Positions 1-64,000 of a DNA stretch of 64,000 bases are shown one piece after another. Location: positions 32,488,001-32,552,000 of the forward strand of contig NC_135661.1 in NCBI RefSeq assembly GCF_964188315.1, read 5' to 3'. Below the pieces are notes generated by a model. It saw nothing but the letters and a program-made list of their open reading frames with translations, had not been told where the DNA came from and ran no database searches. Within the stretch, counting starts at the first letter, position 1; every line of letters begins with the position of its first letter. A program made the position numbers and the translations under genes. The DNA is from Podarcis muralis. Taxonomy: Eukaryota.

Positions 1-12057: not shown

Positions 12058-12861
12058 GTGAATGCCTCATTTTTAATTGTTATTTGAAGCAACAGGATAG
12101 GAGAGAATATTAACAGGTGCTGGGGGAAATTTATTATGGCAAAGATGTTCTGTGCTTCAAAAAAAGCCAGGCACTGCCAGGTACCTTGGAATATGTAAAA
12201 GGGATGCATGGCTAACTGATGCTTAGTTAGCTTAGTTATCCAAATGAAATGTGTTTATGGATTTCATACTTCCTAAAATGTTGCTGTCAGAAAATCATAT
12301 ATATTAATGTGATTTTATTAATGAATAGTTGTATTGGCTTTGTTCTTTTTAACCTGCATTTTACTGGGTTAGCCCAAAGCTATGTAGGAATTGTTCCCAA
12401 GACAGTATCTTGTTAAATTAATATAATATAAAGGAATATATAAAACTAGGATACTTTGCCTGACTTTTAAGTTTAGTGAACCTTTCTACAGCTTCATTAG
12501 AAGAACAGGCTTTGGACCTTCCCTTCATAGGCATGATGGCGGTGAGATCAGAGGTATTTGCTTCCATTTTTAATTAAACACAGTTTAGTAACCCTAAACT
12601 GTGGTACATCTTAACTGTGGTCTGTTGAAATAAACCAGCTTCCTAAAGCAAGGTCTGAAGTTGGCTTTTTTCAATAAACCATAGGTAAGATCAACCACAA
12701 TTCTTCTGAGTTTGGATGTAATATGTGCTGCAGTTAATAAAAAAATGGAAGCTAAAACTTATGATCTTTTCAGAAGAGGAAGGAAGCATCACTGTGGCCT
12801 GTTCCTGTAACCGTATTTTATCATTGTATCTGAATAAATCCTCATGTATTATTATTATTAA

Positions 12862-12907
<46 letters not shown>

Positions 12908-15900
12908 TTTTAATATTACCTATTACAGTCCATACGAAGTCCTGCCATTTATATAAGTGCCTTATTGTTCACTTTTTCAGTTATGGTACTTAAATGGTAT
13001 TAATTTATAAGAAAGCATTACAAGGGGATTCTGGAAGGGCTGATAGCCAATATGTGAAATTTGTTCTTGTCACTGGTTGATCGTATGACATGGGAAGTTA
13101 ATTTGTTACTCACCACAGTATAGAATAGCCATAACCTTGACGGCATCAAAAGCTAGAGTGTGTGTATGTATTTGTGTAAGTGTGGTGACAACTTTATATT
13201 TGCAGGAACTCCAAGGAATACCTTGCCATTGCCTCAGATCATTGAAGAAGCCTGTCAGGAAGCTGAGATTTACAAGGCTGCAGGAGTTGTAAGAGCTATC
13301 TCTTCCTTTCTATTTTGTTTATTGAAACTTCCTAGTTAATGTTTTACATGGTTGAATGTTGTGCAAAATTCTGGATCGAAATAAAAAGTGGTGATGGTGC
13401 ATTTGAAATTCAAACAAAAATTAATGTTTTGTAAGTAGTCTGAAATAGCAATCCATCAACTTAACTGGAGTGCACATTTTAAAATATATATTTAGGTTCA
13501 AATTTCATTCTTTTGATGCTTATTTATTTATTTTGAGTACTTATAATGCACTCTTCAATATTTCCCAGAGTGGGGAACGATGACACTAGACAATAATGAA
13601 AACATACAGAAAAAATGTAGCATTGTACAAAAATTACACAGCACTCTGTTTTCAAGTTGGTTACAGTCTGCCAATCCCCTTTTCTCATGGTATCAAGGAG
13701 CTTAAGATAAAGCAGGTACAAAAGGAGGGCCCATATTTCAGTGGCAGAGCTCTGCTTTTGCATATATGATGCTCCAAGTTCGTTTAGTTAAAGAATCTTG
13801 AGCAATGGGAGGAAAATTCCTCTGTCTGGGACCTTGGAGATCTACTTTTGGTCAAGAGCCAACAAAGTGAGCTCCATGGACCAATGGTCAGGCACTCTCT
13901 ACAGCACTGCATGTGTTTATTAAATACATATCACATATGTTCAAGCCGTTGTCTTTTTACCATTCTGGTGCTCACTTCCTGGCTGTTTTAGTTAAGGTTT
14001 TTGAAGAGCAGCATAGCCTAACTTATTAAAAGGCAATACAGCAAATGCAGCTTGCACTTGTCTGTACTGTTGCCCACCCACAACATCACTGTGATACATC
14101 TGTCGATGGAAAGCAGTCTTTTGCTGTGTGTATTTAGAAGGCAAGACCTGAAAGGCCACTTTGAGCCAGAGGCAACAACAGTCAGGTACCAATGAATTTC
14201 CATTGGTCCTCAGGTGTTGCAGTAATTTCCATAGGTCAGCAGATTTTTAACGGGGTGCATGTCCTTTGAAAAGGTCAGGGTATGCTTTACACATTCCATT
14301 GCACCCTGTATTCCTGTGCTGCTTCACACTTTTCCATCAACCTGCCTGCAGTGAATATATAAATTCCTGGCATGGTGGTGATGTGATGCCCTGGTAACCA
14401 GCCTTCAAGCAGAACTTAAATGAACCATAGTTTTGGTTCTGGTGTTATTTCTCGACTGATTTCTTTTTTTTAATTAGAAAAGATTGGGGTTTGTGTTTTT
14501 TTACAGTAAGCATTCTGTATGGCTTCATAAAGTCGCACCTCTTTACAGCCAGAGTCAAGTGAGGGGGTCTAAATTTAGTCTGTCAAAAGACAAAAGGACC
14601 GAAGGCCAAAAAAAATGGAAGAAAGTTCAAGGGGTGTATTGATAAGAGTTGATAAAGATATGTAACAGGAAAGATTTTTGGGACAGGTGGGTGACAGAAA
14701 TGGCGTATAAGGAAGGATGGGGGAAATGCAGGATAAGTCAAAGATGGGAATGCAGTAGATTCACATGTGGCCTTGAAGTACAGGTGGACAAAGGGTTATA
14801 TGCTTAGATAATGCAGTTCTGGCTTACATATAGAGTGGCTTACTTTGAGTACTGTGCACAGTGCTGGTGGAAAAACCTCAGAAACACTATTGTTAGAGCA
14901 GGAGCGGATTCAGAAGAGGGTGACCCAGTTGATCATGATGCTGAACAACCTCCCTATTTGGGGGCCTTTTTAGTTTAGAAAAAGAGGCGAGTAAGAGTGT
15001 GACATGAGAGAGGTGTATAAAATTATGCATGATACGGGGGAAGGAATCCTAGAGAAGTTTTTCTCCCTTCCTCTTGGTACTACAGGCTGAGGTCATCCAG
15101 TGAAGCTGAATATTGGAAGTCTCAGAACAGACAAAGGGAGTTACTTCTTCACATGGTGCATAGTTTAAAAATGGATTCCCCCTGCCCCAATCCAAGATGT
15201 TTTAATGGCCAACAACTTGGATGACTTAATTTTTCTCAATAACCTGGGTGCACCTATTTCTTGCACCTTGAGATGTGAATCCAATTAGGTCTGCAAAACG
15301 TCTGCCTTCCGTAAGGTGGTCATTATAAGTTGTAGATTTGGGGAGCATCAACACCACAGTCTCCTTGCCTTGCTCTCTTGTTTCGTTTAACAGCCTTTGT
15401 GATGAAAAGTTCTGGAGATTTCAAAAACTACAATTTTTGACTTACTGTGCATTTTGGATTTCACCAAACCATTATAGATTCTAGCATTTTAACGCTCATG
15501 CATTACCACTGATTTGAGGGGATCTATGCTAATGTGATTGTACTATCCATTGCTGCCTTTCTTGTAGCTATAACTCTTCCCTAGCCCCTTAAAATTTTTT
15601 TTTGCTGAAACAGTGGAGTAGAATAGAGAGGATTACAAGTACATCTTCCTGTCTCAAAGTGGTATGCAGACATGACTGATGAAAGCAGATCCGCAGGGTT
15701 TTTTTCTATATAGAAGGTGGCTTGTTTGATGCATTAGTGCTTTTTTTAAAAGAACATAATAAATATGGAAGATTTATAATGTTGGAGCATATTAATGAAA
15801 ACAAGTGAATGCTCAGACATGATGCCATCTGTGCTGAAAAATTGTAGCTGCGATATGCTTGTTTTGCCAAACACAATCAAAATTGCCATGACAAGATTAT

Positions 15901-17689
15901 ATGCAGTGACAGATTCCAAGGAGTTTAGAACCCTCTCAATTTTGCCATGTTCGGCTTTCATTTTTACAGAGGACGGGAAATATACCAACATTATTGCTTT
16001 TACTAGATCACTGAACTTCTTGCCTCATGCGTGGCCTTTTGTAAAACGTCAGTGTCACTGGAGAGGCTGCACCCTCTAGATTTTGATGATGCCTTTTCTC
16101 CTACGTATCTTCCATTCTCTTCTAAATTTTTCAAACAAAAATTATGAATGGTACAGAGAGAAGTAAACCTCCCCCCTCCCATACTAGAATTCTGGCTACT
16201 GAACATGCTCAGTACTTATCTGGCTGTTTTCAGGGAAGTGTGATTCTCTTAGGGCCGGGTTCTATTAAGTAGTTGCACTAATGGAAGCCAGAACAAGTCT
16301 TGCTAGTGCAATATCACCTCCCTCCTGCCATGCTCCTCAATTGATTCTGGAGGTCTGGAAAACCAACAGAACACACAAGGGGAGGAGAGATCTTTCCATG
16401 GGGCAAGCTGAAATGTGGAAAGATCAGAAGAGTGTGGTATTGACTTCCTTTAAAAAAAAAAAAAAAACTTTTGCAAACCTTTGCACACTTATTCCATGTC
16501 TATTTATGTAGGGAAATGAAAATAGTTTTCCTGGACATTAGAGTACAAGTCCTTGCTCAGCCATGAAGCTCAGGATGGGTGACCTTGGGCGCATCATAGC
16601 CTCTCAGTCTAACCTAATTCACAGGAGCTGCATATACGCTACACATTTAAGGTGCATGGCGATCCACAAAGAATCCTGAGATCTGCAGGACCCCCTCAGA
16701 GCTACAATTCCTGCATTGCAGGGGGTGGACTGGATGACCCTCGTGGTCCCTTCTAACTCTACAATTCTTTGATTCCAAAGAATCCTATTTAGTGAGCTCC
16801 CAGATGTGATAGTTTGCTGATGTGGTTTCTTGCCACACTGTGTGTAGGGTGTGTGTGTGGGGGGGGGGTGTGTGGGTGTGTGCTTGCGCAGGCATTCAAC
16901 TTGAAAGCTTTGCCATTTTTGCTAAGAGTGGAAGCATTCAGCTTAAAAGTTTTTATTGTTTTTGCTGGGCTTTGCACTAATACAGTATAAACAAAGCACA
17001 TTGATGAAATCAATAGCAGAATATAGTCACTTGAGGGAAGTAAAAATGAAATTATGTACACCAAGTAAAAATATGAGCCATCTTCAGATTCCACAAGAAA
17101 GGGCTTCAAGAACTCTTTTTTTTTTTAACTTGTATATGTGCTGCCGAAGTGAGCAAGTCATTACTTTGTGCTGTGAAATGTATTTAATCGCCTGTTTTCT
17201 TTCTGCTTCTTTAGTAAATTCCGTGATATAATAGAGAGGTGTTGTGTCATAACATAACACATCCATGCTAATTTAGTAAAAACACAAAAAAGTAGAAAGT
17301 GAGAGGGGTAGGTACATACTTTTTATGTCTGTAAAAATATAAGGACATATGAATAGGTAGCTATGTAAATTCTGGAAAATGTGGTAATTGTTCTTTAAAT
17401 TAACATATCCTGCAGTTGGAATTAATCACCAATTTGATAGCAGAATTGAGTTGTGAGTGGTGGTATGTGCTAAAATATTGAAAACAAACAAATATCTGAG
17501 AAAAGAAAAATAGGTAGGCTTGATTGCTGTGGGTGAATTTTGTTTTCATTTTTTATTAGCGCCCAATCCACCCACAAGTGAAGAAAATACTAGAGCAATA
17601 AAATGTAAAACCATATTGATTTTTCTGATGGGTCTAGAGTTAGTATACACAACTGGCTGTACTCGAAGGAATCGTGTTCGAGTCTTTTG

Positions 17690-17721
<32 letters not shown>

Positions 17722-20700
17722 ATACCAGAATTTTTTATATTTTCACCTAAGTGCTGTCAGAAGACCTTAAAGTCATTTAAAAAATAATAATGGTCTGCTG
17801 TATAGAATTTGAGCTGTACTCAAAGGGTGGAGCTACGCACTCCAAAACACAGAGGATGCAGTGCTTCGTTTACAGAATGCAGCAAAAGGCAAAACTTCTC
17901 CATCTAGCAATTTTGAATCCAAAATCTGGTTCCTTGCGTTAGTTACCACTTTGTCGAGGTGGAGCAACAGTGGGCAGTTCAGTGGACAGTGTTGAACATG
18001 GATTTGGAATGAAACGTGTGCTCAGCCACGGATTGCTTGAATGGGAAACAAGGGACGGTACCCAAAAGGAAAGAGGGGAGGCAAAACTGCAATTAGTATT
18101 ATTATTAATAATAATTATTTATACCCTGCCCATCTGGCTGGACTTCCCCAGCCACTCTGGGCAGCTTCCAACAAAGTACTAAAATACAGTAATGTATCCA
18201 ACATTAAAAGCATCCCTAAACAGGGCTGCCTTCAGATGTCTTCTAAAAGTCTGGTAGTCGTCGTTCTCTTTGACATCTGGTGGGAGGGTGTTCCACTACC
18301 GAGAAGGCCCTCTGCCTGGTTCCCTGTAACTTGGCTTCTTGCAGTGAGGGAACCACCAGAAGGCCCTCGGCTTCATAATTTAAATATGGTCCAAGTGGGC
18401 AGCTTCAGCTTGCCCCTGTAAAAAAACTAGGAACCCCTTCTGCAGCATGTTCTTGACACAATCGTAGTGAATTTGTGGTAGGTTTCTTCTGCGTTATTGG
18501 TTCTTCTGCGATGCTTCCACAATGCTACCAAGTTTTTGCTGTTTGGAGGGGCGACAGCACAACAAAAGTGGAACAATGTCCCCACTCCACCCCACCCCGT
18601 ATTATTTGAATTTTGAATTTGTGGTATGAAAAGTTAACGGGGAGTTGATCAGGAAGTTACAGGATAGGTACTGGTTGGAAGTGAAGCAGTAAGACTGCCT
18701 CAAAGATTTCAACTGCACCACCCTGGTAACATCATGAACTTGGGGTGGATCGCATGGTATTTCCACCCCTAACCCTATTAATCCTCACAAGAGGCCTGTG
18801 AGTTTGGTTTGGCTGAGAAAATAGTGACTTGCTTCTTTTCTTAATCTCTCAGTAGAAAAACAGGTCAAAAAACAGAACCACCAGCTCTTCTCAACAAGCA
18901 TCTCCTCTACTGTCTTCATTTAATTCCTTTTAGTTATCAGATCCCTCGATTATTGCAGTTGAGCCAAGGCCCCCTGTTCTCTTGGGGAAATTAAGGCTTG
19001 ACTTGGTGAAAATGAAAGTTACAATTTAATGGCTTTTGCACTTCAGATTCATTTGAAAGGGATATACTGTAATTGAGTACAACGTTAATTTTTTATGATT
19101 GTTTTACAAAAATCATGCTGTTGGGTCAGCATTTAGCAAGCGGGGGTTTGTACAAGTGGAGTCATTCTCACTGAAAATTATCTTCTGCTGAAGTATTTGA
19201 AGGTGTGCAGGCTTTTTTTACACCTTAGCTTGTTTGCGGCTATTATCTGCAGGGGACCCTAAAACTCTTTAATGAGCTTGGCTACATATACCGTACTAGG
19301 AATTTTTATTGGCATTGTTAAAGTAGTATTCCTTCTTACTCCTGCATGAATTACTGGGGGGTGGGGCATAGGAGGAGTCCCAGCTACCTTACCTCTTGTG
19401 ATGGCTCCCAGTGTGGAGCCAGTGTGGTGTAGTGGTTAAGAGCGGTAGACTCGTAATCTGGTGAACTGGGTTCGCGTCTCCTCTCCTCCACATGCAGCTC
19501 TGGGTGACCTTGGGCTAGTCACACTTCTTTGAAGTCTCTCAGCCCCACTCACCTCACAAAGCGTTTGTTGTGGGAGAGGAAGGGAAAGGAAAATGTGAGC
19601 CACTTTGAGACTCCTTAGGGTAGTGATAAAGCGGGATATCAAATCCAAACTCCTCTTCTTCTTCTTAGCTAATTTTTTTTTTTAGGAGGATATGACAAAG
19701 ATGGGATTTGGCTCAAGCAAAGTATATGGCTTGCAGATTTAATAAAAGCTCACAAGTCTTTTCTCCTGTAACTTAAGCACTTTTCTGGCAGTGAAAACTG
19801 AGAAGTCTTAGAATACTGTATAAGGCTCCAGATTCTGCGCTAGGAAGGCAGATTCTGCGCTGTTGTGCATGACTGCAATGCAAATTCCTTGAGTGTTATC
19901 TACCAGTCTATCCACTGTGTGCAGATCCCTCTGTTTATTTCTGAGCAGCTCTTCTGATTTTTAATAGCTCTGTATTAATTCCAACAGGATGGCTTGATTG
20001 TAGAAAATATGCATGATCGGCCGTACACAGTTGGTGTGGGTTCAGAAATCACTGCAGCCATGGCAGTCATTTGTGCCACTGTGAAACAGACGTGCCCCCA
20101 TCTCCCAGTGGGTGTTCAGATCCTAAGTGCTGCAAACCAAGATGCTATAGCAGTCGGTCTTGCTGCTGGTAAGTGAACTGACTTGGGATTGCTTTTTGTT
20201 TTGGCATTCTGAGACCTAAACACAGGCCGCTTACCAGATTTTATGTACGGTATATTATCATTTCTAATTGCATTTATATCCCACCTTTTTTCCCAACAAA
20301 CTGAAGGTGGTGTACGTCTTTTCTGCCCTCTCCTCATTTAATCCCCCAGCAGCAGTGAGGTAGGCCAGGCTGAGTCACATTGACTAGCCCAGGGTCACCC
20401 AGTGAGCTTCAAAGCTGAGTGGGGATTTGAACCCTGGTCTCCTGGGTCCTAGCCCGACACCTTGACCACTACACCACACAGGCTCTCACGTGCTTGCTCC
20501 AGCTCACCACACTTCTCTGCAAAGCCACCATGACTATTTTATTCCCCCAGCAGCGTGGTATTTCCACAGTCAGGAGATGGGGGGAGTTGACATTAGTATA
20601 CCTGCGGAGTGAAGGAATAGGTGGACCTCAAGCTGATGGCAAAGGGTACTAGTAGTAGCGCTTCATTTTATACAGGATGCCTAAAATGGCATTCCTAACC

Positions 20701-21060
20701 CATTTACCTGGAAGTATGCCCCACTGAATTCAGTAGTACGTCTGAGCCTTCCTCTGTATAAAAGGATTTCATGTGCCTTCCTATAGCACATCCAAGTATT
20801 CTTACCCTTTGCCCACGAGGAAGACCAATGGTTGAACACACTGGATATTCTTCATAAAATAAATCACTTGAGGCGTACCTCTTTTTAGTAGTGTACCTTC
20901 TCCCATTCTCAACTGGTATAAGCTTACCTACCAACTTTTTCAAATCCAAGAGAGTGAGGTTTAGGGTGTACACCCCTCAAGTATGTGTGTCCTATTCACA
21001 AGCCCTAAGCAGGCATAATGTTCTCATTTCCCCAAACCTCCTTCCTTCTCACACATGAAT

Positions 21061-21133
<73 letters not shown>

Positions 21134-24100
21134 TTTCAGAGCTAACAAAGGTATGGCATTATGCATGCACCAGTGCTGGTGCTAAGCTTGGTTAGCTTTG
21201 GCCAGGGTGTGCAAATTGGCTTCTACCCTCTTTGTAAACTGCAGCTAACCATGGTTAGGCGACAGTATGAAACTGTGTTGTTCAGGTGGATATTTTCTGT
21301 GCTGGTAGAGTAAAGCACATTATAAGTTCTTGTTCGCCATCACCGTATTAACACCTGCTTTATGCCTCTTCCTGATAAATATCCATTGATGGCTTCCTTC
21401 CATTTAGTTCTATAAAATGGTATAAGGGATTAATTTAAATCATTATCATTGCTCATCAAATTCCAGTTACACCTCAGGATATCACGGTAATCTGCTGTAA
21501 TGAACTATTATACCTCTGTTGAATTAATGAAATTCACTTAAGAATAAATTAAATTAACCTGAATTTAAGGAGAATAACTGTAGGCCAATGGCTAGTGCCC
21601 ATCCTAGGTTTTGGATTCAAATTTTAGCTCATCTATGCAACCATTAGGTGTTCTTATAGCTCACCTTTGGTCACCTTCCTCTGAAATGGGAACAGTAGCG
21701 GCTGCCTCCAGTATTAGAAACCGAGAGATGAAAGCTAGGAGCTAAATGGCACCTTAAACCTAGGTTGTGGGCGCAGCAATGGAATGTCTAGGCATGCTTT
21801 TTTATAACAAGAATACAAACCTGAAAATGAATGAACTTCAGCTAAAATATTATGTTCATTTTCCACATGGTCTAGTCCTTCCCCTGCCCATCCCCCTAAT
21901 ATTCTTAAGAGGGTCTCTTATCCGGTCTTCAGAGAGTAGCTGGAAGAGGCAGAAAAAGGTCCTCCTTTCCTTCCACTCTGCAGTTTTGATCTGAAATCTT
22001 AGGTGCAAAACTGCGCCCAGAGCTCAGGAACTGCTAGCGCTAATGAAATTCCCTGTCGCACAACGCACCTAGAACAATGGGAGTTTCAAATGCTGGCCAC
22101 CTCCATTCACAGGCTTGTTGTGGAGATGATGGAAACCTGCACAGTTACACACTTAGCAAATGTTGTGCTTGTGTACAGTAAGAATCATTGTGGGCTTTGA
22201 GGAAACTTGGTTTATGAGTAAGTTTCAGACAAAAGCACAGAAATTATATTTAAGCAAAAAGTCAATTTTGTTTATGGCATGAGCATTAATAATACAAATT
22301 GCTCTAATGCAGCCTTGTTTTTGCCTGCTGGAATGCTCATATAAAAGTTTTAGCATTTCATTTATGATATGTCTGATTCAAGAATGATAGGTGATTAATG
22401 GTAAAAACATACATTACTTTTACACAATCCCTTTAATGTATCTTGATGCAAACTGTGACAGATGAATAGTCTATTATATCTAACATCTGTTTCCTAGATT
22501 GGCACTACTTTTACATATTGCATTTTATTTTCAAAAAAGTGATAATGCCATTTTTTTTCTAGTTCACTGTTGCAGATGAATGCTTTAGTTTACTTAAACT
22601 ACTAGGATCCTCAGTCAATATGCAGAATTGATTAGACAGCAGATACATCTTCATATTCAGGTGCACTCAATAATTTTAACTATTTCTTCTCCTCTCTCTT
22701 TCACATTCTTTCTATGATTTTAGAAAAGGCTACTTGGAACAATTTTGCCCCTTTTCTGCTTAGGCATAACACTCTAATCTTCATTTATATTGAATTAAAT
22801 TGGCCGCTGAATTACCATATCTTTTCAACTTCATTCAGAACAGTTTCCTAGAACTTAGAATTATATACAGATTTCTAGCAATTCACATCACCCTTGGATC
22901 CTGACTCTATGCATATTTAGCTAGAAGTAAATACAACTGAACCCAAGGGACTTACCTCTGAGTAAGCGTGGATAGGCTCTGGCAGCTGTTAGGCATGCAT
23001 AAGCTGACAAACATAATTATCAGTTCTCTTCACACAGCTTACCACAAACTCAATTTAGCACAGTCACTAAGGCCCATTGCAAATGCTGTTCCCTGAAAGC
23101 CATGGTTTGCTAATCAGGGGCCAGCTTTGGGGCCATACACTTCGATTCTGGCAAAAAGACTTATCCCCTTTCCTTATTTTCATTATATCTGCATTGATGT
23201 TAACCATGGATAATACTTTAAAAGGCACCCTTCTTAACCAGGGTTTGTAAGCAACTAAGGCTTACAAGTCAGCTGGTTCATGTTGACTGGCTAGCATCGG
23301 TTGTGGATTGTGGCGATCACACAGGGACCTTTGACGGCCTATTGACCCTGTGCCACCACTGTGATTGCTTTCTTCGCTGCCACTACCCCGCTTCTCATGG
23401 GGACACACGGAGTCCAGACAGTTGTTAACATTAACAAATAATCTAGTTTATTTTTAAATGCAGGAACAAGCGTATGGTTTCAGTTTATTTTTCTCTTGTC
23501 AGTTTCTTAATCTTAGTTCCTAACAACTCCAAACTGATTATTCCAACTATCTATCTGACTCAACCTAACAATTCCTCTCACTCTCTCACAATACAGCTCG
23601 ACCAACCCACTGCCTATTCCTCCCTCTTCCTTCTCCAACTCCCAAACCTCAACTCCCAAACCTCAACTGACTTTCAAAACCTCCCACTCTGTAACTTTTA
23701 CTCCCCCCTTGCATTCTCACTGGCCAATCACATCACACTCGTTTTAACCCTTTCCTTATGACCCACCTAGGAGGCAAACGTCACATGGATGTAACACGAA
23801 ACCATGGTTAAAGATGACAAGGAAGAAAGAGTGGAATTTGCGTTGAAGTTGAGGGGAGCGTGCATTCTGAGGCCTGGCTTCTTCTCCGCAGGAGCCCAAC
23901 GCTATATTTGCAAGCAAACCTAGGCAGGGACTGAGGCCGTGACAAATATACAGAAATCAGTCAGTAACGCTGGTTTGGATGATTTACCCAAATAGTGGGA
24001 TAATGCACATCTGTGAGTTACGGCCTTTCCTGCCAACCCACAGGAGACGTACCCACTGTGGTGTCACCTGTGGTGGCATGTCCCCTGTGGGTTGGCAGGA

Positions 24101-27100
24101 AGAGCCACAGCTCAATGCTTTGCATGTAGAAGGTCCTGGGTTCTGTTGCCAGCGCCTCCAAACAGGGCTTGGGAAGGAGAAGTCCTGGAGAGCCACTGCC
24201 AGTCAGTTTTGACAATTCTAACGATCCAGTGGTCAGACTCAGTGTAAGCAGCTTCATATGTTTCTCCTTCTGCCTTTAGACTGAAATGCAGTGAATAAAC
24301 ACTTTGTTTATTCTAAACCACTGAGCCTCTTGGGTTTGCCAGTCGGAAGGTTGGCGGTTCAAATCCCCACGACGGGGTGAGCTTCCGTTGCTCTGTCCCA
24401 GCTCCTGCCAACCTAGCAGTACGAAAACATGCCAATGCAAGTAGATAAATAGGTACCACTGTGGCAGGAAGGTAAACGGCGTTTCTGTGTGCTCTGGTTT
24501 CCGTCACGGTGTCCCATTGCACCAGAAGTGGTTTAGTTATGCTGGCCACATGACCTGGAAAGCTGTCTATGGACAAATGCCGGCTCCCTTGGCCTGAAAG
24601 CGAGATGAGCACTGCAACCCCATAGTCGCCTTTGACTGGACTTCACCATCCAGGGGTCCTTTACTTCTCAGGGTGGCATCTCAAATGGTACTTCAGTCAT
24701 CTTTGCCCAAGGCTTTTATATTTTTTAAGACAACAGTTTTTTTTGTAAGTAGATCTTTACTGAACTGTAATTTGTTCGTATATGCAAAACTGCCAAGGCT
24801 GTTTTAAGTGGAGAGCAAAGCTCATCTTCATTGCTGAACTGAAGGTTCAATGTAAAACCAGTAGTGTAGTTTGATGCTTTTGTTTGGTACGAAACAGACT
24901 CCCAGTGCCTTTCCATAGTTGCATCTAGTCTTCATGTGCTTTTATTTTTTTTTATTTTAAAAATTATTCATATGCAGCCCTCTTAAAAAGGTCAGAGCTA
25001 TGTAAAAACACCATGAACATTTAAAAGCAATACAGAGTATTTCTAGATTACACACACATTCTGTTTCTCAACTATTGGATTCTTCTAGGGCTGTTGATGG
25101 TGATCCTAGACATACAAATACATTGTACCCCTGCTCCTAATAAAATAAAATAAAATAAAATAAAATCTGTGCAAAAGCTGATCTGAAGGAGGTTGATGGA
25201 AGAAAAATAAGGGTGTAAGGATGCTGTGAAGAAATAAGAATGGATACTTCACACAAAATTAACATCTAAGAGCCAGCATCCACTTTGAGGGATCAATGTT
25301 TATTTTACTCATTTATACAGTTACTTAAAGGCTGCCTTTTGGGACTTTGGCCACTCAAGGCAGTTTTCATAGTGTAGAAACACAACACACACACACACAC
25401 ACACACACACCCCAAAACAAAACAACAGCAGCATTAGCAATCATTTTTTAAAAGGCCAATTAAATAAAACAATACAAAAATCCTGCAATCATGAAGCTAT
25501 CTGTCATCATACAGATCTCCAAGAACAAAAGCCCCAAATATATGGGGTTTTTTTTAGTTTTAATGGCCTCAGGTTTGCAGTGGTGGGCCAAATGCACCCC
25601 TAGGGGGAGCAAGTCCCACAGTTTGGGGGCCGGCACAGAAAAGACCCTGACTCTTACTTATCCTCACCTACTGACTCTACAAAGTTAATCTTACATCTCT
25701 GCTAAAGAGTTCAGCATTATTGTCTGGGGTTTTTTTATTTGAGGCATTGCTTTATGGCAGAACATCTTTCTTTTTTTTAACATCCAAAAGCAATTTATGT
25801 CATTGTCTTGGCAAAAGCTGCATGCCATCTTGATTATTCCTTTCTGAGGGAGAATGGCAAGAGTTCTCCCATGTCTGAAACAGCTCACCAAGCTTTGTTC
25901 ACAACTGCTTCATTATTAACAGGTGTACCATGTGTTCTTCAGTAGTGCCTAATTTCCTGTGCGTAGATCCTGATTTAATTAACTACATCTGTTTGAGGCT
26001 GCACAGAATGATGCATATTATTGGGTCTCTGGAACATTTATGGCGGCAATAAAGATACAGGCGCTGCCTACACTGCAGCTATCATTTTCCCATCCTCTTG
26101 ATAACATTTGGGAACACTCAGTCCACAAGTCTGGGTTAGATTGACCCCACCTGAGACCTCATTGTATTTTTTAGTATCTGATGTAATAATTAGCATTCAT
26201 TACATGAAAGTTAAACCCTGGCCCTTTGCTTTCTGTGCCCTCCTAGCTTGCCTGCTACAATTCTGCACACCTGACTGGAGCGTGGTGCTAATAAAGGTAA
26301 AGGTAAAGGTACCCCTGCCCGTACGGGCCAGTCTTGCCAGACTCTGGGGTTGTGCGCCCATCTCACTCAAGAGGCCGGGGGCCAGCGCTGTCCGAAGACA
26401 CTTCCGGGTTACGTGGCCAGCGTGACATCGCTGCTCTGGTGAGCCAGAGCCGCACACGGAAACGCCGTTTACTTTCCCACTAGAAAGCGGTCCCTATTTA
26501 TCTACTTGCACCCGGGAGTGCTTTCGAACTGCTAGGTTGGCAGGCGCTGGGACCGAGCAACGGGAGCACACCCCGCCGCGGGTATTCGAACCGGCGACCT
26601 TTCGATCGGCAAGCCCTAGGCACTGAGGCTTTTACCCACAGCGCCACCCGCGTCCCTTCGTGGTGCTAATAATACCCCCCCAAATCACGGATTTGATCCC
26701 CATAAGCCAAGATTTCTATTTTTTTAGTGGTATTGTAAGAGTTCTGTCTATATATTGCAGTGGAGTGCAGAAATACTGGTATATATGGGCTGAAAGAATT
26801 CAGGAAGCCTAAGGCAAGCAAGCAGTTTGAAAGCACGTCAAAGTGCAAGTAGATAAATAGGTACCACTCCGGCGGGAAGGTAAACGGCATTTCCGTGCGC
26901 TGCTCTGGTTTGCCAGAAGCGGCTTTGTCATGCCAGCCACATGGCCCAGAAGCTGTATGCCGGCTCCCTCGGCCAATAAAGCGAGATGAGTGCTGCAACC
27001 CCAGAGTCGGCCACAACTGGACCTAACGGTCAAGGGTACCTTTACCTTTAAGGCAAGCAAAGCCATTTTCATTTACAAGCTTACATGTGGCCATCACAGA

Positions 27101-38795: not shown

Positions 38796-39041
38796 TACAC
38801 TGGTACCTTGGGTTACATATGCTTCAGGTTACATACGCTTCAGGTTACAGACTCTGCTAACCCAGAAATAGTACCTCGGGTTAAGAACTTTGCTTCAGGA
38901 TGAGAACAGAAATCGTGCTCCAGCAGCGCGGTGGCAACGGGAGGCCCCATTAGCTAAAGTGGTGCTTCAGGTTAAGAACAGTTTCAGGTTAAGAACGGAC
39001 CTCTGGAACGAATTAAGTACTTAACCCGAGGTACCACTGTA
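38796..39041. mobile_element. Tigger-like MITE
   Basis: taca(c)tggtacct ... aggtaccactgta. Confidence 0.88.
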
Positions 39042-40053
39042 GTAGAAATGAGGAATCTTCTTGTTTCAATCATTAATGGTCCACAATTGGACATTTCCAT
39101 GTATCAGAATTTACTTATGCGCCCACCATAATTGCATTATTCTATTTTAGTCCTTTCATTCTGAAATTGCTTTTCTATTGAGCTGTTCACGATCTCTAAC
39201 GGCACAGCTCGCTTGAATCTGGGGGACTCAGGTAAGGGATTATGGTGGTGATGTCACCCTTTGCATTAGGCAGAGGCTAGATCCTTGTATTCAACATGAC
39301 CCCTGCTCTCCTGGACTAAGACAATAGCACTGAGATGTGGGGTTCTTAATACTTACTGCTTCGTTATCTTGGCCTTTTCAAGCATACTGTCCTCGGTTTC
39401 TTAACCTTATTGCCACATTAGTCATGAGGACTAGAAACCTAAGAGATGAAAGTTTCAGGTCTGCAGGTTTCTGAGCTGCAATAAAATGGGGTAGCCTTCA
39501 TTTGTCCTGTAGTTTGTGTATTGCCGCTGAGGATTTGCAGATGCAGAATGTAGGTTTTTTGCCAGTATATTCCTGGTTACTTATTTTAATTGGAAGCAAC
39601 AGATACTATTTCTAGTAAGACCTGACTTTAAAGATAGTGCAGTCTGTAAAAGATTTGTATGTTGCTAGAGATTGGTGCTGCTGGAGAGAGAAACTACGAC
39701 ATTTTGTAGCACTTTGCATTTTCAACAGTTTATCAAGGTTTGAGAGTGCAGATTTCCTTTGGGGGAAATTAGTTCTTAAGTTTACAAAGTGCCCCTGCCA
39801 TAAATACCCGTAAAAAGGACAATTTGGTAGGTCATGTTTATTTTTAAGCAGGTCAAAGGACATTAGTATGTTCAACTACATAAATCTGTCTGGTACAGTA
39901 CAGAAATCCTCATGCCTTCATATCTCAAAGGGTTTTGCTTCTAGATCTGTAGAAGTGCAAAAATATTGCTACACAATGACAAATAGAAGGTGTGTGGGTG
40001 TTTTCCTCCCATCCAACACTGATACTTGTGTTTATTGATTTAAACCATTTATA

Positions 40054-40283
40054 TACAGTGGTATCTTGGGTTACATACGCTTCAGGTTACATACTCCACT
40101 AACCCAGAAATAGTACCTCGGGTTAAGAACTTTGCTTCAGGATGAGAACAGAAATCGTGCTCCGGCAGTGCGGCAGCAGCAGGAGGCCCCATTAGCTAAA
40201 GTGGTGCTTCAGGTTAAGAACAGTTTTAGGTTAAGAACGAACCTCCGGAACGAATTAAGTACTTAACCCGAGGTACCACTGTA
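40054..40283. mobile_element. Tigger-like MITE
   Basis: tacagtggta ... ggtaccactgta. Confidence 0.88.
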
Positions 40284-41606
40284 CTGCTTAACTACAGTAG
40301 TCTTGCCTCTAAGCACTTTACAGAGTCACCGTAAAGTCACCACCAGGTGTGCACCCAGAAGACTATTTTGAATCAATGAGCCTTCTTGTTGGTGGCTGAT
40401 ATTTGCACTGAAAACTAGAGCTTTCAACGTGGTACATTACATTATAATTAATATGATGATGGTAATGGTGATTATGACAACTATAGTGGATGCAACAGTC
40501 AAGGGTCTGCCTCCCACTTTGCTGCTTCTCTCCCTTCATTCACATTCGTGTCTGTTGTCGAAGCAGTCAGGAAGCAAGAGAAGCAGTAACACACATGCCT
40601 CTCCACCCCACATGCAAAATAATACTCATTTGCCTTGCCATCTATCTGCTTTGATCTAAAATACAGAACCTGATGGATGCCCTAGGTAAATCAAACGTTT
40701 TCCGTCTGCCAAAAGGGTTTTGCAAAAGCTTATTTCATGCCATTACCATTTTTCTGTTTCTAGCAGTAAATCAAAAAAGTATCAGCCCATTCATCCACTT
40801 TAAAAAGTAACGCCTTGCCTTTGTGTAATTACCCAGGCCCAGTGGAGACCTCCATACACAGTAAATCTGTTCATTTAAAAGGTTTCACTTTTAAGTACAG
40901 CGGTGACATAAATTGGTGGAGAGCAAATTTATTTATTTAATAGGTTTATTCTGTTAACTGGCCTGATAACTGTTAAGACTTCTGCTGCTGCTTCATATGG
41001 CAGGGCTCTTGCTAATGTCTCTGATTTATTTCTGCAGCGGATATTTATGTACGAAGGTCTAACTCCATCTAAGAGTGCTGGAAATTGGTATGTGGTTATG
41101 ATTTATTCTCATTACTCGCCTGTACTTAACTGGTGTTCAGGGGACCTTCATTGTCTCTACAGCAGATTTCTGAGAAATTAAGTAGCTTAACAAGTAGCAA
41201 GAAGGGAAGCTGAAAAGAATATGGCTGAATTCAGAGATCGCTTTGTTCCATTTCCCCAACTTTTCCTTGCCTGATAATTTCCATGTTTTATCTGATCTTT
41301 CACACAACGTAAAAGCCACTTGTGGAAATCTAGTGGAATCCAGCAGATGTTTTAGTGCTCATTTCCATGTTAATTGCTTCCAGGGAAAAATCCTACTGCA
41401 ACCCCATTAACCTAGTAGGCAACCTAAGGCCCGTGGGCCAGATGCGGCCCAATTCCCTGCTAAATGTGGCCCCTGGACGGTCTGGGAATCAGCATGTTTT
41501 TACATGAGTAGAATGTGTCCTTTTATTTAAAATGCATCTCTGGGTTATTTGTGGGGCATAGGAATTCGTTCATTCCCCCATATATATATATATATATATA
41601 TATATA

Positions 41607-41895
41607 TGCTTTCGTAGATTTTCACGGGTACAGGAATGCAGGTTTTGGTGTCCTCGGGTGTCTTCCCGTGTAAAAGTTGGGGTGTCTAGGCGACGTTTCG
41701 ACGAGGTCTCGTCGAAACGTCGCCTAGACACCCCAACTTTTACACGGGAAGACACCCGAGGACACCAAAACCTGCATATATATATATATATATATATATA
41801 TGCTTTCGTATATATATATATATATATATATTTGCTTTCGTAGGTTTTCACGGGTACAGGAATGCAGGTTTTGGTGTCCTCGGGTGTCTTCCCGT
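41607..41895. mobile_element. Penelope-like fragment forming a perfect 70-bp inverted repeat plus partial direct copies
   Basis: Arms 41636-41705 and 41708-41777, spacer GT; the cgacgtttcg motif is typical of Penelope-like terminal repeats; further partial copy at 41833-41895. Confidence 0.6.
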
Positions 41896-41920
41896 ATATA
41901 TATACACACACGCACATACA

Positions 41921-42150
41921 TACAGTGGTACCTCGGGTTACAGATGCTTCAGGTTGCAGACTCCGCTAACCCAGAAATAGTACCTCAGGTTAAGAACTTT
42001 GCTTCAGGATGAGAACAGAAATTGTGCAGTGGTGGTGCGGCAGCAGCGGGAGGCCCCATCAGCTAAAGTAGTACCTCAGGTTAAGAACAGTTTCAGGTTA
42101 ATAATGGACCTCCGGAATGAATTAAGTTCTTAATCCGAGGTACCACTGTA
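41921..42150. mobile_element. Tigger-like MITE
   Basis: tacagtggtacctc ... gaggtaccactgta. Confidence 0.9.
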
Positions 42151-43187
42151 GTCTGGCCCACCACATGGTCTGAGGGATGGTGGACTGGCCCACAGCTGAA
42201 AAAGGTTGCTGACCCCTGACCTAGAAAATTGTGGGAGCTTTCCCCTGTTTTATTTATTTTTTGCAGTTTTTGTGGATCACGCCATGAGATGAAACCTGGG
42301 GCTGTATTCCGGCATACAGTTTTTTCCTGACATTTTCATGGGTGAATTGTCGGGGGAACAAAATAACACTTGTGAGAAAAGGGTGGCGACACATCCAACA
42401 TTGGTCGGTTTTGCATCACACCACGAACACTGGTTTGAATGAAACTTAGTGCAACATGGTATATTGATCAGAAACCCACAGTTCCATGACGCGACAGGAA
42501 TGTTAAAAACTGGGATGGAAGTGCTAGTTTTATATCCGGGAACACCAATGCACCAAGAGGTGTGAGGCTGTTCCCTCCAATGGCCGACTCTTACTTGAAC
42601 CATTGCCCAGTAATCAGGGGTGGGTGGAGGGAGAGAACCATTTTTTCCATGGTTGCTGCATCACTGCCACAATTCTTGGACGGCTTTCTTCCTCTTCCGC
42701 TTCCTTGATGTTGCTGCAAGTAGCACTGTACTCAGCATTGCTCTGGAAATCTTAAGAAACCCAAACGCACCAGTGCAGGTTTGAAAACAGTGGTCAGATT
42801 GAGGCTAAGGAGAAGGCCTTGAAGCTCCTTGCTAGAGCATGCACTTGGCTGCAAAAGATCTCCGATTCAGTCTTTCATATTTCCATGTGGGGCTGAGACT
42901 CCTGCCTGAATCCCTGGAGAGAAGTTGTCAGTGTTACACCCAGGATGGGGAACCTGTGGGCCTCTGGACAATGTTGGACCCCCAGCTTCCATCAGCCCCA
43001 GCCATTGCAGCTGGCGGTCAGGGATGATGGGAACTGTAGTCCAGTAAACATCTTTGGAGGTCCACTGCCACCGCTGCGGACAATCCTTGGCTAGAGAAAC
43101 CAATGACCTGGTTTGGGATTTTTTCTGTGCTACTGTGCCTGCAGAATTAAGCCTGGGCTCAAATTAAGCCCTGCTTCTTCATTCGTA

Positions 43188-43639
43188 TGCAGTGGGACCT
43201 CGGTTTTTGAACGTAATCTGTTCTGGAAGACCGTTCGAATTCCAAAACATTCGAAAACCGAAGCATGCATTTCCGGAAGCATTTACAGTGGTACCTTGGG
43301 TTAAAAACTTAATTCGTTCCAGAGGTCTGTTCTTAACCTGAAACTGTTCTTAACCAGAAGCACCACTTTAGCTGATGGGGCCTCCTGCTGCCGCCGGGCC
43401 ACCGGAGTACGATTTCTGTTCTCATCCTGAAGCAAAGTTCTTAACCCGAGGTACTATTTCTGGGTTAGCGGAGTATGTAACCTGAAGCGTCTGTAACCTG
43501 CAGTGTATGTAACCTGAGGTACCACTGTACTTAGGGAAAACTCAATAGGGAAGTCACATGGCACCTTCGACTTCCGAAAAGTGTTCAAAAACCGAAACGT
43601 TTGACTTCCGAGACGCTCGAAAACCGAGGTTCCACTGTA
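43188..43639. mobile_element. Tigger-like MITE of a second family, hosting a nested MITE
   Basis: cagtgggacctcggttt ... aaaccgaggttccactgta TIRs. Confidence 0.75.
43284..43529. mobile_element. Tigger-like MITE, inverted relative to the other copies, nested
   Basis: Reverse complement of the 38796 and 40054 copies; TA ends. Confidence 0.88.
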
Positions 43640-46600
43640 ACAGAACAAGGAAAAGGCCTGCTGAATACGCAAAACCATATTAATGTAAAGCCTAATATGG
43701 GTAGTCTGAAATCAACTATAATTCTGTGACATGCCTCTCCCTGCCCCCGCCCCCCCTTTCCCTTTACCCAGTCAAAGAAAATGTTAGGGAAATATAATCA
43801 GCAGTGAAACAATTAAAATAATTGTCTTTCGCAAAGATGGTTCTGCACAATATTTTTATAAATTGAAGTCGGATGTGTGGTTGTGTTTTTTTTAGGAATA
43901 TATATGTATGTTTGTCATGCTCACAAGCCATCTCATTCCTCCCCCCGCCCTTTCTTCTTAAATCCTATTTGTAAATCTCAAGGGTGTCAGTTCTAAAGCA
44001 AGACAGGCCCAGCTGGCAGAAACTTGCAAGTGAAAGGCTGAATTTTTTAGCAGCTCCGAAGTTATTTTTAGAAAACATCTTTAGCTTTCCAATAAATTAA
44101 GATTGAAAGGCAGCGTCTTAATAAAAACAGAACAAGGAGGAACAATACCAGAGCAATCAAGCGGCGAGCTAAAAATATTGTGCTCAGGGACGGTGTGGAG
44201 CAGTTCTCCTCCTTTCCCATAATCCCTTGACACTTTTACTCTTGGTTTTAGCATCACTGTCCGCAGGTTTCTGCGCTTTCTCCCATGAATATTAAGTCCA
44301 GAAATTTGTTCTTTTTGAGAAGAGAACTTGGGTATCTGTAGAGTAGGGCTGCCACCCAAATGAAGAAAAGTTTATAATTGATGAATCATTTAAATGGTCA
44401 TTAATAATATTTTAAAGAGAGAGGAAATCCTATGGAAAAGCATATGAGTCCCCACCTACAGTTCAAAGTTGCAGTAGTCCAGTTGGAGTGCTGGACTAGA
44501 ACCTGGGAAACCAGGGTTCGAATCCTCCACTCAGCCACAAAGCTCACTAGCCACTGTTTCTCAGCCTATCCTACCTCACAGGGCTGCTGAGAGGATAAAA
44601 GAAGCATATGTGTTTGAGCTGCTTGGAGTGGGACATACATATCATAGTAAATACTTATTATAATCTTATACCCCTCAGTCAGAACTAGGCCTTAGGTAAG
44701 CTACTGTTCTTTCAAAGTCAAAGGCCTTTGAGAGGAAGAATCAGTGGGGGTTTTTTCTGGGGGTACGCAGGGGGACGCATACCCCTAAACATTTTGTGAA
44801 TCTAAGTTTGGCCTCATTGAGGGGCAGTATTTCAATATGAGTAGGAAAATGAGAGTACCCCTAAACATTTTTTTAGGAAAAAAAAGCACCGGGAAGAATA
44901 ATGTATGTAAAGTGCTTTGAACACTTAAACATGCTATAGCTATATATAATTGCTTTAATTTTTAGAAAACTCCAAAACAAATGCTGTGTAGACTAATAAA
45001 TACAGATATCCTTTTTCCAGATAACACACGTCGTGTCAGATGTGGGTATTTGTTCACTGAAGTTGATTTCCCCTAATTTAAAGCACAGGGTAACGTGGCA
45101 AAAATGGCTTATTAAGAATGCTACCTCTGTGAGATTTCATGAGCTATAGCACACCCTAGTGATATCAAGAAAGTAGAAAACAGAACCAGGTGGTTTAGGT
45201 GCCTTACAGAAGCTGACACACTAAAGAGTTATTGTGAGCTGGCAAAATTCCTTTGAGTACCTTGAGGAAATGTATTTGATTCCCATTTTTAAAAGGGGGG
45301 GTGGGCATTGTAAGAGCTGCAAAATTGTTGCAGCACAGCTGCATTCAACTCATCATCGGATACTGCAAGGAAAGGGGAACCCAAAATGTCAGTTTGTGGG
45401 CCCACTCTACCACAAACAGGATCGCAAAACAGGCCTGAAAGGTCACATAATAATAGTCACAGTCGTCATATCCATATTAACTCACTTAAAAAAAAAAGTA
45501 TGGAATGTTTAGGTACATTTTCAAAGTGGTTGTTTGGGAATTTAGAGGGCAACAGGTGAGGCAAAGTAGCATCCTTACCACTTCATTGGTTCTGTGCTTG
45601 CAGCCTAAATGTCATGAACTGGCTGGATGCTGGGGGGGGGGGTGAGGCAACAGCAGGGGAACCCCCCAAGTGATAAAGGCTCAGAGCTCGGGTGGGGATT
45701 GGTGCTGAGACGGTGTTGAGTGGTCCCGCAGGATATCCCTAATGCATTCTCCCTTCCTATTCCAGTGACTGACTGCAATATTTTGAATTGGGACAGAGAC
45801 AAAAATCTTTCCTGCAATCATAATGGAAGGACCTGTTTTGTGTGTTTATGCAAATAAAGTTTGCCATCATGTCGGGTATTTATTTAAATGCCATGCAATT
45901 CTTCCCCTCCACATAGGCAGACAACCCTAAGGGGGGCAGCGGTGGGAGAAGGAACTTCACCCCGAACAAAACAAACAGAATTGTTCCTAAGAACAATTTC
46001 ATTTCAAATCCACAGAACAATATTTCATTCATCCTTAATTATCTCCCCACTGGTAAGAGAAGCATCGCAGACTCCATTTGTTCTCCTGATTTTGTATGCA
46101 GTGTGATTAGGTAGCAGATTTATTTATTTTTTGTTTTAGTTATATATATATATACGCCAGCGAACTACCAGCCCTTACACATGTGGGGTTTGGCCTCATT
46201 GTTTGACTGGTAGAGCAACAAGCAAGAGGAACACGCGTCCTGCCAAATTTCGCAGCCCCCCAAGGTGCGCAAGTTCCAGGCTCCCTTTTCACTGCAATCC
46301 CCTCCCGTGCACTGCTTTGCTACCGGAACGGCGACCCCATTGTCTTCCGCCGCATTATTGTGAAGCGGCTTTTCTCTCCTGCTGTTTGTCCCCTGTAATC
46401 CGTTCGGTTGCTGCCGCCGTCCTGAGAATCTCCGCTTGAAAGGAATCACTTAGTGCTCACAGATGCTTCTCTTGAACCTGCTGGCAAGGATGCAGGCTTT
46501 GACTAAAGTACCAGGCCTGTGATCCTACTGATGGGGAAGAAGGGGCAGAGTGAGACAGCAAAAAAATTAAAATAAAATAAACGCCGCGAATCTCTCTTTG

Positions 46601-49600
46601 GTGGAGTTTATAATTTGTTGCTTTCATGGTGCTCTGTTCTCTGTGCTTGTACTCAACGTTATCTGCTCTCCCCTGTGGATTTCTCTACAAAGCATGATGG
46701 GAATGTTAGCATGGGAAAGGAAAATTAATACTGGCTGGCAATGTTTGCCTAGCACACATGCAAGGCAGATCACACAGCCACAAGCAAAGGGAGACATCTA
46801 CCGTTTGAGAGATAGTAAAGGAGGCACATGACAGCACTGCAGGCTTGGTAGGCAATTTGTCCAATGCCGAATACCACGTTTGGGAATTCTGTCGTAAGGC
46901 AGGCTTGGTATAAAAGTGAGAAAGTTTGCAGAGGCGATCATGGTTGGGAAAGCAAAATCTCTGAGAAAAAGCTGAAGTAACGGGTGGAGTGGGGGTTGTT
47001 GATGGATGGCTTAACCATAGCAAAGGATCTGAAGTTCTGCATGCAGGGAGTTTTTCATGGGGAAATCATGCAAAATGTGATATCCTACCTACACCCTGGG
47101 ACTGGTAGGGCAGAAAGCAGGGAGACTGACAGTAGAGGGCACCAGAGCCAATGACCAGCGGAGCCAACTCATTCCGACTTTGTCCCATCTGCCTTCTCCC
47201 TGCTGAGCTCCACAAGGGGAATACTGAGATGAGGAAGGTGATGGGCAGTGCCATCCCCCACTGGACTGAGTGGAAGTAGGCAGGCAGGCTGGGTGGGGGC
47301 TGGCTGAAGACAGAGTGTGGTTGGGTTGGTGGGGCATTGCCCCATTTGCCCTAATGAACCAGTCTCCGATGGCTGTATCCCATCATTCGGCTGCACTTGG
47401 CTGGCCCAACATTTTGCTGCCTGTTCCATGTAAAAAAAGGGGGGCACTGAATCTCACGTCAACACAAGAAATGGGGCAGGTTCTTCAACTGTACTTGAGG
47501 GCTGTTACCATTTGCTTTGGCGCCAGTGTGCTCCCACTGCTGGTGATTGAAGCCTAGTGCACATGCCATTAGCCACAGTCCATATCTATCCTGCAGTTTC
47601 TTGAGAAACCAGTCTTCCTCCAGTTGAAAAACGTAAGCCATACTCACTGTGCAGTTAAGCTGAGCAGGGCACATGTGAGACAGTCATTGCACATGTTGCA
47701 GGGGGAAGCTGCAGTCACACATAAACCAAACAGGTAATGCACATCCGATGAAGATATCCCCACCCCTCCAGTGATGTGCAAATATGACTTGAAATGCAGC
47801 TGGGAAGGTCAGACAACCTTGCTAGGGTTTAAGTCGCTAATGTGTACGTAGCCAATTTATTTTAATTTTTTTGTTTATTTGAATATTTATGAGCCACACA
47901 TTCATAAAATATATGCAGGTGGCTTACAATGTAAAAGACAATAAAGTTAAAAGCAATCAATAAATATTTATACAAATATAATTTAAAACTTCAGTATCCT
48001 GGTAGGTTAGAAAGGGGGGGGGGGATAAAAACCCTGAAATTCATATATAGGATGGGATACTTATGCCTTCAAATGCCCCAATCAAGCATAAACCAGGATA
48101 GGCAGGCAGTGGATGCAATCCTAAAGCACAAAAGAGGTTCACAGGCATGTACTTTTCTCACCTGCCATCTATCCCTCCACCACTCTTCCTTCTTCCCTCC
48201 ATCACTCTCCCAGAGCTCATCCATAATGCCACTTAATATGGCTAGGGAGTTTCCTGTACCTCCATTCATTCTCTGTGGTTCATACGATGCTCTCCTTGCT
48301 ACACCCCCCCCTCCCGCAATCCAGGTTTTCTTATATCAGGGGTATCCTGAAAATCTGGACTGAGGAGGTAGAAAGTGTGGGAAGGCAGCTTTTTGGAGGA
48401 GAGCATCATATGGACAATGAAGGCACGGGAAGTTTCCTATGCTCATTAAACAACACTGTGGGTGATGCCCTAGTGATGCTCTGATGCCCAAAGGGAACCT
48501 GGTTCAGGGACAGTGAAGTGTAAGAACACCAAGAGGAAGGAAGACTCCTATCCGTTGCCTGTACTTTCCATCACATCCTTGTCGTTCCTGGAGGACAGCT
48601 GGATCTGGAGATACAAGTCTCCCATGACCACATGAAGATTGATCTTCAATTGTCCTTAAGAGAGTTTCTACTAGCCAAACACTGCTGGGCATGTTACAGG
48701 GCGAAATTTTAATGCAACCACCAGATGGGGCTGTTTATGTAATAAAAGCAATTTCAGAGGTAACCTCTCACCTCCTGCTGTTCTGACCCCCCCCCCCCAA
48801 ACAAAATTCATCAACATCCTTGGTTTCCTGGTGTGCTCCCCGCCCTCCATTTTTTTGTATGTGAAGTGACCCAACTACATCTGCAGGGGGGGGGGGGCCC
48901 ATCAGGCCAGCAAAGACTCCAGATCACATCCTGCATAATAGAGCCTGCATTTAAGCAGCAGGAGTTGGACTTGATGACTCCGCAAGGTCCCTTCCAACAA
49001 CTCTCCGGTTCTATTGAAGGAATGAAGGTGAGGACAGGTGAAGTCACCCTGACAGGTGAAGACAGGCCCGAAGTCAACCCCCCCCCCCCCAAAGCAGGCT
49101 CAAAGCTTTTCAAAATCATTTTCTCAGCAGCTAAGCATCAGAAACATTCCGCTCTGCTGTAACAAAGGTAGAGAACAGTTCATTGTTTCTCAGGCCTTTC
49201 TCATGCCTTCTGGCCTTGCTAAAGAACCACATTGCAACTTGCTTTCTGTCCAGGAACCATGCCAGAACAAGAGATTGAAACATATCTGAACACTCTGAAA
49301 CTCCCCCCCCCTTTCCTGGGAAGGGCACCAAGAGTCCACAATAGTCCCAAGACAGCTTTCTGTACATGCTCAGGAACCTCAACATGGGGCAGGACTCCTG
49401 AGGGAGGAGAAAGGGGGAGGGAACTAGAAAGGGGTATATATGCTTGTGCACATGATTGTGAACTCGTGCATGCTTTTTGTGACTTATCACAATTGCTCCT
49501 TCTACCAGTTCATGGATGGTAGAAATAAAAGCCTTTTCTCCGAAACTATTCCTTGAGTGTCTGTTGACTCCCACTTCCCTTTCCCGGGCGCAATATTTTT

Positions 49601-50345
49601 CCCAACCCGAGGGCAAAGCCTCATAAGGCTACATTTCTTGGTCCGTTTGGCCGGGAAAAACAGATTCCCTGAGGATAAGGGATGTGGGTTCAAGGCGTCC
49701 CTGTGGTGAACAGCTCGGTTCGTGTCAGCAGTTCCAGTGCACATCCTGCCAAGTTCGTGGGAGGAATTGCCACCCGTTCCTGAGTGGACACACTGCAAGG
49801 ACCGGAGAAAAAGCAACGGCCGTGCAGAAAGAAGGTACCTCGAGGAAAAAGGTGAGGCTCCACAGGGTTAGGTGGGAGCAAAGAGAGTTTGATCAACTCC
49901 GCCAGCAGGGTAGAAGAAGTGCCACTGGTTTTGGTTTTGCCCAGAAAAGCAGCAAAAAGAGTGCTGCTGGGCCCCGGTCGAAGTCTAAGCAAAGCCGGTT
50001 GTGGTTAGTTGGTTGGTTTTGTGCCCAGAAGAAGCCGTAAAAAAAAAAAAAAAGTGCTCTTGGGCCCCGGTCGAAGTCGTGAAGCGCTGCCGGTTGGTTG
50101 TTTGGTTTTGGTAAAAAGGGGATTGGGGGAGGTGCATGGGTTTTTCTGAATGTGCGTGTGGGGACACTCCAGTGAATGTTTTGAGTGTGTGAGACGTTGG
50201 AAGCAACATGTGGTCTGTGACTGAGTGAGAGAAATGACGTTAGGAGGAGGGAGTATCCCAGTATCAAAAACCTGAAGAAAAAAATAGACTTCAACACTTA
50301 TGTGAAGTTCCTGACCGCCCCCATGGCTTAGGAAAAGTAGAACTG

Positions 50346-51266
50346 TGATTACCCGTGCCATGCCAAACTGTGCCCAGTATGGCAGCAAGTACAAGTTAGA
50401 AAAAAACCCCAGCAGTCTTGCCAGACCCTGAAGACAAAGGAGGAATAATTAGCCCCCCTCCACCCTATGCAGCAACTGCACCAGGGCTAAATGAGGTTCC
50501 CCCTACCCAACCCCCACGCAAAGAGACTGAGGGAGAAAAGAAAGAGAAGAGGAAAGTGAGGAAGAAGGTGGTATGGAGAATGAAGAATTCAGAATTAATT
50601 TAGAAAGTGGACAAGATAAATGCCCTCAGGGCAGCGGACAATACTGATGTTGCAATTGAGGCAGCTAAAACTCCACTTTGATGGCCCCACCCCACTGAGT
50701 GTACGACCCCCTGGAGTCATCCGACGCCCAGGACCACAGACCTCCAAGCACCTTAAATCAGAATCCTTTCGAAGAGGATCCGGCCAAAATAATTAGGGGT
50801 TTGATTACCCGTGCCATGCCAAACTGTGCCCAGTATGGCAGCAAGTACAAGTTGGGGGGGGGGGGAAACCAGCAGTCTTGCCAGACCCAGGAAAAGGAGG
50901 GAGGAATACTTAGCCCCCCTCCACCCTATGCAGCAACTGCACCAGGGCTAAATGAGGTTCCCCTACCCAACCCCCACGCAAAGAGACTGAGGAAGAAAAG
51001 ACAGGAGAAAAGAGAAGAGGAAGGTGGTATGGAGAATGAAGAATTCAGAATCAGGTGAAGTGGACAAGCAGAGTCTGAAAGAGTGTTCCAGTATGTAGAA
51101 CCTTTTAAAAGCAGAGCTGGCTAGAAGCAGCACAATGCAAGAATGTGAATTGACAGAAAGAAACAGAAGGGAAGGCTTAAAGAGCCCTAGGATTACAATA
51201 CTGACCATTGAGGAAATCCGCAAGATAAATGCCCTCAGGGCAGCGGACAATACTGATGTTGCAATT
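50346..51266 (+). repeat. Imperfect tandem duplication (unit 1 50346-50801; unit 2 50802-51266, continuing 52138-52240 after the CR1)
   Basis: tgattacccgtgccatgccaaactgtgcccag... occurs twice; unit 1 lacks about 160 bp present in unit 2. Confidence 0.85.
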
Positions 51267-52110
51267 CATAGAATCATAGAATCATAGAGTTGGAAGAGAC
51301 CACAAGGGCCATCGAGTCCAACCCCCTGCCAAGCAGGAAACACCATCAGAGCACTCCTGACATATGGCTGTCAAGCCTCTGCTTAAAGACCTCCAAAGAA
51401 GGAGACTCCACCACACTCCTTGGCAGCAAATTCCACTGTCGAACAGCTCTTACTGTCAGGAAGTTCTTCCTAATGTTTAGGTGGAATCTTCTTTCTTGTA
51501 GTTTGGATCCATTGCTCCGTGTCCGCTTCTCTGGAGCAGCAGAAAACAACCTTTCGCCCTCCTCTATGTGACATCCTTTTATATATTTGAACATGGCTAT
51601 CATATCACCCCTTAACCTCCTCTTCTCCAGGCTAAACATGCCCAGCTCCCTTAGCCGTTCCTCATAAGGCATCGTTTCCAGACCTTTGACCATTTTGGTT
51701 GCCCTCCTCTGGACACGTTCCAGTTTGTCAGTGTCCTTCTTGAACTGTGGTGCCCAGAACTGGACACAGTACTCCAGGTGAGGTCTGACCAGAGCAGAAT
51801 ACAGTGGCACTATTACTTCCCTTGATCTAGATGCTATACTCCTATTGATGCAGCCCAGAATTGCATTGGCTTTTTTAGCTGCCGCGTCACACTGTTGGCT
51901 CATGTCAAGTTTGTGGTCAACCAAGACTCCTAGATCCTTTTCACATGTACTGCTCTCAAGCCAGGTGTCACCCATCTTGTATTTGTGCCTCTCATTTTTT
52001 TTGCCCAAGTGCAATACTTTACATTTCTCCCTGTTAAAATTCATCTTGTTTGTTTTGGCCCAGTTCTCTAATCTGTCAAGGTCGTTTTGAAGTGTGATCC
52101 TGTCCTCTGG
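51267..52110 (-). mobile_element. Young 5'-truncated CR1 LINE with uninterrupted ORF2 C-terminus (ORF 52044-51346)
   Basis: ...[11 protein letters not shown]...EKDLGVLVD...[16 protein letters not shown]...RRLRGDMI...; (ATTCTATG)n tail; 9-bp duplication gttgcaatt. Confidence 0.95.
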
Positions 52111-52659
52111 CCTCTGAAGCAGCTAAAAGTTGCAATTGAGGCAGCTAAAAAACTCCACTTTGCTGGCCCCACCCCACCGAGTGTACGACCCCCTGGAGTC
52201 ATCGGACGCCCAGGACCACAGACCTTCAAGCACCCTAAATCTTGTCTCTCAGCAGCTCCTGATCCTTGTGATATAATAATGCTAATATGTGCGTACCTTG
52301 CAGGGTCGTTTTAAGGATCAATAAGATCATGTATGTGGAAGGTTGCTAGATACTACAGTATATATAAGCATAAGCAGAAAGAGTTTAGCATGAAATTAGA
52401 GTTGCTTGGGAAGGCAGGAGAGACAGCTTTAAAGGAAGAAAACAAGTGGAAACACGTTTATTCATACTGGAATTTAAATTGTCGTAAACTTCCCCTAGGT
52501 TTGCTGATAAAGGGTGGGCAAGACATTAAAAACAACACCACTTATCATATGTGTGTGTTAATATACTTAACATATTTAAAGCTAATATATTTATTGAATA
52601 ATTATGTATTGCCTATCTATAATAAAGTATTATTATTTTCCAAAGGGGAGGGGAGACGT

Positions 52660-53720
52660 CCACTCTAAGCATTTCCAAGGCAAAACGAGGAAGGAGGCGC
52701 GCGTGGAAAGCGGACAGATTGAATCCTCCGCAAAAGCTTCCCGCTTCTTCCGGCAGAGCTCCGGTGCCTTTGGCACACCGGGAGTCAGGAGGCGCAGCCG
52801 CAAAGCTCTTCACCTGCAGAACACCTGCCTGTTAAAAAGCAGCTGTTGCAAGCACAGGAGCCCTGACAGCGGCGCGGGAGAAAGACACGCTAGCTCTACA
52901 GTTTGCAGCTGGGGCTTCCGCGCCCCAGATCGGCCGACATTTCGGAAACTTGAGCAAGCTCGGTGCAGTTGCAACCGCGGCTGTATGTCGGGACGCAAAG
53001 CGAGGCCCAGATCCGCCCTCTGTGATCCCCCACGGGACCCGCGGCTGGGCGGGAGCGACCTCGGCGACCCGGCTGCGCCGAGGCGGAGTTGTGCGCGCAG
53101 CCCCGGGCCGAGGGAGGAAGGCTTCCGGATCCGGGGGCGACGGAGAGTAGGAGTTTGCAAAGGGGGTGGGGGAGAGACTCGAGGAAAGCGCCCGGTTTGC
53201 CTGCCGGGGCTGGACGGAAGGGGCTCCCCATCCCCTCCGAGGCTGCTTTGCAAAGGCGCCGACTACATCTCCCATCACCCCTCGCTCACGGCCGTGCGTG
53301 CTGGGAATTGTAGTCCAAAAATTAAAGAAGCACATTCGCAAGGACTAACGGGTTTCCAGGGCAAGCCTTTCCAGGCTGGTTAAAAGGGCTTCCTCTCAGG
53401 TAAGTGAGAGTTTAGGCTTGCGGACTAGCAGCTTGAGTGGACTGGGACTCTCCTTTGCAGGAAGCGCGCAGCGATTCTGAACGATCAGCTCTGCTTCTCT
53501 GAAAATCACGGCTAGACACTACGGATTTCTCTTGCTTTGACCCCGCTGATGACAACAGAAAGACCGTAGCTAGCAATGCGTGGTCAGTTGTCTGTCCGCT
53601 GCTGGAGGCTGTGGACTGACATGCAGGGAGGGACTTGTTACAGCCGAGATTTCTCGTAATGCAAAGATCCTTGGCTGATACTTGGATAGGGAGGGCGGGG
53701 GCTGAACGACAGAAGCCCCG
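52660..53720. promoter_or_regulatory. C19orf12: CpG island / promoter of C19orf12, with probable non-coding exon 1 ending at 53399
   Basis: CpG-dense. CAG/GTAAGT consensus donor at 53400. Two inverted ACTACAnnTCCC motifs at 53262-53314. Confidence 0.75.
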
Positions 53721-54784
53721 GGCGTGGTAGTTTTGACAGGCAGTGTGGCTCATGCAAAATCTCTGGCGGGGCGAATAAGAAGGAAACCAGAGCGGTTTCT
53801 ATCAAACGAGGGGGGAAACCCTCCAACATGCAGGCAACTGGTGGGTTCTTAATCCCTGCAGAAATCCAAGGAATCTGAATCCGCTATGAAGGACCTCAGG
53901 TGTGGCTGGGTTTCAGAGCAGATGTTCGAATCGCAATAGTCTCCTGTGGTTTGGGGGTGAGATCACTTCTGTGATCATGCCCGTGAAGCAATCTTTTTGT
54001 GTAAGGGCATCAATCCCACGAACTCCAAGGGGTTTTTTTGTTTTTGTTTTTGCAAAGCTGGGAGTTTCTGGATTGCAATGAGAATGATGAAACCATGGAA
54101 GGTTTGCTCTGTCTGCAAAACCAGGAGCAGATCAGAACTCCTATTTTGCAACCACAAAAAAACTTATTCTGAGAATTTTTAGTTCCCCTACCACCACCAC
54201 TTCTGCAGTCATGAGAGCTGGAATGGAAGATGACAATGAAGCCTTGCCCCCCCCCCCCCCCGGAAGTAAAGCCCATTGACTTGCTTGCAAGTAAATCTGC
54301 TTGGTCTTGCAGACCATTGGTTTACCTACCCCTGTGCTGTATACGCTGGCCTGGTTTCCCCACAACACTAAATCATGGCGTGATGTTATATGTGAATCCT
54401 GCCCAGTGGCTTAATGATGGTTTCTTTACTGCTAACAAATGGTGATCTGGAGCCATGGTTTGTTGTTGACTTAGGAACCTTGGTTTGTTTTAACTGTGGT
54501 TCGGTAATGCATGTAAACCTAGGAGCTTTCCTTAATTGTGATTTGTTTGACACCCCCACCCCCAAACCACAAAGGCACAAGGCAAGAGCAGCTGGGAAGC
54601 AAGGCTAGCCATGGTTTGTCTGAACATCTGCGGGACAACTCAACCATGGCCAAGTATTTTGTGCAAACTGTTCCTCCTCCAACAGAAAATCTCTCTCTGA
54701 GGTCTTCAGCAGGGATGAGAGAGGACATGGGAGAGGGCCTTCTTGGTGGCTGCTCCCAGACTTCGGGACTCCCTTTCTAAAGAT

Positions 54785-55050
54785 GAGAGACTGCTTCCCT
54801 CCTTGTTGCCCTTTCACTGGCAGGTGAAAGTGGATTTATTGCAACAGGCCTTCAGGAACTGACTGCTTTTAGAAAGGTCTGGTGCTGTTATGTTTTTATT
54901 GTTACCTGTATTTTTAATAGAATTTTGTTTTGATAGTATTTTGATTGTCTTGATGTTTAATTACTATTAATGATTATCTTTTCTATTTTATCTGTGTATG
55001 TGCATTTTTCTCTGTAATGTGCCTTGGGTCCCTGTCTAGGGAAAAGGCAA

Positions 55051-55086
<36 letters not shown>
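54785..55086 (+). mobile_element. L2-like 3' end with (TAA)n tail
   Basis: AT-rich 3' UTR, gccttgggtccc...gggaaaaggc, (AAT)n. Confidence 0.5.
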
Positions 55087-55087
<1 letters not shown>

Positions 55088-55719
55088 GTCTTGTTACCCA
55101 AGATTGCCTTTAATTAGAGGTGTGGTAGATTGAACTTGCGATCTCCTACATTGAGTATAGGAAACCTTTGGCCCTCCAGATATTGCAGACCTATAGCTCC
55201 CATCAGCCCCAGCAAGCGTGGCAATGAAGCAATTAAGAAAACATCCTTTCACACTGGTTAATTGATATCTGGTGCTGTAAACTGCTTTGATTTTTTTTAA
55301 TGATAAAGCGCTATACAAATATTTTTATAAATAGAGATGGGCAGCAGCTACATGGGGTATAAAAGAGCTCTTAGGTTAGGGTTGGGAACCTCAGGCCCAG
55401 GGACCAATTCTGCTCCTCCAGACCTCTCTGGCTGGTCCTTGGGGTTCTCTCAGTGGTCCATCTCAGGGGCTTTTTGCCTGGTTGGAATGTGCCTTTGAAC
55501 TGTGACAGCGCTTCTTTGCTTACTTGGATGGAAGCATGTGTATACTTTTTCACAGTTGCCTGCTGCCTGCTGTACAGAGGTCTGAGGCACATCCACTACA
55601 CCCCGCCCACCATTGGGGTGCACCCCCACCCAGAAGAAAGTTGCTTGTGGTAGAATGCGGCCCTTGAGCCTGAGTTAGGTTCTCTCGCATTTCTATTAAG
55701 GTGTTGTACCTTTCCATTA

Positions 55720-56070
55720 TAGGGGTGTGGGTGGCGCTGTGGTCTAAACCACTGAGCCTAGGGCTTGCAGATCAGAAGGTCAGCTGTTCAAATCCCCACA
55801 ATGGGATAAGCTCCCGTTGTTTGGTCCCAGCTCTTGCCCACCTAGCAGTTCGAATGCACGTCAAAGTACAAGTAAATAAATAGGTACCACTCTGGTGGGA
55901 AGGTAAACTGTTTCTGTGTGCTGCTCTGGTTCACTACAAGCGGCTTAGTCATGCTGGCCACATGACCCATCTGCGGACAAACGCCGGCTCCCTCAGCCAG
56001 TAAAGGGAGATGAGCACCACAACCCCAGAGTCGCCCGCAACTGGACCTAACGGTCAGGGGTCCCTTTACC
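55720..56070 (+). mobile_element. Full-length Sauria SINE ending just upstream of the C19orf12 exon 2 acceptor
   Basis: gggtggcgctgtggtctaaaccactgagcc head, (ACCTTT)n tail, TSD-like tacctttccat on both sides. Confidence 0.88.
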
Positions 56071-56110
56071 TTTACCTTTCCATATGCTTTCAAGGTGTAA
56101 GCTACGCAAG

Positions 56111-57227
56111 ATGCCGGTCAGCGTGAACGACGTCATGCAGCTCCTATGCCATGTGTCTGAAGAGCGGAAAATGAGGGCGGCCTTCAAGCATTCAGGGCGA
56201 GGAGCGATCGTGGCTGGGGCAACTGCTTTCTTGGGAGGCTTGGTGGGCGGCCCGCCTGGCATAGCCGTTGGTAAGTGAGGCTCTCTTTCAAGCAGAGGGT
56301 CTGTAGAAACTACCTTGCCGTTTTGCTTTAGAGCTAGCGATTCCCAAACTTTTTTGGACCCCGCAACCCAACTTGGCTCCATAGTGGTTTGCATGGCACT
56401 ATCAAATTCAAAACGGCAACAACAAATTGCACATGTATTCAAAATCCAATTGAAACTATTTGTTTTTTGTTAATTCAACAAAGTTCATGCCCTTGGTCCA
56501 GTGATACCAGCTTTTCAAAAGTCTGATAGTCTTTTACTCTTCCAGCACTGCCCTGCACCTGCCTCTTAACAATTCCTGGGGGAGGGGAGAGTACTGCCCA
56601 ATTTGGGGAACTAGTGAATTAGAATGTTAATATCCTGATTTTGCTCAAAAACAGGAAACAAAAAACCAGCCCTGCAAGATGGGGTGGCAACAATAAATCC
56701 ATAGCATAAGCCTAACCATGTCTACTCAAAAATAAGGCCTGTCAAGGTCAATGGAGCTGACTCCAAGGTTAGGGTTGCAGCCTTAATAATCAGCAACCAG
56801 TATGTGAAACAAAATACCCTAAAGCCAAATTTTGGTCTTCATCCCCATCAGGAGGTTTGCACCCTGGATTCTGTGCATCTGCACATGATTTGCCTCATGG
56901 GGGTGTTTGGCATTGGTGAGTGATGTGTGGCTTAAAATACATTTCTGTGCTGCTTTCCTAGGGGGCGCTGTTGGGGGCTTGCTTGGTGCCTGGATGACCT
57001 CTGGGCAGTTTCAGCCCATCCCTCAGATCATCCTGCAACTGCCTCCCACGGAGCAGCAGCGGCTGTACGACAACGCCTACGCCATCATTGGGAATTTAGA
57101 TTGGACCGATACAGCGCAGCTCATAGCCCTGGTCATGGGCAACAGAGCCATCCAAGACCAGCTGTTTTGCATGCTGACGAGCTACATCACTAACGAGCTT
57201 AGAGCTGAAATCAAGTATGAAAACTAG
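56111..57227 (+). CDS. C19orf12: C19orf12 orthologue (MPAN/NBIA4 protein), 141 aa; join(56111-56270, 56962-57227)
   Basis: [77 protein letters not shown]...[10 protein letters not shown]. Glycine-zipper region, 160+266 nt, GT-AG, phase 1. Colinear with the 141-aa human isoform as I recall it. Confidence 0.96.
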
Positions 57228-57599
57228 GGTCTGATGTGAAATTGAGCGTGCTTAAGTAGACTTCTCCCCCCCCCCTTTTTTTTTTTTTGGTAGCGTGGAG
57301 AATATCTTAAATCTGTTTGGATCAATGATTTTCCCATTGCAACTGGAGATTGTGACACTCTTATCTTCTGTTCTTCAAACCAGCCTCAGAATAGTGTTTC
57401 CAGTGGTTTGATGAGCCTCTGCTTTTCTATATCGTTATCATCGCTCTGGCTGCTGTGGATACCTCCGTTTCAGGCCTCGCGTCGACTTGCGAGAGCACAT
57501 GTATGCGCACATAGAGAATTATGTTCACTGGAAGTTGACCACTTGTGGCTACTAGGACCAGGAAGTGCCTGCGGCAGTCCTGCCCTGTGGTAGCTGGTT

Positions 57600-57601
<2 letters not shown>

Positions 57602-57638
<37 letters not shown>
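57602..57638. repeat. (GT)n microsatellite
   Basis: Direct. Confidence 0.9.
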
Positions 57639-57639
<1 letters not shown>

Positions 57640-58794
57640 CGGTGTAGTGCTGATCTATCTGGCGTCCTAACTGAATAATGCTGACAAAGGGATCACCCTG
57701 GTTTAGATGTCTCTGGTTAAATGGAGCTCACAACAGAATTCTGCTGGCTTGAATGAAGGTCGCTGTTGTTATGGGATAGGCCATTCACACTGCGCAATGA
57801 AACACTTTGTCGTGTAAGCTGGGTGCATCAGAGACATCCCCAGAAGTCCGAATCCACGGACACACCCACACATAGGGGAAAAACTGGCAACCCAGCCATT
57901 TGTTCTATGGCACAGAGCACCTTCTTCGGTAATGCTAATGGTGGTGCTTAACTAGCTAGCCAAGGCCATTACCTCAATATAGGGCTTTGGCAAACTTGCT
58001 CCCTTATACCTTCAGCCCACACAGATACGGGATCCTAAGAACTGGAAGGGGCTCAGGGCATCATCCAGAGTGACCCCACCCCACCCTACACCCACAACAA
58101 CATATGTAGGGATGGCTGCCTGTTCTCCATCGGCATCTCACATTGATGCTGAAGGTGCTACTCTGCCACTATGAGTAGTAGCTATTGATACCCCTCCATT
58201 AATTTATCTAATTCTTTTTTTTTTTTTGATGGTCATTATTACATCTCATGAAAGTGAGTTCCACAGATTAACTAGTTGCTATCTGGAGGGGGGGGGACCC
58301 ATTTTCTTTTGTCTACCCTGAATCTTCCAATTTTCATGTATTTATTTCATAAAATGTATACACCTTGATTGTAAAACCTCAAAAGCGGTTCACAAAAAGA
58401 TTTTAAAAAATCAAGTAAGAATTACAACAATACTTTAAAGCATAAAGTCAAAATAGCAAAAGGCTAATATTCATCTCTGCTTTCTAAGCATCTGGGTAGG
58501 GTTGTCTAAATAAATTATTATTATTTTTAAGCAGGCACCGAATAAAATACAGTAAAGGCACCTGCTTGATATCAAGAGGCAGGGAGTTCCAAAGTATAGG
58601 TGCTGCCACGCTAAATGAAAAAAGTTCTTGCAAATGCGGAATGGGTATTACGTGGCACCTATCGTGCCAGTTCTGCCGATTGAAGTTGACGATGGGGAAC
58701 ATGGGATAAGGTGATCCAGTAGGTATATGTTCAACTTTATTGGATGGTTCCCTGGTTCTAGTATATGAGAAACAGAAAAAAACTTCTCGAAAAC

Positions 58795-59030
58795 GTAAGA
58801 AGAGCCTGCTGGACCAGACCAGCGGCCCATCTAGTCCTGCGTCCTGCTCTCACAGTTGCCAACCGGATGCCTCAAGGGGAAAACCCACAAGCAGGACCCG
58901 ACCACAAGAGCCTTCTCCCCTCCTGTGGTTTCCAGCAACTGGTACCCAGATGCATTGCTGCCTCTGTCAATGGAGGAGGAGCAATTATGGCTAATAGCCA
59001 CTGACAGCCCTCTCCTCCTTTCTATCAATT
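58795..59030 (-). mobile_element. Old LINE/SINE 3' fragment (related copy near 30680-30870)
   Basis: Shared aagaagagcc..ctggatcag..ggcccatct.gtcc..tcctgttctcacag pattern. Confidence 0.45.
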
Positions 59031-60178
59031 TTCTCCAAGGTGGAGGTCTGAAATATTGCATGGCCCCTGGTGCAGTCACCCAGGAATCCTAAGACTATGC
59101 CATTAGGGACTTTTCTACTTTAAAAATCAATCATGTTTCCTTCTGCTGTCAGAGAAAAATAAAACTTTGAAGCCTCAAGGTGCCTTTTTTGAAGCTGCAA
59201 CGTACAGAGCCAATAATGTAGCATTATCTTAGTTTTTTTTGTGTGTGTGTTGGAAATAAATAAATTATCACACTGAAACTCAGAGGTAGATCTGGTTTTT
59301 TTAAAACTATTAAGATCTGGTTTTTTAAAATTATTATATAGCGTGTGTTTGCATGACAGCTGATTTACCTGCCTTTGGAGACGAAAAAAACACAATAAAG
59401 CCACGTGTGATACAGATCTGTTTGAGTCTGCCCTGGCTCGAAATTTGGGTAGAATGTGCACAGCCTCACTTTCAATTCTAATTGCCTAGGAACATAGAAA
59501 GCTGACTTACACTGAGTCAGACTATTAGTTCATCTAGCTCAGTATTGTTTACAGCTCTCCAGGGTTTCAGACAGGGAATCTTGTCATCATGGAGGGTGCC
59601 TTTTCCAAACGCCCTCCTAAACCTGGAGCCAGATGCTCGGATTGAGTTCTAAGCAGACTCTGTTAGCACTTGCGTTACTTTATCCCCAGCTAATGGACAG
59701 TTGGGGTATGGGGCATGGCAGAACAGCCAGGGAGTGGCAGTCATCCTCCCATCGTTGAGTCAACAAGCACCCATCCAGTGCATAGGATTAGACTGGATTC
59801 AGGTCCTTTCCTTGTCTATTTGTGGTGGCCATATTTGGCAGAGGTTCAAAGGCCCAAAGCAACCCGTTGAGTCAATTGTTTTTAACATCACACTCCTGGA
59901 TAATGGCTCCACCAACATGCAGTCAGCATCAAGCTGGTGGTGGTTGCAGGAGCTCCTTTAAGTAAAGCTGAAATTCTGGGTTCATTTACCTGGTAGTAAA
60001 CCTCACTGAAAACACTAGAATTTCTGAGTAGGGAGTGGGGGAGAAATTCAATTCAGTTTGCTTTGAAAGGTGAAGTTGCTTCATTCACACTTTTCCCAGA
60101 ACAAGATGTGAACAGAAATGCAGCCATCATTTGACATTCACACTTCTCCGAATTTTCCAGTGCAGTTCTCTATCCAAG

Positions 60179-60406
60179 TACAGTGGTACCTCAGTTTAAG
60201 AATGATTAGGTTTACAAACTCTGCAAAACCGGAAATAGTGTCTTGGTTTGAGAATTTACCTCTGTCTAAGAACAGAATCTAAACGGTAGAAGGGCACTGG
60301 CAGCAGGAGGCCTCATTAGGGAAAGCGTGCCTCAGTTTAAGAACGGTTTTGGTTTAAGAATGGACTTCCAGAACGGATTAAGTTTGTAAACTGAGGTACC
60401 ACTGTA
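60179..60406. mobile_element. Tigger-like MITE, related subfamily
   Basis: tacagtggtacctcagttt ... aaactgaggtaccactgta. Confidence 0.85.
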
Positions 60407-60549
60407 ATGTGCACAAAAATACTTAACGCTGGGGTAAAGTGTGCTTTACAGTTAGTGGAAATAACACCCCAATGTGTGTTGTGCTAGGCAAAATTGCAAA
60501 ATTGCATACTAAAATGTGTATGTTTTGGAGAAACTGACACTCAATTGCT

Positions 60550-60551
<2 letters not shown>

Positions 60552-60596
<45 letters not shown>
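60552..60596. repeat. (GT)n microsatellite
   Basis: Direct. Confidence 0.9.
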
Positions 60597-60599
<3 letters not shown>

Positions 60600-63123
60600 G
60601 AGGGGGGGCTTTATTTTTGCAAACTGTTGTGGAAATGTGGACAGCTGAATTTAAGACGGGGAAAGCAATGAGCTGAGAAAACTGACATATTCTCCCATCC
60701 CTACCTCTGAGCAAACATGCTTTAGGATTACACTGTAAGCCTTTCTAATTCTAACACATATAGCAGGTCCTTCTTTCGAAACACCCTATTTCACCAGCCT
60801 ATCCATAAAATGAAATGTTTTGACGACTGATCATCTGGGGCCTGCAATTATGTGAGTGGCTGATGTGAAATCATGAGGCTGTAATGGACTGGGGAGGGGG
60901 GGAGAGAGAGAACCACCTAATTTAGGCAATACTGAGCTATATGGACCAGTGGTCTGACTGGAATGAGTGGTACTGGGTTACCCAACAGACAGACCAAAGC
61001 ATGTGCTTAGTGCACCAGCAAAGCAGGGGCTCCCTTACCCCACAAAAAACCAAAGTTCTGAAGGAATTTGGCATATGATATTTCAAAGGGAGGAAAGCAT
61101 CAAAGTAGTCATTGGGAAAGATTTATTACACCTATTTACACGCCACTAGATTTTTCTGTTCTCTTTTTATTACTTATCCCACCTGTACCAGGGACCATCC
61201 TGTCAACACAGATCGAAATAATGGGAAGAAATCAGATCCTGTCAAGTTTAGTAATAAATTGATGTTTTATTATTAAAGATTTATTCTTATGAGTTATACA
61301 AACTTTGTTTCTTTCCCCTTTCTAATCTATGTATGCAGAAAAACAGAATACGCTGTGTAAGTTGTTTTGTTTATTGTTTTTATTTTGAATTGCATATGGA
61401 GAGCGGGGAGACGCCATGATCTTTTCAGCGCTTAGGGCTTCCAAAGGCAGCTTCCTGTGTTACAGCATTGATTAAACAAAAAACAAAAGAAAATAATAGG
61501 TAAAATTAATCACACCAGAAGGATGGAGATTGGACAGTTAAGCAAAAGTCTCCATAGGTCAGGTGAGTCTGAGGAAGTATTTGATTAGGTAAGTGGGAAA
61601 GGGGTGGACCCATCAAGGTCTTCTGCAAGATAATTCCAAATCAGCAAGACAGGGCTGGTGGGATTGCTTGAGGACGGAAGAAACCTCTGGACTGAGGAAC
61701 CTTGTGAAGTCTAAGGAGCAAAGGTAAGACTCTAGAGACCAATGAAGATATTGGAAGTGGGTGAGCTAACAGCAGCATGGCTGAGGACTGAGTGGCTTCA
61801 AGGTAAGGCTGAAGACTTTGTGCTGGATACAGGAACAGGCAAGAAGCCAATGCAGGGTTTGGTTTAAGGAGGCGGGGTTTTCTACAAAGCTGCTCAGGCC
61901 CAACCTTGATTGGGTCAGCAAAGAGGAGCACCTGTTTTTGAAAAACCTGAATGTGAGTTTTCTACAAAGCTGCTCGGGTTCATTTCCTCATTTGCATCCT
62001 GAATTAGAGGAACCATCTCCTGAAGTGGTCCAGTTTGAGGAAATATTGTAGCCAAAGAAGTTTTCTTTAGGAGTCAGGCAATTGGGTAAGTGATATTGTA
62101 ACCCTCTTAAGCTATTAATATTACTTTGATGTTTCCTAAACACGTTTACTTGGAAGTGAGGACCTCTGACTTCAATGAGGGTTTCACCCCTGTAAATGTG
62201 CTGCTGTCTTAGCTATTGACCTTAACCTCTTTAATGGGCTTTCTGTTAAAGGAAACAAGATAGGATTTGCTATTTACTGAGACACAAAGGGGGAAGGGAG
62301 ATTTGTTTGGCTTAGTTTCACCTTTTCAGATTATATTTCTTTTTGAGAGTTCTTGATTATAGCAAATAAAGACATGCCCATACCCTGACAACTAATTATC
62401 TTACTAAATTGCAAAGGTTGCAGTCTTACCTGCAGTTGGGCGTAAGCCCCCATGAACTGTGTTGTAAGACTGTAAATTAAATGGAGGCATGGGGTGTGAG
62501 AAGCCTTGAAAATATGAGAACCATAAGGCAATATACACCTTTTTTGGCACCAGTATAAATGGGTTATTGTCTGCTATGTTGGGTTTTGTATGCCAGTCAA
62601 AACAAGGGGTGGTATTCAGTGCTTGTCCTGCTCAGAGGAGAATCATTGAAGTTAATAGACATGCCTCACTTCATTCATGAATTTCAGTGGGCCTTCTCCA
62701 AGTAGGACTTAGTTGAGTACAATGCAAGAAGCAGATTTCTAGGTCTGTGGTTGTGAGAGAGTAAAGCATGGCAAATGTGACCAACTATATTCATCCCAAG
62801 CAATGTGGTTCAATACCGAGGGAAGAGTCATGAGACTTGTTCAGCAGCAGATAACTGTGGGGTGTCTAGAAGAAAAAGGCTCTCATTTTAGAGGGCTTGC
62901 TTTGCATGCAGAAGGTCCCAGATTCAGCTCCCAGCATCTCCAAGCAGGGCTGGGAGAGGCTCCCTGGCCGAAGAGCTGCTTCCATTAGGAGCTCTATTCT
63001 GCCATATACTATGTCAAGTCATTCCTAGATGCGCCAAATCGCCTGACTCTGTATATGGCAGCATCTTGTGGGCATGCTCATTGAAGTGGATCTTCCTTTC
63101 TGCTTTCAAGGTATAAGCCAGAC

Positions 63124-63286
63124 ATGTCGCCGATTGCCGTGAATGAGATGATGCAGCTTCTGGGCCGACTATCTGATATATGGGGAATGAAGGCTGCCAC
63201 CAAGCAACCCAAACGAGTTGCCCTTGTGGCAGGTTTGGGGGCCCTGTTTGGGGGCTTGTTGACCGGACCAGTTGGCATTCCAGTAG
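63124..63286 (+). CDS. C19orf12-like: Diverged tandem C19orf12 paralogue, first coding exon (exon starts 63111); last exon lies beyond the window
   Basis: MSPIAVNEMMQLLGRLSDIWGMKAATKQPKRVALVAGLGALFGGLLTGPVGIPVG. Same TGCTTTCAAG acceptor as copy 1, phase-1 donor G/gtaagt, 27/53 aa identical to copy 1 by hand count. Confidence 0.85.
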
Positions 63287-63397
63287 GTAAGTATGTGCTT
63301 CCTTATGAACTGGAAATCTCAGCGCAAAATTGCCTTGCCTATTTAATTAAAGCGGTAGTGAATGGGTATGGAGGCATACATGTTATGGTTAGCGCTG

Positions 63398-63583
63398 GGG
63401 AAGGGCCGTGGCTCAGTAGTAGAGCATCTGCCTTGCAGGCAGAAGGTTCTTGGTTCAGTCCCTGGAAACTCCAGTTAGGGCTGTCTGAAGCCCTGGAGAG
63501 CTGCTGCCAATCAATGCAGAAGATGATACTGAGCAAAATGGACCCATGGTTTGACTTAGTATAAGGCAGTTTCCTGTGTTCCT
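63398..63583 (+). mobile_element. tRNA-derived SINE in the intron of the C19orf12 paralogue
   Basis: A box gtggctcagtagtag, B box ggttcagtccc, tail gcagtttcctgtgttcct. Confidence 0.7.
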
Positions 63584-63763
63584 GTCCAGGAAGAAGTCTT
63601 AACTCCTTTCATGGACAATCACCCCAAATTAATGGCAGTCAAAGACCTGGTTCACACATCACAGTGAGCCCAAACAATTATCTACTCCGAGTGCTGCTTG
63701 GTTTCTCCCTGGTCCTTTTAGCTTGGCAGCTAAGCCCTGCTCAGTGTGTTGTCCTAACCCAGG

Positions 63764-64000
63764 ATGAGCCAACAGTGTGACGCGGCAGCTAAAAAAGCCA
63801 ATGCAATTCTGGGCCTCATCAATAGGAGTATAGCATCTAGATCAAGGGAAGTAATAGTGCCACTGTATTCTGCTCTGGTCAGACCTCACCTGGAGTACTG
63901 TGTCCAGTTCTGGGCACCACAGTTCAAGAAGGACACTGACAAACTGGAACGTGTCCAGAGGAGGGCAACCAAAATGGTCAAAGGCCTGGAAATGATGCCT
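63764..64000 (+). mobile_element. Young CR1 fragment, nearly identical to the 51267-52110 copy, truncated by the window
   Basis: atgagccaacagtgtgacgcggcagctaaaaaagccaatgc... matches the reverse complement of about 51670-51905. Confidence 0.92.

What the first reader, a model, noticed from the sequence alone, without database searches (positions are those of the whole stretch)
63111..63292. Diverged C19orf12 paralogue carrying Pro at the position of the human disease allele A63P
Seen: about 51% identity to copy 1 over this exon, yet open frame, conserved acceptor, phase and donor, and retained zipper glycines (141-aa numbering G36, G42, G43, G47, G50, G54). GGPPGIAVG becomes TGPVGIPVG. Established: human p.Ala63Pro (Ala52 in the short isoform) causes SPG43/MPAN-spectrum disease; from memory, P60 and S39 are also reported MPAN sites, and both are changed here (V, P). 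The fly homologue Nazo is a STING/IKKbeta-induced antiviral factor. Inference: a neofunctionalised, fast-evolving copy (altered localisation, lipid or antiviral role) that tolerates or compensates a human-pathogenic substitution.
Basis: partly seen in the sequence, partly recalled or inferred. Interest (0 to 1): 0.7.

Follow-up and report, generated by a model that had tools for sequence, protein, structure and literature searches.

The report
Fast-evolving third C19orf12 gene in wall lizards
The exon is real: it is the first coding exon of an intact, already annotated, lizard-specific extra copy of the disease gene C19orf12. In wall lizards this copy carries as its normal residue the proline that causes disease in the human gene, which is an interesting natural variant but not a new kind of gene.

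Summary
Window 63111-63286 is a C19orf12-family exon (Pfam PF20721, E 6e-11). The exon is 52% identical to copy 1, with the same acceptor, phase and donor.

The window is Podarcis muralis. The exon matches RefSeq XP_028596101.2 ("protein C19orf12 homolog", 145 aa) exactly. That gene's last exon is intact, about 3.1 kb beyond the window end.

The gene (C) lies between the canonical gene (A, copy 1) and a second 141-aa paralogue (B). C descends from the B lineage, not from copy 1. It was found only in lacertids: one copy in three Podarcis species, two in Lacerta and two in Zootoca.

C evolves fast (omega about 0.7-1.4, against 0.1-0.3 for A). Even so, all seven copies keep the ORF, splice sites, in-frame indels and a conserved exon 1. 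Within Podarcis, C is under purifying selection.

Pro53 (human Ala63/Ala52) is specific to Podarcis among 113 family proteins compared. It arose after the neighbouring Pro (human Pro60) had become Val. RNA evidence is weak but shows splicing. An antiviral role is untested.

Verdict: a functional, rapidly evolving paralogue of moderate interest.

The parts
61560..61723 (+). Conserved promoter-proximal block and non-coding first exon of gene C. The exon's 3' end is at 61723 with donor GT at 61724-61725; its 5' end is not determined.
   Evidence: Zootoca P0014 residues 2-16 match 61677-61721 at 93% identity. In P. muralis the Zootoca ATG is CGG, with a TGA three codons upstream, so this exon is untranslated here. 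The block 61560-61830 is almost invariant in all 7 lacertid C copies, and the donor is conserved.
61740..61802 (+). Candidate alternative first exon, with donor GT at 61803-61804.
   Evidence: The donor CAAG|GTAAGG is conserved in all 7 copies. The P. lilfordi model P0024 starts here; in P. muralis the frame is closed by TGA. Run X24 has about 2 stranded reads over 61730-61832. RefSeq lists two transcripts with the same protein.
63111..63286 (+). Exon 2, the first coding exon of gene C: 13 nt of leader, ATG at 63124, then codons 1-54 and the first base of Gly55.
   Evidence: Identical to residues 1-54 of P0022, which is XP_028596101.2.
63280..63282 (+). Codon CCA, Pro53, equivalent to human Ala63 (152-aa form) and Ala52 (141-aa form).
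   Evidence: Alignments. The change GCA>CCA is placed on the Podarcis stem by parsimony. The human equivalence comes from the table in PMC12384588.
63227..63227 (+). Non-synonymous polymorphism T/C: codon 35 is GTG (Val) in the window and GCG (Ala) in the sequencing runs.
   Evidence: T>C appears in 3 of 3 reads of X23 and in the contigs of X1 and X7. Ala35 is the state in P. raffonei, P. lilfordi and the older P. muralis model.
63287..64000 (+). Start of intron 2, which is 3076 nt in all. It holds a tRNA-derived SINE at about 63400-63580 and a CR1-like LINE fragment at 63764-64000. The last exon lies outside the window, at what would be positions 66363-66637.
   Evidence: L002 is identical to the window over 10877 nt. 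The last exon is L002 13240-13514, with acceptor ttttctag and stop TGA.
56095..56270 (+). Copy 1 (gene A, canonical C19orf12), first coding exon, ATG at 56111.
   Evidence: (PF20721, E 4.6e-19). It is 92.6% identical to Elgaria canonical P0018.
56962..57227 (+). Copy 1 (gene A), last exon, stop TAG.
   Evidence: (PF20721, E 1.5e-31).

Best explanation
The exon is the first coding exon of a complete, separately transcribed gene of Podarcis muralis (RefSeq 'protein C19orf12 homolog', 145 aa). It is the middle gene (C) of a same-strand tandem array A-C-B of C19orf12-family genes. A (copy 1 in the window) is the orthologue of the human gene. B is an older squamate duplicate. C split from the B lineage and was found only in lacertids. 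C keeps the family's parts: N-terminal helix, glycine-zipper hydrophobic hairpin with a proline turn, C-terminal helical domain, and intron position and phase. It has replaced the conserved juxtamembrane motif KHSGRG with KQPKRV and changes its protein 5-10 times faster than A. Shown: the ORF, splice sites and first exon are maintained in seven copies of five species. Shown: within Podarcis the protein is under purifying selection. Inferred: C is a functional membrane-hairpin protein of ER, mitochondria or lipid droplets whose cytosolic contacts and hairpin turn have been remodelled, through neofunctionalisation or a strongly relaxed and shifted constraint. Pro53 arose on the Podarcis stem (GCA>CCA), together with Gly47>Thr. 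By then the second proline of the ancestral PP turn (human Pro60) was already Val. The hairpin therefore again has two prolines, now four residues apart instead of adjacent. I read this as a context-dependent (compensated) tolerance of the change that is harmful in the human protein. That last step is inference.
For: Family membership: PF20721 scores E 6e-11 for the exon and 1.4e-34 end to end for P0022. Gene model: the exon equals P0022/XP_028596101.2, and the window equals L002 with 0 mismatches in 10877 nt. The last exon is intact, with AG acceptor and TGA stop. Array: A-C-B in three Podarcis species; A-C1-C2 in Lacerta agilis, where B lies outside the fetched locus; A-C1-C2-B in Zootoca. 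All 15 genes reconstructed have intact ORFs and GT/AG sites. Origin: the squamate B+C clade has support 99/99 and the C clade 100/100, with a stem of 0.67 substitutions per site. The AU test rejects C with A (p=0.021) but not C with lacertid B (0.12) or C with Elgaria_2 (0.44). The K-(T/K)-K-P tail is shared with Elgaria_2, and its remnant is still readable after the stop codon of lacertid B. Rhineura has only A and B. Rate: NG86 omega is 0.65-0.9 between genera (1.25-1.7 against Lagi_C2), compared with 0.09-0.35 for A. ML omega is 1.37/1.08 for exon 2/exon 3 (0.98/0.66 without Lagi_C2), compared with 0.13/0.26 for A. Function: in a neutral simulation, P(all 7 ORFs intact) = 0.002. At least 4 indel events are all in frame. 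The exon 1 block is nearly invariant. Within Podarcis there are 6 synonymous and 3 non-synonymous changes, p=0.007. The hairpin glycines are invariant and its hydropathy is kept. Pro: it occurs only in Podarcis C among 113 family proteins, where 99 of 104 non-C proteins have Ala. RNA: the X1 contig follows the exon to 63287 and then leaves the genome for 243 nt, as expected for a splice to an exon that starts with GG. The X7 contig covers 63110-63280 only. X23 has 3 reads in the sense orientation.
Against: Omega between genera cannot be told from 1. Substitutions inside the C clade hit family-conserved positions as often as other positions (23/58 against 43/87, p=0.31). Both are what a gene freed from its ancestral constraint, or drifting toward loss, would show. 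For Podarcis alone, ORF retention is not significant (P=0.65), and the within-Podarcis test rests on 9 changes. Expression is very low in the two true RNA-seq runs: 3 reads in X23 and none in X24, from about 12% of each run. No exon 1-exon 2 junction was seen, and the run-on letters of the X1 contig were not shown, so the splice partner is inferred. Both AlphaFold2 attempts gave pLDDT below 50 over the hairpin, so nothing structural is known about Pro53. The compensation idea (P50V then A53P) is untested.
Confidence: 0.7

Rival explanations
1. Gene C has lost the ancestral function and is evolving close to neutrally. On this reading it is a still-open, weakly transcribed ORF on the way to becoming a pseudogene, and Pro53 is simply an unselected hit at a once-critical site.
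For: Omega is about 1 between genera. Family-conserved sites change as often as others within C. The conserved KHSGRG motif is lost. Read counts are very low. Copy number varies between 1 and 2.
Against: Seven intact ORFs are unlikely under neutrality (P=0.002, substitutions only). All indels are in frame, and all GT/AG sites and the first exon are conserved. The hairpin glycines are invariant in all C copies. Within Podarcis there are 6 synonymous and 3 non-synonymous changes, p=0.007.
Confidence: 0.18
2. Gene C is in an evolutionary conflict, for example as an inducible antiviral or immune effector like fly Nazo. On this reading omega of about 1 or more, and the repeated tandem duplication, reflect positive or diversifying selection, and Pro53 is one adaptive change.
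For: ML omega is 1.37 in exon 2, and pairwise values reach 2.4. C duplications are lineage-specific. The first exon is not in a CpG island (GC 0.42 at 60-62 kb, against 0.52 at the promoter of A). Baseline expression is low. Nazo is reported as an effector of the STING-IKKbeta pathway (PMC12384588).
Against: No comparison is significantly above 1; on the Podarcis stem, P for an excess of non-synonymous changes is 0.87. No ISRE, NF-kB or GAS motif is conserved in the 530 nt around exon 1. Nazo's antiviral role has no known vertebrate counterpart according to the same review. Nothing was tested under infection.
Confidence: 0.1
3. The exon is not a gene of its own. It would be an alternative, mutually exclusive exon 2 of copy 1, or an orphan duplicated exon.
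For: It lies on the same strand only 5.9 kb downstream of the stop codon of copy 1. It has the same acceptor and phase as copy 1's exon.
Against: It lies downstream of the last exon and stop codon of copy 1. It has its own conserved first exon and its own last exon with a different tail. It is called as a separate gene in five genomes.
Confidence: 0.02

Closest known systems
Human C19orf12 (MPAN/NBIA4, SPG43) and its lizard orthologue, copy 1 of this window
   Same: Same Pfam family PF20721 end to end. Same two-coding-exon structure, with the phase-1 intron after the ...(A/P)V|G codon. Same glycine-zipper hydrophobic segment with a proline turn and same C-terminal helical domain. Tandem position on the same strand.
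   Different: Only about 50% identity. KHSGRG is replaced by KQPKRV, and Lys20 by Trp. It has one extra N-terminal residue and a TKP tail. The PP turn is changed to P-V-G-I-P in Podarcis. Protein change is 5-10 times faster. It is not the orthologue: it falls in the B+C clade, and the AU test rejects grouping it with A.
Squamate 'B' paralogue (141-144 aa; for example P. muralis XP_077787635.1, Lacerta XP_033012595.1, Rhineura, Elgaria and Pogona second copies)
   Same: The closest lineage on the tree. Shared states are GPVG (the Pro60-equivalent is Val), AGLGA and SEV-x-GM. The KKP-type tail is shared with Elgaria_2, and its remnant is readable behind the stop codon of lacertid B.
   Different: B keeps KHSGRG and Ala at the A63-equivalent site, and has a much shorter stem on the tree (0.16 against 0.67 substitutions per site). 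Within Podarcis B's omega is about 0.3, from only 6-9 changes. C was found in lacertids only and has a very long stem branch (0.67).
Other lineage-specific C19orf12 duplicates: four zebrafish co-orthologues, and Drosophila CG3740 and CG11671 (Nazo)
   Same: The family duplicates repeatedly, often in tandem, and the copies diverge in role. Nazo, but not CG3740, restricts picorna-like viruses and controls triglycerides (PMC12384588, PMC10883546).
   Different: These are independent duplications. Nothing links lizard C to Nazo beyond family membership, and no functional data exist for any sauropsid copy.
Compensated pathogenic deviations: a human disease residue that is wild type in another species or paralogue (general phenomenon; from my own knowledge, Kondrashov et al. 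2002)
   Same: A residue that causes recessive disease in the human protein is the fixed state here, in a changed sequence context (neighbouring P>V and G>T).
   Different: Here it sits in a fast-evolving paralogue, not in the orthologue. Tolerance may therefore reflect a changed or relaxed function rather than true compensation.

Membership tests
C19orf12-like protein family (Pfam PF20721) | Profile match above the curated threshold | tested here: met
   The exon alone scores 42.8 bits (cut-off 30, E 6e-11). Full-length P0022 scores 119.7 bits, covering profile positions 17-162 of 163.
C19orf12-like protein family (Pfam PF20721) | Conserved gene structure: a coding exon ending in phase 1 after ...(A/P)-V, then one last coding exon | tested here: met
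   The donor G|GTAAGT and the acceptor ...ctag|GG are at homologous positions in A, B and C of five species.
C19orf12-like protein family (Pfam PF20721) | Glycine-zipper hydrophobic segment with one or two prolines (hairpin) | tested here: met
   G43, G44, G48, G51, G55 and G59 are invariant, and P49 is present. Mean Kyte-Doolittle hydropathy of residues 33-66 is 1.33, against 1.29-1.51 in A and B. The proline criterion is quoted from PMC12384588.
C19orf12-like protein family (Pfam PF20721) | Conserved K-H-S-G-R-G motif before the hydrophobic segment | tested here: not met
   It reads KQPKRV in Podarcis, and 8 of 9 C-clade protein sequences share Q, P, K and V at these positions. Among 104 non-C proteins, S occurs in 100 and the two G in 95 and 99. 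This is a conserved feature, not a formal family criterion.
C19orf12-like protein family (Pfam PF20721) | Localisation to mitochondria, ER or lipid droplets | not testable with these tools
   Needs tagged expression. Structure prediction gave pLDDT below 50 over residues 25-70.
Orthologue of human C19orf12 (canonical lineage A) | Groups with canonical squamate and amniote C19orf12 on the tree | tested here: not met
   C falls in the B+C clade (99/99). Holding C with lacertid A costs 12.3 lnL, AU p=0.021. Copy 1 of the window is the orthologue, 92.6%/80% identical to Elgaria A.
Pseudogene | Disrupted ORF or lost splice sites | tested here: not met
   The ORF is intact and GT/AG sites are kept in all 7 C copies. 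P=0.002 under neutral simulation.
Pseudogene | dN/dS not different from 1 | tested here: inconclusive
   Omega is 0.65-1.7 between genera but about 0.15 within Podarcis, p=0.007 on 9 changes.
Pseudogene | No transcription or splicing | tested here: inconclusive
   There are a few sense reads and two contigs. One contig leaves the genome exactly at the donor. No junction read was listed.
Nazo-like STING/NF-kB-induced antiviral effector | Induction by infection, or inducible promoter elements | tested here: inconclusive
   No conserved ISRE, NF-kB or GAS motif in the 530 nt around exon 1. Induction itself cannot be tested here.

The most novel reading that the evidence does not exclude
Lacertid lizards have recruited a C19orf12 hairpin protein into a fast-evolving, copy-number-variable role such as host-pathogen conflict, parallel to fly Nazo. 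On this reading the Podarcis change (PP turn to P-x-x-x-P, with the human-pathogenic Pro) is an adaptive re-shaping of the membrane hairpin, and it shows which second-site change makes A63P tolerable.
Probability: 0.1. Interest if true: 0.6.

Novelty: new member of a known kind. Interest (0 to 1): 0.3.

Why it matters
C19orf12 is an orphan disease gene whose molecular function and membrane topology are still debated. A natural, selectively maintained paralogue keeps the glycine zipper but rewrites the KHSGRG motif. In one genus it also carries the patient mutation A63P next to a lost Pro60. This provides a ready-made set of variants for testing what the hairpin turn and the juxtamembrane motif do. 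It also shows that squamates have two to four family members, not one, which matters when lizard or bird genes are used as 'the' orthologue in conservation-based variant interpretation. In itself, a disease residue fixed in a diverged paralogue is a common phenomenon.

Tried and rejected
(1) The bacterial-type promoter/terminator scan is irrelevant for a vertebrate gene and is discarded.

(2) Self-BLASTN of the two gene regions was run to find a shared first exon or intron. Only the coding exon and a LINE fragment match.

(3) AlphaFold2 of P0022 was run with 40-row and 89-row alignments. Mean pLDDT was 41.6 and 52.6, and the hairpin (residues 25-70) was below 50. No statement about Pro53 is possible and no fold search was run.

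(4) Omega was estimated on sub-regions of the last exon. The C-terminal 46 codons have few amino-acid changes but also few synonymous ones, so omega there (0.74-1.08) is unstable and gives no evidence of a constrained domain.

(5) I tested whether C spares family-conserved sites. It does not (p=0.31).

(6) A motif scan for ISRE, NF-kB and GAS around exon 1 found none conserved.

(7) Earlier notes of the scan held nothing on this locus.

(8) The mutually-exclusive-exon idea is rejected on gene structure.

(9) A direct duplication of copy 1 is rejected by the tree and the AU test.

The public protein P0022, identical to the exon, was used instead. dN/dS was computed exon by exon with the split codon dropped. 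The lacertid A rows in the tree are last-exon translations only. The N run at 38642-38774 was left alone.
Full report
**Observation**

The sequence shows an acceptor AG at 63109-63110 and an ATG at 63124. An open frame of 54 codons plus one base follows, then a donor G|GTAAGT with GT at 63287-63288. The exon is therefore 63111-63286.

The peptide matches Pfam PF20721 'C19orf12-like' on its own, at E 6e-11 and 42.8 bits against a cut-off of 30. Inside the window it matches one other place, 56114-56275, at 51.9% identity over 54 residues, E 3e-8. That place is the first coding exon of a canonical C19orf12 gene. Its last exon ends with a stop codon at 57227.

Acceptor context, phase and donor are the same in both copies. 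At the DNA level only the exon is still alignable, at 69% over 106 nt. The duplication is therefore old.

**What the exon belongs to**

An exhaustive HMMER search with the exon found one cluster clearly closer than all canonical proteins: a 147-aa Zootoca vivipara protein. A word search from it found relatives in Podarcis and Lacerta.

The exon is identical to residues 1-54 of P0022. P0022 is XP_028596101.2/XP_028596102.2, 'protein C19orf12 homolog' of Podarcis muralis, 145 aa. The locus that encodes it (L002; assembly GCA_964188315.1, record OZ076960.1) is identical to the window over all 10,877 shared bases. The window is thus P. muralis, and the gene is already annotated.

The gene's last exon lies 3,076 nt downstream of the donor, beyond the window end. 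It has a good acceptor, 91 codons and a TGA stop.

A conserved non-coding first exon ends at 61723, with a second conserved donor after 61802. In Zootoca this exon carries an ATG. In P. muralis that codon is CGG and a TGA lies upstream, so translation starts at 63124.

I built no joined spliced model from the window. The public protein was used instead.

**The array and its history**

Three Podarcis species have the same-strand array A (141 aa) - C (145 aa) - B (141 aa). Lacerta agilis and Zootoca have A - C1 - C2; Zootoca's B lies just after C2, and the Lacerta locus fetched ends before B. All 15 genes reconstructed have open frames and GT/AG splice sites.

A careful ML tree of 43 family proteins splits squamate genes into two clades:
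- a canonical clade, which holds lacertid A, the snakes, and one copy each of Elgaria, Rhineura and Pogona;
- a B+C clade with support 99/99, which holds the second copies of Rhineura, Elgaria and Pogona, lacertid B, and the C clade.

The C clade itself has support 100/100 and a stem of 0.67 substitutions per site.

AU tests gave these results:

| Grouping held together | p(AU) | Result |
|---|---|---|
| C with lacertid A | 0.021 | rejected |
| C with lacertid B | 0.12 | not rejected |
| C with Elgaria's second copy | 0.44 | not rejected |

The lacertid A rows in this tree are last-exon translations only.

An independent character agrees with the tree. C and Elgaria_2 end in K-(T/K)-K-P. In lacertid B a TAA stop sits on the first of these codons, and (K/T)-P-stop is still readable behind it.

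The amphisbaenian Rhineura has only A and B, with no C-like exon in the 7.5 kb between them or the 10 kb downstream.

So C came from the B lineage, not from the neighbouring copy 1. It arose either on the lacertid stem or earlier with later losses; this is unresolved.

**Selection**

dN/dS was computed exon by exon, without the split codon.

| Comparison | Method | Omega |
|---|---|---|
| A, between lacertid species | NG86 | 0.09-0.35 |
| A, exon 2 / last exon | ML | 0.13 / 0.26 |
| C, between genera | NG86 | 0.65-0.9 |
| C, against Lagi_C2 | NG86 | 1.25-1.7 |
| C, exon 2 / last exon | ML | 1.37 / 1.08 |
| C without Lagi_C2, exon 2 / last exon | ML | 0.98 / 0.66 |

dN for C is 5-10 times that of A. 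No value for C differs significantly from 1. Substitutions within C also hit family-conserved positions as often as other positions.

Four observations argue against that:
- Neutral simulation on the ML trees leaves all seven ORFs intact in only 0.2% of runs, counting substitutions alone.
- At least four indel events are all in frame.
- The block around the first exon is almost invariant in all seven copies.
- Within Podarcis there are 6 synonymous and 3 non-synonymous changes, p=0.007.

On the Podarcis stem there are 7.5 synonymous and 18.5 non-synonymous changes. This gives omega of about 0.75, not different from 1 in either direction.

I conclude that C is a maintained coding gene under a strongly relaxed or shifted constraint. 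Positive selection is possible but not shown.

**The disease-site residues**

Numbering in C is the 141-aa numbering plus one. The variant table of PMC12384588 lists p.Ala63Pro (=Ala52Pro), p.Pro60Leu (=Pro49Leu) and p.Ser39Phe (=Ser28Phe). PMC13753252 describes A63P as a recessive allele that tends to be milder.

| C residue | Human equivalent | State in C | State in non-C family proteins (n=104) |
|---|---|---|---|
| Pro53 | Ala63 / Ala52 | Pro only in the four Podarcis sequences; Lacerta and Zootoca keep Ala | Ala in 99 |
| Val50 | Pro60 / Pro49 | Val in 8 of 9 C sequences, Ile in one | Pro in 79; Val in 12, including lacertid B and Pogona_2, so the change predates C |
| Pro29 | Ser39 / Ser28 | Part of a C-wide rewrite of KHSGRG to KQPKRV | Ser in 100 |

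By parsimony, A>P (GCA>CCA) and G47>T (GGC>ACC) both fall on the Podarcis stem.

The hairpin glycines are invariant and hydropathy is kept. The ancestral adjacent PP turn thus became P-V-G-I-P. That the earlier loss of one proline makes the new one tolerable is my inference. Two AlphaFold2 runs gave pLDDT below 50 over the hairpin and cannot inform this.

**Expression**

One reads call was available:
- In stranded RNA-seq run X23 (about 12% read), three reads lie on the exon in the sense orientation. Similar sparse reads lie in the introns.
- X24 has none on the exon and about two over 61730-61832.
- An X7 contig of 171 nt covers 63110-63280 and nothing around it.
- An X1 contig of 705 nt runs from intron 1 (62834) through the exon to 63287 and then continues for 243 nt that do not match the intron. 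The last exon starts with GG, so a match through 63287 is what a splice predicts.

The run-on letters were not displayed and no junction passed the listing threshold. Splicing at the donor is therefore likely, not proven. Expression in these samples is low.

All runs carry C at 63227 (Ala35), where the assembly has T (Val35). This is a non-synonymous polymorphism.

**How it likely works, and comparison**

C has every structural hallmark of the family except the KHSGRG motif. It should therefore insert into ER, mitochondrial or lipid-droplet membranes through the glycine-zipper hairpin, with both ends in the cytosol. Its cytosolic N-terminal and juxtamembrane surface, and its tail, are altered.

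C is a member of PF20721 but not the orthologue of the human gene. Tandem, diverging duplicates are known in this family:
- Zebrafish has four co-orthologues.
- Flies have CG3740 and Nazo. Nazo has both a lipid role and a STING-IKKbeta antiviral role (PMC12384588, PMC10883546).
- The tree here also shows bird-specific duplicates.

Nothing here links lizard C to antiviral defence. No inducible-promoter motif is conserved near exon 1.

**Verdict**

It is also already annotated. The Pro is a Podarcis-specific change in a fast-evolving paralogue of the B lineage. A disease residue fixed in a diverged paralogue is a familiar phenomenon.

No paper in the held library links C19orf12 to lizards. The three-lineage picture of squamate C19orf12 genes therefore appears undescribed there. 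Interest is moderate to low (0.3).

Noticed in passing
window 56095-57227 (+), with a GC-rich block at about 52600-53400: The canonical C19orf12 orthologue (gene A, 141 aa) is complete in the window. The likely CpG-island promoter and first exon lie about 3 kb upstream (GC 0.52). Gene C has no such island.
   Followed up: partly
L002 18974-20664 (about 8.1 kb beyond the window end): A third family gene, B (141 aa, XP_077787635.1), follows C. B-type second copies also exist in Rhineura, Elgaria and Pogona, so most episquamates sampled (except the snakes) have at least two C19orf12 genes.
   Followed up: yes
L002 20662-20673; L004 and L005 equivalents: Behind the TAA stop of lacertid B the frame still reads (K/T)-P-stop. 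This matches the KKP/TKP tail of Elgaria_2 and of C, so B seems to have lost a 3-residue tail through a nonsense substitution.
   Followed up: partly
window 63227: T in the assembly and C in all four runs laid. This is a Val35/Ala35 polymorphism in gene C; Ala is the state in the other Podarcis species.
   Followed up: yes
window 62863-62965, 63481-63583 and 60906-61008: These are tRNA-derived SINE fragments with very high depth in the RNA-like runs (up to 366). A 'goes back' joint 63508>60942 with the same 27 inserted letters appears in all four runs. This is most simply explained by reads from other, intact copies of the repeat family, not by a rearrangement here.
   Followed up: partly
window 51346-52044 (-) and 63764-64000 (+): Two CR1-like LINE 3' fragments carry a reverse-transcriptase C-terminal ORF of 232 aa. 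They are 98% identical to each other over 237 nt, which points to a young LINE family.
   Followed up: no
window 9690-10400: A very GC-rich block has long overlapping spurious ORFs on both strands. It is probably a CpG-island promoter of a neighbouring gene, which was not identified.
   Followed up: no
window 38642-38774: A run of 133 N (gap or masked).
   Followed up: no
L003 16511-19159 (Lacerta agilis C2, P0017): This is the fastest-evolving C copy (omega 1.25-1.7 against all others). It has Gly37>Ser, a GGG insertion and an extra AGT insertion. It may be either decaying or diverging further.
   Followed up: partly
tree: Penelope, Galbula and Indicator rows: Several birds carry independent, lineage-specific C19orf12 duplicates. 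The Indicator 'C19orf12-like' pair sits on a 0.22 branch.
   Followed up: no
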